A stretch of DNA of 64,000 nucleotides from positions 3,011-67,010 of the forward strand of contig JAUVGH010000003.1 in NCBI GenBank assembly GCA_030593885.1, written 5' to 3'. Positions 1 to 64,000 of the stretch are shown here, piece by piece (positions within the stretch are counted from its first letter, which is position 1; each line of letters starts with the position of its first letter). The translations under genes and the position numbers were made by a program. Source of the DNA: Methanomassiliicoccales archaeon (GTDB lineage Archaea > Thermoplasmatota > Thermoplasmata > RBG-16-68-12 > SOIM01). The notes beneath the pieces were generated by a model that had not been told where the DNA came from, made no database searches, and worked only from the letters and a program-made list of their open reading frames with translations.

Positions 1-492
1 AACGCCAAATCATTCGGCTGGGACCTGGAACGGTTCAAGGGCGAGAGCCTCTCGTTGGTTAAACTGGAGCCTGCTGACATGAAGAGCACTTTGACCAAGG
101 TGCGGAGCGAGTTACCGTCGTATATCAAGAAGTTCGGTGCGGAACGAATCGTGCTGGACTCTGTCTCCCTGCTCTCGATGATGTTCCCCGACGAAGGTGA
201 GAGGAGAACGCATCTGTTCGATCTCTGCCAGTTGATGAGGAATTCCGGAGCGACATCGCTGCTGACGGCCGAATCGAAGGACGAGAACCCGAGATCGTCC
301 AAGGACGGGCTGGTGGAATATGTCTCTGATGGTGTCATCTCCCTTCAGCTCCAGGACACCAAGGGGTCGTCGGATGTTCAGCTCGTGATCCAGGTAGTGA
401 AGATGAGGAGATTGGGCCATTCCAGGAGACTGAAGCCCTACACGATTACCAGCGATGGGATAGTCGTTCATACTGAAGCAGAGGTCTTCTGA
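1..492 (+). CDS. KaiC/RadA-like RecA-superfamily ATPase, C-terminal part (5' end outside the window)
   Basis: Frame 1 is open from base 1 (NAKSFGWDLERFKGESL...) and runs into listed ORF 55..492. Segments such as GAERIVLDSVSLL, ATSLLTAE and VKMRRLGHSRRLKPYTITSDGIVV look like the distal half of a KaiC-type ATPase domain. Confidence 0.6.
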   Translation, partial: NAKSFGWDLERFKGESLSLVKLEPADMKSTLTKVRSELPSYIKKFGAERIVLDSVSLLSMMFPDEGERRTHLFDLCQLMRNSGATSLLTAESKDENPRSSKDGLVEYVSDGVISLQLQDTKGSSDVQLVIQVVKMRRLGHSRRLKPYTITSDGIVVHTEAEVF

Positions 493-568
493 AACGAGAA
501 TCGAATCCGTCGGTCGTCGACGAGAACTTGACTATCCGGTGCTCACAATCGACACGGTGAAACCACAG

Positions 569-578
569 TTTTAATTAT
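569..578 (+). promoter_or_regulatory. Candidate archaeal TATA box (TTTTAATTAT) upstream of purC
   Basis: AT-rich octamer-like element about 30 bp upstream of the ATG at 606, in an otherwise GC-rich spacer. Confidence 0.4.
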
Positions 579-605
579 GTTCGCTACCATCATGGGACCG
601 AGAAC

Positions 606-1532
606 ATGAGGCTTCTGAAAAGGGGGAAGGTGAAGGATCTATTCGAAGTGAACGAGAACGAACTAGAGTTCCTTTTCACGGACAGGATCTCTGTCTTTGA
701 CAAGATCGTCCCGACGGATGTTCCCAAGAAGGGCGAGACCCTTTGCGGCGAGGCCTCCTTCTGGTTCGAAAAGAGCCAGGAGATAGGGATCAGGACACAT
801 TTCCTCAGCATGCCATCCGCCAACCGGATGAGGGTGAGGAGGGTGGACGTGATACCCGATTACAATAAGATAAACAGCGAGACCACGAACTACCTGATAC
901 CTGCAGAGTGGATATCCAGACACTATGTGGCGGGTTCCCTGTACGACAGGTTGAAGGCGGGCAAGATGGACCCGACCGACCTGGGTTTCTCTGCCGGTTA
1001 CGCGCCGAAGTACGGCGACGAGCTCCCTCAGCCCATCTTGGAACAGACCACCAAACTGGAGGATGTGGACAGGAAGATAGACAAATCGGAGCTCCTCAAG
1101 ATGACCGGGCTCACCGAGGACGAGTACGAAGAGGTTCTGGAGTTGAACCTGGAGCTGGATGAGAGGATCAGCAACGAGGTAGGACAACGGGGTCTCCTGC
1201 ACGTGGACGGCAAGAAGGAGTTCGCCTTCGACGAGAACCGGAAGCTCATGGTCATCGATTCCTTCGGCACATGCGACGAGGACAGGTTCTGGGACACCGA
1301 AGCTTACCAGAACGGAGAGTTCAAGGAGCTCAGCAAGGAGACGGTCAGGCAGTATTACCGTTCAACAAGTTACTTTGATCAATTGGAGGACGCCAGAAGC
1401 AAGGGCCTTGAGGAGCCGGATATCCCGCCTCTTCCCCCCGAAATCCTGGAAGAGACGAAGAGCATATACATGGAGATGTACGAGAGGATAACGGGTCGGC
1501 CTTTCAAATCAGGATCACAAGTTCAGGAGTAG
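606..1532 (+). CDS. purC: Phosphoribosylaminoimidazole-succinocarboxamide (SAICAR) synthase
   Basis: N-terminus LKRGKVKDLFEV...LEFLFTDRISVFDKIVP...KGETLC is the typical PurC signature. The 308-aa ORF is the long archaeal form. Confidence 0.88.
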   Translation: MRLLKRGKVKDLFEVNENELEFLFTDRISVFDKIVPTDVPKKGETLCGEASFWFEKSQEIGIRTHFLSMPSANRMRVRRVDVIPDYNKINSETTNYLIPAEWISRHYVAGSLYDRLKAGKMDPTDLGFSAGYAPKYGDELPQPILEQTTKLEDVDRKIDKSELLKMTGLTEDEYEEVLELNLELDERISNEVGQRGLLHVDGKKEFAFDENRKLMVIDSFGTCDEDRFWDTEAYQNGEFKELSKETVRQYYRSTSYFDQLEDARSKGLEEPDIPPLPPEILEETKSIYMEMYERITGRPFKSGSQVQE

Positions 1533-1537
1533 AGAAC

Positions 1538-2413
1538 ATGGGACTCACAATATATGTGAATGGCGAATATATGGATAGGGATACCCCGTGCATATCGATC
1601 TTCGACCACGGTCTATTGTACGGCGACGGTATATTCGAAGGCATAAGGGCTTACAACAAGAGAATCTTCAAGTTCGACGAGCACATGGATAGGCTCTACA
1701 ACTCGGCGAAAGCGATCGATTTGGTAATCCCGCTTGAAAAGGAGGAGTTCAAGAGGATTATCATTGACCTGTGCAGGAGGAACGAGATAGTCAACGGATA
1801 CATGAGACCCATCGTGACCAGGGGGAAAGGAGATCTCGGCCTTGATCCGAGAAGGTGCAAAGAAGCGACTGTCGCGGTCATCGCACAACCTTTCGACCCC
1901 CTTTACGGGGACGCGTACGAGAAGGGTCTGAAGGTAGTGACGACGAGCTGGAGAAGGAACCCCCCGATGTGCGTCAACCCCAACATCAAGTCACTGAACT
2001 ATCTGAACAATGTGCTTGCGAGAATCGAGGCTAACCAAGCTGACGCGGACGAGGCATTATTCCTGGACAGTGAAGGATACGTTTCAGAAGCATCCGCCGA
2101 CAACTTCTTCATAATCCTCAATGACGTTGTCACCAGCCCGCCTTCGGTGACCAATCTCAGAGGAATCACAAGGGACACGGCAATGGAGCTGGCGGAGCAG
2201 AAGGGATGGAAGACCAAAAAGAGGTTGTTCACCCTCTTCGATGTCTACTCGGCAGAGGAGTGCTTCATCACCGGAACCGCCGCCGAGATCGGCCCGGTCG
2301 TGGACGTGGATGGGAGGTCTATCAACGACGGGAAGCCGGGTCCGATGACGCTGGAACTAATGAAGGCTTACAAGGACCTGGTGAACAGCACGGGAACGCC
2401 CATATACGAATGA
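1538..2413 (+). CDS. ilvE: Branched-chain amino acid aminotransferase (class IV PLP enzyme)
   Basis: DHGLLYGDGIFEGIRAY, MRPIVTRG, NIKSLNYLNNVLA and ECFITGTAAEI are class IV aminotransferase motifs. Confidence 0.85.
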   Translation: MGLTIYVNGEYMDRDTPCISIFDHGLLYGDGIFEGIRAYNKRIFKFDEHMDRLYNSAKAIDLVIPLEKEEFKRIIIDLCRRNEIVNGYMRPIVTRGKGDLGLDPRRCKEATVAVIAQPFDPLYGDAYEKGLKVVTTSWRRNPPMCVNPNIKSLNYLNNVLARIEANQADADEALFLDSEGYVSEASADNFFIILNDVVTSPPSVTNLRGITRDTAMELAEQKGWKTKKRLFTLFDVYSAEECFITGTAAEIGPVVDVDGRSINDGKPGPMTLELMKAYKDLVNSTGTPIYE

Positions 2414-2423
2414 GAGTTCGGAC

Positions 2424-3527
2424 ATGAAACTCCTCGAGCACAAAGCCAAGGAAGTGCTGTCCAGATACGGAATACCGGTGCCGAGAGGTGTTGTTGCGAG
2501 CGATCCTGGGCTGGTGAAAGATTTTCCATTTCCGGCCGCCATAAAGGCACAGGTGCCCATCGGCGGAAGGGGGAAGGCAGGCGGTGTCAAGTTCGCAAAG
2601 GATTCAGAACAGGCAAAGGAGTTCTTCGACCAGATAATCGGGATGGATATCAAAGGGTATGAGGTCAAGCAGGTGCTGGTCGAGGAGATGGTGGAGTCCG
2701 AAAAGGAGCTCTACCTCAGTTTCATGATAGACAGGAGGGAAGGAACGACACTCCTGATGGTCAGCGGTGAGGGAGGAGTCGAGGTCGAGAGCGTTCCTGA
2801 TGAGAAGATAATCAAGGCGCACATATCGCCGCTCATCGGCATTCAATCGCTCGCACTGAAGGATATGACGACATCCCTGGGCCTCAGCGAAAAGGAAGCT
2901 GAAGACTTCACGGGCATCCTGAACATATGCTACCAGGCATACGAGAAGGAAGATGCGGAACTGATAGAGATCAACCCGCTGGTGGTCACCAAAGAGGGGA
3001 GATTCATCGCTGTTGACGCGAAGGTAACGATAGATGACAATGCTTTGGCCAGACATCCGGAATATCAAGACATGCCACAGGACATCTCCGAATTGGAGAA
3101 AGAGGCAAAGAAGAAGGGCATAGCATTTGTGCAGTTGGACGGGGACATCGGAGTCATAGCCAACGGAGCCGGCCTAACAATGGCCACCCTGGACGTTCTC
3201 AACGCAAAAGGCGGCAAGGGCGGGGTCTTCTTGGACCTCGGAGGAACGGACGACGCTGAGAGGGTGAAGGAAGCGTTCTACTTGATGCAGAAGGCCAAAC
3301 CCAGTGTCATATTGTTGAACATATTCGGCGGGATAACGAAGTGCGACACCGTAGCCCTGGGAGTCAAGGAAGCACTCGAGGAAAGGAACATCGACATCCC
3401 GGTGGTCGCGAGGATAAAAGGTCTGCACGAGAAGGAGGCGAAAGAGATCCTCAAGGACGCTGGCATGATCCCCACGGACACCATCTCCGAAGCTGCCGAA
3501 GAAGTGGTAAGGCTGGGTGGTTCCTGA
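2424..3527 (+). CDS. sucC: Succinyl-CoA synthetase beta subunit (ATP-grasp)
   Basis: [37 protein letters not shown] and [18 protein letters not shown]. Its stop overlaps the sucD start (TGATG). Confidence 0.9.
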
Positions 3528-4390
3528 TGGCGATACTTGTCGACGAGAGCACGAAGGTGATCATCCAGGGCATAACCGGACACCAAGGGTCGTTCCACGC
3601 GGGAGCAATGCTAGAGTACGGGACGAAGGTCGTTGGTGGGGTAACACCCGGCAAGGGCGGTGAGGAGGTCCATGGTCTTCCGGTGTTCGACAGCGTGAAA
3701 GAGGCTATGGAAGGGACCGGGGCGATAGCTTCCATGGTCCTTGTTCCGGCCAGATTCGCGATGGACGCCTGCTATGAAGCAATGGATGCCGGCATCGAAC
3801 TATTGGTACTGATCACAGAGAGGATTCCCTTCCACGACGCGATGAGAATAAAGGCATACGCGAAATCCAAGGATATCAAGGTCATAGGACCAAACACACC
3901 CGGGATAATCTCCCCCGGACTATGCAAGATAGGGATAATGCCGGGTCACATCTTCAACAAGGGGAAGGTAGGGGTCCTTTCCAGAAGCGGCACGCTTACC
4001 TACGAGATTGTGGACTGGATCACCCAGGGCGGCATGGGGCAGAGCACTTGCATGGGCATAGGCGGCGACCCGGTCATAGGCATCAATTTCATCGAGGGTA
4101 TGGAACTCTTCGAGAAGGACAGCGAGACAGAGAGTGTGGTCCTGGTGGGGGAGATCGGAGGGACAGCCGAGGAGGACGCGGCGGAGATCGTTCCGAGCAT
4201 GAGCAAGAAGGTGTTCGCGTACATCGCCGGACAGACCGCACCTGCGGAGAAGAGGATGGGGCATGCGGGCGCGATAATCTCAAGAGGCAGGGGAACGGCG
4301 GAGAGCAAGATCAAGGCCTTCGACAAAGTCGGGGTGCCGGTCGCAGCGCTTCCATCGGACATCTCCAAGCTTTTGATGGGTCAGATTTAG
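3527..4390 (+). CDS. sucD: Succinyl-CoA synthetase alpha subunit
   Basis: The internal ATG at 3527 gives [24 protein letters not shown], then SRSGTLTYE and GHAGAII. The track ORF 3341..4390 carries an Arg/His-rich 5' extension that overlaps sucC. Confidence 0.9.
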
Positions 4391-4445
4391 TGATCTTCGG
4401 TCGAGCCAGTCATTGGTTTTTCTTCTCAAGATTGTTTGGCAAACG

Positions 4446-4453
4446 ATTAAATA
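4446..4453 (+). promoter_or_regulatory. Candidate TATA box (ATTAAATA) upstream of topA
   Basis: About 30 bp upstream of the ATG at 4479, consistent with a leaderless or short-leader archaeal mRNA. Confidence 0.4.
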
Positions 4454-4478
4454 TGGTATCTACTACTGAACGGGAGCA

Positions 4479-6740
4479 ATGCGAAAACTAGTGATATGCG
4501 AGAAAAATATCTCGGCTTCCCGGATAGCTTTCATACTGTCCAACGGAGAAGCGAAGAAGAAATCCATAAACAAAATCCCTGTCTGGGAATTCGAAAGAGA
4601 TGGGGACGAGTATTCTGTAATAGGGCTCAGAGGACACATAGTCACATTGGACTACGGCGAGGAGTATCGCCAATGGAGAAAGGACAACTTGAAGAAGTTG
4701 GCCAGGGCCAAACCTGAAAAGAAGATCCTGGCACCAGCGATAGTTGCTGCGACCAAGAACATGCTGGATGGAGTGGATGAGATCATCGTTGCCACTGACT
4801 TCGACAGGGAAGGTGAGCTGATTGGTGTTGATGTCCTGGACCTTCTAGATGATTCAATCATAGACATTCCCAAGAGAAGGGCAAAATTCAGCGCGCTAAC
4901 AAAACACGAGATAGAGAGTGCCTTCAAGGAGCTGGTGGATATCGACTATCCCCTTGCATTGTCGGCAAAATCAAGACAGTTCATCGATCTTGCCTGGGGC
5001 GCAAGCCTGACCCGATTCATTTCATTGGCCACAGGGCAACGGGGCAAGGACTACCTCTCCGTGGGTCGTGTCCAAAGCCCAACCCTGGCCCTCATAGTCG
5101 ATAGGGAGAAGGAGATTCAAGCCTTCGTTCCAGAACCCTTCTGGGAGATTGTGGCACAATTCGAGAAGGACAGTGTCTTTCAAGCTAAACATACGAACGG
5201 ACGGTTCTGGAAGGAGCAAGAGGCAAAAGATGTTCTGAAGAAAGTCCAATCCGCGAAGTCGGGAAGAGTGGAGGAGTTCGAGGCGGGGAAGGAGTTGAAT
5301 AGGCCACCAGCACCCTTCGATACGACAACGTTCCTGTTGGAGGCGAACAGGCGAGGCTATACGGCATCCAGGGCGATGAAGATCGCAGAGGGCTTGTACA
5401 CCAGAGGTCTGATCAGCTATCCCAGAACTGACAACACCGTATACCCAAGAACACTAGGCTTGAGAAGAATTTTGGAGAAGCTGAAGGAATCGTCATTTTC
5501 TAAAGAGGCAAAGGAGATCCTCGCTCAGAAAGAGCTGAAGCCGTCCCGAGGTAGAAAGCTCTCTACAGATCACCCCCCCATACACCCGGTAGCTGGAGCA
5601 AAGAAGACGAAGCTGAAGGGCGATAACTGGAACATCTACGAGTTGGTCGTTAGGCGTTTCCTTGCGACTCTGGCCCCGGATATGGTTCTGAACGTCTCCA
5701 AGGCAACACTTGAGGTCGAAGGAGAGAAATTCGAGGCCGTGGGGGCTAAGATTCTGGACGAGGGTTGGCATAAGTACTATCCCTATATTGATATCAAAGA
5801 GGCGCACCTTCCCACGCTCCAGGTCGGCGAGGATGTTGAACTCAACGAAGTGAACATGGAGAACGGCGAGACGAAGCCTCCGTTCAGGTTCACGCAGGGT
5901 TATTTGCTGAGAGAAATGGAGAACTTGGGACTGGGGACGAAAAGCACACGTCATGAGATCATACAAAAACTCATTCGACGAGAATATGTAGAAGGGAAGT
6001 ACCTCAGACCAACCGACGCTGGCATCGCCCTTATCAACACATTGGAAGAGCACGCAAACCAGATTGCGAAGCCGGACATGACGAGAACACTGGAAGAGGA
6101 CATGCTTGGCATAGCGAAGGGTGAGAAGAGCCTGGAAGAGGTCGTTGAAGAATCACAAGAGATGTTGGTGGATACGCTTGAGGTTCTCGAGGCTCATGAG
6201 GAAGCCATCGGTGCTGAAATCAAAGGTGCGCTTCTGAATCAAAACTTGATAGGCAAATGCAAGGTGTGCGGAGGAGATCTTCGAATAGTGCGTTCTCGTA
6301 GAGGTAGCAAGTTCATTGGCTGTTCAGGATATCCCAATTGCAAAGCGACATACAACCTGCCCAGAGGAGCTAGGGGAACGGATGATGAGTGCGAGGTGTG
6401 CGGTGCTCCGAAGATATCTGTTCCTCACGGAAAAAGCAGAGATGAGATCTGTGTTGACCCCGGATGTTCCTCGAGACGCTTGGGGGAGTGTAAGATATGT
6501 GGTGGCAACATGATTGTGAAACACTCCAGAAAGGGGAGATTCCTGGGGTGCTCCAACTACCCTGAATGCACAAACACGGTTTGGGCAATACCCAGATACG
6601 GCCCGCTTCTCCCCACCGACAAGGACTGCGAGCACTGTGGTACGCTGATGGTCGATCACATAAGGTACAACAAAGGACCACAACTGATCTGCATCAACTC
6701 AGACTGTCCAGCAAAGAAGAAGAACAGCAAGAAGAAGTGA
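4479..6740 (+). CDS. topA: DNA topoisomerase I (type IA) with four C-terminal zinc ribbons
   Basis: Toprim start MRKLVICEKNISA...ATDFDREGE, then QSPTLALIVDRE and the catalytic-Tyr region SYPRTD. Four CxxC...C..C ribbons follow (CKVCGG, CEVCGA, CKICGG, CEHCG). Confidence 0.9.
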   Translation: MRKLVICEKNISASRIAFILSNGEAKKKSINKIPVWEFERDGDEYSVIGLRGHIVTLDYGEEYRQWRKDNLKKLARAKPEKKILAPAIVAATKNMLDGVDEIIVATDFDREGELIGVDVLDLLDDSIIDIPKRRAKFSALTKHEIESAFKELVDIDYPLALSAKSRQFIDLAWGASLTRFISLATGQRGKDYLSVGRVQSPTLALIVDREKEIQAFVPEPFWEIVAQFEKDSVFQAKHTNGRFWKEQEAKDVLKKVQSAKSGRVEEFEAGKELNRPPAPFDTTTFLLEANRRGYTASRAMKIAEGLYTRGLISYPRTDNTVYPRTLGLRRILEKLKESSFSKEAKEILAQKELKPSRGRKLSTDHPPIHPVAGAKKTKLKGDNWNIYELVVRRFLATLAPDMVLNVSKATLEVEGEKFEAVGAKILDEGWHKYYPYIDIKEAHLPTLQVGEDVELNEVNMENGETKPPFRFTQGYLLREMENLGLGTKSTRHEIIQKLIRREYVEGKYLRPTDAGIALINTLEEHANQIAKPDMTRTLEEDMLGIAKGEKSLEEVVEESQEMLVDTLEVLEAHEEAIGAEIKGALLNQNLIGKCKVCGGDLRIVRSRRGSKFIGCSGYPNCKATYNLPRGARGTDDECEVCGAPKISVPHGKSRDEICVDPGCSSRRLGECKICGGNMIVKHSRKGRFLGCSNYPECTNTVWAIPRYGPLLPTDKDCEHCGTLMVDHIRYNKGPQLICINSDCPAKKKNSKKK

Positions 6741-6748
6741 GTTTAAAT
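6741..6748 (+). promoter_or_regulatory. Candidate TATA box (TTTAAATA) for the L40e gene
   Basis: A consensus-like TATA box immediately after the topA stop and 28-35 bp before the ATG at 6776. Confidence 0.5.
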
Positions 6749-6775
6749 AGCCGGTTCTCAATCGGATGGTGTTGA

Positions 6776-6925
6776 TATGGCTCGATTCCCTGAGGCAGAG
6801 GCAAGGTTGCTCCACAAGAAGATCTGCATGAAATGCAGTGCCAGGAACTCCATGAGGGCCACACAGTGCAGGAAATGCGGGAGCAAGGAGCTCAGGCCCA
6901 AGGCCAAAGAGGCCAGAAGACAGTA
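6776..6925 (+). CDS. rpl40e: 50S ribosomal protein L40e
   Basis: Hand translation gives [49 protein letters not shown] (49 aa), with the CxxC...CxxC zinc ribbon typical of L40e. It falls below the 60-aa cutoff of the supplied ORF track. Confidence 0.85.
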
Positions 6926-7003
6926 GAGCCAGCGTTTTCTCCGTGATTACGAAAGATTTTTAATAGACCGAGGGGCTACCCTTTTCCACACCCATTAAAC
7001 AAT

Positions 7004-9745
7004 ATGAACGGGGGATATGAAGGAGGACTAACTTTGAAAGTGGGCGAAAGGTTTAGGAAGGAATTCGTTCTGGCGATCGTCTTTCTGTTCGCGCTCAGCG
7101 GCTTCTTTGGGTTGATCGGCACAGCTGATGATGTTGAGCCGCGAGGAGGATTGTTCGGCGGAGAACTGAGGGTCGCCTTGCAGAGCGATATCGAGGAAAA
7201 TCCCATGGCTGCAAGTGATGATGCCAGCGTGCTGGCGGTAAGCCTGATGTACGATTCTCTCGCCAAGATAGATGAGGTCACACTTCTGCCGGAGCCGTGG
7301 GTGGCCATCAACTGGACGCTCACGTCCAACGATACTGTTGATGTGAACCTCAGGACTGATGTCGAGTGGCACGACTCGACGGATGACGCCCCACATTACG
7401 TGACGGCCTCGGATATCTGCAACTCGTATGCCGCAATGAAGACCTCCGCACACTGGGCAGATCTGCTCCAGAACGTGGTCTGCACTGCGGGAACCGGCAA
7501 GGTCACCTTCGATCTAACAACCGCCGACCAAGCAAGGGGAGTGTTCTTCAGCAAGGTGCTCACCATACCAATAGTCGGCCCCTCGAATCTCGGGTCCGGC
7601 CCGTACCAGTTCGGAACGAGAGGATCCCACACATTCTCCATAATGGATGACGTGGTCGAGGACAATGCAACCACAGGCCAGAAGCTCGTTATCGCGGGAG
7701 CCCACTACCACTACCTCGATCCCGACCCGAATCTGCTGAGGAACGGCGCGTTGATGCTGGGTAACAGCTATTCGGTCAATCCGTCCAACGGAACGGTCAC
7801 TTTCATCGGCACGACGCTCACCGCTGGAGATGATGTCACGGCCAACTACAGTGGCACCATCCAGTACACCACTATGGTCGCTTTTGAAAGGCATTTCTTC
7901 CGACGTCCATACCTGGACACGATCAATTACACCTTCTTTGCGGACACGGATTCAGCCATCAAGGCCATGATAGACAATGTGGTCGACTTCATCGGATTCG
8001 AGATACCATCCGGAGCCCAGAACGCACTGAGATGGGAAGGAGGCTCTGACGAGGCCACTCTCGGCCTCACACCCACCGTAAGCGTCCAAACGACCAACCC
8101 CAAGCCCACACTGCTATTCCTGGGAATGAACACACCGGTGAACCCGCTGAACGACACCCAGTTCAGAGAGGGACTGTCCATGTCCATCAAGAGGGAACTT
8201 GCGATGAGCTTTGAGGCGAGTACGACCATCGCGGACACCATGATACATCCATCCAACACCTACTGGCACGATCCCACATGCCCCAAGTTCAGGGTTCCAA
8301 AGGACGAGAACAACGAACCGATACTCACGGACATAATCAATCACTTCCAGGACAGCGGGTACCTGGACCCGGATGAGGACGGATACCTGGAGGACCCAAC
8401 GGGAGCTGACTTCAAGCTCAGCATCCTGGTGCCTCCGACAACCGAGGACCCTGCGAAGGCGTCAATCGGAGGGCAGGCGATCGGAGAGGTGTTCAATGAC
8501 GTGGGAGTGGAGACCGAGACGGTCTACCTACCGAACAGTGAAATCAGGAACAGGGTTGTCCTGGACAATTTCTCGCTCTATCTCTCCACCATGGATGTCG
8601 AGGTGGATCCGATATTCCTGTATGATCTGTTCCACAAGGACGGTTCCAGGAACGATGTCAACCTGGACGATCCTTTCCTCAACGACCTTCTGGACAACGT
8701 GAGACTGCAGGTGGACCAAAGCATCAGACAGGGTTACGTGAAGGAAGCGCTGTGTTACATCGCCGAGACCGCACCTGTCGGTACGATCCTGCATTACAAG
8801 GTCCTTGAATCCTTTGAGAAGATCAACTACGAAGGTTGGGTCCAGATGACCGGCGGGGTGAACAACTTCTGGTCATTCATAGGTGTGCATTACCAGCAGC
8901 TCGGACCCATGAAGGCTCAGATCATTCTGCTCGTGGATTCGATACAGGCAGGTGAGCTGATGGATGTCGTAGTTTCGGCCACGAACCTCGTCGATTCTCC
9001 GCTCGAGGGTGCGTGGATCAAAGTGACCAACGATTATGACTCCGAGATCGTCATCGATTATGCCGATGCATCTGGCCAGATAGTGTTCAATTGGACCGGG
9101 CCGGATGTCTCGCTTTCGACCACTGTCACTTTCACGGCCACTGTCAGGATATCTCAGTATGATGAAATGATAGCTGAGAACGCGATTACTGTCCACCCAT
9201 TGATCCAGAAGATGCTTGTGTCCATAGCTGCCCAAGAAAAGGTCATGCAATCGGGCGATGAGACCGTCATAGTCGTGAAGGTCGTCGATGATCTGACTGG
9301 CATAGACCTTCCCGATGTGATCCTGGTCCTCACCTTGTCAGGCGGTGCTGGAGGAGAACTGGGTGCCTACAGTGGCGTAACAGATCCTACTGGCACGTTC
9401 TCAACAACTTTCACAGGCGACGTGACCGCTTCTGTGCAATATGCTATCGAGGTGACACCTTCCAAGGATGGATATGAGCCGTCCACTTCGTCCCAGCTGA
9501 TAGCCTCGGTGATTGTCAATCCAGAGCCCCAAGATGAGCAGGACATTACAATGCTCTTGTTGATCATAATCCTCCTTGTGATTCTGATAGTACTGATCCT
9601 TGCACTGGCCGCCAGAAGGATGCGGGCCGGCAGGGGAGAGGGAGAGGAGTTCGAAGAAGAGCTGGAGGAAGAAGAGGAGCCTGAGGAAGAGATTGAGGAG
9701 GAAGAGGAGTTCGAAGAAGAAACCGAGGTCCTCGTGGAAGAATAG
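7004..9745 (+). CDS. Extracellular solute-binding protein family 5-like (peptide/nickel SBP) with Ig-like C-terminal region, TM anchor and polyglutamate tail
   Basis: N-terminal signal/anchor KEFVLAIVFLFALSGFFGL is followed by LRVALQSDIEENPMAASDDAS...SLMYDSL, which is typical of SBP_bac_5. The C-terminus has TM segment MLLLIIILLVILIVLILALAARR and then an EEFEEELEEEEEPEEE tail. An alternative start is TTG 7034, preceded by GGAGGA. Confidence 0.6.
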   Translation: MNGGYEGGLTLKVGERFRKEFVLAIVFLFALSGFFGLIGTADDVEPRGGLFGGELRVALQSDIEENPMAASDDASVLAVSLMYDSLAKIDEVTLLPEPWVAINWTLTSNDTVDVNLRTDVEWHDSTDDAPHYVTASDICNSYAAMKTSAHWADLLQNVVCTAGTGKVTFDLTTADQARGVFFSKVLTIPIVGPSNLGSGPYQFGTRGSHTFSIMDDVVEDNATTGQKLVIAGAHYHYLDPDPNLLRNGALMLGNSYSVNPSNGTVTFIGTTLTAGDDVTANYSGTIQYTTMVAFERHFFRRPYLDTINYTFFADTDSAIKAMIDNVVDFIGFEIPSGAQNALRWEGGSDEATLGLTPTVSVQTTNPKPTLLFLGMNTPVNPLNDTQFREGLSMSIKRELAMSFEASTTIADTMIHPSNTYWHDPTCPKFRVPKDENNEPILTDIINHFQDSGYLDPDEDGYLEDPTGADFKLSILVPPTTEDPAKASIGGQAIGEVFNDVGVETETVYLPNSEIRNRVVLDNFSLYLSTMDVEVDPIFLYDLFHKDGSRNDVNLDDPFLNDLLDNVRLQVDQSIRQGYVKEALCYIAETAPVGTILHYKVLESFEKINYEGWVQMTGGVNNFWSFIGVHYQQLGPMKAQIILLVDSIQAGELMDVVVSATNLVDSPLEGAWIKVTNDYDSEIVIDYADASGQIVFNWTGPDVSLSTTVTFTATVRISQYDEMIAENAITVHPLIQKMLVSIAAQEKVMQSGDETVIVVKVVDDLTGIDLPDVILVLTLSGGAGGELGAYSGVTDPTGTFSTTFTGDVTASVQYAIEVTPSKDGYEPSTSSQLIASVIVNPEPQDEQDITMLLLIIILLVILIVLILALAARRMRAGRGEGEEFEEELEEEEEPEEEIEEEEEFEEETEVLVEE

Positions 9746-9793
9746 ACGCATTTTAGCCGACTCCGACCGAAAACCACATAATCAAGCCATATC

Positions 9794-11047
9794 ATGGATG
9801 GTGCAATGTCGAAAGACCTGTTGGACAAGGGCATCAAGCGCCTGGAATGGGCAAGAGAACACATGAGGGTTCTGGGCAACATCCGAAATGATCTCAAGAA
9901 GAGCAAGGTTCTCAGAGGGGTCAAGATAGGAATGGCCCTCCATGTGGAGGCAAAGACGGGCATACTCGCCCTGACCCTCAAGGAAGCCGGTGCTGATGTA
10001 AGACTGGCATCATGCAACCCCCTGTCCACTGATGATTCCATACCCACGGCTCTGAACAAGCGTTACGAACTGCCCACTTTTGCCAAGAAGGGTGAGACCA
10101 AGAAGGAGTACTATTCAAATCTGAACTCGGTCCTGGACCATGACCCGGAGATCCTGATAGACGACGGTGGCGATCTAATCGCCATGGTGCACACCAAACG
10201 TAAGGAGCTTCTGGACGTTGTGAAAGGAGCGAACGAGGAAACGACCACAGGGGTGGTCAGACTCAAGGCAATGGAGAAGGCCGGAGCTTTGAAGTTCCCG
10301 GTCATCAACGTCAACGACGCACGGATGAAACACTTCTTCGACAACCGTTACGGGACCGGCCAATCGACGGTGGACGGCATCATGTCGGCAACCAACCTCC
10401 TGATTGCGGGGAGGAAAGTGGTGGTAGCGGGATACGGATGGTGCGGAAGAGGCGTGGCGATGAGGATGGACGGAATGGGAGCGAACGTCTCGGTGACGGA
10501 GGTTGACCCAGTTAAAGCGATAGAAGCTAAGATGGACGGATTCTCGGTGGAGCCGATGTTGGAGGCGATAACGGATGCGGATTTCGTGGTTACCACAACG
10601 GGCTGCAAGGATGTAGTGACCGAGAAACATCTAAGAGCGGCAAAGGACGGTTGCGTCCTGTCCAACGCTGGCCATTTCGACAATGAAGTGTCCAAGGCAG
10701 CTCTCAAGAAGCTGTCAAAGGGGAAGAGAAAGGTGCGGGACTTCGTGGAAGAGTTCACATTCAAGAACGGGAAGAAGGTCTACCTGCTTGGGGACGGAAG
10801 GCTGATCAATCTGGTTGCTGGCCAAGGACACCCGGTGGAGATAATGGACATGAGCTTCAGTATCCAGGTCCTGTCCGCGGAATATCTTCTAAGGAACCAC
10901 GGGAAGTTGGTGAACAGGGTGTATGAGGTGCCCAGGCAGATCGACGAGAGGGTAGCCAGGATCGAGTTGAAACACATGGGAGTGAACATCGACAAGCTCA
11001 CCAAGGAACAGAAGGATTACATCTCGGGCTGGGGAGAAGGAACGTAG
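9794..11047 (+). CDS. ahcY: Adenosylhomocysteinase (SAH hydrolase)
   Basis: LEWAREHM, HVEAKT, ASCNPLSTDD, IDDGGDL, EETTTGV, INVNDARMKHFFDNRYGTGQS and GYGWCGRG are canonical AhcY motifs. Confidence 0.9.
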   Translation: MDGAMSKDLLDKGIKRLEWAREHMRVLGNIRNDLKKSKVLRGVKIGMALHVEAKTGILALTLKEAGADVRLASCNPLSTDDSIPTALNKRYELPTFAKKGETKKEYYSNLNSVLDHDPEILIDDGGDLIAMVHTKRKELLDVVKGANEETTTGVVRLKAMEKAGALKFPVINVNDARMKHFFDNRYGTGQSTVDGIMSATNLLIAGRKVVVAGYGWCGRGVAMRMDGMGANVSVTEVDPVKAIEAKMDGFSVEPMLEAITDADFVVTTTGCKDVVTEKHLRAAKDGCVLSNAGHFDNEVSKAALKKLSKGKRKVRDFVEEFTFKNGKKVYLLGDGRLINLVAGQGHPVEIMDMSFSIQVLSAEYLLRNHGKLVNRVYEVPRQIDERVARIELKHMGVNIDKLTKEQKDYISGWGEGT

Positions 11048-11064
11048 GGCGCTGGACCAGGGTT

Positions 11065-11718
11065 TTGACGATGGCATTTCCCGACGGTTTTGCATTCGCC
11101 ACCGACTTCGACGGAACGGTCACAGTGACTGATGTCGCGGCATTGCTTTTGGATGAATTCACTGATGATGGATGGAAGCAAATCGAAAAGGTATACAGGG
11201 AGGGGAAGATAACCTGCCGTGAGGCCTTGAGGACGCAGTTCGAGACGCTCAAGGGGACAAAAAAGGAGATGACCGATTTCATGGACGCGAATGCGAGGAT
11301 CGATCCGGACTTCAAACCCTTCCTTTCATACTGCAGGGAGAATGAGATCCCGGTCAGGATAGTCAGCGAGGGATTGGACTTCTACATAGAGCATCTACTT
11401 CGGGTGAACAACATCGATGTTCCTTTCTTCACCAACAAGGCCCACTTCGAGGACGGGAGAATAAGGATAAGCTTCCCGAATGCCTCACCAAAATGTGCGG
11501 ACTGCGGCACGTGCAAGTTGGAGGTCCTGAAGGACTGGAAGGACGAGGGAAAGAAGATAATATATGCAGGTGATGGCATGAACGACATCTGTCCAGCGAA
11601 ATCGTGCGATGTGGTGTTCGCCAAAGGGGACCTGCTTTCTCATTACAGGAGGGAGGGTCTGGAACACATCGAGATCGATGGATACGCGGACATCATGTCT
11701 GAGATCCAGAGGTGGTGA
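11065..11718 (+). CDS. HAD-IB phosphatase, MtnX-like
   Basis: HAD motif I is FATDFDGTVT and motif IV is GDGMNDICPA. The CADCGTCK cysteine cluster matches the one seen in MtnX-type phosphatases. Confidence 0.6.
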   Translation: MTMAFPDGFAFATDFDGTVTVTDVAALLLDEFTDDGWKQIEKVYREGKITCREALRTQFETLKGTKKEMTDFMDANARIDPDFKPFLSYCRENEIPVRIVSEGLDFYIEHLLRVNNIDVPFFTNKAHFEDGRIRISFPNASPKCADCGTCKLEVLKDWKDEGKKIIYAGDGMNDICPAKSCDVVFAKGDLLSHYRREGLEHIEIDGYADIMSEIQRW

Positions 11719-11721
11719 GAG

Positions 11722-12642
11722 ATGGAGGAGAACTTCCTGGGGGTGTTCGGCCATGTGGTCGTTGACAACATATTCAGCGTACCAAGACTGCCCAAGCCGA
11801 ATTCGTCCATGGCAACGTCCGGATCCGAGATAGTGTATGGAGGAACTGGGGCCAACATCGCAATGGTCGCCACAAAGCTGGGTGTTAAGACAGCTCTCGC
11901 CTCGTTCATCGGCGGAGATTTTCCCCAAGGATATAGAAGTGCTCTGAAGAAGGCGGGCATTGACATCCAAGACCTGCAAACGGTGGGTGGATACTCAACG
12001 CCACAGGCCTGGATATTCTCCGACCCGGACCAGAATCAGATGACCATCATAGACCAGGGTCCCATGAAAGAGGCCGCCGCCTTCGAGCTGCAAACACACA
12101 CCGTCGAGAGCTCTCAGATGATCCACATTGGAACCGGCAGACCGGAATACTATCAAAGAGTCGCCGATCTAGCATCGAGCCTGGGAAAGAAGATATCCTT
12201 CGACCCGGCCCAGGAGCTGTCCTACGTGTACACACCGGAATCGTTCAGAGGCATTGTCCAGAAGGCCGACTACTTCTTCGGGAACCAGACGGAGGTTCAG
12301 ACGGCGATGTCCTACCTCCACCTGAAGGAGGACACGGAGCTCCTGGATTACGTGGACGTCCTGATCGTGACCAAAGGCGGCAAGGGCAGCACCATAATCA
12401 CCCAAGACAAGAGGCTGTTCATCCCGTCCATCCAGCCGGACCGGGTTGAGGACGCGACCGGTGCGGGTGATGCGTACCGCGCAGGATTCTTCGCAGGCCT
12501 GCAAAAGGGCTCGGACCTGGAAAGATGCGGACTTATTGGCTCTGCCACCGCGAGCTACGTAGTGGAGAAGAAGGGCCCTCAGACGAACATACCTACATGG
12601 GAGCAGATAGAAGAGAGGATTGAGAGACTCCAGGACGGTTGA
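11722..12642 (+). CDS. PfkB-family carbohydrate/nucleoside kinase (adenosine-kinase-like)
   Basis: GGTGANIA near the N-terminus and the C-terminal DATGAGDAYRAGFFAGL signature of ribokinase/PfkB enzymes. Confidence 0.75.
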   Translation: MEENFLGVFGHVVVDNIFSVPRLPKPNSSMATSGSEIVYGGTGANIAMVATKLGVKTALASFIGGDFPQGYRSALKKAGIDIQDLQTVGGYSTPQAWIFSDPDQNQMTIIDQGPMKEAAAFELQTHTVESSQMIHIGTGRPEYYQRVADLASSLGKKISFDPAQELSYVYTPESFRGIVQKADYFFGNQTEVQTAMSYLHLKEDTELLDYVDVLIVTKGGKGSTIITQDKRLFIPSIQPDRVEDATGAGDAYRAGFFAGLQKGSDLERCGLIGSATASYVVEKKGPQTNIPTWEQIEERIERLQDG

Positions 12643-12718
12643 ACGGTTCACTGGACTTGTTCCCAAATATAGAAACATTTAACTACAGACAAAACTTCTC
12701 CATATCGGGTTGTTGGAT

Positions 12719-12952
12719 ATGGCTATTGGATTCGTTCTCATAAGCACGGCTCCGGCAAAGGAGCATGAGGTCTATGAGCAACTGCAGACCGTGCCAGAAA
12801 TCGTTGAGCTGCATCCCCTGTTCGGGGAGTATGACCTCATCGCAAAGATCGAGGCAGACGATTTCAACATCCTGGGACAGATCGTGGTCGACAAGGTCAG
12901 GACCATCCCGGGAGTAATCGACACCAAGACCCTGACAGGTATCAGGTTTTAG
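12719..12952 (+). CDS. Stand-alone Lrp/AsnC ligand-binding (RAM) domain protein
   Basis: MAIGFVLIS...EHEVYEQLQTVPEIVELHPLFGEYDLIAKIEADDF...VRTIPGVIDTKTL is the AsnC_trans_reg pattern. The track ORF starts at TTG 12710, so the start is uncertain. Confidence 0.6.
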   Translation: MAIGFVLISTAPAKEHEVYEQLQTVPEIVELHPLFGEYDLIAKIEADDFNILGQIVVDKVRTIPGVIDTKTLTGIRF

Positions 12953-12963
12953 GAGGTTGAACG

Positions 12964-13281
12964 ATGACGGACTTGAGTTTCTGGGAACCAATGAACTTCC
13001 TTACAGTTCTGCTATTGGTGTTTTCGCTCCTCCTATTCATAGCAGGAGTGTTTACCGCCTATTTCGGAAGTGGGAAGAGTAGAAAGATCGGTGCTGGACT
13101 GCTGGTGATCGGCCTTGTGATCGGTATTGTTGTGACGTTCGTTTTCAGCAACTACGGGCCACTCGATGAGGTTGTGCGGATAACTGAGGTCATTTCACAA
13201 TCGATTGCGGTCATACTGGCTGCGGTCATAGGCGCAGCAATTGCTGTTGGCCTGTTCCTGCTGGCCATAATGAAATCTTGA
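12964..13281 (+). CDS. Small integral membrane protein (three predicted TM helices)
   Basis: Hydrophobic stretches FLTVLLLVFSLLLFIAGVF, GAGLLVIGLVIGIVVTFVF and IAVILAAVIGAAIAVGLFLLAI. No recognisable family. Confidence 0.45.
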   Translation: MTDLSFWEPMNFLTVLLLVFSLLLFIAGVFTAYFGSGKSRKIGAGLLVIGLVIGIVVTFVFSNYGPLDEVVRITEVISQSIAVILAAVIGAAIAVGLFLLAIMKS

Positions 13282-13322
13282 TTCTGGAAAACATTATTTC
13301 CTAAGTCGTCTTTCTGAGGTTG

Positions 13323-13787
13323 ATGTCAGTCCTCATAATTCTGGGAAGCAAGAGCAATCTTGAGGTGGGGAAGAAGGCGAAGAACATCCTGGACCAGTTC
13401 AAAGTCAAGAACAAGATGGTCGTCGCTTCAGCACACAGGACCTCACAGCATCTGGTGGAGACGGTGGAGAAGAGCGAGGCCGATGTTTTCATAGCGGTCG
13501 CCGGACTCTCAGCGGCGCTTCCGGGGGCAGTGGCAGCCCATACCACCAAGCCCGTGATCGGCGTTCCGGTCAGCGGCAAGGTGAACCTGGATTCGATCCT
13601 CTCGATCGTTCAGATGCCTCCGGGGATACCCGTTGCGGCCGTTGGACTTGACAGGGGAGAGAACGCGGCGCTTCTGGCAGTGGAGATACTCGCACTTTCC
13701 AACAAGACGCTGGCGAAGAACCTGAAGAAACACAGACTCAAACTGCTGGAATGGACACTCGAAGATTCCAAGAACCTCGGTGATTGA
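13323..13787 (+). CDS. purE: N5-carboxyaminoimidazole ribonucleotide mutase / AIR carboxylase
   Basis: ILGSKSN, ASAHRT, FIAVAGLSAALPGAVAAHTTKPVIGVP and QMPPGIPVA. ATG 13323 was chosen over the adjacent TTG 13320. Confidence 0.85.
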   Translation: MSVLIILGSKSNLEVGKKAKNILDQFKVKNKMVVASAHRTSQHLVETVEKSEADVFIAVAGLSAALPGAVAAHTTKPVIGVPVSGKVNLDSILSIVQMPPGIPVAAVGLDRGENAALLAVEILALSNKTLAKNLKKHRLKLLEWTLEDSKNLGD

Positions 13788-14732
13788 TTGTTCGACGCTT
13801 CCGATTTTATTGACGAGGCCATTGAGAAGGTCAGGGAGGAGATAGACGGGAAGGCAGTGGTAGCGACCTCGGGGGGCGTGGACAGCGCGGTGGCGGCGGT
13901 CATCGTCAGCAGGGCCATCGGGGACAACCTGTTGAGCGTCTATGTTGACACCGGCCTCATGAGGAAGGGTGAGAAGAAGCAGGTCGCCAGCATGCTGGAG
14001 GACCTCGACGTCAACTACGAGATCGTGGATGCCAAGGACGAGTTCTTCGAGGCACTGAAAGGTGTTCTGGACCCAGAGGATAAGAGGATGGTCATCGGAG
14101 GCAAGTTCATAAAGATATTCGAGAGAAAGGCGAAGGAGATCGGCGCCGAGTATCTCGTTCAAGGAACGATAGCCCCTGACTGGATAGAGAGCGGCGGAGA
14201 CCTGAGGGACACTATAAAATCACATCATAACGTGGGGGCGCTGCCCGAAGGGATGGAACTGAAACTGGTGGAACCGTTGAGAGACCTGTACAAGGACGAG
14301 GTTCGGAAGGTGGGCAGAGAACTTGGAGTGACGGTATCCGAAAGACAGCCGTTCCCCGGTCCAGCTCTTGCGATACGCATACTCGGAGAGGTCACGCCGG
14401 AGGCCGCAGAAACAGCGAGGGACGCATGTGCCATCGTTGAAGAGGAGATAGAGAAATCCGCGGAGAACGGTGACATGGAATTGCCTTGGCAGTACTTTGC
14501 TGGCCTTCTTCCGATCAGGTCGGTGGGAGTGAGGGGGGACATCAGGGCGTACGGCTACACCATCTTCATCCGGGCGGTCCAATCAGTGGACGGGATGACA
14601 GCGTCGTATTCCAGAATTCCACATGAAGTTCTTGACGATATATCCATCAGGATCACCAATGAGCTTCCACAGGTCAACAGGGTGGTCTACGACATAACCA
14701 ACAAACCGCCTGGTACGATAGAGTGGGAATGA
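13788..14732 (+). CDS. guaA: GMP synthase subunit B (ATP pyrophosphatase)
   Basis: PP-loop ATSGGVDSAV, then KSHHNVG, EPLRDLYKDEVR and the C-terminal NKPPGTIEWE. The TTG start abuts the purE stop. Confidence 0.85.
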   Translation: MFDASDFIDEAIEKVREEIDGKAVVATSGGVDSAVAAVIVSRAIGDNLLSVYVDTGLMRKGEKKQVASMLEDLDVNYEIVDAKDEFFEALKGVLDPEDKRMVIGGKFIKIFERKAKEIGAEYLVQGTIAPDWIESGGDLRDTIKSHHNVGALPEGMELKLVEPLRDLYKDEVRKVGRELGVTVSERQPFPGPALAIRILGEVTPEAAETARDACAIVEEEIEKSAENGDMELPWQYFAGLLPIRSVGVRGDIRAYGYTIFIRAVQSVDGMTASYSRIPHEVLDDISIRITNELPQVNRVVYDITNKPPGTIEWE

Positions 14733-14772
14733 GTTCTGAAAACCTATAATACCGAACAATCAATGCCCCTAC

Positions 14773-15342
14773 GTGAAAGTATTCGTGGTGGACAACGGCG
14801 GACAATGGACCCACAGGGAATGGAGGGTCTTGAGATATCTGGATGTTGAGACGAAGATAGTTCCCAACACCACCCCACTGGAAGAACTTGAGGTGGACGG
14901 ACTCGTCCTTTCGGGTGGGGCCCCAAGGGTCGGACTGGACGCTGACATGATGGGTAATAACGGGGAATATCTCGAGAAGGCGGGATTCCCCATACTGGGC
15001 ATCTGCGCGGGTCACCAGTTCATGGCCATTCATTTCGGAGGAGAGGCCGGACCCTCAGGCATACCAGAGTTCGGCAGGACCCAGATCGAGGTGGACGAGG
15101 AGGACGAGCTCTTCGAGGGGCTGCCCAAGGCCTTTCAGGGTTGGGAGTCGCACAACGACGAGGTCACCGTCCTTCCAGAGGATTTTATAGGACTGGCCCA
15201 TTCCAACAACTGCAAGTGCCAAGCAATGAAGTATCTCAAGAGGCCGATCTACGGAGTACAGTTCCATCCCGAGGTCGAACATACGGAATACGGAAATGAC
15301 ATTTTCAAGAACTTCCTCAATGTGTGCGAGGAGAATAGATGA
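14773..15342 (+). CDS. guaA: GMP synthase subunit A (class I glutamine amidotransferase)
   Basis: GICAGHQ nucleophile elbow and the GVQFHPE histidine motif. This is the split archaeal guaA arrangement beside subunit B. Confidence 0.85.
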   Translation: MKVFVVDNGGQWTHREWRVLRYLDVETKIVPNTTPLEELEVDGLVLSGGAPRVGLDADMMGNNGEYLEKAGFPILGICAGHQFMAIHFGGEAGPSGIPEFGRTQIEVDEEDELFEGLPKAFQGWESHNDEVTVLPEDFIGLAHSNNCKCQAMKYLKRPIYGVQFHPEVEHTEYGNDIFKNFLNVCEENR

Positions 15343-15557
15343 ACGACAGAGAGAAGGCCGAGATAATCTGGGAAGCGCTGAGAGATCTGCATTCCAATGA
15401 AACCCTTGAGAGAGCGATAGGAAGATACGTGAGGAATCACAAGAAAGATTACGGGGAATATATCAAGTTGGTATCTGAGATTCGTCAACTTTCCCAGAAG
15501 AAGAAGCTGACCCTCCTCAAAGCGGCAGAGAGACTTGCCAAATCCTACGAGTCATAG
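15339..15557 (+). CDS. Hypothetical small helical protein
   Basis: 72-aa ORF translationally coupled to guaA-A (ATGA overlap). Its 3' end overlaps the convergent serA-like gene by 13 bp. No family recognised. Confidence 0.35.
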   Translation: MNDREKAEIIWEALRDLHSNETLERAIGRYVRNHKKDYGEYIKLVSEIRQLSQKKKLTLLKAAERLAKSYES

Positions 15558-16492
15558 ATCTGCCGGTTCACTATGAAATCCGGTCTCTCACCCGAAAGGA
15601 CCTTGTCAACCTGTTCCGCGGTAGTTGTCCCTGCTTTGATCTGCGCTTCTTTCGTGGAAGCGCCCAGATGAGGGGTGAAGACGACATTGGGTGCGATCAG
15701 AAGTGGGCTTTCTTCCGGAGGCTCTTTGTCGAAGACGTCGAGAGCCGCACCTCCTATCCTACCTTTCTCCAGGGCATCTACCAACGCGGCCTCCTCGATG
15801 ATGGGGCCTCTGGCACAGTTGATCACACATGTGCTGTCCTTCATCATCTCGAACTGTTCTTTCCCGATCATCCCTCGGGTCTCGTCCGAAAGAAGCGAAT
15901 GAATAGAAATGAAATCCGAGTTCTTCAACAGTTCATCCAGCTCGGTGAATGTGCACTGGATCTTATCCTGGACCTCTTTGGGCAGATATGGGTCGTAGGC
16001 AAGGACGTGCATTCCAAAGGCCACGGCCCGAGAGGCAACCTCGGCGCCAATTCTCCCGCAGCCAACGAGTCCGAGGGTCTTCCCATGGAGCTCAGTGCCC
16101 ATCAACTTCTTCTTCTCCCACAATCCGGCCTTCATGCTCTTGTCCGAGGCCGGAAGATGCCTGGCAAGGGATAACATATGACCAATCGTGAGTTCGGCGA
16201 CCGACATCGTGTTTGAGCGAGGCGCGTTGACGACCGCGATCCTCCTCTCGGTCGCGTAATCCATGTCTATATTGTCCACTCCTATCCCGGCCCTTCCGAT
16301 GGCTTTGAGATTCTCACCCTTCTCGATCACTTCTTTCGTTACTTTGGTCTTGCCCCGAACTATGATAGCGTCGAAGTTGGATATCACGTCCAGCAGCTCA
16401 TCCATCTCGTGGAACTTGGCGGTCACCTCGTACTTCGTCCTGAGCTTCTCGACGGCTTCTTCGGCTATTTGATCATTCACGAGCACTTTCAT
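15545..16492 (-). CDS. serA: D-isomer-specific 2-hydroxyacid dehydrogenase (3-phosphoglycerate dehydrogenase-like, no ACT domain)
   Basis: GRAGIGVDNID, the NAD fold GKTLGLVGCGRIGAEVA, CARGPII and TPHLGAST. Confidence 0.78.
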   Translation of the reverse strand: MKVLVNDQIAEEAVEKLRTKYEVTAKFHEMDELLDVISNFDAIIVRGKTKVTKEVIEKGENLKAIGRAGIGVDNIDMDYATERRIAVVNAPRSNTMSVAELTIGHMLSLARHLPASDKSMKAGLWEKKKLMGTELHGKTLGLVGCGRIGAEVASRAVAFGMHVLAYDPYLPKEVQDKIQCTFTELDELLKNSDFISIHSLLSDETRGMIGKEQFEMMKDSTCVINCARGPIIEEAALVDALEKGRIGGAALDVFDKEPPEESPLLIAPNVVFTPHLGASTKEAQIKAGTTTAEQVDKVLSGERPDFIVNRQIYDS

Positions 16493-16533
16493 GGTATTCC
16501 CCCGCCTGAAAAGGACAATGTTCTATTAAACTA

Positions 16534-16974
16534 TCACGGAAAAGTGGAGTTGAAAACGAAATAGAGGAAGATCGAGACCAGTACCGCTGTGATAACGACA
16601 ATGCCTATGATGATCGTGTAGAGCGTCGTCTTCGCATCCGAGCCCCACACAATGGGTATAGGACCCAAGAACACGACCCCGCCCGTCTTTGGTCTCCCGA
16701 CGGGAGCTCCTCCCTGTCCTCCGGACGGCGACCGAGAGGCGCCTGGCGTCTCTTGAACCGGCGCTGGGGCGTATCGTTTGAACATGTAGATCAGACCGAC
16801 CACGATCCCAAGGAATATCAGGAGCCCTCCGCCTAGAGCGTACGGGCCAGTCCCCCTGTAGACAGGGATGAACAACAGGATCATCAACTCCCCGTCACCG
16901 TTGGCCGCACCAACGGCAAGGACGGCTATTCCAAGAGCAATCAGTCCAAATGCGGTCATCTTCAACTTGTTCAT
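16534..16974 (-). CDS. Integral membrane protein (archaeal DUF131-like)
   Basis: Four hydrophobic helices and a central Gly/Pro-rich loop (PGASRSPSGGQGGAPVGRPKTGG). A TATA-like TGTATAAAAG lies about 30 bp upstream on the minus strand. Confidence 0.45.
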   Translation of the reverse strand: MNKLKMTAFGLIALGIAVLAVGAANGDGELMILLFIPVYRGTGPYALGGGLLIFLGIVVGLIYMFKRYAPAPVQETPGASRSPSGGQGGAPVGRPKTGGVVFLGPIPIVWGSDAKTTLYTIIIGIVVITAVLVSIFLYFVFNSTFP

Positions 16975-17106
16975 TCGAGGATTTCTAGGTGGTTCTTTTA
17001 TACATATCTTTCGGGGTTGTCATGCTCTCAATCCAACGGAAGAACCAGGAGCCAGCAAGACAGTAGACAATATCCTTAAGTCTTTCACGGGCATTACCGG
17101 AGGGAG

Positions 17107-17964
17107 ATGATTAGACAGCTCATTGCGAAGCTTCTACGGTCAACCGGATGTTCGGTGTCATTGGAGGGGGATGTTCTTACGGCATCGAGAGGTGACGCGA
17201 GGTTGACCTTCGGTTTCCCTTCCGAGGACAATCTGCAGGATGTCATCGATCAGATTGCCGGAAAAGGGGGGCAGGGAGTGCTGGTGCCCCTGTTCAACAA
17301 GTCCGTAGAAGCGCCTGGGATCATAGTCCTTGACCGAGAGGATTTGGAGAACGACGTGATGCAGGTCCTTCTTGGAAAGAAGAAGACGAGAGAGACCGTC
17401 CTAGGAGATCTGGTAACCGACTGTCTGGGAGAAATGGACAAGATCCCCGAGGCGATGGTGAGACCGACGCTTGAGAAGGAAGACGTTGTGGAGATCGGCA
17501 ACAAGATGGTTGACGGGTTCAACTACATACTGGACCTGGTCCCATATTTCGTTTTCGAGTACACTTCCTTGGTCGAGTATGATGGAAAGGTCCACGAGTC
17601 CAAGGGAACGATCGGGGTCAATGCACTGACCGAATCCCCGGAGATATGGGAACATGACACGGAGAAAATGGACGGAATCGAGTACTTCGACAGGAAGCGG
17701 GAGCCCAAGACAGATGAAGTGGAGGCCTTCCAGATTGCCCAGCGGAAAGCGATAGAACTTGGGACCGTGGTCAAGGAGAGCGTCAAGGAGAGAGAGGACG
17801 CGACCATTGAGCAGAAGAAGAGCGTCAAACCCAAGAAGGAGGATGTCCAGTTGGAGGGATTGGGACTGGTGTACCTTCCCATCTGGTGCGTGGAGGGTTC
17901 GAAGGGCAGCATAATCATCAATGCCAGTACGGGCAAGATCCTGAAGGAGGATCTGTATTCATAG
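17107..17964 (+). CDS. Hypothetical protein
   Basis: 285-aa ORF preceded by GGAGGGAG. No confident family assignment from the sequence. Confidence 0.4.
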   Translation: MIRQLIAKLLRSTGCSVSLEGDVLTASRGDARLTFGFPSEDNLQDVIDQIAGKGGQGVLVPLFNKSVEAPGIIVLDREDLENDVMQVLLGKKKTRETVLGDLVTDCLGEMDKIPEAMVRPTLEKEDVVEIGNKMVDGFNYILDLVPYFVFEYTSLVEYDGKVHESKGTIGVNALTESPEIWEHDTEKMDGIEYFDRKREPKTDEVEAFQIAQRKAIELGTVVKESVKEREDATIEQKKSVKPKKEDVQLEGLGLVYLPIWCVEGSKGSIIINASTGKILKEDLYS

Positions 17965-18093
17965 AGATCGATGGCCTCTATTGGTGCAACCTGAACCGAT
18001 GTGGAGTACCCTATCACTTTTCCCCTTCTCGCTGATGATTTCTCAATGAAAAGTTATTTATTTCCCAGGATGTTCTGAAGTTCGGGTACTTAG

Positions 18094-18300
18094 ATGGCAG
18101 CCTCCCTTTCTCACAAAGAAAAGTCGCAGCCAGAGCAAATGGGCGTTGGCCTGATGCTGGGTGGAGCGATAGGTCTTGTGATAGGTGGGGTTGCAGGTGG
18201 CGCCATCGGGGCTACCATAGGCGGGGTCCTTGGAGCAATGGTCGGACAGTTCGTTGAACATTTCGAAATGACCAGAAAGGACCGCGAGGGAGGTTGGTGA
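18094..18300 (+). CDS. Small glycine-zipper membrane protein
   Basis: GVGLMLGGAIGLVIGGVAGGAIGATIGGVLGAMVG is a GxxxG-repeat (glycine zipper) helix. The gene ends 1 bp before the next ORF. Confidence 0.4.
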   Translation: MAASLSHKEKSQPEQMGVGLMLGGAIGLVIGGVAGGAIGATIGGVLGAMVGQFVEHFEMTRKDREGGW

Positions 18301-18301
18301 G

Positions 18302-18742
18302 ATGAGCGAAAAGAGCCATCTCGAGCTTGCGTTCATAGGTCGAACGTACATGATCCTCCTTTATGTCATCGCGACCATCTTCCTTCTGCTGATACTCGGC
18401 GAGATACTCAACAACGTAACCGGGAATCCTAACAGCACGTACAGCCTGTACTTCGCACTGTCGATATGGATAACCTTCATCGCCGGGGGAATCGTGTACG
18501 AATGGCACAGACTGGCCTTCAAGAGGCTGGGCATGGAGAAGAGGTCTGTGAAGATCATATTGCCGCTGGTCTTCCTTTTGATAGCCGGCGTGGTCGTCAT
18601 CCTCATTTCGGTAAGCCCCTACCATCCGGCGATACGGTTCGTCATCTCTGTGATAGCCGTGATATCCATCTGGATCATCAGAAGATCTCTGACGATGGCA
18701 ATCAAGGACAGGTTGAGATCGGTCAGGGAAAGAGAGTTCTAG
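18302..18742 (+). CDS. Integral membrane protein (four TM helices)
   Basis: Hydrophobic segments and tight coupling to the upstream small ORF. Confidence 0.45.
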   Translation: MSEKSHLELAFIGRTYMILLYVIATIFLLLILGEILNNVTGNPNSTYSLYFALSIWITFIAGGIVYEWHRLAFKRLGMEKRSVKIILPLVFLLIAGVVVILISVSPYHPAIRFVISVIAVISIWIIRRSLTMAIKDRLRSVREREF

Positions 18743-18749
18743 AGGCGCA

Positions 18750-19199
18750 TCAGGACGTGTCCAACTCTTCAATCGTTTTGGCGATCTTTTCCCAATGGCT
18801 GCCCTGCCAGTAGTACTTGTCACATTCTGAACAGAACCAGAAATCCTCTTGTCGGTCGAAGACCCCTTCGGGAACCTTGCCTTCCACAGAGGACTTGTCG
18901 ACCCTATCGACAAGAGAATTGCATACGGAGCACCGGGACATTGGATCGGTGACCTTCAGGTCGAGCTCGGATAGGACGAACTTCAGCTGTTCTTCAAGAA
19001 CGTCGCTCTCGATGTAGAGTGTTCGTACTTTGGTGGTGCTGGCGAGCTCCTTGTCTCGGGTGATGACCATCCTGTCCTCTTGAGCGGCGGCATCCCTAAT
19101 CTCGCTGTCCGCGACCGGCCCTGGATAGATGACGTCGAACCCCAGAAGCCTCAACCATTTGGCAAGAGTTCCAAGCATGTGGTCGCACACGAACTTCAA
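18750..19199 (-). CDS. Mut7-C RNase domain protein (PIN-like + zinc ribbon, DUF82)
   Basis: The N-terminus MKFVCDHMLGTLAKWLRLLGFDV is the hallmark of the family. The C-terminus has RCSVCN...FWFCSECDKYYWQGSHW. Confidence 0.7.
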   Translation of the reverse strand: MKFVCDHMLGTLAKWLRLLGFDVIYPGPVADSEIRDAAAQEDRMVITRDKELASTTKVRTLYIESDVLEEQLKFVLSELDLKVTDPMSRCSVCNSLVDRVDKSSVEGKVPEGVFDRQEDFWFCSECDKYYWQGSHWEKIAKTIEELDTS

Positions 19200-19837
19200 C
19201 GCTTCACCTCATACTCGAGGAGAATCCCATCCCCAAGCTGCGTCGATCGGGTCAGAGCAAGCGAAATGATATCCTCGAACGAGGCCGCACCCTCACCGCC
19301 TGCCATGGTGGGAGAACCAGTGCCCCCGATGATCATGCTTCCAACGAATACCTTGAGCTCATCGGCGAGCCCTTCTTTCAAGAACGACCAGATCACCGTT
19401 TCCCCGCCTTCCACAAGCAGTTTCCGTATGCGCCTTTCGTACAAGAACTCCACCGCGGCAGAAAGGTCCACCTTCTCATCCCCGAACCTTGCGACCTCGG
19501 CCTCGCCGAATGTTGATTTAGAAGATCGGGTGGTAAGTATCAAGGTGGGTGCGTCATCACTCAGGACCTCGGAGTCCATCGGTGTCCTACCCTTCGAATC
19601 CAGCACGACACGCAGGGGATTCCTGACCTCATCCACGTGCTTCTTCTTCACGGTGAGCTTGGGATCATCCGATAGAATGGTGCCGATGCCGACGAGGATC
19701 GCGTCGCACTCATTCCTGAGTCTGTGGACTCTCGCCATGTCCTCTTCGTTCGATATCCTCGTCTGCTTTCGGGAGGGCAGAGCGATCTTGCCGTCTGCTG
19801 ACAATGCACAGTTGATAATGGTATGTGGACGCAACAC
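19196..19837 (-). CDS. ribD: 2,5-diamino-6-ribosylamino-4(3H)-pyrimidinone 5'-phosphate reductase (RibD C-terminal-type, archaeal riboflavin pathway)
   Basis: INCALSADGKIA, DAILVGIGTILSDDPKLTV, LLVEGGETV and VGSMIIGG. Confidence 0.78.
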   Translation of the reverse strand: MLRPHTIINCALSADGKIALPSRKQTRISNEEDMARVHRLRNECDAILVGIGTILSDDPKLTVKKKHVDEVRNPLRVVLDSKGRTPMDSEVLSDDAPTLILTTRSSKSTFGEAEVARFGDEKVDLSAAVEFLYERRIRKLLVEGGETVIWSFLKEGLADELKVFVGSMIIGGTGSPTMAGGEGAASFEDIISLALTRSTQLGDGILLEYEVKR

Positions 19838-19887
19838 CCAGGGTATTCACGCTCCTCATAATAATTGTTGGTAATCTAATCAAGAGG

Positions 19888-19895
19888 TTTAAGTA
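19888..19895 (+). promoter_or_regulatory. Candidate TATA box (TTTAAGTA) for the PAC2 gene
   Basis: 31 bp upstream of ATG 19919, which implies a leaderless transcript. Confidence 0.4.
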
Positions 19896-19918
19896 GGGAT
19901 AGTGAATTTGCCTTCTTA

Positions 19919-20698
19919 ATGGCTCCACAGGGTGATGTCCACATATACGAATTGAAGAGGATGGACCTTAAGGGGGCGACCGTTATCGACGGCTTTCCGA
20001 GCGTCGGTCTGGTCAGTTCCATAGTGGCGAACTATCTCATTAACGCCCTCTCACTCGAACAGATAGGCATGATGGACTCTGTCTACTTCCCAACGGTTTC
20101 CCTCATCAGAGAGGGTGAGCCGATGAACCCGGTGAGGATCTATGCCGGGAAGGAGCCCTCGGGTAAGCCCCATGACAAGATAGTGGTGTTCATCTCCGAG
20201 TTCCAGCCACCTCCGAACCTCATAAAGGTGATTGCATCGACAGTACTGGACTGGGCACAGGAACAGAAATGCAAAATGATGGTGTGCCCCGAGGGACTGA
20301 TAGTCGATAAGGACAAGGACATGGCGGTCGACGAGAACATCATGGTGTACGGAATAGGCAGTACGAAAGAGGGTTCGGAACTACTGAAGAACCATGACGT
20401 GACCATCTTCGAGGAAGGTGTGATCACCGGTGTCGCGGGAGTTCTCCTGAACGAGGGCAAGAAGAGGGATTTCAACGTCCTCAGCCTTCTATCCGAGGCG
20501 CATCCAGATTATCCGGACGCAAGGGCAGCTGCCAGAGTCATAGAGACGATAGACAAACTGCTTCTGCACACCGAACTTGACGCACAGCCGTTGTACGAAG
20601 AGGCGGAGCGGATCGAAGACCAGCTGAAGACGATACACGCACAGACGCAGGTGGCAAAGAAGGCCCCTGTTCCAACGCGGCCTTCCATGTACGGCTAG
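19919..20698 (+). CDS. PAC2-family proteasome assembly chaperone-like protein
   Basis: ATVIDGFPSVGLVSSIVANYLI and the later GVITGVAGVLL are typical of archaeal PAC2 (PF09754) proteins. Confidence 0.68.
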   Translation: MAPQGDVHIYELKRMDLKGATVIDGFPSVGLVSSIVANYLINALSLEQIGMMDSVYFPTVSLIREGEPMNPVRIYAGKEPSGKPHDKIVVFISEFQPPPNLIKVIASTVLDWAQEQKCKMMVCPEGLIVDKDKDMAVDENIMVYGIGSTKEGSELLKNHDVTIFEEGVITGVAGVLLNEGKKRDFNVLSLLSEAHPDYPDARAAARVIETIDKLLLHTELDAQPLYEEAERIEDQLKTIHAQTQVAKKAPVPTRPSMYG

Positions 20699-20699
20699 A

Positions 20700-21731
20700 T
20701 CATCCGGGCCTTACGCTGATCTTGTGCAGATTTCCAACCGCGGTCTTTTTGAATTCCACATCGAAGAACTGTTCAATGAGCCACATGTTGGTCTTGATGT
20801 GATTCGTCAGTTCCCTTGCGAGAAAGGATGATTCCCCTTCGGCCATAGCCATGTAGGGCAGTATCTGGTCAGAAAGGTGGATGTCCAGCGTTGCACCGCT
20901 CTTGATCTCCTTCCAAAGCTCTTTTGATGCAATCTCACCCACGGTCTCGGCCTTGACACCTCTTTCGGCAGTTGCGTTCCCTCCCAGCACAGTGTCTTCA
21001 TTCTCCGCCCAGAGAGCGATCGCCCCGCCTTGACCAAACGCCTCATCGCCGCCGTATACCCTGGAGACGATGTCCGGTCTCCCCAGCCTAATGAGGTCTT
21101 TCTTTGCAGATTTCGTCATCCGTTCAGGGATGTGGTCAGGCAGATTGCTAACGTGTGAGATACCTTTGATCATCAGCTGTCCCTTCAGTTCATCCAGTTG
21201 CAGGGGTGAAAGCGTTTCTTTGGGTTCGATGTGAAGTACGACCTTTCCTCCGCCTTTGGGATAATAGCCCCTCTTGACGCTCTCCACCTTTGCGAAGACA
21301 CCCATCTTCCCGACCATTGGCAGGAACACGTTCTGGAAGTAGTCCATAGGAGGAGCCCAGCGTACATCTGTACCTCCGGTGACTGTCAGAACGCTCTTCG
21401 TGGGTGCGTGAAGTGCGGGTATGAAGCACGCCTGGAAGACAAGTGTGATGCTGCCTGCAGTCCCGATATCGAACCGGAACTTCCCGCCTCTCAATTCTCC
21501 CGGATGAAACTCGACCGCCTGGGACCCCATGTTCAAACCTTCCACTTGGGCATTGCAAATTTCTCCAACTGACCTGATCGCGGTCAGGTGCTGTGCGGCC
21601 AGACCAGGTTTCTTTCTTCCTGCCCTGATATTCACAATCTTGACATCCTTGCCTGTGACCGCCGACAGAGCGACTGACGTCCTGAGGATCTGTCCGCCTC
21701 CCTCTCCATATGAGCCGTCTATCTCGATCAT
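20700..21731 (-). CDS. rtcA: RNA 3'-terminal phosphate cyclase
   Basis: [28 protein letters not shown]...[16 protein letters not shown] and the [11 protein letters not shown] region (active-site His). Confidence 0.9.
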
Positions 21732-21790
21732 TCCCGCACCTTACTGATAACGCAACTCATTCCTGTATCTAATGGTTTCTTGCCACCGAT

Positions 21791-22069
21791 TCACTCCAAC
21801 CAGGAATATCCCGAACTCCGATGGAAAATCCTCACAACGAGAATCTCACTCTCTTTGATGGTATACACCACTCGATAATCCCCGACGCGCAATCGGAAGT
21901 AATCCCTCCTGGGACCCTTGAGTGGGCTGATATCAGCCTTCGGTCGAGAACGGGTCGGATCATCACCTATCTCAATGAGAGCTTTCTTGACACATTCCCT
22001 GGTCCCCTCTTCCAGAATGCGCAGTTGCTTTCTGGCGGTCTGGGAGACCAGCACTTCATACTTCGTCAA
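21791..22069 (-). CDS. relE: RelE/ParE-family type II toxin
   Basis: 92 aa ending FRLRVGDYRVVYTIKESEILVVRIFHRS, the RelE core pattern. It overlaps the upstream small gene by 14 bp. Confidence 0.75.
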   Translation of the reverse strand: MTKYEVLVSQTARKQLRILEEGTRECVKKALIEIGDDPTRSRPKADISPLKGPRRDYFRLRVGDYRVVYTIKESEILVVRIFHRSSGYSWLE

Positions 22070-22244
22070 GGGGAACGAACTCCTCCTTGTCCACTATCCT
22101 ATCCAGATCCGCGTAGAATTCGATTTCCCTGGCAGCCTTCATCAACCGTCTGACGAGCTTGTCGTATGTCTCACCCTTGTGCCCTATCTCCCGGAGCCTA
22201 TCCCGGGTATCCTTCTGAATTTGTATCGTAGTAACCTGGCTCAT
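22056..22244 (-). CDS. Putative antitoxin partner of RelE
   Basis: 62-aa ORF directly upstream of and overlapping relE. The N-terminal beta-strand/helix (TTIQIQKDTRDRLREI) is consistent with an RHH/AbrB-like DNA binder. Confidence 0.55.
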   Translation of the reverse strand: MSQVTTIQIQKDTRDRLREIGHKGETYDKLVRRLMKAAREIEFYADLDRIVDKEEFVPLDEV

Positions 22245-22265
22245 GACAACACCCTTATGGACTTC

Positions 22266-22285
22266 TATATGTTATTATATGTTAT
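22266..22285. repeat. Tandem 10-mer TATATGTTAT x2 in the divergent promoter spacer
   Basis: A perfect direct duplication followed by ATATAG. It lies 22-41 bp upstream of the antitoxin start (22244, minus strand). Confidence 0.6.
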
Positions 22286-22388
22286 ATATAGTTTTCTTGA
22301 TACCAGGCCCTGCACGGTTCTCAGGCCCGATTTTGTCGGGATGAGGACAAAGAGTTTATTTACCGCATACATTGTGAGTAAGAATTCC

Positions 22389-22928
22389 ATGGCACCCACA
22401 ATACACCCCACAGCACATGTGTCCGAGGACGCCCAAATCGGAGAAGGGACCCAGGTCTGGCACGAGGTCCAGATCAGGGAAGGAGCGAAAGTGGGCAAGG
22501 ACTGCAAACTGGGCAAGTGCGTCTACATAGGCGTGGACGTGGAGATCGGCGATAACTGCAAGATCCAGAACAGGGCCACAATCTACCAGGGGGTCAAAGT
22601 GGGCAGTGATGTTTTCATAGGCCCTCACGTGGTGTTCACCAACGACCTCTATCCAAGAGCGGCAACTGTCGACTGGAAGGTCGTTCCAACGATCGTCAAG
22701 GACGGAAGCTCCATAGGAGCCAATTCGACCATACTCTGCGGCATAACCATCGGGGAATACGCCATGATCGGAGCGGGTTCGGTGGTGACAAGGGATGTGG
22801 AGCCCCATGAGCTCATAATTGGCAACCCGGCCAAGAGAGTGGGGTACGTCTGTCACTGCGGCAGGAAACTGATGAACAACTACTGCGAGCACTGCAACAA
22901 GAAAGCGAACGTGGGAGCTTTCGAATGA
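22389..22928 (+). CDS. Left-handed beta-helix N-acetyltransferase (WbpD-like, acting on a 3-amino sugar nucleotide)
   Basis: The internal ATG gives MAPTIHPTAHVSEDAQIGEGTQVWH, followed by hexapeptide repeats and GNPAKRVGYVCHCG. The track ORF 21918..22928 has an implausible 5' extension across the TA genes. Confidence 0.78.
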   Translation: MAPTIHPTAHVSEDAQIGEGTQVWHEVQIREGAKVGKDCKLGKCVYIGVDVEIGDNCKIQNRATIYQGVKVGSDVFIGPHVVFTNDLYPRAATVDWKVVPTIVKDGSSIGANSTILCGITIGEYAMIGAGSVVTRDVEPHELIIGNPAKRVGYVCHCGRKLMNNYCEHCNKKANVGAFE

Positions 22929-24022
22929 TACCCATCGCCAAGCCCAATATCGGGAAGGAGGAAGAAGAAGCCGTTCTGGAGGTTCTCAGGTCCGGAATGC
23001 TGGCCAGGGGCCCCAAGACCAGGGAGTTCGAAGCTTCTTTCGCAGAGTATATCGGAACCGAACACGCCATAAGCACCAGCTCCGGGACGACGGCACTTCA
23101 CATCGCACTCCTTGCGAACGGGATAGGAAAGGACGATGAGGTCCTGATACCACCAGTGACCTTCTTCGCAACTGCATCTACGGTCCTGTTCTGCGGGGCC
23201 AAACCCGTTTTTGTCGACATCGATCCGGACACCTTCAACATGGACGTTGGTAAGGTGGAAGAAGCAATCACTCCCAATACCAAGGCAGTTGTGCCGGTTC
23301 ACATGTACGGACAGCCAGTGGACATGAAACCTCTGATGGAGATAGCGGAGAATCATGACCTGAAAATCATCGAGGACGCCTGCCAGTCCCACGGGGCAGA
23401 GTATGATGGTAAGAAAGTGGGCACCTTTGGTGATGCTTCTTGTTTCAGCTTCTACCCGACCAAGAACATGGTCGCTGGCGAGGGCGGAATGATAACCACT
23501 GATGACGCTGACCTCAAGACCGAGTGCATGCTCCTGAGGGAACACGGGGAGATCACCCATTATGAACACATTGTTCTGGGGTACAACTTCAGGATGACAG
23601 AGATAGGGGCGGCCATCGGAGTGGAACAGCTCAAGAAGCTGCCTGGGTTCATCGAGAAGAGACAGACGAACGCGAAGAGACTGAACGAGGGATTCGGCGA
23701 CCTGAAAGGCATCCAGACCCCGAAGGTCATTGATAATGCATCACACGTTTACTATCAGTACATCATCAAGGTTGACGATTTCCCGTTGAACAGGGACGAA
23801 TTGGTCGAGTTCTTGAAGAGCAAGGAAATTGGGGCCAGAGCAAGCTATCCAAAACCTCTCAGCGAGCAGGCGATACTCAGAACATTGGGTGCGAGTGCGG
23901 ATTGTCCGGTAGCAAGGGAAGTGCTACCAAAGATGATGGAACTCCCGGTGCATCCACTAGTATCGGATGAAGATATCACTTACATTATCGACACGGTCAA
24001 GGTCATGGGGGGGACTTGGTAA
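22925..24022 (+). CDS. DegT/DnrJ/EryC1/StrS-family PLP aminotransferase (WbpE-like)
   Basis: MIPIAKPNIGKEEEEAVLEVLRSGML, EDACQSHGA and SFYPTKNM (PLP lysine). ATGA overlap with the acetyltransferase gene. Confidence 0.85.
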   Translation: MIPIAKPNIGKEEEEAVLEVLRSGMLARGPKTREFEASFAEYIGTEHAISTSSGTTALHIALLANGIGKDDEVLIPPVTFFATASTVLFCGAKPVFVDIDPDTFNMDVGKVEEAITPNTKAVVPVHMYGQPVDMKPLMEIAENHDLKIIEDACQSHGAEYDGKKVGTFGDASCFSFYPTKNMVAGEGGMITTDDADLKTECMLLREHGEITHYEHIVLGYNFRMTEIGAAIGVEQLKKLPGFIEKRQTNAKRLNEGFGDLKGIQTPKVIDNASHVYYQYIIKVDDFPLNRDELVEFLKSKEIGARASYPKPLSEQAILRTLGASADCPVAREVLPKMMELPVHPLVSDEDITYIIDTVKVMGGTW

Positions 24023-25000
24023 ATGCTGAACACAGGCGTCATTGGTGTAGGATCCATGGGCAAGAACCACGCGAGGGTTCTCTCAGAGATATCCAACCTG
24101 GTTGGGATCGCGGACCCGGACAAGAGCGCTGGACAATCGGTGGCCAGCAAGACCGGAGCCCAGTACTTCGAAGACTATCACGACATGCTCGATGAGGACA
24201 TCCAGGCCGTCTGCATCGCGACCCCGACCGAGATGCATTTCGGCATCGCCCAGGACGCGATATCCAAGGGCATCCACTTCCTGGTGGAGAAGCCCATGTG
24301 CTCGACGCTGGAGGACTCGGAGAAACTGGTCGGTCTGGCGAAGGACGCAGGACTCACCATGGCAGTTGGACACATCGAGAGGCATAACCCTGTAGTTGGA
24401 TTCACCAAGAAAGCTCTCGAAGACGGCGCCTACGGAGATGCGATCGCCCTAGCAGCCAGGCGGGTGAGCTCTTTCCCTGAGAGGATAAAGGACGTTGGGG
24501 TGATAATGGACCTCGGGATACACGATATTGACGTGATGAGATACCTCCTGGGAAGCGAGGTGGAGAGCGTCTTCACACAGGGAAGAAGGCGGAAGCATGA
24601 GGTCTTCGAGGACCATGCAAACATACTCCTTGACTTCGAAAACGGGACCACTGGATTCGTTGAGATAAACTGGTTGACGCCCATGAAGGTCAGGAAACTT
24701 TCACTGACATGTTCCAAGAACTTCGTGGAGCTGGATTACGTCAAGCAGTCGCTGGTGATCTCCTCCTCAACGTTGGGCGAGTTCGATCCGTTCAACCTGT
24801 ACCAGATACATCTGGAATACGACATCAGAAGGGTCTCCCTGCAGAAAGAGGAGCCTCTCAAGAACGAGCTCAATGATCTTCTGGATGCGGTGAACGAGAA
24901 GCGGGACCCACTGGTCAGCGGTGAGGATGGCTTGCAGACAATGAGAGTGGTGATGGCTGCCGCGGAATCCAGTAAGATCAAGAAAAAGGTAGAGCTCTAG
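24023..25000 (+). CDS. Gfo/Idh/MocA-family NAD oxidoreductase (WbpB-like)
   Basis: GVIGVGSMGKNHARV Rossmann start, VEKPM, and the GHIERHNP region. It starts directly after the aminotransferase stop. Confidence 0.8.
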   Translation: MLNTGVIGVGSMGKNHARVLSEISNLVGIADPDKSAGQSVASKTGAQYFEDYHDMLDEDIQAVCIATPTEMHFGIAQDAISKGIHFLVEKPMCSTLEDSEKLVGLAKDAGLTMAVGHIERHNPVVGFTKKALEDGAYGDAIALAARRVSSFPERIKDVGVIMDLGIHDIDVMRYLLGSEVESVFTQGRRRKHEVFEDHANILLDFENGTTGFVEINWLTPMKVRKLSLTCSKNFVELDYVKQSLVISSSTLGEFDPFNLYQIHLEYDIRRVSLQKEEPLKNELNDLLDAVNEKRDPLVSGEDGLQTMRVVMAAAESSKIKKKVEL

Positions 25001-26295
25001 TGCTTCTTGCCGATGCCTTTGTAGACGAATCCCTCTTTGATGCATTTCTTCCTTTCGAAGAGGTCCCTTCCATCGATGATTATCGAGTTCCTCATCTTCT
25101 GCACCAGATTCTTCAGCTTCAAGTTCTTGTAGCGAGAGTGAGCGGTCACGAAGATCGCACAGTCTGCTCCGACCAGTGCCTTGTTTAGGTCGCCAGTCAT
25201 CTCCAATCCATCCACGGCTTTGACGTACGGGTCGTGAACGATGACCTCTGAACCGATATCCATGAAGTGTTTGATCACAGGGGCGGCCGGCGTGTCCCTT
25301 GTGTCATCCGAATCCTCGATGAACGCGTAACCCATGACAGCTATCTTCGCTTTCTTTGGATTCACCTTGGACTCCTTCATTGCCTCCTCGGCCAGCTCTA
25401 TCATGTGAAAAGGCATGGAATCGTTGATCTCCCTCGCAGCGGGTATCAACTTGGGTTTGAAGGTCTTCCCAGAACCGTGCAATAAAAGCCAGGGATCCTT
25501 GGGCAGACAATGACCGCCGACACCAGAACCGGGGAAGTGCATGGCCCTGGAAGGGGAGGTGTTGACCAGCTTCCTCAATTCGAAAACGTCTATTCCCAGT
25601 TCTTCAGAAAGATAAGCCAGTTCGTTTGCGAAAGCGATCTGCGTGTCCCTGTACGCGTTCTCGGTGGTCTTGGTGACCTCGGCCGTGAGCGAGTCGGTGA
25701 CGTACATCTTGGCCTTGATGATCTTCTTGTACAGCTCCTTGGCCTTCTTTGAACTTGCTTCGTTAATGCCGCCTATGATCTTGTTATAGTTGGTGATGGC
25801 CTCCAGAAGCACGCCCGCCCTCAACCTCTCTGGGCAGTGTGCGAGATAGAAGTCCTCTCCCGCTTCCAGGCCGGATTCCTTTTCCAGGATGGGTTTGACC
25901 AGATCGGTCGTGGTCCTGGGAGCGATCGTTGATTCGATGGACACCAGCGTGTCCTTGCTGAGGTTCTTGCCGACCGAAGTGAGAGCGGACCTGAGAGCTT
26001 TGTATCTGGGAACGTTCTTGTCATCCACTGGGGTCTCGACCATGATCAAAATGGCGTAGGCGCGTTTGCATTCGGAGTAATCGTCAGTTGCTTTCAGCTT
26101 GCCTGCCTTGTGGACCTTCTTGAGAAGTTCGTCCAGTCCTGGCTCCTTGCCCTTGATGGGGGATTCGCCCCTGTTGATCATATCGATCTTTGACTGGACA
26201 ATGTCGATCCCGACGACTTTGAATCCGGCATTCGCGAAGCAGCAGGCAACGGGAGTGCCGACGTACCCCAGCCCGACTATCACTACTTTCTTCAT
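24997..26295 (-). CDS. UDP-N-acetyl-hexosamine 6-dehydrogenase (UDP-glucose/GDP-mannose dehydrogenase family; WbpA/WecC-like)
   Basis: The start at the internal ATG gives MKKVVIVGLGYVGTPVACCFA, and the catalytic Cys context is GSGVGGHCLPKDP. The 21-codon extension in the track ORF overlaps corA. Confidence 0.85.
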   Translation of the reverse strand: MKKVVIVGLGYVGTPVACCFANAGFKVVGIDIVQSKIDMINRGESPIKGKEPGLDELLKKVHKAGKLKATDDYSECKRAYAILIMVETPVDDKNVPRYKALRSALTSVGKNLSKDTLVSIESTIAPRTTTDLVKPILEKESGLEAGEDFYLAHCPERLRAGVLLEAITNYNKIIGGINEASSKKAKELYKKIIKAKMYVTDSLTAEVTKTTENAYRDTQIAFANELAYLSEELGIDVFELRKLVNTSPSRAMHFPGSGVGGHCLPKDPWLLLHGSGKTFKPKLIPAAREINDSMPFHMIELAEEAMKESKVNPKKAKIAVMGYAFIEDSDDTRDTPAAPVIKHFMDIGSEVIVHDPYVKAVDGLEMTGDLNKALVGADCAIFVTAHSRYKNLKLKNLVQKMRNSIIIDGRDLFERKKCIKEGFVYKGIGKKH

Positions 26296-26344
26296 GGCGA
26301 CATCACAAGAACAACATGACCATATTAACCTTATTGCTGAGGGG

Positions 26345-27331
26345 CTACAGCCAGTCAAGTCGCCTGAAGATATACAAAAGGAGCACGGCCCAACCTGCTG
26401 AAATGGTGGCTATTATCCAGAATGCAAAAGGGTTGTTCTCGAGCGGAAGACCCACGTTCATCCCGTAGAGGGACGCGATGAGTGTGGGCAGCATCAGGAT
26501 CAGGGATATGGATGCCAGTATCTTCAGAACAAGATTCAGATTGTTGGATATTGATGACTGATAGGCGTCAAGCGTACTGGAAAGGAGCTCTCGGTACATG
26601 GATACGGTCTCATGCTGCTGTCGGGTGTCGATCTCGATGTCCTCCAGCCTCTCCATTAGTTCCTCGGGGTACTCCTTCTTCCTGTGCCTGAGCATCTGCC
26701 CAAGAGCGTTCAGGTTCCCGAAAATGGATGCATCCAGGAAGATCAGGTCATTGCTGAGCTGGTAGGCCTCCTGCACGGCCTCCTCCTTCAAGGATCTCAC
26801 GACGGTCGAACTGAACTCGGTGAGCTTCTGCTGGACGTACCTTGTGATAACGTTCACCCTTCTTATCTTGGTGCCGAGGATTGCGACGAGTATCTCCCTG
26901 GGCGTCTCAACGACCCTCTGCCGTTTCCTCTGCTGGAAATACGAGACCACATCGACGCTACTGGTATGAACGGTGACCAACTTGTCCTCTCTGATGAAGA
27001 AACCCACTGGTGCGGTAAGATACACGCCCATCCTCTGACCATGAGGAACCGGAACTCTGTACATCAAAAGGTAGTAATCCTCCTCGTCCTCGAACCTGGG
27101 CCTCTCATCCGGGTCCAGGGAATCGATGATGTCGTCGAGGGGTATGTTCAGCCCGTCTGCGACCTGGCGGATCTCATCACCGGAAGGATCGATGACATCG
27201 ACCCACAGCGCCTTCTCTAGGTCCACGGGTGCGATGGGTTGGATGTCCCTCCCTGCCGAAACATAGGTCCTGATCATCTGGAACGCCAATGGTTTGGTGT
27301 TATTTATATGGTTCTCGGAGGGAATGGACAC
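26345..27331 (-). CDS. corA: CorA-family magnesium/cobalt transporter
   Basis: Two C-terminal TM helices with the LYGMNV (GMN) signature. An alternative start is Met18 (27280). Confidence 0.85.
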   Translation of the reverse strand: MSIPSENHINNTKPLAFQMIRTYVSAGRDIQPIAPVDLEKALWVDVIDPSGDEIRQVADGLNIPLDDIIDSLDPDERPRFEDEEDYYLLMYRVPVPHGQRMGVYLTAPVGFFIREDKLVTVHTSSVDVVSYFQQRKRQRVVETPREILVAILGTKIRRVNVITRYVQQKLTEFSSTVVRSLKEEAVQEAYQLSNDLIFLDASIFGNLNALGQMLRHRKKEYPEELMERLEDIEIDTRQQHETVSMYRELLSSTLDAYQSSISNNLNLVLKILASISLILMLPTLIASLYGMNVGLPLENNPFAFWIIATISAGWAVLLLYIFRRLDWL

Positions 27332-27370
27332 AGAAAAGATTTAACTGCGTACAACTTTCGAGAGCCGTTC

Positions 27371-28435
27371 ATGAAGGTCATTTCGATAGTTGGCGCAAGA
27401 CCCCAGTTCATCAAGGCGGCACAGGTCTCCAGAGAAATCAGGAAGAGTCACCAAGAGATTATAGTTCACACCGGACAGCATTACGATCCCCCAATGAGCG
27501 GCAACTTCTTTGACGAACTCAAGATACCTAAGCCGGATTTCAATCTTGGAGTGGGTTCAGGTACACACGCAGAGCAGACGGGGAAGATGGTTGTGGGCGT
27601 CGAGAAGATACTGATGGATGAGGAACCCGACCTGGTCCTGGTCTACGGAGATACGAACTCCACTCTTGCAGGCGGATTGGCCGCCGTGAAGGTCCATGTA
27701 CCAGTAGCTCACGTGGAGGCTGGTCTTAGAAGTTTCAACAACAAGATGCCTGAGGAGATAAACCGGATCCTGGTCGACCGTATGTCGCAACTGTTATTCT
27801 GTCCAACGACGACCGCGGTGGAAAACCTGAAAAAGGAAGGGATCACCAAAGGAGTTCATCTGGTCGGGGACGTGATGTACGACGCCGTACTGCACAACAG
27901 AGAACTTGCCATGAAGAGCCAGATACTCGAGAAGCTGAAATTGAGGAAGAAGGAATACCTATTGGTCACGGTTCACAGGCCTTCGAACACTGATAAGAGA
28001 GAGAACCTGGAGGCAATTGTGGATGCTTTGATATCGTCCGGTGAGACCATCGTCCTTCCGGTCCATCCGAGGACCCTCAAATCCCTTAAGAAAGCCAAAC
28101 TCCACGCCAAGCTGGACGAGGCGATCAAGCTCATCGAACCAGCTGGATATCTGGATTTCACCTGTCTGGCCATGAACGCCAAGAAGATCCTCACTGACAG
28201 CGGAGGGGTGCAGAAGGAGGCCTACTTCCACGGCGTGCCATGCATTACATTGAGGGAAGAGACCGAGTGGGTGGAGACCGTGAAGGACGGGTGGAACGTT
28301 CTGGTGGGAGCTGATAAGGATAGGATCCTGGATGCTGTAAGGACCTTCGAACCGGATGGGGAGAGGGGAGAGAGTTACGGGGATGGAAAAGCGGGTGAGA
28401 AGATCTCCAGAATAATCGGTGAAGAACTGACCTGA
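27371..28435 (+). CDS. wecB: UDP-N-acetylglucosamine 2-epimerase (non-hydrolysing; WecB/WbpI-like)
   Basis: MKVISIVGARPQFIKAAQVS, HTGQHYD, YGDTNSTLAG, HVEAGLRS, PEEINR and DSGGVQKEA. Confidence 0.9.
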   Translation: MKVISIVGARPQFIKAAQVSREIRKSHQEIIVHTGQHYDPPMSGNFFDELKIPKPDFNLGVGSGTHAEQTGKMVVGVEKILMDEEPDLVLVYGDTNSTLAGGLAAVKVHVPVAHVEAGLRSFNNKMPEEINRILVDRMSQLLFCPTTTAVENLKKEGITKGVHLVGDVMYDAVLHNRELAMKSQILEKLKLRKKEYLLVTVHRPSNTDKRENLEAIVDALISSGETIVLPVHPRTLKSLKKAKLHAKLDEAIKLIEPAGYLDFTCLAMNAKKILTDSGGVQKEAYFHGVPCITLREETEWVETVKDGWNVLVGADKDRILDAVRTFEPDGERGESYGDGKAGEKISRIIGEELT

Positions 28436-28439
28436 TCTC

Positions 28440-31181
28440 CTAGGTGGGCGCGGACCTTCTCCGGTAACGCCAGGTTTTGAACGATTCCATGATTATGAGA
28501 ACCGAAGAGGCTGTCAGTATCATCCAGAACCAGTCTATCAGCTCTAACGGGGATGTGGAGAAGGCCGTCTGGAGAGGTGGGACATAGATGATCATCAGCT
28601 GCAGGAGAATGGACACCGCGACCGCTAATATCAGCTTCTTGTTCCCCAGGAATCCGAGCTTATGCAGTGGGATGTAAGGCGACCTAGCAGAGAACACGAA
28701 GAACATCTGGAACAGCACCAAGGTAGAGAAGGCCATTGTCCTCGCCCTGTCAACACCGACTCCTGCACTGAACTCCAGGTGGAAGATCAGAAGCGTGCCG
28801 AAAGCCATGATGAGGCCGACTGCGATCATGATGGCGATCATGTCCCTTGTAATGGGCGGCTCGTTCGGGTCCCTGGGTTTCCTTTCCATTACATTCGGGT
28901 CTGCGGGGTCGACCCCCAACGCAAGGGCCGGGAGCCCGTCAGTGACGAGGTTCATCCACAATATCTGGACTGGCAGGAAGAACGGCAGTATCCTAGGATC
29001 GACGAAGATCAAGGTAGCGATGAACATGGTGGCAACTTCGCCAGTGTTGCAGGACAGAAGATAGAGAACGAACTTCCTGATGTTGTCGTAGATAGACCGA
29101 CCCTCTTCCACCGCGTGAACGATGGAAGAGAAGTTGTCATCGGTCAGGATCATGTCTGCGGACTCCTTAGAAACGTCAGTGCCGGTGATTCCCATAGCGA
29201 CCCCGATGTCCGCCTTCTTCAGTGCGGGTGCATCATTCACGCCATCGCCGGTCATGGCAACGATGTGACCCTTCTCCTTCCAGGCATCGATGATCCTCAA
29301 CTTGTCGGCTGGGGAGACGCGCGCGTAGACGGGTGTGTGCTCAACACGATCGTCCAGCTCCTGATCGGACATCTTGGACAGCTCACTACCGGTGACGGCG
29401 TGGTCGATGTGTTCCTCGATGAGCCCCATTTCCTTGGCCACCGCCGTCGCCGTTAACTTGTGGTCCCCAGTGATCATCACTACGTGTATCCCAGCCTTCT
29501 TGCACTCCTCGATGGCTTTTATGGCATCGGACCTAGGTGAATCGATCATGCCGACGTGTCCAAGGAAAATGAGGTCCTTCTCCACGACCTCCTCGGAGAA
29601 ATCAGTGAGATCGTCAGGAAGGGGCCGATAGGCAAGTGCCAAGGTCCTCAGACCCTTCATCGCCATGGCTTCTGTAGCGCGGTTGATGGAGTCCTTCTTC
29701 TCCTGATGCAGTGGGACAACTTGTCCGTCCTCCAGTATCCTGTCGCTGATCTCCAGAAGGCTCTCTGTGGCCCCTTTCGAGTAGGCGATCTTCGAAGGAT
29801 TGGCCTGATGGATGGTGGTCATCCTCTTCCTGTCCGAGCTGAACCCGATCTCGCCTATCCGCTCCTCCTTGTAGCAGTCATCGAAGTCCATCTTGGCCCT
29901 CCTGGCCGCGACCAGAAGAGTGCCCTCGGTAGTGTCGCCGTCAATGCTCCACTGGTTATCCTTCTTCACGAGGTCGGAATCGTTGCAGAGTATGCCTGCC
30001 TTCAGAAGCAGCTTGAGTGTCTCGTTCTTCAACGGGTCTATCTCTTCCTCCCCGCGGTAGAACTTCCCCTCTGGTGTGAACCCGTCGCCGTCGACCTTGA
30101 AGATGGCGTCGTCCGTCTGAATCGTCCGAATGTTCATCTCGCCTTTGGTGAGGGTCCCTGTCTTGTCGGAGCAGATCACCGTGGCGCTCCCTAAGGTCTC
30201 AACGGCTGGAAGCCTGCGAATCAGCGCATGCCTCCGGACCATCCTCTGGACACCCAGTGCGAGACTGATCGTCACAACGGCAGGGAGACCTTCAGGTATT
30301 GCCGCTACCGCAAGGCTAACGGCGGTGAGGAACATCTTCACTGTGTCTATTCCTCGGAAGGCCCCAACCGCGAAAACGATCACGACCGCGACCACTACGA
30401 TTATCCCGATCTGCTTTGCCATCCTGTTTATTCTTGCTTTCAGGGGAGGTTCTTCCTCCAGTTCCTGAACCATGCCAGCTATCTTGCCGAGCTCTGTGTT
30501 CATGCCCGTACAGGCGATGACAGCCTTACCTCTCCCCGATTCGATGGCGGTGCCCGAATACACCATGTTCCTTCTGTCGCCGAGGAAGATGTCCCCTTTC
30601 AGGCTGTGAGTGAGCTTGCCCACGGAAGCTGATTCGCCGGTAAGGGAGGCCTCATCTACGTTGAGATTCACCGCTTCGATGAGACGACCGTCTGCAGGTA
30701 CGCGATCGCCAGTGGCCAGGGCAATGACATCACCGGGAACCAGTTCCCTGGCAGGAACCTGGATGGCCTCCCCGTCCCTGTAGGCCCTTGCCGTGGGTGC
30801 GGCCATCGCCTTAAGGGCCTGTATCGCCTGCTCCGCCTTGTACTCCTGAACGAAACCGAACACCGCGTTGAGTATGACGATGATCAAGATCACGATGGTA
30901 TCGAATATCTCGTCCGTTATCCCCTTGCCTTCGTAGAACATGTGGTAGAAACCTATTGAGGCAGATATGATCGCGGCAATGATCAGAATGATGACCATGA
31001 GATCGGCGAACTGCCGGAGAAACATTTTGAGCGGAGAGATTCTCTGAGTTTCCACTAGTTCGTTCGGCCCGTAGGTCTCGAGCCTCCTTGCCGCATCCTT
31101 GTCATCAAGACCTATCGGGCTAGAGTCCAGCTTCTTCAAAACCTCATCGGATTCGAGATTGTGCCAACCCGAATTTCCCAT
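28440..31181 (-). CDS. P-type cation-transporting ATPase (P2/Ca2+-ATPase-like)
   Basis: TGES, the [10 protein letters not shown] phosphorylation site, MITGDH and [22 protein letters not shown]. About 10 TM segments; 913 aa. Confidence 0.9.
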
Positions 31182-31205
31182 CTACAACAGCTAATGTTCC
31201 GGGAC

Positions 31206-31218
31206 TATTTAACTAAAT
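31206..31218 (-). promoter_or_regulatory. Candidate TATA box (minus strand ATTTAGTTAAATA) for the P-type ATPase
   Basis: About 28 bp upstream of the ATG at 31181 on the minus strand. Confidence 0.35.
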
Positions 31219-31417
31219 GGTGAGCAATAGTTTTTAGTAGGGAGTTTGCTATTCAGATGACGGGATGGGAATGCACGGGATTACACTCTACAGACATTCT
31301 CAGAGAGCTTTGGTCATCTCAATTGAGATTTCACCAACGATAGACGCATTGCACTAGGCACTCCTCCGCAGACAACTCTAGTTCCCTTCCCCCTCAATCG
31401 AGCGGGAAGACATTTCC

Positions 31418-33187
31418 ATGTTAGATACAGGGTACCTCATCTTCGAAATGGGCATCATAATGCTCGTCGCATTCATCGGCGCTGGACTCGCCGCCAGACT
31501 TGGTCAGAGCGTCATCATCGGGTACATACTTGCAGGCATCGTCATCGGGCCGTACATGATCGTGAACATATTTGGCCTGAGCTACAGCGGTATAATCAAG
31601 GACATCGAGTTCATAGAACAGTTGGCCCATATCGGACTTATCCTCCTCCTCTTTTTTGTGGGGTTGGAGTTCTCCGTTGAGAAGTTGAAGAAGACCAAAA
31701 AACCGGCCGTCATCCTTGCGGTGATGAACCTGTCGATAAACATGTTCGCGGGTTTCTGTCTCGGCATGTTCCTCGGATGGCCATTGCTTGACACATTCTT
31801 CCTTGCGGGTGTAGTTGCCTTAAGCAGCGCCGCTGTGACGGCGAAGGTGCTCATTGAATTGAAGAAACTGGGGAAGACCGAGACCGAGTATCTCATCGGG
31901 ATGATCATAATCGAGGATTTCCTGGCGATCCTCCTCCTCACCGTTGCCGGTGGAATGCTGGCTCAGAACAGGGCGAGCCCGATCAGCATCCTTTTCCTGT
32001 TAGGCGGGATTCTGGTGTTCATTCTCTTCTTTGCTTTTCTTGCATTGTTCGTCATACCCAGGGTCGCCAAGCACTTCGAAAAGATCGAGAACGAGGAGCT
32101 GTTCGTGCTGTTTGCGCTCGGCATGGTCTTCCTGGCATCCGCGATGGCAGAGGCATTTGCCATCCCTGCTATAATTGGGGCCTTCTTCATAGGGATGGTG
32201 TTCGCCGACACGAGCATATCAGAGAAATTAGAGAAGAAACTGCTCTCCATAAGGGATGCTTTCGTTGCAATCTTCTTCATCTCCTTCGGCATGATGATAA
32301 ACCCGGCGATGTTCCCCTTCATAATCGACATCGTCATAATCGCTGTCCCGCTGATAATCCTGAACGACATCCTCATCACCGGGGCACTCGCCTACTTGAT
32401 AGGGTTTTCCGCAAGGGCCTCCACGTCCATCGGGACCTCGCTCATAGGGAGAGGGGCGGAGTCCGTTCTCTACGCCAGCGTCGGGAGCAACGTTTCGGGT
32501 GCCACAAAAGGAGCGTATCTGTACCCGTTCGCTGGGGCGTTCTGTTTCATCATGAGTGCGTTAGCGCCCATATTCATGAAGAAATCCGATCAGGTATGCC
32601 AATGGTTGAAGAACAGGCTCTCGGAACCTCTGATGTACGGCGGAAAACTGGTTTCCAGCATAATCAAGTCCATGGTCATGCCGCACGAGTATCCGATCTA
32701 CCGTCGTAACAGGAAGCTGGTTGTCGTTCTGTCCATCTTCACATTCGCAAGCATGATGATGATCGTGACCTCCGGCTCGCTTCACATTCTGGCTTTCGTC
32801 ATCTCGGTCTGGACACTGTACTTCTTCTGGTTCACCATGTCTGAGCTCATGGGACATCCGACGAGAAAGGCGAACTTCCCTCACAAGGCTCTGAATTCAT
32901 CGGAAAAGAGCAAGGGCGCTTCGTTCGTCACCAACATGATAACGGGTGCGCTGGTGAGCATTGCACTAGTGGCCTTCGTCTGGCCTTACTTATGGTGGAT
33001 GAGCATCGTCGTTCTTCTCGGCTATTTGGTGTACACGATCCAAAGCATGAAGGCCATACATCGACATCTTGTTCTGAAGAAGGGCAAGAAGAGGCTGGCG
33101 CTCAAGATAGACGCACATCCAAAGGCGCTCAAGGACCCGTGGAAGCACAGGTCGAGGATGTACGACAGGAAGAATGGTGGGATGTAG
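31418..33187 (+). CDS. Cation:proton antiporter (CPA2/Kef-type Na+/H+ exchanger family) with extra C-terminal membrane region
   Basis: GQSVIIGYILAGIVIGP, LFFVGLEFS and many TM helices. The C-terminal ~190 aa add further helices and a basic tail instead of an RCK domain. Confidence 0.72.
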   Translation: MLDTGYLIFEMGIIMLVAFIGAGLAARLGQSVIIGYILAGIVIGPYMIVNIFGLSYSGIIKDIEFIEQLAHIGLILLLFFVGLEFSVEKLKKTKKPAVILAVMNLSINMFAGFCLGMFLGWPLLDTFFLAGVVALSSAAVTAKVLIELKKLGKTETEYLIGMIIIEDFLAILLLTVAGGMLAQNRASPISILFLLGGILVFILFFAFLALFVIPRVAKHFEKIENEELFVLFALGMVFLASAMAEAFAIPAIIGAFFIGMVFADTSISEKLEKKLLSIRDAFVAIFFISFGMMINPAMFPFIIDIVIIAVPLIILNDILITGALAYLIGFSARASTSIGTSLIGRGAESVLYASVGSNVSGATKGAYLYPFAGAFCFIMSALAPIFMKKSDQVCQWLKNRLSEPLMYGGKLVSSIIKSMVMPHEYPIYRRNRKLVVVLSIFTFASMMMIVTSGSLHILAFVISVWTLYFFWFTMSELMGHPTRKANFPHKALNSSEKSKGASFVTNMITGALVSIALVAFVWPYLWWMSIVVLLGYLVYTIQSMKAIHRHLVLKKGKKRLALKIDAHPKALKDPWKHRSRMYDRKNGGM

Positions 33188-33196
33188 CCATTCGGA

Positions 33197-33270
33197 TGCG
33201 GCCGCCGGGATTTGAACCCGAGCAATGAGGTTGGGAACCTCAGATCCTAACCAGGCTAGATCACGACCGC
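33197..33270 (-). tRNA. tRNA-Gly (anticodon CCC)
   Basis: The minus strand reads GCGGTCG-TG-ATCT-AGCCTGGTTA-GGAT-C-TGAGG-TTCCCAA-CCTCA-TTGC-TCGGG-TTCAAAT-CCCGG-CGGCCGC-A. Folded by hand it has a 7-bp acceptor stem (one GU), D and anticodon stems, and a TTCAAAT T-loop. CCA is not encoded. Confidence 0.88.
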
Positions 33271-33292
33271 ATGCCTCAGGCTCTTGAAAACA

Positions 33293-33547
33293 TCATTTTA
33301 CAGTTTCGAGCTGGCTGATGATGTTCCATATCAACGTCCTGCCGTGGAGCGGGATATTGGGATCATTCGCCAACTCGTCCATCATAAATATCGCACTTGC
33401 GACCCTTACATCCAAAGCATCCTCCTTCTTGAGGAGAAGGTCCTTGGCCTCGCTCGCACCCCTCCTAATGTTCCTGGGTACAGAAGTGTCCTCGGCCAAT
33501 TGGTCGAGGACGTCCATGACTTGTCTAAGCTTCTCATCTGATGCCAT
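33293..33547 (-). CDS. UPF0147-family conserved archaeal protein
   Basis: The 84-aa sequence ...DTSVPRNIRRGA...DPNIPLHGRTLIWNIISQLE matches the UPF0147 pattern. Confidence 0.65.
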   Translation of the reverse strand: MASDEKLRQVMDVLDQLAEDTSVPRNIRRGASEAKDLLLKKEDALDVRVASAIFMMDELANDPNIPLHGRTLIWNIISQLETVK

Positions 33548-33589
33548 CTTTTCACCATCCTTTTAACCTCTCTCACCAGCAGGATATAC

Positions 33590-33910
33590 CTACTCCAACA
33601 CCCTGGTCACACCCCTCTCCTTGTAGGTCGTGACCACCATCAGCGTCTTTGTGTCCTTGATCCCCTTTATGGGCGCCAAGGACTTCAGCACGAACTCCTT
33701 GAGTCCTACATAGTTCTCGAACCTAGCCTTAACTATGATATCAGTGTCACCAGTAACAAGGAAGACGTCCTCGATCAAATCGAACTTGGCGATCTTAACA
33801 GCTATGTTCTCAGCCTCTTTGGTATCGGCCTTCACAGTGATGATGGCCGCAACCTGATCCTCCCCATAGTAGTTGGCCATGACCTTGTCCAAATCCGAGC
33901 CTTCGCCCAC
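33590..33910 (-). CDS. Stand-alone Lrp/AsnC RAM-domain protein
   Basis: AAIITVKADTKEAENIAVKIAKFDLIEDVFLVTGDTDIIVKARFENY...IKGIKDTKTLMV. The listed start is GTG; an alternative is ATG 33880. Confidence 0.55.
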   Translation of the reverse strand: MGEGSDLDKVMANYYGEDQVAAIITVKADTKEAENIAVKIAKFDLIEDVFLVTGDTDIIVKARFENYVGLKEFVLKSLAPIKGIKDTKTLMVVTTYKERGVTRVLE

Positions 33911-34020
33911 ACAATCACCACGTCATAATAGCACGGACTTCTATTAAGATTTCCTTTTGACCCTAGTGTAATGTTTTTATATCCTCCAGACATTCAAAAC
34001 AAGGGCTTGGAGTTGGTTCC

Positions 34021-34302
34021 TTGAACGAGAAAGAGGGCAAAAAGGTCATAATGGAGACGATCGCGGAGGGCAGGAAGATGGAGGCCTACGCCGAGCACCG
34101 CACAAAGGACATGCACGCCTGCTGGACGTGCGGGGTCATCTCCTACAAGAAGAAGCCCATGAAAGAGATCGGGAAGAAGTGGTTCTGCATAGATTGCTTG
34201 AGGCAGTTGAAAGAGGTAATGGACACGTTCGATCAGTGGGAAGAGGAACTGATCTTGGAAAGGGATGCAAGAAAGCAGTTGGACGATGGGATGAACCTCT
34301 AG
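34021..34302 (+). CDS. Hypothetical zinc-ribbon protein
   Basis: CWTCG...FCIDC four-Cys motif. TTG start, with an upstream GTTTTTATATCC TATA-like element. Confidence 0.4.
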   Translation: MNEKEGKKVIMETIAEGRKMEAYAEHRTKDMHACWTCGVISYKKKPMKEIGKKWFCIDCLRQLKEVMDTFDQWEEELILERDARKQLDDGMNL

Positions 34303-35150
34303 CTGGGTAGCTCTGAGCCGCAGCCCCGACAGAACTTGTCTTCAATGTCGGCGACCTTCCCGCATTTCTCACATTCTGCCACTTTTGGTATCTTTGCCCC
34401 GCATTTCCTGCAGAAGCCGTCGCCCTCGACCAGGAACTCGCCGCACCCGGTGCATCTGAACTTCAGTTGTTCTTCGGTGATCTCGATCACTTCTTCATCA
34501 TCAGGAGGTATGGTCTTGAGGCCTCCACCCTCGGTTGCAAGCAGGTTCTTGCACCTGACCGCGAGCTTGAGGGCGGTCGTGTAATCTTTCTCCTCAAAGG
34601 CCTTTTCGGCATCCTGCAGGACCAACGCCGCGGCCTCGGTGTCGATCGCTCCTTGCTTGCACTTCTCGATGTGGTCCTTGGCCAGATTAAGAGAGAACTT
34701 GGCCTGAATGAAGTTCTCCGGCATCTCTTTGGCTATGATCTCCTTGGTGAGCATCTCTTCGTCACCGGGCGGTGGGGGTGATGCTTCAAGCTTCTCGAGG
34801 TCCCCCCTCTTCTCAGCGGCCAGCTTGGCGGTCTTCATGGAATCCTTGGACCTGTCCACGATATCGATGCACGCCCTGAAATCACCCCTGTCGAAAGCCA
34901 TCTTGGCCTCTTCCAGCTGGTTCATCGTCGCTTCCATGGGCGCCCCGCCCCTCTCGAGCGTCCTGACGATTGCCCTGCCGGTAATGAGCGCGTTATGAGC
35001 GTCGTCACGCAGGGATTTCTTCTTAACGCGTCCGCCGGAGCTCGTGCCCTTCTTCAGACGCCTGTTGCGAAGCCAGACAAGTTCTCCAATGACGATCACT
35101 ATGAAGGTCAGCGCAATGACCACCACAAGAACCAGTGTTTGGTCTGCCAC
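34299..35150 (-). CDS. Membrane-anchored protein with helical repeats and C-terminal double zinc ribbon
   Basis: N-terminal TM LVLVVVIALTFIVIVIGELVW and two related helical modules (EEAKMAFDRGDFRACIDIV and QDAEKAFEEKDYTTALKLAV). The C-terminus is CTGCG...CRKCG...CEKCG...CRGCG. Confidence 0.5.
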   Translation of the reverse strand: MADQTLVLVVVIALTFIVIVIGELVWLRNRRLKKGTSSGGRVKKKSLRDDAHNALITGRAIVRTLERGGAPMEATMNQLEEAKMAFDRGDFRACIDIVDRSKDSMKTAKLAAEKRGDLEKLEASPPPPGDEEMLTKEIIAKEMPENFIQAKFSLNLAKDHIEKCKQGAIDTEAAALVLQDAEKAFEEKDYTTALKLAVRCKNLLATEGGGLKTIPPDDEEVIEITEEQLKFRCTGCGEFLVEGDGFCRKCGAKIPKVAECEKCGKVADIEDKFCRGCGSELPS

Positions 35151-35169
35151 GAACTATTCAATGGAAAGC

Positions 35170-35844
35170 TCACTTATAAGTTTTCTGCGATTGGTTGTAG
35201 CTGACGAGAATGTTGCTGGCCACCGTCCAGACCTTGAGGGTATGCGGAGATATGGAAACGATCCGGTCGGAGAGTTCCTTGGCGGGGCTGGAATAATCGC
35301 CTTCCGGGAAACCGCCGATGATGCAGGCTATTGGCCCCTTGAGATCTTCAAAGAGAGAAACGGTCTCGACCAGCTCTCCATCCGGTGCGAAGCAGATCGT
35401 TGTTTCCGACTTCACCTTCTTGAGCACACCTTCCAGAGTTGTGTTCTTGGTGATCCTCATCAGCGGCTTCTTGTCCGGCACCTGGCCCTTGTCAAAGAGC
35501 TCTTCCATCAATCCCACAAATCGGTTGTGGCTTCTTGGCATCCTAAGGTCAGGGGAGACTTCGATGAGCTCGTTGTTCCGGGTATGGACCATGGTTGTTA
35601 GCTTCCCTTCGGCGTTGGGGATCGAGTCCAGGCACAGTGACAGAAAGAACTGGACGATGTCCGGTCGGCCGCGTCTCAGGGCTTCGGCCTTGTCCTTGAA
35701 AGCAGAACGATGAAGTGATGAATCCAACAGCAGCTTCGAGGGGGTCTTCCTCCTCCTCTTGGCATTCTTGATCACGGACGGATGGTCCTGGAGCTCCTTG
35801 GGGACAAGTTCAAGTTCGGCATCAGCGAGAATCATTTTGAGCAA
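35170..35844 (-). CDS. nep1: Ribosomal RNA small subunit methyltransferase Nep1 (Emg1)
   Basis: ILADAELELVP, RRRKTPSKLLLDSSLH, GRPDIVQ and IACIIGGFPEGD are SPOUT/Nep1 features. Confidence 0.85.
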   Translation of the reverse strand: MLKMILADAELELVPKELQDHPSVIKNAKRRRKTPSKLLLDSSLHRSAFKDKAEALRRGRPDIVQFFLSLCLDSIPNAEGKLTTMVHTRNNELIEVSPDLRMPRSHNRFVGLMEELFDKGQVPDKKPLMRITKNTTLEGVLKKVKSETTICFAPDGELVETVSLFEDLKGPIACIIGGFPEGDYSSPAKELSDRIVSISPHTLKVWTVASNILVSYNQSQKTYK

Positions 35845-35852
35845 AGCAACAC

Positions 35853-36920
35853 CTAGCTGAGGACTTCCATCAGGAGGTTCTTCTCCTTGGCGATTCTCAG
35901 TTCCCTGGCAATTCTCCTTCCGGTGGACATGTTCTCGTCCATGAGGTCGGCGTACGGGGAGCCGGAAACGAAAAGATTGGTGCCAGCGACTATGCGGGCG
36001 GATATCTCGAACACCTTGAACTCCAGCTCATCCGTGACGATGGTCTCCAGACTGAACGGCCCGATCATCCCGCCGAAGAGCTCCAGTGAACGTTCCACGG
36101 TCTGCTCCCCCATGGCGAATGCCTTTGGAAGAAGCGATTCCCGAAGGACCATTGAAGAGTTGCCAGTGACCACGAACGTGGGGTCGAGACCCATCTTCCT
36201 GAGCTCGTCCTGGTTGCCCATTCTGTACAGACCGTCCACGTTGGACTCGTCCCTCCTGTCGATGCTGAGGAACTCCAGACTGCCCTTGCTGAGCCTGTAG
36301 CCTCCGTCTGAAATAGGTGAATAGAAGTAGTGCATGTAGTACCTGGTGCCCACGATGTATTCCTGAATTGAGACCTCCTCGTTGGGATCTCTCTTGGCTT
36401 TGAAATCCTCGTAATCCTTCGCTATGAAGAATCCTCTGCCGCCCTTTGCACCGTGGTATTTGACAAGGACTGGCACATTGATGTCCTGTGGGTTCGTTAT
36501 CTCTCTGGGCATTGAAAGACCGGCCGATGTCAGCCATTCCCTCTCCTTGTTCCGGTCAGATTCCCATTCAAGGACCTTTCTGTTTCCGAATGTTGGGAGA
36601 TCCAAATCCGTGAAACGCTGGGCACCAAGATATTCTACAAAGGACCCGTGAGGAATGACCACGGCATTCTTCTCGGCCAGTTCGCTCGATCTCTCCAGAA
36701 TTTGGGAGTAGTTATCCACGATGAGGAATTCATCCGGTTTGCCTTTGGGGAAAGCATCGTAGTACTTGGGCGGCTTCTCAATAGCAATGCCGATGGTCTT
36801 GAAGCCTTCCTTCCTGGCGCCGTCAAAGATCTGCAGACTGGAATGTGAGCATACGGTGGCCACGGTGAGGTCTTCTCCGTAACCTCCGAGGATTTCTGCG
36901 ATTCTCTCTTTGGATATCAC
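35853..36920 (-). CDS. purP: 5-formaminoimidazole-4-carboxamide ribonucleotide (FAICAR) synthetase
   Basis: VATVCSHSSLQIFDGARKEGFKTIGI and the ATP-grasp body are typical of archaeal PurP. Confidence 0.9.
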   Translation of the reverse strand: MISKERIAEILGGYGEDLTVATVCSHSSLQIFDGARKEGFKTIGIAIEKPPKYYDAFPKGKPDEFLIVDNYSQILERSSELAEKNAVVIPHGSFVEYLGAQRFTDLDLPTFGNRKVLEWESDRNKEREWLTSAGLSMPREITNPQDINVPVLVKYHGAKGGRGFFIAKDYEDFKAKRDPNEEVSIQEYIVGTRYYMHYFYSPISDGGYRLSKGSLEFLSIDRRDESNVDGLYRMGNQDELRKMGLDPTFVVTGNSSMVLRESLLPKAFAMGEQTVERSLELFGGMIGPFSLETIVTDELEFKVFEISARIVAGTNLFVSGSPYADLMDENMSTGRRIARELRIAKEKNLLMEVLS

Positions 36921-36993
36921 GGGTGGCTCAATTCAACTAATGGGTTAAAATGTTTCTGTGATTCAGAGGCGAAAACGTCGCTATGGATGAATC

Positions 36994-38790
36994 TCAGAGG
37001 TCATATTGGAAATAAGTACTACACATACTTTGGTCTATCAAGCCATCAAGGTTGCAGTCTTCGTTAATGTCGAGTTCACGGATATTGATTGGAATTGTGA
37101 CGTGGCCATTAATCTCGAAGCTACCGTGAATGCTGAAGTAGCTTTCCCAAATGAAAGGAATCGGATTCCAGTAATGGCCCATTGCGTACTTGGAGGTACT
37201 CTCGACAATGAAGTCACCCCCACTGCCAGACGTGTCAGGACAGAATATGTAATTCAATACATCAGACGTATCCCCATCTCCGTTGCCATCTGCCTTGCCA
37301 CCGATGAGCTGGACTCCGGCGTATCCGAGGTAATGCTCTCTTGCTGATATCTGGATGCATTCTCCACCATGAATCGCCTGGGGCTGACCATATCCAATCT
37401 CGTACGCTGGAAGAGCTGTCCCGCGATCACCATCCTCGTCTCCGATATTGAAAAAGTCAGTCTTATAGGATCCTTGGGAGAAACCGACATATCGTTCCAA
37501 GGCTCCACCGGTCTTGAGCGGGAGCGTGTCGTACGAATTATCGTAAGTGAAGACCCCCCACCAGCCAAAACCGAATTTCTGATGAGCTATCAGCAATGAG
37601 TTGTAGGTATAAGACCGATAAATCTTGCCTTTCAGAGCCCAGGTGGTATTGATGTCGTGATAGAGATGTAAGGTGTTAGGAACTTCATTGCCGTTCCAGT
37701 CTCTGCCATCCTCCATCTCTGATGTATAACTAGGGATTAGGATGTATCCGGAGTTTCGTGGATGTTTTCCCTGAACGGCGCCATTCACACCTATTCGGCA
37801 ATTCCCATTGTTAGGATTGATTGCGTAGTAGGCCGAGATGTAGTCCCTTGTGTCCCCATCACCGTTCCAATCGTGGCTGTCGTAAGATTCGATTAGATTG
37901 TAGCTAGTAACCACCCAGCCATCGTCACGGAGGAATGTGGAATCGAGAACCGACCGCTGACCGGCTGAGCATGCACTGTTTGAGGGGGGCTTGTCAGGAA
38001 ATCTCCGTGCGTCTATGCTGCCGAGGTACAAATCGTTCTGGTCGTTATCCATTTCAGGATTCGCGTTGACTCCATTTAGAGCTTCACGAGCATAATATGA
38101 AATGAACTCCCCGGCAATGTCAGGGTACAGCATTACCCCCCTCACATTGTAAGCATGCCAAGGTGGTGACACGAACGTCCTGTAGATTTCGATCCCTCCT
38201 TCCTCACCAGAGAAGTAGTCAGTGTTTATCAGCAACGTGCCATCGGTTCCTCCAATTCTGGGCCAAATCCCGGTCTCGTAGATGACCATGGCATCAGGAA
38301 TTGGGCCACATGCCCCTCCTCCGGGTTCATCAACGCATCCATCCCCATCATTGTCCAGGCCATCACTCATCCATGGAATGTAGAAGTAGAACACGACGGC
38401 CTCAAGTTTCCCATTCCCGTTTTGATCACCAAGACTTCCTTCGTGACCAGTACCCACCAAAAAGTCTCCACCACCATCACTCACCCAGAGGTTGGATCCT
38501 GAGAAGATATTGAGGCAGACTACCAGCGAAACGCAGTACTCATAAAGAAGAGGAGAATCACCTGGAGACCCCCCATTTGGAGAACCATCATCAAGAATCT
38601 TTGGATAGGGACCATGGAGAAGCGAGAGCTCCTCTGGATCGCCACCAGCAAAACCCGACGAGAGTGCCTTGGATGCATCCACATCATCTCTGAACTGTAG
38701 CCACTTCTCTAGGGCATTCAGTTCAGTCCCTTGATTAACTGAAAGTTCTGTTGATCCAACGCCAGCAAAAGCATATGCTACAAGTATCAC
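36994..38790 (-). CDS. Secreted protein with about seven DxDGDG-type calcium-binding loops (FG-GAP/integrin-alpha-like propeller candidate)
   Basis: Loops GDQNGNGKLE, DNDGDGCVDE, DWNGDGDTRDY, EDGRDWNGNE, GDEDGDRGT, DGNGDGDTSD and NEDCNLDGLID. The GTG start leaves only a short hydrophobic N-terminus (see the frameshift finding). Confidence 0.55.
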   Translation of the reverse strand: MILVAYAFAGVGSTELSVNQGTELNALEKWLQFRDDVDASKALSSGFAGGDPEELSLLHGPYPKILDDGSPNGGSPGDSPLLYEYCVSLVVCLNIFSGSNLWVSDGGGDFLVGTGHEGSLGDQNGNGKLEAVVFYFYIPWMSDGLDNDGDGCVDEPGGGACGPIPDAMVIYETGIWPRIGGTDGTLLINTDYFSGEEGGIEIYRTFVSPPWHAYNVRGVMLYPDIAGEFISYYAREALNGVNANPEMDNDQNDLYLGSIDARRFPDKPPSNSACSAGQRSVLDSTFLRDDGWVVTSYNLIESYDSHDWNGDGDTRDYISAYYAINPNNGNCRIGVNGAVQGKHPRNSGYILIPSYTSEMEDGRDWNGNEVPNTLHLYHDINTTWALKGKIYRSYTYNSLLIAHQKFGFGWWGVFTYDNSYDTLPLKTGGALERYVGFSQGSYKTDFFNIGDEDGDRGTALPAYEIGYGQPQAIHGGECIQISAREHYLGYAGVQLIGGKADGNGDGDTSDVLNYIFCPDTSGSGGDFIVESTSKYAMGHYWNPIPFIWESYFSIHGSFEINGHVTIPINIRELDINEDCNLDGLIDQSMCSTYFQYDL

Positions 38791-38931
38791 CAGGATACAA
38801 ACGATAACCCCCTTCGTCCTCGTCTCTTACCCTCCGATCGTTGCTCTGTGACATAATATCAGCGAGTCGGTGCTATATATTTGTTCTGACCTGCCCCGTT
38901 ACTGAGTTATCCATCTCTTGAAGAAACTAGC

Positions 38932-40221
38932 CTAATCATCGTCCAGAAGCTTCCCTGAGATGATGGAATCCGCCATCTTCACCGCCCTGACGCTTTCTCC
39001 GACATCATGCACTCTTACGATGTTCGCGCCGTTTAACACACTGGAAACAAGAGCTGCCAAACTACCCTCCAACCTGTCAGCCATTTCCGAATCCAATATC
39101 TTCCCGATGAAGGACTTCCTTGATGCACCCACCAATATAGGAAGCCCCAGACTCCTCATCTCTCCCAGCCTTCGTATTATCTCCAGATTGTGTTCGACCG
39201 TCTTCCCGAATCCTATGCCGGGGTCAACGATAATGTTCTCCCTTTGAACGCCTCCCGCCACAGCGCTGTCGATCTGATTCCTGAGATAACGCATGATCTC
39301 CCCCATGACATCCTTGTACTCCGGTTTCTCCTGCATGGTCTTCGGTGTTCCCAGCATGTGCATGACGACAACTGGAACGTTCAAATCGGCAACCGTTGAG
39401 ACCATCTCCGGGTCCCTTAGGCCGCTGACGTCGTTCACCATCTGGGCGCCCAACTCGATGATTTCCTTTGCGACGATCGGGCGTCTAGTGTCAATAGAAA
39501 TCGGAATGTCAACCTTCTGCAACAGCCCCTCGACCACTGGCCTTACCCTCTTGAGCTCTTCCTCGGGTGAAACTGGTTCAGAGAAGGGCCTGGTGGATTC
39601 TCCACCGATGTCAATGATATCCGCACCCTGTCTGGCCATCTCCACTCCGTGGTTGATAGCTGTGTCAGCATCGAAGAACTTGCCACCATCTGAGAATGAG
39701 TCGGGTGTGACGTTCAGAATGCCAATAACCAAGGTCCGGTCCAATGCAATCTCCTTCTTGGGGAACTTCAGCACAAAGCCTCTCTTGTCAAAGTTCTCCA
39801 GAACCTCCTCGATCTCGGCAGCGATATCCTTGCACGTGAACGGCTGGATCTTCAGCTTATGAATCAGCTTCTCGTACTGGTGGATCGTCCCCAACAGGAT
39901 CAGGTCGGATTCCTCCACGGAGTGGTCCAGAGTGCCTTTGTGGGTCACCGCATCCCCACCGGCCGACAGCATCTCCTGCTTGATGATGTTCGCTTCCTTG
40001 GTTCCGACATTCTCCAATCTAATTAGCCGTTGGTCCGCCTTCCTTGACATTATCTTGACGCCGGCAGAAGTGCTCCCGACCTTCCTCATCTCCCCCTTGA
40101 TTTCGTCCCGGTTACGAAGGTCCAGGACCCTTGCGTTGAACATCATAAAGAGGATTGGGAATTCTTGACTTATAGTTTGGGGAAACATCCCCTCGGAGAC
40201 CAGTATATCACTTTCGGACAT
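38932..40221 (-). CDS. folP: Dihydropteroate synthase with ~160-aa N-terminal extension
   Basis: The pterin-binding core is LVIGILNVTPDSFSDGGKF, DIIDIGGESTRP, SIDT and LVGASRKSFIG. Confidence 0.85.
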   Translation of the reverse strand: MSESDILVSEGMFPQTISQEFPILFMMFNARVLDLRNRDEIKGEMRKVGSTSAGVKIMSRKADQRLIRLENVGTKEANIIKQEMLSAGGDAVTHKGTLDHSVEESDLILLGTIHQYEKLIHKLKIQPFTCKDIAAEIEEVLENFDKRGFVLKFPKKEIALDRTLVIGILNVTPDSFSDGGKFFDADTAINHGVEMARQGADIIDIGGESTRPFSEPVSPEEELKRVRPVVEGLLQKVDIPISIDTRRPIVAKEIIELGAQMVNDVSGLRDPEMVSTVADLNVPVVVMHMLGTPKTMQEKPEYKDVMGEIMRYLRNQIDSAVAGGVQRENIIVDPGIGFGKTVEHNLEIIRRLGEMRSLGLPILVGASRKSFIGKILDSEMADRLEGSLAALVSSVLNGANIVRVHDVGESVRAVKMADSIISGKLLDDD

Positions 40222-40254
40222 CTCCCCTCAATACCCTTAATAAGAGCTTTGTAG

Positions 40255-40896
40255 ATGGGGATTATGTCCAAAGGAAAGGTTGACATGGAGATCGATTTCA
40301 AAGATAAGACGATATCATTCACAAGGGAGCTGAGCAAACTGGATGAACTCGCCCTGCATTTTTCCGAGCGACTATCTTCTACGGGTATCAAGCACGTATT
40401 CCTCTCTGGGTACATAGCAATCCTCTTCGGCAGGAACAGGATGAGCGAGGACATCGATGTGGTTTGCGAGGTGGTTCCCTTTGAGACATTCGATGCATTC
40501 TGGAAGGACATTCACAAGACACTTGATTGCATCATCACCTCAGACGCAAGGAAGGCCTATGATGACTACCTGAACAAGGGATTGGCCGTTCGATTCGCCC
40601 ACAAAGGTGAGTTCATACCGAATGTGGAGATGAAGTTCAAGTCTACACAGATGCATAATGAAGCTCTCTCCCTCGCGCTGGACGTTGTCGTGAACGAGCA
40701 GCACATACCAATATCCCCCCTGGAGCAGCAGATAGCGTACAAACTTTTCATGGCGTCGGAGAAGGACATTGAGGATGCCAGGTTCCTGTTCAAGTTGTTC
40801 CAGGAGAACTTGGAGATGGGCAAACTCAGTTCGTACCTGGACTCACTCGAAGTTCCATTAGAAGAGGCAAGGAAGCATTTGGGGTGGTCGGAGTGA
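40255..40896 (+). CDS. Putative nucleotidyltransferase-fold protein
   Basis: FLSGYIAILFGRNRMSEDIDVV resembles the G[GS]-x9-13-DxD NTase motif. The later ISPLEQQIAYKLFMASEKDIEDARFL resembles the helical half of AbiEii/DUF6036-type NTases. Confidence 0.45.
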   Translation: MGIMSKGKVDMEIDFKDKTISFTRELSKLDELALHFSERLSSTGIKHVFLSGYIAILFGRNRMSEDIDVVCEVVPFETFDAFWKDIHKTLDCIITSDARKAYDDYLNKGLAVRFAHKGEFIPNVEMKFKSTQMHNEALSLALDVVVNEQHIPISPLEQQIAYKLFMASEKDIEDARFLFKLFQENLEMGKLSSYLDSLEVPLEEARKHLGWSE

Positions 40897-41063
40897 AGCT
40901 TGATCTGAAAGACCTAAAGGCAGACAAGAAACGCAACTTCGAGGAGCGCTTGGCATTCATTGACCTCTACGTGGAATGGTTGAAGAAGACTCCCAACAAG
41001 GTTTGGAGCAGGCAACACAAGGATTTCATTGACACGATTGCTGTAAGCGGACAGAAAGAGTGA
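40893..41063 (+). CDS. Hypothetical 56-aa protein coupled to the NTase-like gene
   Basis: The GTG start overlaps the upstream stop (GTGA). Hand translation gives VKLDLKDLKADKKRNFEERLAFIDLYVEWLKKTPNKVWSRQHKDFIDTIAVSGQKE*. Not in the ORF track (<60 aa). Confidence 0.3.
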   Translation: MKLDLKDLKADKKRNFEERLAFIDLYVEWLKKTPNKVWSRQHKDFIDTIAVSGQKE

Positions 41064-41132
41064 GCGTTGGGCATCTGAGCAGGCTCTTCAGGAAGGATTG
41101 TTTTTATATCATTATCGGGTTTTGCAGACGAT

Positions 41133-42974
41133 ATGAAGCTTCTCTTCATCCACGCAGACTACATGGAGTACGAGGCCAGGGAGCCGACCAAATTCGCAGA
41201 ATCGATTCTCGACGAGGTCAAAAAGGGGAGGATGGAAGAGGTCCTCGTGGCGTTCACGGCGATCGAGAAACAGGATGAGAAGAATCCATTAGGTTCGGCT
41301 GAGGCCGCTGCTAAAGAGATCGCCGAAGTTGCCGGAAAAGTCCAGACCAAAAACATCATGCTCTACGCATATGCCCATTTGAGTTCGTCACTGGCCAACC
41401 CGGACAAGGCGCTGGAGATCTTCAGGGAGATCGAGATCAAGCTCAAGGAACACGAGTTAAACGTCCACAGATCACCGTTCGGATGGTACAAGTCGTTCAA
41501 CATCGCCTGCAAGGGCCACCCTCTTTCCGAGCTGTCCAGAAGCATCGAAGTGGAAGAGAAAGCGGTCACGCGGGAAGAGGTCGTCGAGAAGATCGAGAGC
41601 GAGTATTACGTCCTGACGCCGGAAGGGGAAGAACACAAGTTCGAACCCGATGAAGTTGAGAAGCTGGATGTGCTGGACAAATATCCAACACTGCAGAAGT
41701 TCATTCTCGCAGAGGAAGTGAAAGGTCAACCGAAAGGGGAGCCGCCGAGCATCAAGGCGATGAGGAGGCTGGAGCTGGTCGATTATGAAGAAGCAACGGA
41801 CTCAGGCCACTTCAAGTTCTTTCCCAAGGGTGCATTGATATTCAACCTGCTGCGGGAATGGGCCACATACGTCGCCACCGAGAAGATAGGCGCCATACAG
41901 ATAGAGACCCCGATAATGTACGACTGGTCATTGCCGGACATCAGGGGACAGACGGCGTCGTTCCATGAGAGGCACTACACGATCGAAACAGACGACGGTA
42001 GAGAGTTCGTCCTGAGATTCGCCGGGGACTTCGGACTGTTCAGGATAATGAAGAACGCCACCATGAGCTACAAGCAGCTTCCGGTGAGGATCTACGAGTT
42101 CTCAAAGAGCTTCAGGTACGAGCAGAGAGGCGAGCTTTCGGGTCTGAAGAGGCTCAGAGGGTTCCACATGCCGGACATACACTGCTTCGCGAAGGACCTG
42201 GAGCAGGGATGGGACGAGTTCCAGTGGATACACAGGAATTACAGCGACCATGCCGACGGGACTGGGGTGGAGTGGGCTCTGGGATTCAGGATAGTCAAGG
42301 AGTTCTACGAGAAGAACAAGGATAAGATAATCGAGATGCTGAAGTACTCCAAGAGGCCGGCTTTGATCGAGACGCTCTCGGAAGCAAAGCACTACTGGGT
42401 TGTGAAGAACGAACTGCAGGCAATTGACTCGGTGGGTGGGAACTGCCAATTGGGAACAGTGCAACTGGACGTGGAGGACGCGGAGAGGTACGGCATCACA
42501 TATTACGATGAGAAGGGAGAGGCGAAAGGGTGCATCATCAATCATTCTTCGATCGGTTCGATAGAGAGATGGATCTACGCGATACTGGAAGAGGCCTTGA
42601 AGAAGGAGAAACCAGAGCTTCCTCTTTGGCTGGCGCCCACTCAGATTAGGTTCGTACCAGTGAGTCAGGAGTTCGTCGAGGACTGCGCCGAGTTGGCCTC
42701 GTCTCTCAAAGCTAGGGTGGACGTGGACGACAGGAACGACAGCGTTGGCAGGAAGATCAGAGAGGCCGAGAGGGAATGGGTCAACATGATCATAGTGTAC
42801 GGCCAGAAGGAGAAGGACGGGGATACTCTGCCTGTCAGGCTCAGGAGTGGAGAAGTGAAGGACCTACCCTTGAACGAGATCCAACTGATCGTGGAAAAAG
42901 AACTCAAGGATAGACCGTACGAAGGACTGCCTCTGCCCATGCTTCTCAGCAAGAGGATAGTTTTCAGAGGTTGA
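41133..42974 (+). CDS. thrS: Threonyl-tRNA synthetase, archaeal type with N-terminal D-aminoacyl-tRNA-deacylase-like editing domain
   Basis: MKLLFIHADYMEYEAREPTKFAE is the archaeal editing-domain start. Class II core motifs include FRYEQRGELSGLKRLRGFHMPD, and an anticodon-binding C-terminus follows. Confidence 0.9.
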   Translation: MKLLFIHADYMEYEAREPTKFAESILDEVKKGRMEEVLVAFTAIEKQDEKNPLGSAEAAAKEIAEVAGKVQTKNIMLYAYAHLSSSLANPDKALEIFREIEIKLKEHELNVHRSPFGWYKSFNIACKGHPLSELSRSIEVEEKAVTREEVVEKIESEYYVLTPEGEEHKFEPDEVEKLDVLDKYPTLQKFILAEEVKGQPKGEPPSIKAMRRLELVDYEEATDSGHFKFFPKGALIFNLLREWATYVATEKIGAIQIETPIMYDWSLPDIRGQTASFHERHYTIETDDGREFVLRFAGDFGLFRIMKNATMSYKQLPVRIYEFSKSFRYEQRGELSGLKRLRGFHMPDIHCFAKDLEQGWDEFQWIHRNYSDHADGTGVEWALGFRIVKEFYEKNKDKIIEMLKYSKRPALIETLSEAKHYWVVKNELQAIDSVGGNCQLGTVQLDVEDAERYGITYYDEKGEAKGCIINHSSIGSIERWIYAILEEALKKEKPELPLWLAPTQIRFVPVSQEFVEDCAELASSLKARVDVDDRNDSVGRKIREAEREWVNMIIVYGQKEKDGDTLPVRLRSGEVKDLPLNEIQLIVEKELKDRPYEGLPLPMLLSKRIVFRG

Positions 42975-42976
42975 GC

Positions 42977-45900
42977 TCAACCTATTACGATAGTCTCGGA
43001 TGCTGTCCCGACCCCGCCGTCATCGTCTGTGACAGTCACTGTGACAACGTATGTTCCACTGCCAGAGAATGCGTGGAATATCTCGTCCAATATGAGAACC
43101 GGGAACAAGCCGCCTGGATTTGGATAGTAAGCAGTGGCATTGGTACCATCGCCGAAGTCCCAGAAGACGGTGATGTCGTCAGAGCCTGGATCGGTAATGG
43201 TCGCCTCGAACTTGAGACCGTGTGAAAGAAGCGTTGCGGTAAGGTCCACATCCCAAACCCATCTGTCCGGATGGTTCACGTTGAAGTTGTGGTGAATTCT
43301 TACTTCTTCTCCGTCCTCGAACGTCAGTATTATCCAGACCGGGTTGGCGCCCAGCCACTGACCGTTGATCGGATCGTCGAATGGCGTGTATCTTACGATG
43401 GCCCCATATGTCTTGGCAATGTCGATCTGGAATGTACCAAGATGCAGCATCTGCTGGTTCGGGCTTCCGGGATACCTGATCACGTTGCCTTCTGCAACGA
43501 GAACCCCGTCCTCGTACAGTTCAACGACAACATCATGCCACTTCTCGCCGGCTACCCTCAGGGACACGTTCACGCTCGAGGGTATTATCTCGAGCTCCAC
43601 GGTTGGCGGGACATTGGATATCACAAGCTGGTGGGCGGTCGTACCGACCCCTCCGTCATCGTCCGTAGCTCTAACTGCGACGTTCCCAGAGAAGTCATCT
43701 CCCCAAGTGTTCAGAACTGTCTGGCCGGTAGCATCCACGTCAAAGGTGGAACCATCGTAATCGAAGTCCCATTCCAAGGTGTGGGTGTCGTATATGCCAG
43801 GGTCCGTGACACTTGCCGTGAACTGTACCGTTGATCCTTCTGGGTAAGGTCCGCCGATTATCGACCCATCGCTGCTCTCGCTCGTCCAGTCAGGTGTGGG
43901 TGCGACGTTGTAGATCATGACTATGGACACATCGGTGTCGCTCAGCGGGGCCTCAGGAGGTTCTTCCAGCAACTGGTTTATCCTGAAAGCGAGGTCGAAC
44001 CAGCCGCTGCTCTCGGTGGTGTCCCAGCCGACTCCCTGCCTCCACATCCAGTGCTTGCCTCCTGGGAAATCAGAACCGGTGCCGCAGATCTCGTATTCTC
44101 CTATCGGGCTTGCCAGGGGGGCATCCACCTGCAGGTAGTAGGTCTGACCGGGTGTGACCTGTATGTCTGGGAAGTCGAAATCCTCGTAAAGCGCAGGATT
44201 GTTGAAGCAGCTCTTTGGAAGCTCGTAGAATGCCTTGGTCGCTTCGGTGAGTACGGGGCCGTCCAGGGTCTCCCTTATGGTGACATGTATGTCGTCCTCG
44301 GAGCTCTTCCGGCCGTTGGCCACGACGAGTGACACAAAGGCAAGTCCAGATTCGGTCGGAACGAAGGACTGTGCATGGCTGATGTTCTGGTTGATGAAGG
44401 AAGAGAACTGTATCTCTTCATCGTGTTCTATGACCTGCCCCGTCTTGTACTCCCTGGCCTCCACCGCTACCTCGCCGATGAAATCGTCGAAATAGGTGTA
44501 GTTGACCATTGGATAGGTTGACCATGCAGTTTCCCAGGTTCCGTCATTGTTGAAATCCCATCTGTATTCCAGCTGATCCCCATCGGGGTCGAATGATGAA
44601 CTGGCATCGAACAGGACCGGTGAGCCTTCGTAGCCGATGTAAGGACCATTTGCGTCCGCAACTGGCGGTTGATTGCTCTTGACCTCTATGCTTTCGGTGG
44701 CGGTGTCCTGTATCGCCCATTCTCCGGTAGATGATGCCGTAACGGTCACGATGTCGGTATCGCCCTTGGTTCCCGGTGGAATGACGACAGAGACTATGAT
44801 CTCGTAACTGCTGTTCTGGGGCATTGAAGGTGAGCTCGAGACCTCTGGCTCTCCGCCATCCAAGATCCCGTCCCCGTCAGTGTCCTCGTAGACCTTGGTG
44901 GTCCAGCCCACGTTTGACCGTGCCCTCAAATCGAAGACGTCCGTCTGACCAATGTTGACCAGAGTATGAGCGAAGAACAGTGTAGTATCGGGATCGGTCA
45001 CCAACGAATGATCGGGGAACAGTATGGGCGGCGGACTAACAGGCAGAGGCGGTTCAGGCCCGGAGAACATCTCATAGTCAGCAGCCAGGAAGTAGGTGTT
45101 GTGAGCGTCCAGACCTATGATCTCGTAGTTCCAAAGACCTGCTGAAAGCACATAACCCACTTGGACGTCCGCTGAGGCCAAATCTGAGACTATGAAGAGC
45201 TCCCACTCGAGGTTTGCGGAAGGGTCATAGTTGGCGTACACGTTGCTGTCCGGGTCCGTCAAGCGGAAGTAGACTGCAGGGGGCACATGGCAGCACTTGC
45301 CGTTCCCACCTGAGCCGTCAGGTGGTGAGCCGAGGCGGGCTCCTTCAGAAAGGGCGGGTCCTGGACCGTCGGGGTCTCCCACAGGAGTGTTCGGATCGTC
45401 CGTATCGGCATAATAGTCCACGTCACCATCCCTGAACGTGATGGAGCTCCTGTCCGTTGGGACGTAGAAGTACAGGTCCCAGAAGCCACCGTATGAATTG
45501 GCGCCGGGGTCGTTGGTCTCGCCCGGATTGGGGTCACCTGAACCGACCCAAGGATCGCCCGGGTTCTGCGGTCCACCTATGAATGTCACCGACTGGCCGT
45601 CCCTCACGCTGAGCTGTCCGTCCGTCCTGACCTTGAACTCGTCGAGCACGCCGGAAGGTATGCCGCTCTTCCATCCGACCTCCAGACGATAGAAGTAGTT
45701 CCCGCTTGGTGCCTGTGCGCCACTGTCGGTCGAGAAGAACTGTGTGGTCCAGTCATCGTTCGCCAGACCGGTGCTGGTCCAGCTTGAGAGTAATGTAGAA
45801 CCTCCTGACTTGAGAGGGTCCTTGTACAGCCAGTAGCCCATCAGGGCACTGTTAAGGTCCCAATCACCTCCGACGTCTCCGTCAAAGATGCCCAGTTCGA

Positions 45901-46162
45901 AGCTGGTCCTGCCGGCAGGAACACCGATGAACAGCTCTATATCCTGTCCACCCAGCGTGTTCAGGCCTGACCCTGCCACCGCCAGGAACCTTCCGTCATC
46001 GGGATCGTTGCTTGGCATTGCCGAATAGACCTTCATCGGAACCCCTCCGTCCCCGAACGGATTCTGCAGGACAGAATACGGGACCGAGGTGACAACGAAC
46101 ATTAGAACAGTCATCACAGAAAGGCTCTGCTTAGTCAATAGAAATAGCTCCCCGCTCCTCAT
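42977..46162 (-). CDS. Large secreted PKD-domain protein
   Basis: N-terminal hydrophobic signal. At least three PKD-like units are present (PVADANGPYIGYEGSPVLFDASSSFDPDGDQLEYRWDFNNDGTWE; EWDFDYDGSTFD...VAVRATDDDGG; FWDFGDGTNA...VTVTDDDGG). Confidence 0.75.
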   Translation of the reverse strand: MRSGELFLLTKQSLSVMTVLMFVVTSVPYSVLQNPFGDGGVPMKVYSAMPSNDPDDGRFLAVAGSGLNTLGGQDIELFIGVPAGRTSFELGIFDGDVGGDWDLNSALMGYWLYKDPLKSGGSTLLSSWTSTGLANDDWTTQFFSTDSGAQAPSGNYFYRLEVGWKSGIPSGVLDEFKVRTDGQLSVRDGQSVTFIGGPQNPGDPWVGSGDPNPGETNDPGANSYGGFWDLYFYVPTDRSSITFRDGDVDYYADTDDPNTPVGDPDGPGPALSEGARLGSPPDGSGGNGKCCHVPPAVYFRLTDPDSNVYANYDPSANLEWELFIVSDLASADVQVGYVLSAGLWNYEIIGLDAHNTYFLAADYEMFSGPEPPLPVSPPPILFPDHSLVTDPDTTLFFAHTLVNIGQTDVFDLRARSNVGWTTKVYEDTDGDGILDGGEPEVSSSPSMPQNSSYEIIVSVVIPPGTKGDTDIVTVTASSTGEWAIQDTATESIEVKSNQPPVADANGPYIGYEGSPVLFDASSSFDPDGDQLEYRWDFNNDGTWETAWSTYPMVNYTYFDDFIGEVAVEAREYKTGQVIEHDEEIQFSSFINQNISHAQSFVPTESGLAFVSLVVANGRKSSEDDIHVTIRETLDGPVLTEATKAFYELPKSCFNNPALYEDFDFPDIQVTPGQTYYLQVDAPLASPIGEYEICGTGSDFPGGKHWMWRQGVGWDTTESSGWFDLAFRINQLLEEPPEAPLSDTDVSIVMIYNVAPTPDWTSESSDGSIIGGPYPEGSTVQFTASVTDPGIYDTHTLEWDFDYDGSTFDVDATGQTVLNTWGDDFSGNVAVRATDDDGGVGTTAHQLVISNVPPTVELEIIPSSVNVSLRVAGEKWHDVVVELYEDGVLVAEGNVIRYPGSPNQQMLHLGTFQIDIAKTYGAIVRYTPFDDPINGQWLGANPVWIILTFEDGEEVRIHHNFNVNHPDRWVWDVDLTATLLSHGLKFEATITDPGSDDITVFWDFGDGTNATAYYPNPGGLFPVLILDEIFHAFSGSGTYVVTVTVTDDDGGVGTASETIVIG

Positions 46163-46279
46163 GTTTATACTCCCCGTTCATCAGGCGAGATGACTGAGCC
46201 CACGACAGCTCCCGCCCTCTATGTTATGGTAGATGAGTTTACTTAAGTATAATCTTTGTGCATATCCAGTATCGTTTTC

Positions 46280-46408
46280 AAAAAAAAAGAGGGGGGAGGA
46301 GGTAATCGTCACTTGCGATCTCCCGTTCCCAAAAAAAAAGGGGGGGAGGAGGTAATTGTGACCTGTGAGTTCCTCTTTCAAAAAAAAGAGGAGGGGTTAA
46401 TCGTCATC
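46280..46408. repeat. Three imperfect ~33-bp direct repeats (A8-9 + G-rich GGAGGAGG + TAATCGTCAC) with 49-51-bp periodicity
   Basis: The units start at 46280, 46331 and 46380: AAAAAAAAAGAGGGGGGAGGAGGTAATCGTCAC, AAAAAAAAAGGGGGGGAGGAGGTAATTGTGAC and AAAAAAAAGAGGAGGGGTTAATCGTCATC. The third unit contains the ftsZ stop codon. Confidence 0.85.
46380..46387 (-). terminator. Oligo-T (T8 on the transcribed minus strand) candidate archaeal terminator just after ftsZ
   Basis: The T8 run begins 16 nt downstream of the ftsZ stop. Two further T9 runs (46331-46339 and 46280-46288) follow in the repeat copies. Confidence 0.5.
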
Positions 46409-47510
46409 TGACTATCGGTATTCCCATCATTTCCTCGTGTACCTCGTAGTCCACCAGCCCCACGGTCGGGCTGAGGAGGTTAGGCGACTTGACGCCGGTG
46501 ATTATGGTCATCACCTTGATCACGCCCTCGTACTCCTTGTCCACCCTGGCGCCGAATATCACGTTGGCGTTCTCGCCCAGGCAGTCGGTTATCCCCCGGA
46601 TCACCTCGTGCGCCGTTCTAAGGCTGAGGCCCGGTCCTGAAGTGAGATGTATCAGTGCTCCGTTGGCACCTGTAAAGTCAATGTCCAGCAGGGGGTTGTT
46701 CATGGCCTCCATCACCACCATGTCCGGATCGTCCGCCGCATTCTCTGCATACAGCATGGTCGATGTTCCGCCCGTGCACATTATCGCCCTCATGTCCGCG
46801 AAGTCCAGGTTTATCAGTGAGGGCATGGTAATCGTCTCCGTGAGGCCCTTGACGACCTCTGACACCAACTGGTCCATCACGCCGAAAGCCTGATTGACCG
46901 GAAGATTGGGTACGATCTCAAGGAGCTTGTTGTTGTCCAGCACGATAACGCTGTCCGCGCTGTGCCTGAGCTTCTCAAGTCCATGGTTAGCCCTTGCGAT
47001 CCTTGATCGTTCCACTGTGAAGGGGGTGCTTGCGATAGCCACGACCACGGCTCTGGACCTCCTGGCCAGCTGGGCCACATAGGGCGCCAGACCGGTTCCG
47101 GTCCCACCGCCCATTCCGACGGTGATGAACACCAGGTCTGCGCCGGAGATCATCTTCTTCAACTCGTCCTCGGACTGTTCGGCGCATTTCAGTCCAACAT
47201 CCGGCATCCCGCCGCATCCCAGACCTCTGGTGATCGATCCACCTATCAGCAACTTGTTGTCGACTCGGATCCTGTCCAGATGCGCCTTGTCAGTGTTGAT
47301 GGCGTATGTCTCCGCTCCGTGAACTCCCATCTTGGAGAGACGGTTCACACTGTTGCTACCAGCTCCGCCGCATCCCACCACGATGATCCTGGGAGAGCGA
47401 TAGCCGAACGACTCGTCATCGTTGAATTCCTTCGTTTCATGGAGCAAGTGTTCAAATCCCATATTCCATCCCTCGAAACGTGCCAGGTCGGTGCTCGGGC
47501 ACCGCTCCAT
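46404..47510 (-). CDS. ftsZ: Cell division protein FtsZ (tubulin homologue)
   Basis: [32 protein letters not shown] and NLDFADM. An alternative start is ATG 47462, preceded by GAGGGA. Confidence 0.9.
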
Positions 47511-47564
47511 GCGTGCATCCCATAGGATTGATCTCTCAATCCCCCTTCGAGGCCAACTTCCCTT

Positions 47565-47879
47565 TTATTCGAGATTCTCCATCGCCTTTGAGAGCCGTCT
47601 CCGGACGTATTCTCGCACTGCGTTGCGTATGGCGTCTTCCACCGAGACCGAATCTCCCTTCTGAACCAGTTCCTGGAGATCCACCACGTTGCCCTTCGGA
47701 AGCTCGATCGTCATCTTCTTGATGTATTCGGGTGCGAACTGAGCATCGATGAAAGTATCAATCGCGGCTCGGACAGCATCGGATAGTGTAGAGTATTCAC
47801 CGTTCTTGACTAGATGCTGGAGTGCGTCGACTGTTTCAATTGGTATTCTGACTGTAACACGCTCTGTGTCCGATGCCAT
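47565..47879 (-). CDS. cdrS: CopG/RHH-family protein with two tandem ribbon-helix-helix modules (CdrS-like, upstream of ftsZ)
   Basis: Module 1 is RVTVRIPIETVDALQHLVKNGEYSTLSDAVRAAIDTFI and module 2 is KMTIELPKGNVVDLQELVQKGDSVSVEDAIRNAVREYV. The gene is co-oriented with and immediately upstream of ftsZ. Confidence 0.7.
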   Translation of the reverse strand: MASDTERVTVRIPIETVDALQHLVKNGEYSTLSDAVRAAIDTFIDAQFAPEYIKKMTIELPKGNVVDLQELVQKGDSVSVEDAIRNAVREYVRRRLSKAMENLE

Positions 47880-47899
47880 CTCTTTCCCAGCATTGACTA

Positions 47900-47962
47900 T
47901 GTCGGACAGTTCTTTTGGTTTTGTCCGACAAATGTCGGTATAGCGTCTGACATATTTAAAGG
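47900..47962 (-). promoter_or_regulatory. cdrS promoter: TATA (minus CCTTTAAATATG, 47951-47962) plus palindromic TGTC[G/C]GACA sites
   Basis: TGTCGGACA (47900-47908) and its reverse complement TGTCCGACA (47922-47930) have centres 22 bp apart. The overlapping perfect palindrome CCGACA-AA-TGTCGG (47925-47938) lies at about the expected TSS. Confidence 0.45.
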
Positions 47963-48123
47963 TTTTGGAATGCTAGTCAGAGGTTTGAATCGCTTAGATT
48001 GATACATTGAACCATGGCAAAACTTAACAGTATTGTCCCTGATACTGGTACCGTCATCCTTAAGTGTTTCTGACCAGGATGACGGGCAGTTCTGGCATCG
48101 GACTGACGAAGGAGAGAGCTGGA

Positions 48124-51100
48124 ATGAGAAGGGCTAGCAGCAAAGCAATGAAGAGAATCGTTTCCTTGGGGGTGTCCTCCTGTCTTCTTTTCTCGACTCT
48201 TATGATCCTGGTCTCTTTTCATTCAGATCATGTCAAAGCATTGTCGCCCACTTGGGGAGATGCAATGGAAATGGGTCCTGGAGAGTGGAATAACTATTCC
48301 AACGGTGCGGGGACGGAGTGGCAGTTGGGAACGCCGGAGAACGTAGGGCCTAATTCAACCCATTCAGGAGTGAACGCATGGGGGACGAACATCGCCGAGA
48401 ACTACTCGACGGAAGCTCTGGCATATTTGGAATCACCCACATTCGATCTGGTTTTATCGACGAACACAGAACTCGTCTTCTGGCATTATTTGGAAACAGA
48501 GGACAATGTCACTAACACTTGGGACGGAGGGATCCTAGAGGTCTCGACCGACACCGGCATCACCTGGATTCAAATCGATGATCCTGTTGCGCCGAACCCA
48601 AATCCCTACTATGACGCTAACCTGGACAACGTGAGGAACAACCCATTGGGAGGGAAGAAGGCGTACTGTTACGACCGCTCCGGATGGGAGGAGGTTTCTG
48701 TCAATCTATCGCAGTTTGACGGTTCTTCTAATTTCATATTCAGGTTCGCCTTCGGAAGCGACACGACCGGTGGTTCTCCGGGATGGTATATCGATGACGT
48801 GCTCATCTCAGCGGATGCGAAGGAAGGAGTGATTGTTGAGCCGGATTACTCAAGGATCGACCTGGCTGGAACGGCTCACAAATTCAACCTGACGGTCAGA
48901 AATCTGCAGAAGATATCTGACGTGATCGACATAGTCCTCGAAGACGCCTACGGATGGCCAATGGAGCTCTACATGTGGGACGGGGTCTCGCCCCTTGCGG
49001 ATACGGGTGGTGCGCCTGGCATTCCGGACACTGGCTCCTTGTTCAAAGGGGCATCTAGAGATATAGTTCTTGAGGTCACGATACCTCCTGGGACTCCATA
49101 CGGCGTGAACAACCTGATACAAGTGAAAGGGGTGCCGTACTCGGGTCCAGCGGTCATTGATGCAGCATATGTTCATCTGTCAACGCCAACGCCTGACGTT
49201 TCCATCGTTGAATTCTCGGTTCCTGGTGTTCAGGTCTCTGGTGAAGAGGCGAATGTCACGGCTTCGATCAGGAACAACGGACGCTACAATCGGTCGTTCG
49301 ATGTAAGTCTGAAGATAAGCGGACCTGGGGAGTTGCAGTACGATCCCGTGAGAAGTATTGAGAACCTGAGTGCCGATGAGACGACAAGCGTTTACTGGAC
49401 TTTCATTCCGACGATTACGGGAGATTACGCAATAGAGGCAATGACTCTGTTGGACATAGATGTGGTTCCCGGGAACAACGTATCCTCCAGGCAGATGACG
49501 GTGATGACAAAGCTCTTTGAGGATACGATGGAGAACGGAGGCCCGGCATCCCAGGGAAAGTGGACGGCAGGGAGCCAGCCCCAGACCGCTTGGGAATTGG
49601 GAGTTCCATCCAACGTCGGACCGAGTTCGTGTCATTCAACGACCAAATGCTGGGGGACGAACCTCGACTCGGCCTACAGGAAGGCTGCGGACATCAGGTT
49701 GGAAACACCGAACATAGACCTTTCGGGATCGGACAGGGCAATCCTGAGATTCTCACATTTCTACCAGATCATGGGACCATGGATGGATGACGGTGGATTC
49801 GTTGAGGTAAGTAGTGATGGGGGTTCATCCTGGAGTTACATAGAACCAACTGGCGGTTATTCTGGGGGTGTTGATCTGAGCGCCCCCACGCCTCCTGGGC
49901 CAGGTGCTGATGCATATGCGGGCTCAAGTTCCGACTGGATGGTAGCCGAATTCGACCTCAACCCGTATTCCGGCGAGCAGATAATCATCGGTTTCCACCT
50001 CTGGACGGATCCATCCAACTACCAATCTGGATGGGCTGGATGGTACATAGACGATGTTCAAGTACTGCACATTCCAAAGGGGCCTGTTCTGATATTCACC
50101 GAGATCCAGGACAGCGGTCAGGAACTGATTGAGGTCTACAACAGCGGAAAGGTCCCGGACCACCTGACACATTACTCTATATCAACTGACGGAGGCATCA
50201 CGAACATAGGTGGTTCTTGGAGCACCGACCGGATAGACCCAGGCAAGTACGCTTTCTTCACTGCTTCGGGAGATGAGCTGAATGATGATGGCGAGATGCT
50301 CTACCTCCTGAACACTTCCTCCATCGAGATGAAGGATCAGATCGGCTATGGACAGAGAGGCCCGGTCCCCGACCCCATTTCAGAAGAGTCTTCCAGCAGA
50401 TTCTGGAACGGTAACGAATACGAGGAATACTGGACCAGATCGGCGAACACATCGTTCGGAGCACGCAATGACGTTCGACCAAGGAACGCTCAAACAGAGG
50501 TCGTGCTCAACGAGGTCCTCTTCAACCCGTCAACGCCTGGCGATGAGTTCGTAGAGATATTCTATTCCGGAAGCGGTTCGGTGAACCTGAAGAACTACAC
50601 TTTGGTCTGCGACAGCGCCCATACCATAGGTTCAGATGTCATCCTGGATGCCGCACACGATCATTACATAATGCTTCCCACGGACTACCCAGGCCTGTTC
50701 GCGGAAATGGATTCCGGGGGGGAGAATCTCTACTTGTACGATGCCACCGGTTCCTTCTTGGACATGGTGGGCTGGAGCTCCGGGAACGAAGTGGGCAAGT
50801 CGATGGCGCGAGTGCCTGAGGGTCTTGGATCCCGGGACGGGTATGATGACATCAGCTCCCAACAGGGAGGGTGGCGGTTCGGATCCGATCCCACAATGGC
50901 TCTCATCGGGCTAAGGCCAGACCAGTCGGGATACGGGGATCTGGGCGATGTCGTGAGCTATTCTCTTACGATTATGAACCAGCCAATAGATGACCTTATC
51001 ACTCTTACATACGTGACCGGACGCCCGTGGCAGATAGGTCTGTACACCGAGAACTGGTCCCCCCTTCCGGATACGAACTCCGATGGTCTACCAGATACCG

Positions 51101-53376
51101 GTCAGCTCCCTGCGTCATCATCCTACAACTTCAACGTGAAAGTGACCATACCGGCACAACCTCCGATTGGGAACGAGATGATGGCGGAGATCTACGCAAG
51201 CTCCACGGTCAACAAGGCAAGGGATTTCGCGAGCATAGTGACAAAGACAAGACCTCATCTGGAACCCATGAAGACGGCCGATCCGGAAGAGATATACCTC
51301 GAAGGGGTGGGAACCAATGAGTTCACTGAGATCACCCTGGAAGTGTTCGGGGGAGGTTACATGCTCACCGAAAGGCAGCCCCAGGACACCATCTTCGTGA
51401 TGGACAGTTCGGGAAGCATGCAAGACAGCGACCCCCTCAACCTGAGACTGGATGCATCCAAGATGTATGTTGACAACATGAGCATTCCTGACAGGGGAGC
51501 AGTGGTCGATTTCGATCATGTCGCCAATCTGGCTCCGATCGGCAATGGGGACCATCTGAGCAGTGATTATACCAGAATCAAACAGAACATAGACACAATC
51601 GATTCCAACGGGGCCACGGATGTTGGCCTTGGATTGAAGGTCGCCAATGAGGAACTCATCGCCAACGGGGATCCCACTCATCTTTGGATCGAGATCCTAA
51701 TGTCTGACGCGAACCAGCCGGACACTTACTACCCTGAGACTGCATTACAGATACAGAACGCAACTGATGCTGGCATCATCATCTTTGCAGTAGGACTAGG
51801 GGAATGGGTGAACGAGCCTTTGCTCAGAGAGATCGCGGAGCGCACGGGGGGAGAGTACTATCACGCCGAGGACCCGACGGCCCTTCAAGTGATATTCAGC
51901 CAGATAGAGATGATCATATTCGACATAGCTGGACGAGATGGAGACCTGAGCGATTCTGACCGCATGATAAGGGACGTGATACCGCCGTACATCCATCTGG
52001 AGTGGGGTTCTTTCTCGATCTATCCCGATGTCATTTACAGTACAATGGAAGGGACCTGCCTTGAATGGGAGGTCGCCAGGATCAAGGTGGGTGAGAACTG
52101 GAAGGTCTCCTACAAGGTCAGCAGTTCCCAACTGGGTTGGGTGCCGGTTGGTGTCTATCCGGATGCGAGGGTCAGCTACATCAAGTGGAACAATCATTAC
52201 GTGACCCACCCGTTCCCTGAGGTCTTGGTCCACGTCATCCTTCCGCCAACCGACCCGACTGTTATAGGGCCTCCAAAGGACCTTAGAACTTCGGTCACGG
52301 GAAACACGGACATTCGCCTGGACTGGACCCCTCCAGATGATCCTATGGTCAGCCACTACCTGATATATCGTTCGGAGGGGCAGAGGGGCTTCGATTTCAC
52401 AAACCCGATTCATGATACTTCAAACGATGTTGATCCAAGACGAACCGATTGGCTGGACGCCGGAGCAGCAGACGTCGGAGCCAAGAGGGAGTACTACTAC
52501 ACTGTAAGGGCTGTGGATAATGGGGGTTCTGTGAGCAACACCAGCAACACGGCAGGCAAGTGGACGAAAACATTCGAAGAGGGTCTGAACACCTTCTCTC
52601 TTCCACTGGAACCGTACCGCCCCCTGAATGTGAGTGAACTGGGGAACCAGATACCCAACGCCGAGTTCATCAGGAGTGTCGGGAAGGACGGGGGCTGGAA
52701 CACTCATATCGTGGGCACAAAGGGTGTGGTAACTGATGAGGAAGCACTTATCGGAAAGGGCTATGAGATATCGGTGTCCGCCCAGACCACGTACACGTTC
52801 GTGGGATTCCCGGGATCGATGATACGTTTCCATGAGGGGTTTGGGGATACCATAGCATTCAGAAGAAGCCTGGTGGCAAATGTGGAGAATTCGGACATAA
52901 GAGTCATCTGGCAGCCTCTCCCCAGTGTGTCTAAATATCATGTATACAGGTCCGCGAGCAGAGACGGCTTGTTTGAAGAGACGCTCCAACCCTTAGCCAT
53001 AGTTTCAACTTCTCTCAGTTATTATGTAGATATTGGAGTTGTCTCATCCGGAACTGAGCATTATTACTGGGTCGTCCCGGTCGATTCGGCGGGAAATGAG
53101 GGGAGCAGTACTTACAGTATCGGAGTGTGGATCGGGATCTATCAGAAAGGCTCTGACACCATCTCATCTCCATTGAAGTTGAGGGTGCAGATTTGGATCG
53201 ACGGTCTTTGCGAATTGAATGAGGATGTGGTCGGGATGGCTTACTTGATAAAGGGCGTTTGGAAGTTCCACTCAAGGGAGATGCCAGCTTCGGTCTACAA
53301 CACAGCTTTCGAGCAAGCATTGGGGTACCAAATATCGAACGAGAATGCAGTGCAATTGATCTTCATAGGTTACTAG
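48124..53376 (+). CDS. Giant secreted multidomain protein (2x MAM/beta-sandwich-like modules, 2x lamin-tail domains, vWA with MIDAS, FN3-like domains)
   Basis: ATG 48124 is preceded by AGGAGAG, and the signal/anchor is MKRIVSLGVSSCLLFSTLMILV. LTD motifs are LIFTEIQDSGQELIEVYNSG and VLNEVLFNPSTPGDEFVEIFYSG, and the vWA MIDAS is IFVMDSSGSM...GATDVG. FN3-like regions include DIRLDWTPPDDPMVSHYLIYRS. Confidence 0.75.
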   Translation: MRRASSKAMKRIVSLGVSSCLLFSTLMILVSFHSDHVKALSPTWGDAMEMGPGEWNNYSNGAGTEWQLGTPENVGPNSTHSGVNAWGTNIAENYSTEALAYLESPTFDLVLSTNTELVFWHYLETEDNVTNTWDGGILEVSTDTGITWIQIDDPVAPNPNPYYDANLDNVRNNPLGGKKAYCYDRSGWEEVSVNLSQFDGSSNFIFRFAFGSDTTGGSPGWYIDDVLISADAKEGVIVEPDYSRIDLAGTAHKFNLTVRNLQKISDVIDIVLEDAYGWPMELYMWDGVSPLADTGGAPGIPDTGSLFKGASRDIVLEVTIPPGTPYGVNNLIQVKGVPYSGPAVIDAAYVHLSTPTPDVSIVEFSVPGVQVSGEEANVTASIRNNGRYNRSFDVSLKISGPGELQYDPVRSIENLSADETTSVYWTFIPTITGDYAIEAMTLLDIDVVPGNNVSSRQMTVMTKLFEDTMENGGPASQGKWTAGSQPQTAWELGVPSNVGPSSCHSTTKCWGTNLDSAYRKAADIRLETPNIDLSGSDRAILRFSHFYQIMGPWMDDGGFVEVSSDGGSSWSYIEPTGGYSGGVDLSAPTPPGPGADAYAGSSSDWMVAEFDLNPYSGEQIIIGFHLWTDPSNYQSGWAGWYIDDVQVLHIPKGPVLIFTEIQDSGQELIEVYNSGKVPDHLTHYSISTDGGITNIGGSWSTDRIDPGKYAFFTASGDELNDDGEMLYLLNTSSIEMKDQIGYGQRGPVPDPISEESSSRFWNGNEYEEYWTRSANTSFGARNDVRPRNAQTEVVLNEVLFNPSTPGDEFVEIFYSGSGSVNLKNYTLVCDSAHTIGSDVILDAAHDHYIMLPTDYPGLFAEMDSGGENLYLYDATGSFLDMVGWSSGNEVGKSMARVPEGLGSRDGYDDISSQQGGWRFGSDPTMALIGLRPDQSGYGDLGDVVSYSLTIMNQPIDDLITLTYVTGRPWQIGLYTENWSPLPDTNSDGLPDTGQLPASSSYNFNVKVTIPAQPPIGNEMMAEIYASSTVNKARDFASIVTKTRPHLEPMKTADPEEIYLEGVGTNEFTEITLEVFGGGYMLTERQPQDTIFVMDSSGSMQDSDPLNLRLDASKMYVDNMSIPDRGAVVDFDHVANLAPIGNGDHLSSDYTRIKQNIDTIDSNGATDVGLGLKVANEELIANGDPTHLWIEILMSDANQPDTYYPETALQIQNATDAGIIIFAVGLGEWVNEPLLREIAERTGGEYYHAEDPTALQVIFSQIEMIIFDIAGRDGDLSDSDRMIRDVIPPYIHLEWGSFSIYPDVIYSTMEGTCLEWEVARIKVGENWKVSYKVSSSQLGWVPVGVYPDARVSYIKWNNHYVTHPFPEVLVHVILPPTDPTVIGPPKDLRTSVTGNTDIRLDWTPPDDPMVSHYLIYRSEGQRGFDFTNPIHDTSNDVDPRRTDWLDAGAADVGAKREYYYTVRAVDNGGSVSNTSNTAGKWTKTFEEGLNTFSLPLEPYRPLNVSELGNQIPNAEFIRSVGKDGGWNTHIVGTKGVVTDEEALIGKGYEISVSAQTTYTFVGFPGSMIRFHEGFGDTIAFRRSLVANVENSDIRVIWQPLPSVSKYHVYRSASRDGLFEETLQPLAIVSTSLSYYVDIGVVSSGTEHYYWVVPVDSAGNEGSSTYSIGVWIGIYQKGSDTISSPLKLRVQIWIDGLCELNEDVVGMAYLIKGVWKFHSREMPASVYNTAFEQALGYQISNENAVQLIFIGY

Positions 53377-53394
53377 CTGGATGCCAGGCTCCTA

Positions 53395-54342
53395 TCACAG
53401 TTCAAGACAATACGTTATCCCTTCCTGCTCCGTCTCAAAGCCGACCGACTTGTAGAGGTTCAACGCCTTGGGGTTCTTCACAGCAACGCACAGGTAGAGA
53501 GTGTCCATGCCTTGGGCCTGGAGCCACTTCATCCCGTTCACCAAGAGGGCCTTTCCGATACCTCTTCTCCTATACTCTTTCAGAACGCCAAAGGCCCCTA
53601 TCCAACCGGTGTTGACATTATGTTCATTGTTATACTCCAGCTCTATCGTGGATAAGCACTCACCTGCAACCTCCCCGTCCAGTTTGGCCAAGGTTATCCT
53701 TTCCATGTCCATTGTAGAATCTTTCCACTTCTCGAGAGACTTCATCGTCCTGGGTGTGAACAACTCGTCCTCTGAGAAAGCGCTGTTGAGGGCGTACATG
53801 TATTCGGTCAACTGCTGATCGGTGGAATCCTCTAGCAGGAAGTGCTCGAATTCGAGATATTCAGAATGTTCCGGTGATTGGATGTCCGGGACCTTGTTGA
53901 CCATGATGTATTCGTGCCAGATCTCTTTGAACCCTAATTCCTCTATTATGGAGATCCTCCACTCGGTCCCCCTAAGGTCCCATACCTTCGCCCTTTCAAC
54001 TCCCCGCCCTCGGAGGTAGCCGACCGACCTTCTCAACAACTCTTGTTGGATCCCTTCCTCCCTGTAGTCCTGCAGGACCCAGAGTCCTATCCATCCCTCA
54101 TTGCGACCGTGTGCGAGCTGCCTCTTGGAGATCCTTGCGCCTCCGTAACCGATCGAGTTTCCTTCGTGAAGCACGAGCCAATGACCTTCGGCCTTCCAGT
54201 CGTCATCCTCGAAGGTGCTCTTCCTGAACACTTCTGGGTTCTGGATGTCCCACATTGGGTCGTCCCTGTTGGATGTGTTGATGAGGTTGACTATATCCTC
54301 TATGTCTTCAGGGGTCGGATGGAGGTATTCGAGGTTCGCCAT
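53395..54342 (-). CDS. Tandem GNAT-family N-acetyltransferase (two acetyltransferase domains)
   Basis: Two acetyl-CoA-binding-like segments: WVLQDYREEGIQQELL and GVLKEYRRRGIGKALL. Confidence 0.72.
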   Translation of the reverse strand: MANLEYLHPTPEDIEDIVNLINTSNRDDPMWDIQNPEVFRKSTFEDDDWKAEGHWLVLHEGNSIGYGGARISKRQLAHGRNEGWIGLWVLQDYREEGIQQELLRRSVGYLRGRGVERAKVWDLRGTEWRISIIEELGFKEIWHEYIMVNKVPDIQSPEHSEYLEFEHFLLEDSTDQQLTEYMYALNSAFSEDELFTPRTMKSLEKWKDSTMDMERITLAKLDGEVAGECLSTIELEYNNEHNVNTGWIGAFGVLKEYRRRGIGKALLVNGMKWLQAQGMDTLYLCVAVKNPKALNLYKSVGFETEQEGITYCLEL

Positions 54343-54390
54343 GCCAGTACAATCTAATTGCTTTAGATAAGTCTTTGGCAGAGCATCTTC

Positions 54391-55383
54391 TTAGATCGGC
54401 TTCCCTGATTGACCTGGCCCGGTTTCGGTCCCGAGGATCTCCTCATACATTAACCGAAAGACGTCCTCGTTCACAACGCTCAGGTCGTATCGCAGAAGCA
54501 TATTGGAGGCCTCCCGCAGCAGGAGATTCAGATCATCGATCGCACCATTGGCCACCCAAGAGTAGTTCTCATCAATCTCAACGATTCTGACACCGGCTTC
54601 CACAAGAGGCTTGCCCACAGCGAAATCCTCTGGACGGTTCTTCATCTCCTCGACAAAACGGCTGTCGCCCAATACGAAGAACTGGGCAATCATCTTGGCT
54701 ATGATAACATAGTAAGCATAACGGAAGTGCAGTTCCTTTGCCCCTACTTCAACGGACTCCATGCCCATTCCTCTGCAAAGTTCGTCAAAATTCGGATACA
54801 CATTACGGTACTCTGTGGTCCACGCCTCAAACTGGGATTCGAAATCCTCTGAGGATTCAGCGATTGATCGAAGTAGCATATAGCATATGCGATAGATGGG
54901 TGATCCCTTCCTGAAAACCTCCACCAAGTCGGCCGGAATCACTGACTTCGGCTCTCCGGGACGCATAGGGGGGACGCTTTCGAGAATCCTCTCACTGAGC
55001 TCTTGATCTGTCCAATTCCTTCCTGTCTGAAAGTTGTGGTACTCTGTGACTCCATCACTGCTGGTTAGGAAGAACCTCCACAGAACGCCGTCGGTTGCCA
55101 CACCGATATTGATGTTGTTCTTGCCTTTGGTGTGTGCTTCAATCTGGGTCCTGGCATCGTCCAATTCGCCCCTGAGTGAAATCCTGGACTCGATTACTAA
55201 GGGCTCTTCGAGCACAGTGCCAGCTCTCGCCCATCCCTCACGCAACTGGAGCTCCGTCGCCTTCCCGGGTTGAAGCTCAAGGCCGAACAAATCGTCAAAG
55301 AGGTCTATGAGCCATGCGTTTATGTCGACAAGCTGAGGGTCTTCTGAGCGGATATCGAAAATGCGCTTAACGAACTCGGCCAC
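54391..55383 (-). CDS. Restriction-enzyme N-terminal-like module (HSDR_N / type IIG-like nuclease-derived domain + helical linker) lacking any methyltransferase domain
   Basis: PLVIESR...NINIGVATDGVLWRFF resembles the (E-x-K)...TNG..W.ly core of type I/IIG N-termini. The C-terminal DVFRLMYEEILG resembles the motif that normally precedes the MTase domain, but the ORF stops 12 codons later. GTG start. Confidence 0.35.
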   Translation of the reverse strand: MAEFVKRIFDIRSEDPQLVDINAWLIDLFDDLFGLELQPGKATELQLREGWARAGTVLEEPLVIESRISLRGELDDARTQIEAHTKGKNNINIGVATDGVLWRFFLTSSDGVTEYHNFQTGRNWTDQELSERILESVPPMRPGEPKSVIPADLVEVFRKGSPIYRICYMLLRSIAESSEDFESQFEAWTTEYRNVYPNFDELCRGMGMESVEVGAKELHFRYAYYVIIAKMIAQFFVLGDSRFVEEMKNRPEDFAVGKPLVEAGVRIVEIDENYSWVANGAIDDLNLLLREASNMLLRYDLSVVNEDVFRLMYEEILGTETGPGQSGKPI

Positions 55384-55510
55384 AGGCCAGCATTCGACCG
55401 CATGATAATAAGTTTTGCTTTGTGCTCAACCGGAACAGTCAGGAGTTCACAGAAATCATTAAAGTACTACATCGATATTGATGCACTGCTTGGAGGGGCA
55501 TGGTGAACCA

Positions 55511-56395
55511 ATGGCTGTGAAGAAGAAGATAGTTCTTCTCGGTGATAGTGCCGTCGGGAAGACCAGTTTGATGCGCCGCTATGTGTTCGACCAGTTTGAG
55601 GGATCCTACGTCACGACAATCGGGAGCAAAGTGACGAGAAAGGAGATGACGATTATGAAAGATGACAGGGAGGTTGAGCTCAATCTCATTATCCACGACA
55701 TACTCGGAAGAGTGGGATACATGGCGCTACATGCGAGGACCTTTGCAGGTGCGCAGGGCGCCATTCTTGTCTCTGACCTGACTCGAAGGGAGACACTCAA
55801 AACACTGGAACTATATTGGATTCCATTGCTCTTCCAGGTGGTTGAGAATGTTCCGTTGGTTTTCACCTGTAATAAGTCAGACCTCACCGATGAGATATCG
55901 TTCAAACAAAAGGATATCAAGGACATAGCCTCAAGGTACAACGTTGGGATAGAGAATTCATTGAGCAATGGCCTCAAACCAAGTTACATGACAAGCGCCA
56001 AAACTGGCAAGAACGTGGAGAAAGCGTTTGAGAGTCTGGGCCATCTGATGATGTCGGAGAAAGCTCCAAGGGATCCCATAAAGGAACTGCACGAGAAGCT
56101 CATAGCTGAGGGCATTTACCGGCAATCCGATAGAAAGACTTTGATCGGTGCGGCGGATGCCTTGATCGTGGATTTCTGCGAGGGTCTGGATGATGATAGA
56201 GTGGCCCTCCTCTTACTCCGTCAGGAATTTACCAGGGCGGGCGTGGACGTGAGAAGCCCTTCGAAGGAAGGACTGTTGAAGGCTGTGGAGTATCTGGCAG
56301 AGGCTGAGTCCGAGTTCAAAGATGAGGGTCAGGTGCTGAAGGACAAAGAGAGAAGATTTCAGTTGGTAAAGAAAGCGAGAACGATCACTAGATGA
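55511..56395 (+). CDS. Rab/Ras-like small GTPase with ~114-aa C-terminal extension
   Basis: G1 is GDSAVGKT, switch I YVTTIG, G3 DILG, G4 NKSD and G5 TSAKTGKNVEKAF. ATG 55511 was chosen; the track ORF begins at TTG 55478. Confidence 0.8.
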   Translation: MAVKKKIVLLGDSAVGKTSLMRRYVFDQFEGSYVTTIGSKVTRKEMTIMKDDREVELNLIIHDILGRVGYMALHARTFAGAQGAILVSDLTRRETLKTLELYWIPLLFQVVENVPLVFTCNKSDLTDEISFKQKDIKDIASRYNVGIENSLSNGLKPSYMTSAKTGKNVEKAFESLGHLMMSEKAPRDPIKELHEKLIAEGIYRQSDRKTLIGAADALIVDFCEGLDDDRVALLLLRQEFTRAGVDVRSPSKEGLLKAVEYLAEAESEFKDEGQVLKDKERRFQLVKKARTITR

Positions 56396-56413
56396 TGGGG
56401 GAGTGAGGGACAA

Positions 56414-59400
56414 ATGGCAGAACTGGAATTCCAACCAGAGCTCATTGGACGAGAGAGCGAATTGGAGGTGCTGGAAGGACATCTGGTGAGAGCATCTGAA
56501 GGGAAGGGAGCAACTGTCTTCATTTCTGGAGAGGCTGGAATCGGCAAGACGCGATTGATGAATGAGCTGAAGCAAATCGCAGAGACCAAGGGTTTCCGTG
56601 TGCTGTCAGGTCACAGCTTGTATGAATCCATGACACCTTACATGCCATTCCGAGAGGCTTTGATGTCGGGGGGATTAGAATACCTTTTTGCAGATAAGTC
56701 CCCGAGGGTCGAGGCAGTCTATTTGGTGACTGATGTTGGATTGCTGGTAAAAGAGGTTGTAAGGAAAGGTACTCATTTGGACGCAGACATATTCTCGTCC
56801 ACCTTGACCACTGTGGCCGACTTCGTCAAAGAATCTCTATCGGTTTTCAGGGGAGATGAGGCGCGCGATAGTCTGAACAGAATCGGGTACGGCGATTACG
56901 TCATTCTCATCGAAAGTGAAGGAGGCAAGAACCTGGTAGTTATTCTCACAGGCAGAGAGAACGAATTCCTGATAGATGATATGAGGGGAGTGCTCAAGGA
57001 AGTCGAGAGCAAGTACGGAGATGTGCTCAAAGATTGGGATGGTGATGAGGGGGGAGTGGAGAGCATAGACGATCTGCTGAAGACGCTCATGACCTCGGGG
57101 AAGTACGACGGAACATATTATGGAGAGGCGAATCCGGAGGCGAGAAGGAATCTGTTGATGGAAAACGTCACCCTGGGCCTGAGCAGACTATCCCATACGG
57201 TGCCGACGCTCTTGTGCATAGATGATCTTCAGTGGGCGGACCCCTCAACGCTTGCCTTGATGCATTATCTTGCAAGGAACACAGTGACATCTGGAGTATT
57301 CGTCCTGGGAGCATATCGACCTGAGGACCTGGTGACTAAAGGGGGGGAGGGACATCCTCTCAATGACAGGATTCGGTTGATGAGCCGAGAGGGACTGCAT
57401 GAAGGAATGGAACTGGGAAGATTGCCTTGGGAAACCATCTCCTCCTTCCTTCCGTCTCTGCTGGGCGATGTCGATTTCGATGAGGAATTTGAGCGAAGAA
57501 TTCACAAGGAAACAGAAGGAAACCCTTTGTTCATCATTGAACTGGCAAGACTGATGGTTGAAGAAGGGATCATAGCAAAGGACAACGGAACGTGGAAACT
57601 TGGGACGAGTATGGACGAGGTAAACGTGCCATCCAAGATACATGACGTAATCCTAAGGAAATTGGACAGATTGGGCACAGAGAAGAGAAGGATTCTGGAC
57701 TACGCCTCGGTCATAGGAGAAGTATTCAGGTCCGAGATACTTGCAGCATCTCTGGAACTAGAGAGAATCAGATTGCTGGAGCTATTGCGCAATCTGGAAC
57801 AGACTCACAAACTGGTTCATTCCCAGAATGAGGGATACAGATTCGACCACTCAAAGGTCAAAGAAGTGCTATATGGCAAGATTCCTGCAGAACTCAAAAG
57901 AGAATATCATTCCGTGATAGCTGACTCCATCAAATCGCTGAACAGAGATAGCCTGGATGAAGTTGTAGAGGACTTGGCATTCCATTACTACCGTGGTAGG
58001 AACAAGGAAGAGGCACTTCGTTATCTTATCAAAGCGGCAGACAAATGCAAGAAAGAGTACTCAAACGAAGAGGCGACACGATTCTACAATGAGGCTCTGG
58101 AACTGGAAGAGGATGCGCAGAAGAGATTGGAAGTATTCGAGGGTTTGGGAGACATTTACAGATTAATCGGAGACTATGAGAAGAGCGTAGAGTCCTACGA
58201 GAGCGCATTGGAATTGATCGAAGAGAAGAGAAAGAAGGCTGAGGTCAAGACCAGGATTGGGGCCGTCTACACGAGAAAGGGTGAGTATGGCAACGCAATA
58301 AAGGTCTGCACCGAGGCATGGAACTCAGTTGAAGGTGAGGATTGCGAGGAGGAGGCCTTTGCCCTCAACTACATCGGCGTCGTGCATTACGAAAGAGGAG
58401 AATACGACAGAGCCCTCAAGTCCTACGAGAAGAGCCTTGAGATAAGGGAGAAGAGGGGGGACCAGAAGGGCATTGCAGGATCCTTCAACAACATCGGCAA
58501 TGTGCATTGGAGAATGGGAGAATACGACAGGGCCCTCAAGTCCTACGAGAGGAGCCTTGAGTTGAGTGAGAAGACCGGCGACCAGGAGTTTACCGCAATT
58601 CACCTCGGGAACATTGGCGTTGTGCATTTCGATAGAGGGGAATACGATAGGGCCCTCGAGTACTACGAGAGGAGCCTTGAGATAAGGGAGGAGATCGGCG
58701 ACCAGGAGGGGATTGCACTCACCCTCAACAGCTTCGGCAATGTGCATACTGAGAGAGGAGAATACGATAGGGCCCTCGAGTACTACGAGAGGAGTCTGGG
58801 GATATCGGAGAAGATCGGCGACCAGCACAGGATTGCAAGACCCCTCAACAACGTCGGCAGTGTGCATTGGAGCATGGGAGAATACGACAGGGCCCTCGAG
58901 TACTACGAGAGGAGTCTGGAGATTAATGAGAAGATTGGCGACCAGGACGGGATTGCAACCAACCTCAACGGCATCGGCAATGTGCATTGGAGCATGGGAG
59001 AATACGACAGGGCCCTCGGGTACCACGAGAGGAGTCTGGGGATATCGGAGAAGATTGGCGACAGGGAAGGAGCCACTGAGTCATACTGTCGCATTGCAGA
59101 AGTCTATTTTGAAAAGAGAAATCTGAGAAGAGCACTGGATTTCTGCAATAGAGCATTTGACCTGTCCAGAGAGGTTGGTTTGAAGGAGAGCGAGGCAGCA
59201 TCAAGGAGAATCTTCGGAAAGATCCATAGAGAGCGAGAAAAGTGGAAGGAATCGATTGAAGAATTCGAGGAGAGCATCAGGATATTCGAGGAGATTGGAA
59301 TGAAGAAGGGGTTAGGAGACTCCCACTACGAGTTCGGTCTCATGTATAAGGACAAAGGTGATACGGGCAAAGCAAAGGAGTATCTGGACAAGGCAGCTGC

Positions 59401-59470
59401 GATATTCGAAGGGATGCACTTGGATCTGCAGTTGGATGAGGTGAGGAAAGCCCTAGATGGACTGACCTGA
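56414..59470 (+). CDS. STAND (AAA_16-type) ATPase with internal Roadblock/LC7-like insertion and C-terminal TPR array
   Basis: The N-terminus GRESELEVLEGHL, Walker A GEAGIGKT and Walker B LLCIDDLQWAD follow the AAA_16 pattern. The EGNPLFIIEL helical arm follows, then at least 9 TPR units, six of them nearly identical (GEYDRAL..Y.RSL.I.EKIGDQ). The gene starts 18 bp after the GTPase stop. Confidence 0.8.
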   Translation: MAELEFQPELIGRESELEVLEGHLVRASEGKGATVFISGEAGIGKTRLMNELKQIAETKGFRVLSGHSLYESMTPYMPFREALMSGGLEYLFADKSPRVEAVYLVTDVGLLVKEVVRKGTHLDADIFSSTLTTVADFVKESLSVFRGDEARDSLNRIGYGDYVILIESEGGKNLVVILTGRENEFLIDDMRGVLKEVESKYGDVLKDWDGDEGGVESIDDLLKTLMTSGKYDGTYYGEANPEARRNLLMENVTLGLSRLSHTVPTLLCIDDLQWADPSTLALMHYLARNTVTSGVFVLGAYRPEDLVTKGGEGHPLNDRIRLMSREGLHEGMELGRLPWETISSFLPSLLGDVDFDEEFERRIHKETEGNPLFIIELARLMVEEGIIAKDNGTWKLGTSMDEVNVPSKIHDVILRKLDRLGTEKRRILDYASVIGEVFRSEILAASLELERIRLLELLRNLEQTHKLVHSQNEGYRFDHSKVKEVLYGKIPAELKREYHSVIADSIKSLNRDSLDEVVEDLAFHYYRGRNKEEALRYLIKAADKCKKEYSNEEATRFYNEALELEEDAQKRLEVFEGLGDIYRLIGDYEKSVESYESALELIEEKRKKAEVKTRIGAVYTRKGEYGNAIKVCTEAWNSVEGEDCEEEAFALNYIGVVHYERGEYDRALKSYEKSLEIREKRGDQKGIAGSFNNIGNVHWRMGEYDRALKSYERSLELSEKTGDQEFTAIHLGNIGVVHFDRGEYDRALEYYERSLEIREEIGDQEGIALTLNSFGNVHTERGEYDRALEYYERSLGISEKIGDQHRIARPLNNVGSVHWSMGEYDRALEYYERSLEINEKIGDQDGIATNLNGIGNVHWSMGEYDRALGYHERSLGISEKIGDREGATESYCRIAEVYFEKRNLRRALDFCNRAFDLSREVGLKESEAASRRIFGKIHREREKWKESIEEFEESIRIFEEIGMKKGLGDSHYEFGLMYKDKGDTGKAKEYLDKAAAIFEGMHLDLQLDEVRKALDGLT
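58397..59116 (+). repeat. Intragenic tandem repeat, six units of exactly 120 bp (40-aa TPR units)
   Basis: GGAGAATACGACAG(G/A)GCCCTC recurs, with minor variants, at 58397, 58517, 58637, 58757, 58877 and 58997, with long stretches of nucleotide identity. Confidence 0.85.
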
Positions 59471-59552
59471 GTGACGAGGTCAAAACGATTCTAACATCCG
59501 GAAGCAGTGAGTAAGCACTGAAGTATACTCCCCAGAACATATCATGAGTTCT

Positions 59553-60323
59553 TCATTCGAAGCCAAGAAGACAAGCCATATCATAACCTGACTGCGTCAG
59601 GTTCACCTTCCTCCGCCTGCCCAACTTCTCAATCTCAACGTATCCCACATCCACCAGTGGTTTCAAAATGGTCTTGGTGAGTTTGACCGTCAACCTTGTC
59701 TTCTCCGCCCGAAGTGTCATCTTTGTCACTTTGGTGTCGAACCCTGGGACTCCATTCCTTCTCAGTACGTCGAAGAGCTCCTGATAGGATTGGGACTTCT
59801 GTGGTGATGATGCAAGACTCCCAAGAACGCTGGTTCCCGCCTCGGAAGGTAACGAGAGCCCGAAACTGGGAACCATGATCGGATTCCCGAGCATTCCCCT
59901 GCTCAGACCATGCTTCTTCAGACCTTTCTCGGTTCTCATGTGCTCCTCGGGTCTGACATAGTATGCGTATCCCCGATCTCTCAAGTGTGCCATGGACGCA
60001 AGCATCCCTGCAACCGCGGCCAATTTTCCAGCAGAGGAGATGTTAACGTAGACCCGGTTCCCCTTCTTGACTTCCTCTTCGACCAATCTGGTCGTTTCCC
60101 GCATGAGACCTTTGAGATCGCTCTCGGAGTCAACTTTGGTGTGGACGACTTCGACCCCTTCACCCTTCAGTTCTTCTGACACGCGATGGAAGAAATGTCG
60201 TTGCATATCATGAGCATCGGGATTGCAGAGGAGATGCGCCCTGTGGGCCTTCATAGCCCGCACTGGAAGGACAGCCCTGTCCAACTCCCAGCCGAGTGGA
60301 ATGACGTGGACTAAGCGTTCCAT
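59553..60323 (-). CDS. Csa3/CARF-like Rossmann domain + C-terminal winged-helix regulator (DUF6293/HFX_2341-like)
   Basis: HVIPLGWELDRAVLPV, RAHLLCNP and VYVNISSAGKLAAVAGMLA mirror the CARF/Csa3 N-domain strand-helix pattern. The C-terminal ILKPLVDVGYVEIEKLGRRRKVNLTQSG looks like a wHTH. Confidence 0.45.
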   Translation of the reverse strand: MERLVHVIPLGWELDRAVLPVRAMKAHRAHLLCNPDAHDMQRHFFHRVSEELKGEGVEVVHTKVDSESDLKGLMRETTRLVEEEVKKGNRVYVNISSAGKLAAVAGMLASMAHLRDRGYAYYVRPEEHMRTEKGLKKHGLSRGMLGNPIMVPSFGLSLPSEAGTSVLGSLASSPQKSQSYQELFDVLRRNGVPGFDTKVTKMTLRAEKTRLTVKLTKTILKPLVDVGYVEIEKLGRRRKVNLTQSGYDMACLLGFE

Positions 60324-60447
60324 GCAGGGTAGAATGACGCAGGATGATTAAGATGTTTTCTATGTTTACTATCATGTTTTAGCATTAGACCAGTTTCTGG
60401 TGAAGCTCCAAATAACCTCGGCTGGACTTCAATATCGGGTTGATACC

Positions 60448-61464
60448 ATGAAATTGTGGAAAGTATTCCTCAGTTTGGTTACCGTGAGCCTGCTTTTGAC
60501 TGTCTCCTTGAGCATTCCCATGAATGCCTTGGTAGTGGGTGCGGCGCCACCGGACAAGTGCGATCCCTGGCCCGAGTGCAAAGATGGCGGGGGTGGCGAG
60601 GAGCCTTCAGCAGACCCAGCTATTGCATTCACAAGGAAAAAAGGTCTCATTTCAATACTCACGGTGATGAACGCTGATGGCACAAATCGGGTCGATTTAG
60701 ATTCCGAGCGTTATCTTCGAAACCCAACGTGGTCGCCAGATGGGTCTTCTATCGCCTATCTAAAAGGCGTGCCGCACAGTCTCTACCGTATCGATGTAGC
60801 GGTGGTCAATGGTACAGTGCAGGGAAGCGAGCCAACGCTTCTGTATGAAGACATCCAAATGGACCCCGCATGGTCACCTTTGGGCGATAAGATTGCATTC
60901 ATACAGAAGACCTACGACCCCTCTTTGGGTTATGACCGTCCAAGACTAGTCCAGACGATTTCACTTGGCGACGGTTCTGTTGAAACCTTGTATACGGCAG
61001 ATGAAGGACATTTTTTGCTGGACCCGACATGGAGCCCGGACGCCACTAGGATCGCGTTTGTAGGCTGGGCACGGATACTGGATGTCGGAAGATCGTATAT
61101 CGATATCCTAACAATTGGATCGGGAGAGCCTCCTGAGAGAGTCTATGAGTATGGATCGGTTGGCATAAGGGATTTGGATTGGTCGCGTACGCCGGACAAG
61201 CTGGCGTTTCAGTTATGGCCTTCCCTCGATGGATCCGAAGACAGTGCGATCTATACTCTTGACATAACGCAGAGCGATCCGACACCGCAGTTCGTTTCCG
61301 GAGAGAATTGCCGTTATCCTTCTTGGTCGCCCGACGATACTCAGTTGGTGTTTGACCGACCCGTCAGTCAAGTAAAGATCTTTACATATGACTTTGCGAC
61401 AGGGGAGACCACGGAGCTCGGGAAAGGTCGGGACCCAGACTGGAGCAGGCACGTAAGCAGTTAG
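60448..61464 (+). CDS. Secreted TolB-like beta-propeller protein (PD40/WD40-like repeats)
   Basis: Signal MKLWKVFLSLVTVSLLLTVSLS. The repeats are PTWSPDGSSIAY, PAWSPLGDKIAF, PTWSPDATRIAF, LDWSRTPDKLAF and PSWSPDDTQLVF. Confidence 0.7.
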   Translation: MKLWKVFLSLVTVSLLLTVSLSIPMNALVVGAAPPDKCDPWPECKDGGGGEEPSADPAIAFTRKKGLISILTVMNADGTNRVDLDSERYLRNPTWSPDGSSIAYLKGVPHSLYRIDVAVVNGTVQGSEPTLLYEDIQMDPAWSPLGDKIAFIQKTYDPSLGYDRPRLVQTISLGDGSVETLYTADEGHFLLDPTWSPDATRIAFVGWARILDVGRSYIDILTIGSGEPPERVYEYGSVGIRDLDWSRTPDKLAFQLWPSLDGSEDSAIYTLDITQSDPTPQFVSGENCRYPSWSPDDTQLVFDRPVSQVKIFTYDFATGETTELGKGRDPDWSRHVSS

Positions 61465-61622
61465 ACCCAATATGGCTCATGGCCTCCTAATGACAGCTGT
61501 GAGCCCTTTTGAACTTTCTTCTCATTCAGCCGAAGTTGAATCCCAACAAAATCTAAATATCCCCGCTCCCTTCTTACACAAGCTGAGAATTCCAGCACTA
61601 TGACAAAAGAAGAGGGGTAACA

Positions 61623-62444
61623 ATGGATTGGGGAATGCAGAACCGTTTGTCAAGGATAATCAAGCCGAGGACCGGCCACACGGTCATGCTTGCCGTGGAC
61701 CATGGATATTTCTTGGGACCGACCAGGAAGCTGGAGAGCCCCAGGGAGACCATCAAGCCGTTGCTTCCGCACGCGGATGCGCTCATGCTCACAAGGGGAG
61801 TTCTAAGATCTTCAGTGGACCCGGGCGCGAACACACCGGTCGTCCTGAGGGTCTCGGGAGGAACGAGCATAATCGGGGAGAACCTCGCCAATGAAGGCAT
61901 CACGACCTCGATGGAAGAGGCGTTGAGATTGAACGTCTCGGCAGTGGCTCTGTCCATCTTCGTTGGAACGCCTTACGAGAAGCAGACGTTGATGAACCTT
62001 TCAGAACTGGTCAACCAGGGGGAGGAGCACGGGATACCGGTGTTGGCGGTCACGGCCGTTGGCAAGGAGCTCGGGAAAAGGGACGCAAGGTATCTCGGTC
62101 TCTGCTGCAGGATCGCATCCGAGCTGGGAGCACATATCGTGAAGACCTACTACTGCGATGGTTTCGACAAGATCGTCGAGAGCACCCCGTCACCGATAGT
62201 CATCGCCGGCGGACCAAAACTGAAGACCGAACTGGACGCCTTCAAGATGACGTACGACGCCATCCAGGCGGGAGCCGTGGGCGTGGACATGGGCAGGAAC
62301 ATCTGGCAGCACGATTACCCGATAGCCATGATCAAGGGCGTCAGGTCCGTCGTTCACAAGAAGCACACTCCCAAGGAAGCTCACGATGTCTTCAAGAAGG
62401 AGAAGGCAAAGGTCGATAAGAGGAAACCCAAGAAGAAGAAATGA
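61623..62444 (+). CDS. DhnA-type class I aldolase family protein (FbaB / ADH-synthase / LsrF family) with Lys-rich tail
   Basis: GHTVMLAVDHGYFLGP, IVKTYY (Schiff-base Lys context), IAGGPK and VDMGRNIWQ. The C-terminal tail is KKEKAKVDKRKPKKKK. Confidence 0.72.
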   Translation: MDWGMQNRLSRIIKPRTGHTVMLAVDHGYFLGPTRKLESPRETIKPLLPHADALMLTRGVLRSSVDPGANTPVVLRVSGGTSIIGENLANEGITTSMEEALRLNVSAVALSIFVGTPYEKQTLMNLSELVNQGEEHGIPVLAVTAVGKELGKRDARYLGLCCRIASELGAHIVKTYYCDGFDKIVESTPSPIVIAGGPKLKTELDAFKMTYDAIQAGAVGVDMGRNIWQHDYPIAMIKGVRSVVHKKHTPKEAHDVFKKEKAKVDKRKPKKKK

Positions 62445-62492
62445 GCATCTCGATTCTAGCACGGATCTCTTCAACATCAGGAAGCCAAGGCT

Positions 62493-63518
62493 ATGCGCGT
62501 GGCGATGTACTATGAGAACAGCGACATCAGGCTAGAGGAGATGCCGAAGCCGGAGATCGGACCTGGTGAACTACTGGTGAAGGTTGTTGCCAGCGGTATC
62601 TGCGGCAGCGACGTGATGGAGTGGTACAGGATCAAGAAGGCGCCACTTGTTCTGGGTCATGAGATCGCTGGGGATGTTGTTGAGGTTGGAGATGGGTTCG
62701 CTGATTACAAAGAAGGGGACAGGGTCTTCGTCTCGCATCATGTTCCCTGCGGGGAATGCAAGTACTGCCAGGATGACCACGAATCCTGTTGCGATACATT
62801 GCGTACGACGAACTTCGATCCGGGTGGCTTCTCTGAATACGTGAGGATACCGGAGATCAATGTGCATCACGGGACCTATCTTCTGCCGGAGGAAATCTCA
62901 TACGAGGATGGCGTTTTCATAGAACCGCTGGCTTGTGTTGTCAGGGGGCAGAGATTCGCGGAGATGGAAGCGGGGAAATCGGTCTTGGTTCTTGGAAGCG
63001 GAATAGTTGGCCTTCTTCACATCAAACTGGCGAGGGCGAAAAGCGCGAGAAGAATCATCGCAACCGACGTGACGACCTTCCGTATGGAAGCTGCCAGGAA
63101 AGCGGGTGCTGACGAAGCCATAAGCGGAAAGGCGGACGTCCCTGCAAAGGTCAGGGAACTGAACGATGGAAGACTGGCCGACATCGTGATCGTTTGCACC
63201 GGATCCGTTCCAGCGATAAGACAGTCTATGCGTTCGGTCGATAGTGGTGGGACAATACTGTTCTTCGCCCCCACCGACCCGGGAGTGGAGATTCCGATAC
63301 CCTTCAACGACCTGTGGAGGGAGGAGATAACGATGGTCTCATCCTACGCGGGCTGCCCCGAGGACATCCGGGAGGCCATAGAGCTTCTCAGATCTGGAAA
63401 GGTGAATGTGGACGATCAGATTACCCACAGATTGGGTCTGGCAGACACTCAGAGAGGTTTCCAACTGGTTGCAGAGGCCGTGGACTCGATCAAGGTGATC
63501 ATTGAGCCAGGGAAATAG
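62493..63518 (+). CDS. Zinc-dependent medium-chain alcohol/polyol dehydrogenase (threonine/sorbitol dehydrogenase-like)
   Basis: GICGSDV, GHEIAGDVVEVG, the structural zinc CGECKYCQ...C and the NAD fold VLGSGIVGL. Confidence 0.85.
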   Translation: MRVAMYYENSDIRLEEMPKPEIGPGELLVKVVASGICGSDVMEWYRIKKAPLVLGHEIAGDVVEVGDGFADYKEGDRVFVSHHVPCGECKYCQDDHESCCDTLRTTNFDPGGFSEYVRIPEINVHHGTYLLPEEISYEDGVFIEPLACVVRGQRFAEMEAGKSVLVLGSGIVGLLHIKLARAKSARRIIATDVTTFRMEAARKAGADEAISGKADVPAKVRELNDGRLADIVIVCTGSVPAIRQSMRSVDSGGTILFFAPTDPGVEIPIPFNDLWREEITMVSSYAGCPEDIREAIELLRSGKVNVDDQITHRLGLADTQRGFQLVAEAVDSIKVIIEPGK

Positions 63519-63554
63519 CCAGGTCTTTCGTACGATCGAGGCAAAAGACATCGG

Positions 63555-63568
63555 TTTTATATATTAAA
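63555..63568 (+). promoter_or_regulatory. Strong TATA-like element TTTTATATATTAAA
   Basis: Lies about 30-45 bp upstream of the point where the downstream reading frame opens (63600). Confidence 0.45.
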
Positions 63569-63599
63569 CCCTAGTTTTCTATAGGAAACGGTGGTTTAG

Positions 63600-64000
63600 C
63601 TGAGGAAACTATTCGAGAAATACGTCGACTGGAAGGTATTGGAACACTTCCTGAAGAACCCGACGACACCGTTCTACATCAAGGAGCTTTCAAGGATGCT
63701 TGAGATAAGCCCCAGGAGCGCCCTTGAGGCGATGAAGATGTTCGGTTCAGAGAACATACTGATCAAAGAAGAGATCGGTCTCGCCCACTTGTATAGACTG
63801 AACAACGAGCTCCCATTGGTCAAATCGTTGAAGAGAATGCATATCCTGTTCCTCCTGCATGAGAATGAGTTCGTTGAAAAGGCCACGACAGTAGATGAGA
63901 ACATGATCTCTCTCGTCCTCTATGGGAGCTATTCATCCGGCGACCATGACGAAAGGAGTGACTTGGATCTCATCATAATCACGCAAACGGATAAAAGCGC
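63600..64000 (+). CDS. wHTH + minimal nucleotidyltransferase (MNT-like) protein, 3' end outside the window, start codon unresolved
   Basis: The frame is open from 63600 to the window end: LRKLFEKYVDWKVLEHFLKNPTTPFYIKELSRMLEISPRS (wHTH), then LVLYGSYSSGDHDERSDLDLIIIT (NTase GS...DxD). Start candidates are CTG 63600, TTG 63639 and ATG 63696. Confidence 0.6.
   Translation, partial: MRKLFEKYVDWKVLEHFLKNPTTPFYIKELSRMLEISPRSALEAMKMFGSENILIKEEIGLAHLYRLNNELPLVKSLKRMHILFLLHENEFVEKATTVDENMISLVLYGSYSSGDHDERSDLDLIIITQTDKS

Follow-up and report, generated by a model that had tools for sequence, protein, structure and literature searches.

The 64,000-nucleotide stretch of a Methanomassiliicoccales contig analysed here (the window) contains a gene in which a 120-bp block, encoding one TPR unit, recurs six times in phase, with the differences between units gathered at a few positions. 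Two questions arise from this locus: by which process the units are kept alike, and whether the positions at which they differ mark the ligand-contacting residues of an immune-type sensor, as the first-pass annotation proposed. The units, part of the sensor arm of a STAND-type NTPase in which no effector domain was found, probably evolve in concert while their groove residues are kept different from unit to unit.

Architecture of the ATPase and its GTPase partner

The locus comprises the following features.

55478 to 56395, + strand: Ras/Roc-family small GTPase with a C-terminal extension of ~110 aa (Pfam Ras 8.3e-27, Roc 4.8e-20)
56414 to 59470, + strand: gene of P0001, a 1018-aa AAA_16/STAND-type P-loop NTPase with a C-terminal TPR sensor (ORF, Pfam, AF2, Foldseek)
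56528 to 56551, + strand: Walker A, GEAGIGKT, residues 39-46 (read from the translation)
56702 to 57034, + strand: Roadblock/LC7-like insert separating the two Walker motifs, residues ~97-207 (AF2 secondary structure, homolog names)
57209 to 57226, + strand: Walker B, LLCIDD, residues 266-271 (read from the translation)
58004 to 58354, + strand: three diverged N-terminal TPR hairpins and linker, residues 531-647 (AF2 helices H531-547 to H625-638)
58355 to 59074, + strand: six-unit TPR array, 120-nt (40-aa) units (TRF, unit tables, codon sharing, pS, AF2)
59075 to 59458, + strand: three diverged C-terminal TPR hairpins and capping helix, residues 888-1015 (AF2 helices H884-900 to H1004-1015)

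P0001 matches the Pfam families AAA_16 (1.8e-21), TPR_12 (3.6e-88), and TPR_1 (1.6e-61); NB-ARC and NACHT matches fall below threshold, and partial NCBIfam matches are to AfsR and TOMM kinase/cyclase-type ATPase regions. In 106 homologs, the Walker A residues G39, E40, A41, G42, G44, K45, and T46 are nearly invariant, and D271 of Walker B is invariant, as are W274 and D276 just downstream. The insert between the two motifs is predicted to follow the order beta-beta-alpha-beta-beta-beta-alpha (E98-106, E111-116, H124-145, E154-159, E162-169, E172-179, H184-206) in the AF2 model, which has a mean pLDDT of 88.9. Names given by JGI to P0001 homologs include ‘Roadblock/LC7/MglB’; scanned by itself against Pfam, the insert gave no Roadblock match. 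Residues 315-530 are modelled as helical and beta-hairpin (winged-helix-like) segments, followed by the TPRs. The array (pLDDT 95-99), each unit of which forms two helices of 17-18 residues, is predicted to be the middle of a 12-hairpin TPR superhelix; the N-terminal hairpins score only 3-8 bits with the unit HMM, and the C-terminal hairpins are 20-33% identical to the array units at the protein level. With this model, Foldseek retrieved the STAND-TPR protein PH0952 (6mfv) and the TPR structures of LGN/Pins; the alignment with 6mfv_A takes in the whole model, over 1009 columns (E=6.5e-13), with a TM score of only 0.17-0.25.

The GTPase gene, with a likely start at the ATG at 55511, stops 18 bp short of the ATPase gene, with which it probably forms an operon. 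The same pairing is found for three of the five paralogs of the ATPase family in the source genome, a MAG of 2.1 Mb in 91 contigs, and at no fewer than eight loci of other genomes. A distant relative (locus L030) keeps the whole five-gene neighbourhood, and its GTPase is 84% identical.

Phase and identity of the repeat units

The motif GEYDRAL recurs every 120 nt at 58397, 58517, 58637, 58757, 58877, and 58997, and all six coordinates given in the first-pass annotation match the translation (residues 662, 702, 742, 782, 822, and 862). The sixth unit counted in this phase (58997-59116) is homologous over its first ~66 nt only. In the true TPR phase, with helix A first, the first helix A lies upstream of 58397, and the units start (A1 of helix A) at 58355, 58475, 58595, 58715, 58835, and 58955, giving an array of 720 bp, or six 40-residue TPR units. 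Tandem Repeats Finder places the repeat at 58362-59062 (period 120, 5.8 copies, 78% matches, score 722). The six-fold phased repeat is confirmed in part: the observation is real but was overstated, since units described as near-identical share only 60-78% identity in pairwise protein comparisons and 70-86% at the DNA level.

Each unit is a 34-residue TPR with a 6-residue extension, IGDQxG, and has the spacing of LGN/Pins. L4, I7, G8, H11, A20, Y24, and S27 of the TPR consensus pattern are conserved across units, whereas E takes the place of P32, and the length is 40 aa, not 34. An antisense ORF (58325-59026) and a +2-frame ORF (58713-59126), for which a family search gave no credible match, are by-products of the repeat. 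Rfam found no family over 55000-60500.

Common DNA ancestry of the units

Compared as proteins, each unit resembles consensus-like units from other members of the family (0.65-0.72) about as closely as it resembles its neighbours in the array (0.68-0.72). Protein similarity alone could reflect convergence on a stable consensus, and therefore the case for a recent common origin rests on synonymous sites. The first-pass annotation had called the scaffold conserved even at the nucleotide level, which holds: 320 of the 383 codon pairs that encode identical amino acids share the same codon, i.e. 0.84 against an expected 0.38. The fraction is 0.77 in paralog P50, compared to 0.37-0.50 in the three other, older paralogs and 0.37 in the syntenic ortholog; the expectation is 0.37-0.38. 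Codon choice is specific to the position across units; E16 is always GAA and E25 and E32 are always GAG, while H11 is CAT and L21 is CTC in six of six units. Accordingly low values were obtained for pS between the units of P0001 (mean 0.30, minimum 0.11), against 0.68-0.84 between units in the older paralogs, 0.79 between P0001 and its closest paralog P50 in the N-terminal region, and 0.69-0.87 between P0001 and the syntenic ortholog. These values show that the six units share a DNA ancestor far more recent than the gene.

It could be argued that there was no recent exchange of DNA, and that selection for a stable consensus TPR scaffold, together with codon bias, keeps the units alike. The unit is indeed near the designed consensus TPR (CTPR), which gives the best PDB sequence matches of P0001 (E=7e-72), and units of unrelated family members are just as similar at the protein level. 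However, codon usage predicts 38% same-codon pairs rather than the 84% observed; only 37-50% is reached by three paralogs and the ortholog, which have this fold and this genome-wide bias in common with P0001; the codons of E16 differ consistently from those of E25 and E32; and the ortholog is shorter by exactly two units. The synonymous-site data already contradict this explanation, which is very improbable.

The relationships among the units are mosaic. Of the informative site pairs, 69 of 136 fail the four-gamete test; a PHI-like test, which asks whether incompatible sites cluster spatially, gave p=0.46, which is uninformative at this array length. A period of 360 receives the top TRF score, and the codons of S27 and L28 separate units 1-3 from units 4-6. 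For these reasons a clean 3+3 block duplication was considered; the mosaic pattern of the other pairings (u2-u5 0.84, u4-u6 0.83, u1-u4 0.74, u3-u6 0.69) led to its rejection as the only history.

Unit number in paralogs and orthologs

The syntenic ortholog at L030, with the same five-gene order, lacks 80 aa inside the array, which corresponds to exactly two units, and its units are diverged from one another. Relative to this ortholog, P0001 has gained two units. The sister paralog P50 and its comparator P0082, the latter from a 3.3-kb contig with 2.9x coverage, are 94% identical (pS 0.14) and differ in length by exactly 120 aa, or three units. Among 78 family proteins, the anchor-to-anchor TPR distance is 304, 344, 384, 424, 464, or 504 aa, and 70 of the 78 differ from P0001 by exact multiples of 40 aa. 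The comparison of repeat number with relatives, which the first-pass annotation had called for, yields whole-unit differences. Together with the low pS between units and the four-gamete failures, the shorter ortholog supports the earlier suggestion of recent unit duplication or gene conversion. The young DNA ancestor, the gain of units, the length changes in 40-aa quanta, and the mosaic units point to in-register unequal recombination and/or gene conversion, i.e. concerted evolution.

The unit number or sequence might instead be an artefact of collapse, expansion, or chimera formation in a metagenome-assembled contig; tandem repeats are a known assembly hazard, the genome is a MAG in 91 contigs, and the P0082 comparator comes from a short contig of low coverage. 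The array had also been considered prone to collapse or expansion. The longest exact word common to units, however, is only 38 nt (15 repeated 31-mers occur in the array), so that assembly collapse is unlikely, and normal k-mers and reads of 100-150 nt resolve the array. Moreover, no break interrupts the reading frame, 11 other family proteins have the same anchor distance of 424 aa, and the AF2 model is continuous through the array at the high pLDDT given above. An artefact is thus hardly credible.

Variable positions and the TPR groove

The differences had been reported to concentrate in short patches, and this is borne out: with at least four different residues among the six units, the most variable TPR positions are 2, 3, 6, 12, and 13 in helix A and 38 in the loop that precedes the next helix A, where 39 is also variable. 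Positions 7, 9, 22, 31, 34, 39, and 40 come next, and 17 positions are invariant. Over 578 units of the family, entropy peaks at positions 2, 12, 13, 9, 38, 31, and 5. The variability of helix A lies on one face, though marginally so (helical moment 0.36 vs 0.19 shuffled, p about 0.05).

Magliery and Regan described positions 2, 5, 9, 12, 13, 33, and 34 as the concave hypervariable TPR set (PMC1261162), and the Asn of the LGN triplet, at position 9, forms hydrogen bonds to ligands bound in the inner groove (PMC3438535). The proposal that the variable residues are putative ligand contacts on the concave face agrees with this canonical groove-facing set, by numbering and by homology. Canonical TPR numbering, the LGN alignment, and the helical-moment test all enter the assignment, and they support the view that the variable sites are the canonical, predicted groove-facing TPR positions.

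Whether selection diversifies these residues is a separate matter. At the hypervariable codons, pN is 0.45 compared to an array-wide pS of 0.25 (Fisher p=0.006), yet pN/pS within the same codons is 0.93-1.44, a range that comes from six sequences and is confounded by recombination. The value of 0.93 in particular does not establish diversifying selection. Measured against the ortholog, pN rises from 0.15-0.20 in the NTPase to 0.41 in the array. A diversity-generating retroelement target was rejected since the hypervariable codons are of all kinds and not adenine-specific (position 2 is TTT, GGA, ATT, CTC, AGA, and ACC).

Comparison with known TPR and STAND proteins

The unit scaffold of P0001, GEYDRALEYYERSLEI, is very close to that of the designed consensus TPRs CTPR3 and CTPR8 (PDB codes: 1NA0, 8BU0), GDYDEAIEYYQKALEL, which are its top sequence matches in the PDB. 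Unlike CTPR, P0001 is encoded by a natural gene, each of its units is extended by 6 residues, and the groove positions differ between units. The TPR domain of LGN/GPSM2/Pins (PDB codes: 3SF4, 3RO2, 4A1S) gives the best Foldseek matches and has the same 40-residue period; the sequences of LGN and P0001 align gaplessly over ~190 residues and share an L/I-G-N triplet at positions 7-9. The inner groove of LGN accommodates its ligands as extended peptides (PMC3438535). LGN, however, serves as a polarity scaffold in eukaryotes, lacks an NTPase, and has old, diverged repeats; what it shares with P0001 is the TPR subtype, which implies no orthology.

The domain order of P0001 appears to be that of PH0952 (PDB code: 6MFV), which is archaeal like the host of P0001, and of MalT (Lisa et al. 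2019, PMC6468293), i.e. a P-loop NBD, a helical/winged-helix region, an arm, and a TPR sensor. The sensor TPR of both is presumed to bind the inducer and to autoinhibit the core, and the TPR arm of P0001 may be likened to it. PH0952 and MalT carry DNA-binding effector domains and P0001 has none; conversely, P0001 has a Roadblock-like insert and a GTPase partner, both of which they lack. Their TPRs are diverged 34-residue repeats, six in PH0952, whereas P0001 has 12 hairpins with six homogenised 40-residue units.

A proposed mechanism can be described as follows. Homogenisation would keep helix B and the packing residues near an idealised TPR consensus, while the groove-facing stripe of helix A (2, 3, 6, 9, 12, 13) and the preceding loop 38-40 would stay specific to each unit. 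Since the groove residues vary from unit to unit, each unit may offer a different pocket to an extended ligand, a peptide or protein, lying in the concave channel. The TPR ligand is probably not the partner GTPase, because the GTPase is 84-88% conserved and the array 40%. If P0001 works like MalT and PH0952, a ligand bound to the TPR arm would lift the autoinhibition of the nucleotide-binding core, and the output would probably be relayed by way of the Roadblock-like insert and the neighbouring Ras-like GTPase.

A possible immune-type function and the evolution of the array

The units of P0001 resemble the repeats of fungal NLR-like STAND proteins (Podospora nwd/het-e; Dyrka et al. 2014, PMC4986451) in several respects: the repeat sensor is C-terminal to a STAND NTPase, the units have recent DNA ancestry and change in number by whole units, several paralogs occur per genome, and variation is focused on helix positions of the concave face. 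Highly internally conserved (HIC) NLR repeats are defined by >85% identity between repeats over >=100 aa (PMC4986451). The protein identity of 60-78% between the units of P0001 lies below this value, while the changes in repeat number and the concerted evolution of such repeats were found in P0001 (two units more than L030, 40-aa quanta, pS 0.30 vs 0.7-0.87). Unlike the fungal proteins, P0001 gives no conclusive signal of positive selection, is effector-less, belongs to an archaeal host, and has a GTPase partner and a Roadblock-like insert in the ATPase core.

It has to be asked, therefore, whether P0001 is an NLR-like immune or non-self sensor whose array, like those of fungal NWD/HET-E and bacterial Avs/NLR-like proteins, is under diversifying selection to keep pace with rapidly changing viral or foreign ligands. 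Consistent with such a function are the presence of five paralogs within 2.1 Mb of genome, changes in unit number over time, the pN excess at the hypervariable codons, and the documented pattern in fungal NLR TPRs (PMC4986451). No relative of P0001 with >58% overall identity was found in 40 relatives or 5.8 billion proteins, and a search of the genome contigs for related loci found no relative. In addition, the array is the fastest-evolving part of the locus, with 40% amino acid identity to the ortholog compared to 56-88% in neighbouring genes.

On the other hand, the NTPase begins at residue 9 and the TPR cap reaches residue 1015 of 1018, and no N- or C-terminal effector or death domain was detected by Pfam, NCBIfam, or PADLOC. 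In PADLOC-DB 2.0, which covers Avs, bNACHT, and others, P0001 matched only generic ‘TPR’ models (PDLC01169, 7.5e-47), apart from SngB at 0.005 over 54 P-loop residues, and the GTPase had no match. The locus is a stable five-gene syntenic block with a well-conserved GTPase rather than a variable island, the units fall short of the identity of HIC repeats, pN/pS within the hypervariable codons is about 1, and in the three older paralogs fully diverged units are stably conserved in relatives that are 84-94% identical. The analogy with immune-type sensors is thus not borne out, and an immune function is unlikely. A more specific form, which is slightly less likely still, would make the family of P0001 an archaeal counterpart of NLRs, in which effector-less STAND paralogs re-tool their TPR grooves for foreign (viral or competitor) peptides and the Roadblock module switches the Ras-like GTPase. 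If so, the five paralogs would form a time series from freshly homogenised (C87, C50) to fixed and diverged (C43a, C47, C43b), and the output would be a Roadblock-GTPase switch instead of a fused death domain.

For concerted evolution in a sensor arm, the preferred reading, the phenomenon has already been described in kind: the evolutionary mode is already known from fungal and bacterial immune-type receptors, and P0001 is a moderately homogenised archaeal example of that mode. It offers a clean and quantified instance of concerted evolution, in a repeat sensor that belongs to neither fungi nor bacteria and in an ATPase family with thousands of copies in Thermoplasmatota metagenomes. The exact 40-aa steps, the shorter syntenic ortholog, and the presence of homogenised and diverged paralogs in one genome are useful for following the birth, homogenisation, and ageing of TPR arrays. 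The hypervariable groove positions, in turn, point to residues with which the ligand of a putative GTPase-coupled STAND switch may be sought.

Organization of the repeat array

The whole array is held by a single long open reading frame, P0001 (1018 aa, 56414-59470, forward strand), in which Pfam recognises AAA_16, a P-loop domain, at the N terminus (1.8e-21) and matches TPR_12 very strongly (3.6e-88). The GEYDRAL motif recurs at residues 662, 702, 742, 782, 822, and 862, i.e. at nucleotide 58397 + 120k, exactly as the first-pass annotation had claimed, and Tandem Repeats Finder detected a period of 120 (58362-59062, 5.8 copies, 78% matches). Canonical numbering, derived from an alignment of the unit with the designed consensus TPR, places position A1 of helix A at residue 648 + 40k (nucleotide 58355 + 120k) and gives six full units at 58355-59074, each consisting of a 34-residue TPR and six extra residues (IGDQxG). 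The earlier phase opens in the helix A/B turn, and therefore its sixth unit is homologous in the first half but not in the second. Since pairwise identity between units is 60-78% for protein and 70-86% for DNA, the description 'near-identical' was an overstatement. The P0001 array (mean unit identity 0.65 vs a family median of 0.34) is nevertheless the most uniform of all when the 120 nearest family members from a search of 5.8 billion proteins are compared.

Two further open frames run through the repeat:
58325-59026, reverse strand, no credible family match
58713-59126, forward strand in another frame, no credible family match
Both seem to arise from the periodicity of the sequence and its scarcity of stop codons, and the other strand and frames have no ORFs beyond such repeat-generated ones. 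No Rfam family was found in 55000-60500.

The host protein is an archaeal, effector-less, STAND-type ATPase that is probably GTPase-coupled. In its AF2 model (106 homologs; mean pLDDT 88.9, TPRs 95-99), a P-loop core is followed by segments that are helical and winged-helix-like, and these by 12 TPR hairpins with a capping helix. Foldseek matched the TPRs of LGN/Pins (best) and the archaeal STAND-TPR protein PH0952 (6mfv), and in NCBIfam there are partial matches to AfsR and TOMM kinase/cyclase-type ATPase regions. LGN/Pins, with a gapless 190-residue alignment, are the closest natural solved relatives; in them, the Asn at position 9, part of the L-G-N triplet, forms hydrogen bonds with peptides in the inner groove (PMC3438535). 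While MalT and PH0952 have an effector domain (PMC6468293), P0001 has none. Between Walker A and Walker B lies an insert of ~110 residues (~97-207; 56702-57034), modelled as beta-beta-alpha-beta-beta-beta-alpha (AF2, pLDDT 40-85); JGI annotates it in homologs as Roadblock/LC7/MglB, and the insert, scanned by itself against Pfam, matched no family. The Roadblock-like insert (residues ~99-230) also matches parts of very long ORFs (1416-1869 aa) elsewhere in the genome (C66:19347-21446, twice within one ORF; C90:46756-47115; C90:51791-52162; C10:22084-22461). In addition, a 742-aa P-loop and TPR protein (C47:10024-12252, reverse strand), which shares 33% identity with the array region of P0001, lies ~400 bp downstream of the paralog P47 on the opposite strand.

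Concerted evolution of the units

The units of this TPR sensor array have evolved in concert; the case is real and well supported, but homogenisation is only moderate. This mode of evolution is already known; the value of the case lies in its archaeal setting, the quantised family lengths, a syntenic ortholog that is two units shorter, and paralogs of different ages side by side in a single genome.

At residues identical between units, the same codon is used in 320 of 383 cases (0.84 vs 0.38 expected from local codon usage), which bears out, beyond chance or codon bias, the claim that the scaffold is conserved at the nucleotide level. Some codons are fixed by position: E16 is GAA throughout, and E25 and E32 are GAG throughout. 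The same-codon fraction is 0.77 in C50, the sister paralog, and only 0.37, 0.43, and 0.50 in the remaining three. Synonymous difference among the P0001 units (mean 0.30, minimum 0.11) is well below the 0.79 that separates P0001 from its closest paralog when the array is left aside; among units of older paralogs it is 0.68-0.84. Together with the shared codons, this indicates that the six units coalesced far more recently than the gene, in agreement with the proposed recent unit duplication or gene conversion.

Five full-length paralogs, with 52-56% identity to P0001, are present in the genome (2.14 Mb, 91 contigs), and neither 40 related genomes nor the 5.8-billion-protein database yielded a relative more than 58% identical overall. 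P0010, 72% identical to P0001 across the N-terminal 560 residues, is its positional ortholog. The P0010 contig (L030, 1-6655) shares five genes with 53395-60323, with order and orientation preserved: GNAT acetyltransferase, a protein of 329 aa, Ras-like GTPase, STAND-TPR, and CARF-wHTH (56%, 64%, 84%, 60%, and 79% identical, with saturated synonymous sites). P0001 and P0010 can be aligned over their whole length with a sole gap of 80 residues, two units absent from the ortholog array, whose four units are fully diverged (synonymous difference 0.76, same-codon fraction 0.37). C50 shows the same unit turnover on a shorter time scale: outside the array it is 94% identical to its relative P0082 (synonymous difference 0.14), and the two differ by exactly 120 residues, or three units, the P0082 contig being short and of low coverage. 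In 78 family proteins, the distance between two conserved anchors on either side of the TPR region is 304, 344, 384, 424, 464, or 504 aa, and 70 of them are offset from P0001 by an exact multiple of 40.

Assembly collapse or expansion, to which the array had been thought prone, is unlikely, since the longest exact word common to units is 38 nt, the reading frame is intact, and the same array length occurs in 11 other family proteins. Among the six units, 69 of 136 informative site pairs fail the four-gamete test. Therefore, gene conversion or repeated unequal exchange fits their mosaic relationships better than a single duplication series.

Variable positions and selection

As had been noted, differences between units are concentrated in few positions. 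Positions 2, 3, 6, 12, 13, and 38 have four to six residue types and positions 7, 9, 22, 31, 34, 39, and 40 have three, while 17 positions, including all of 15-21, are invariant. Across 578 family units, entropy is highest at positions 2, 12, 13, 9, 38, 31, and 5; even where homogenisation is strongest, these positions differ in ~80-90% of unit pairs, and most remaining positions in <50%. The pattern matches the most variable TPR positions overall reported by Magliery and Regan (2, 5, 9, 12, 13, 33, and 34), which lie on the concave, ligand-binding face (PMC1261162). In helix A, the variable positions (2, 6, 9, 13) form a stripe along one side and the conserved packing positions (1, 4, 8, 11) a stripe along the other, with a helical moment of variability of 0.36 vs 0.19 shuffled (p about 0.05). 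By canonical numbering and homology, the variable sites fall on the putative ligand face, and a random, convex, or packing-face distribution, which would have refuted the ligand-contact reading, was not seen.

When units are compared along a minimum-spanning set, purifying selection is seen in helix B (pN/pS 0.27). At the canonical hypervariable codons, pN (0.45) exceeds the array-wide synonymous rate (0.25; Fisher p=0.006); however, the synonymous rate within these codons is also high, giving a pN/pS of 0.93. Six recombining sequences cannot separate positive selection from relaxed constraint or from conversion tracts sparing older helix A segments, and diversifying selection on the array is not proven.

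The expanded paralogs, unit turnover, and fast-evolving groove resemble NLRs (PMC4986451), and P0001 had been likened to an immune-type sensor. Such a role is rather improbable for a protein that has no effector domain, matches only generic TPR models in PADLOC, and sits in a stable syntenic block; moreover, the internal identity of its array (60-78%) is under the 85% criterion for highly internally conserved NLR repeats (PMC4986451), and the arrays of three paralogs are old, diverged, and retained in relatives 84-94% identical.

GTPase partner and neighbouring genes

The STAND-TPR gene is flanked by:
55478-56395, Ras/Roc-family GTPase gene (Pfam), ending 18 bp upstream of it
59553-60323, reverse strand, CARF-wHTH gene, convergent and downstream (Pfam HFX_2341_N and DUF6293_C; PADLOC CARF3, 3.5e-56)

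The GTPase pairing occurs in three of the five paralogs (also C50:26485-27381 and C47:5707-6588) and at least eight loci elsewhere (L011, L012, L014, L015, L017, L018, L019, and L030). Relative to the ortholog locus, the GTPase is 84% identical, its conserved ~110-aa C-terminal extension 88%, the NTPase about 72-76%, and the array 40%, so that the array is the fastest-evolving part of the locus. Since the GTPase is far more conserved than the array, it is unlikely to be the array's ligand. No cas genes were seen near the CARF-wHTH gene in the part of the window examined.

The genome encodes at least ten additional small GTPases, with 33-41% identity to this one and several in tandem clusters (four in a row at C80:8950-11331, two at C10:16275-17457, and others on C43, C72, C90, and C24). 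Both homogenised paralogs, P0001 and C50, adjoin a gene for a secreted PD40 beta-propeller protein (60400-61464 and C50:22124-23107), whose products share the N-terminal motif PWPECKDGG...DPAIA. This shared motif hints at a segmental duplication that included their neighbours.
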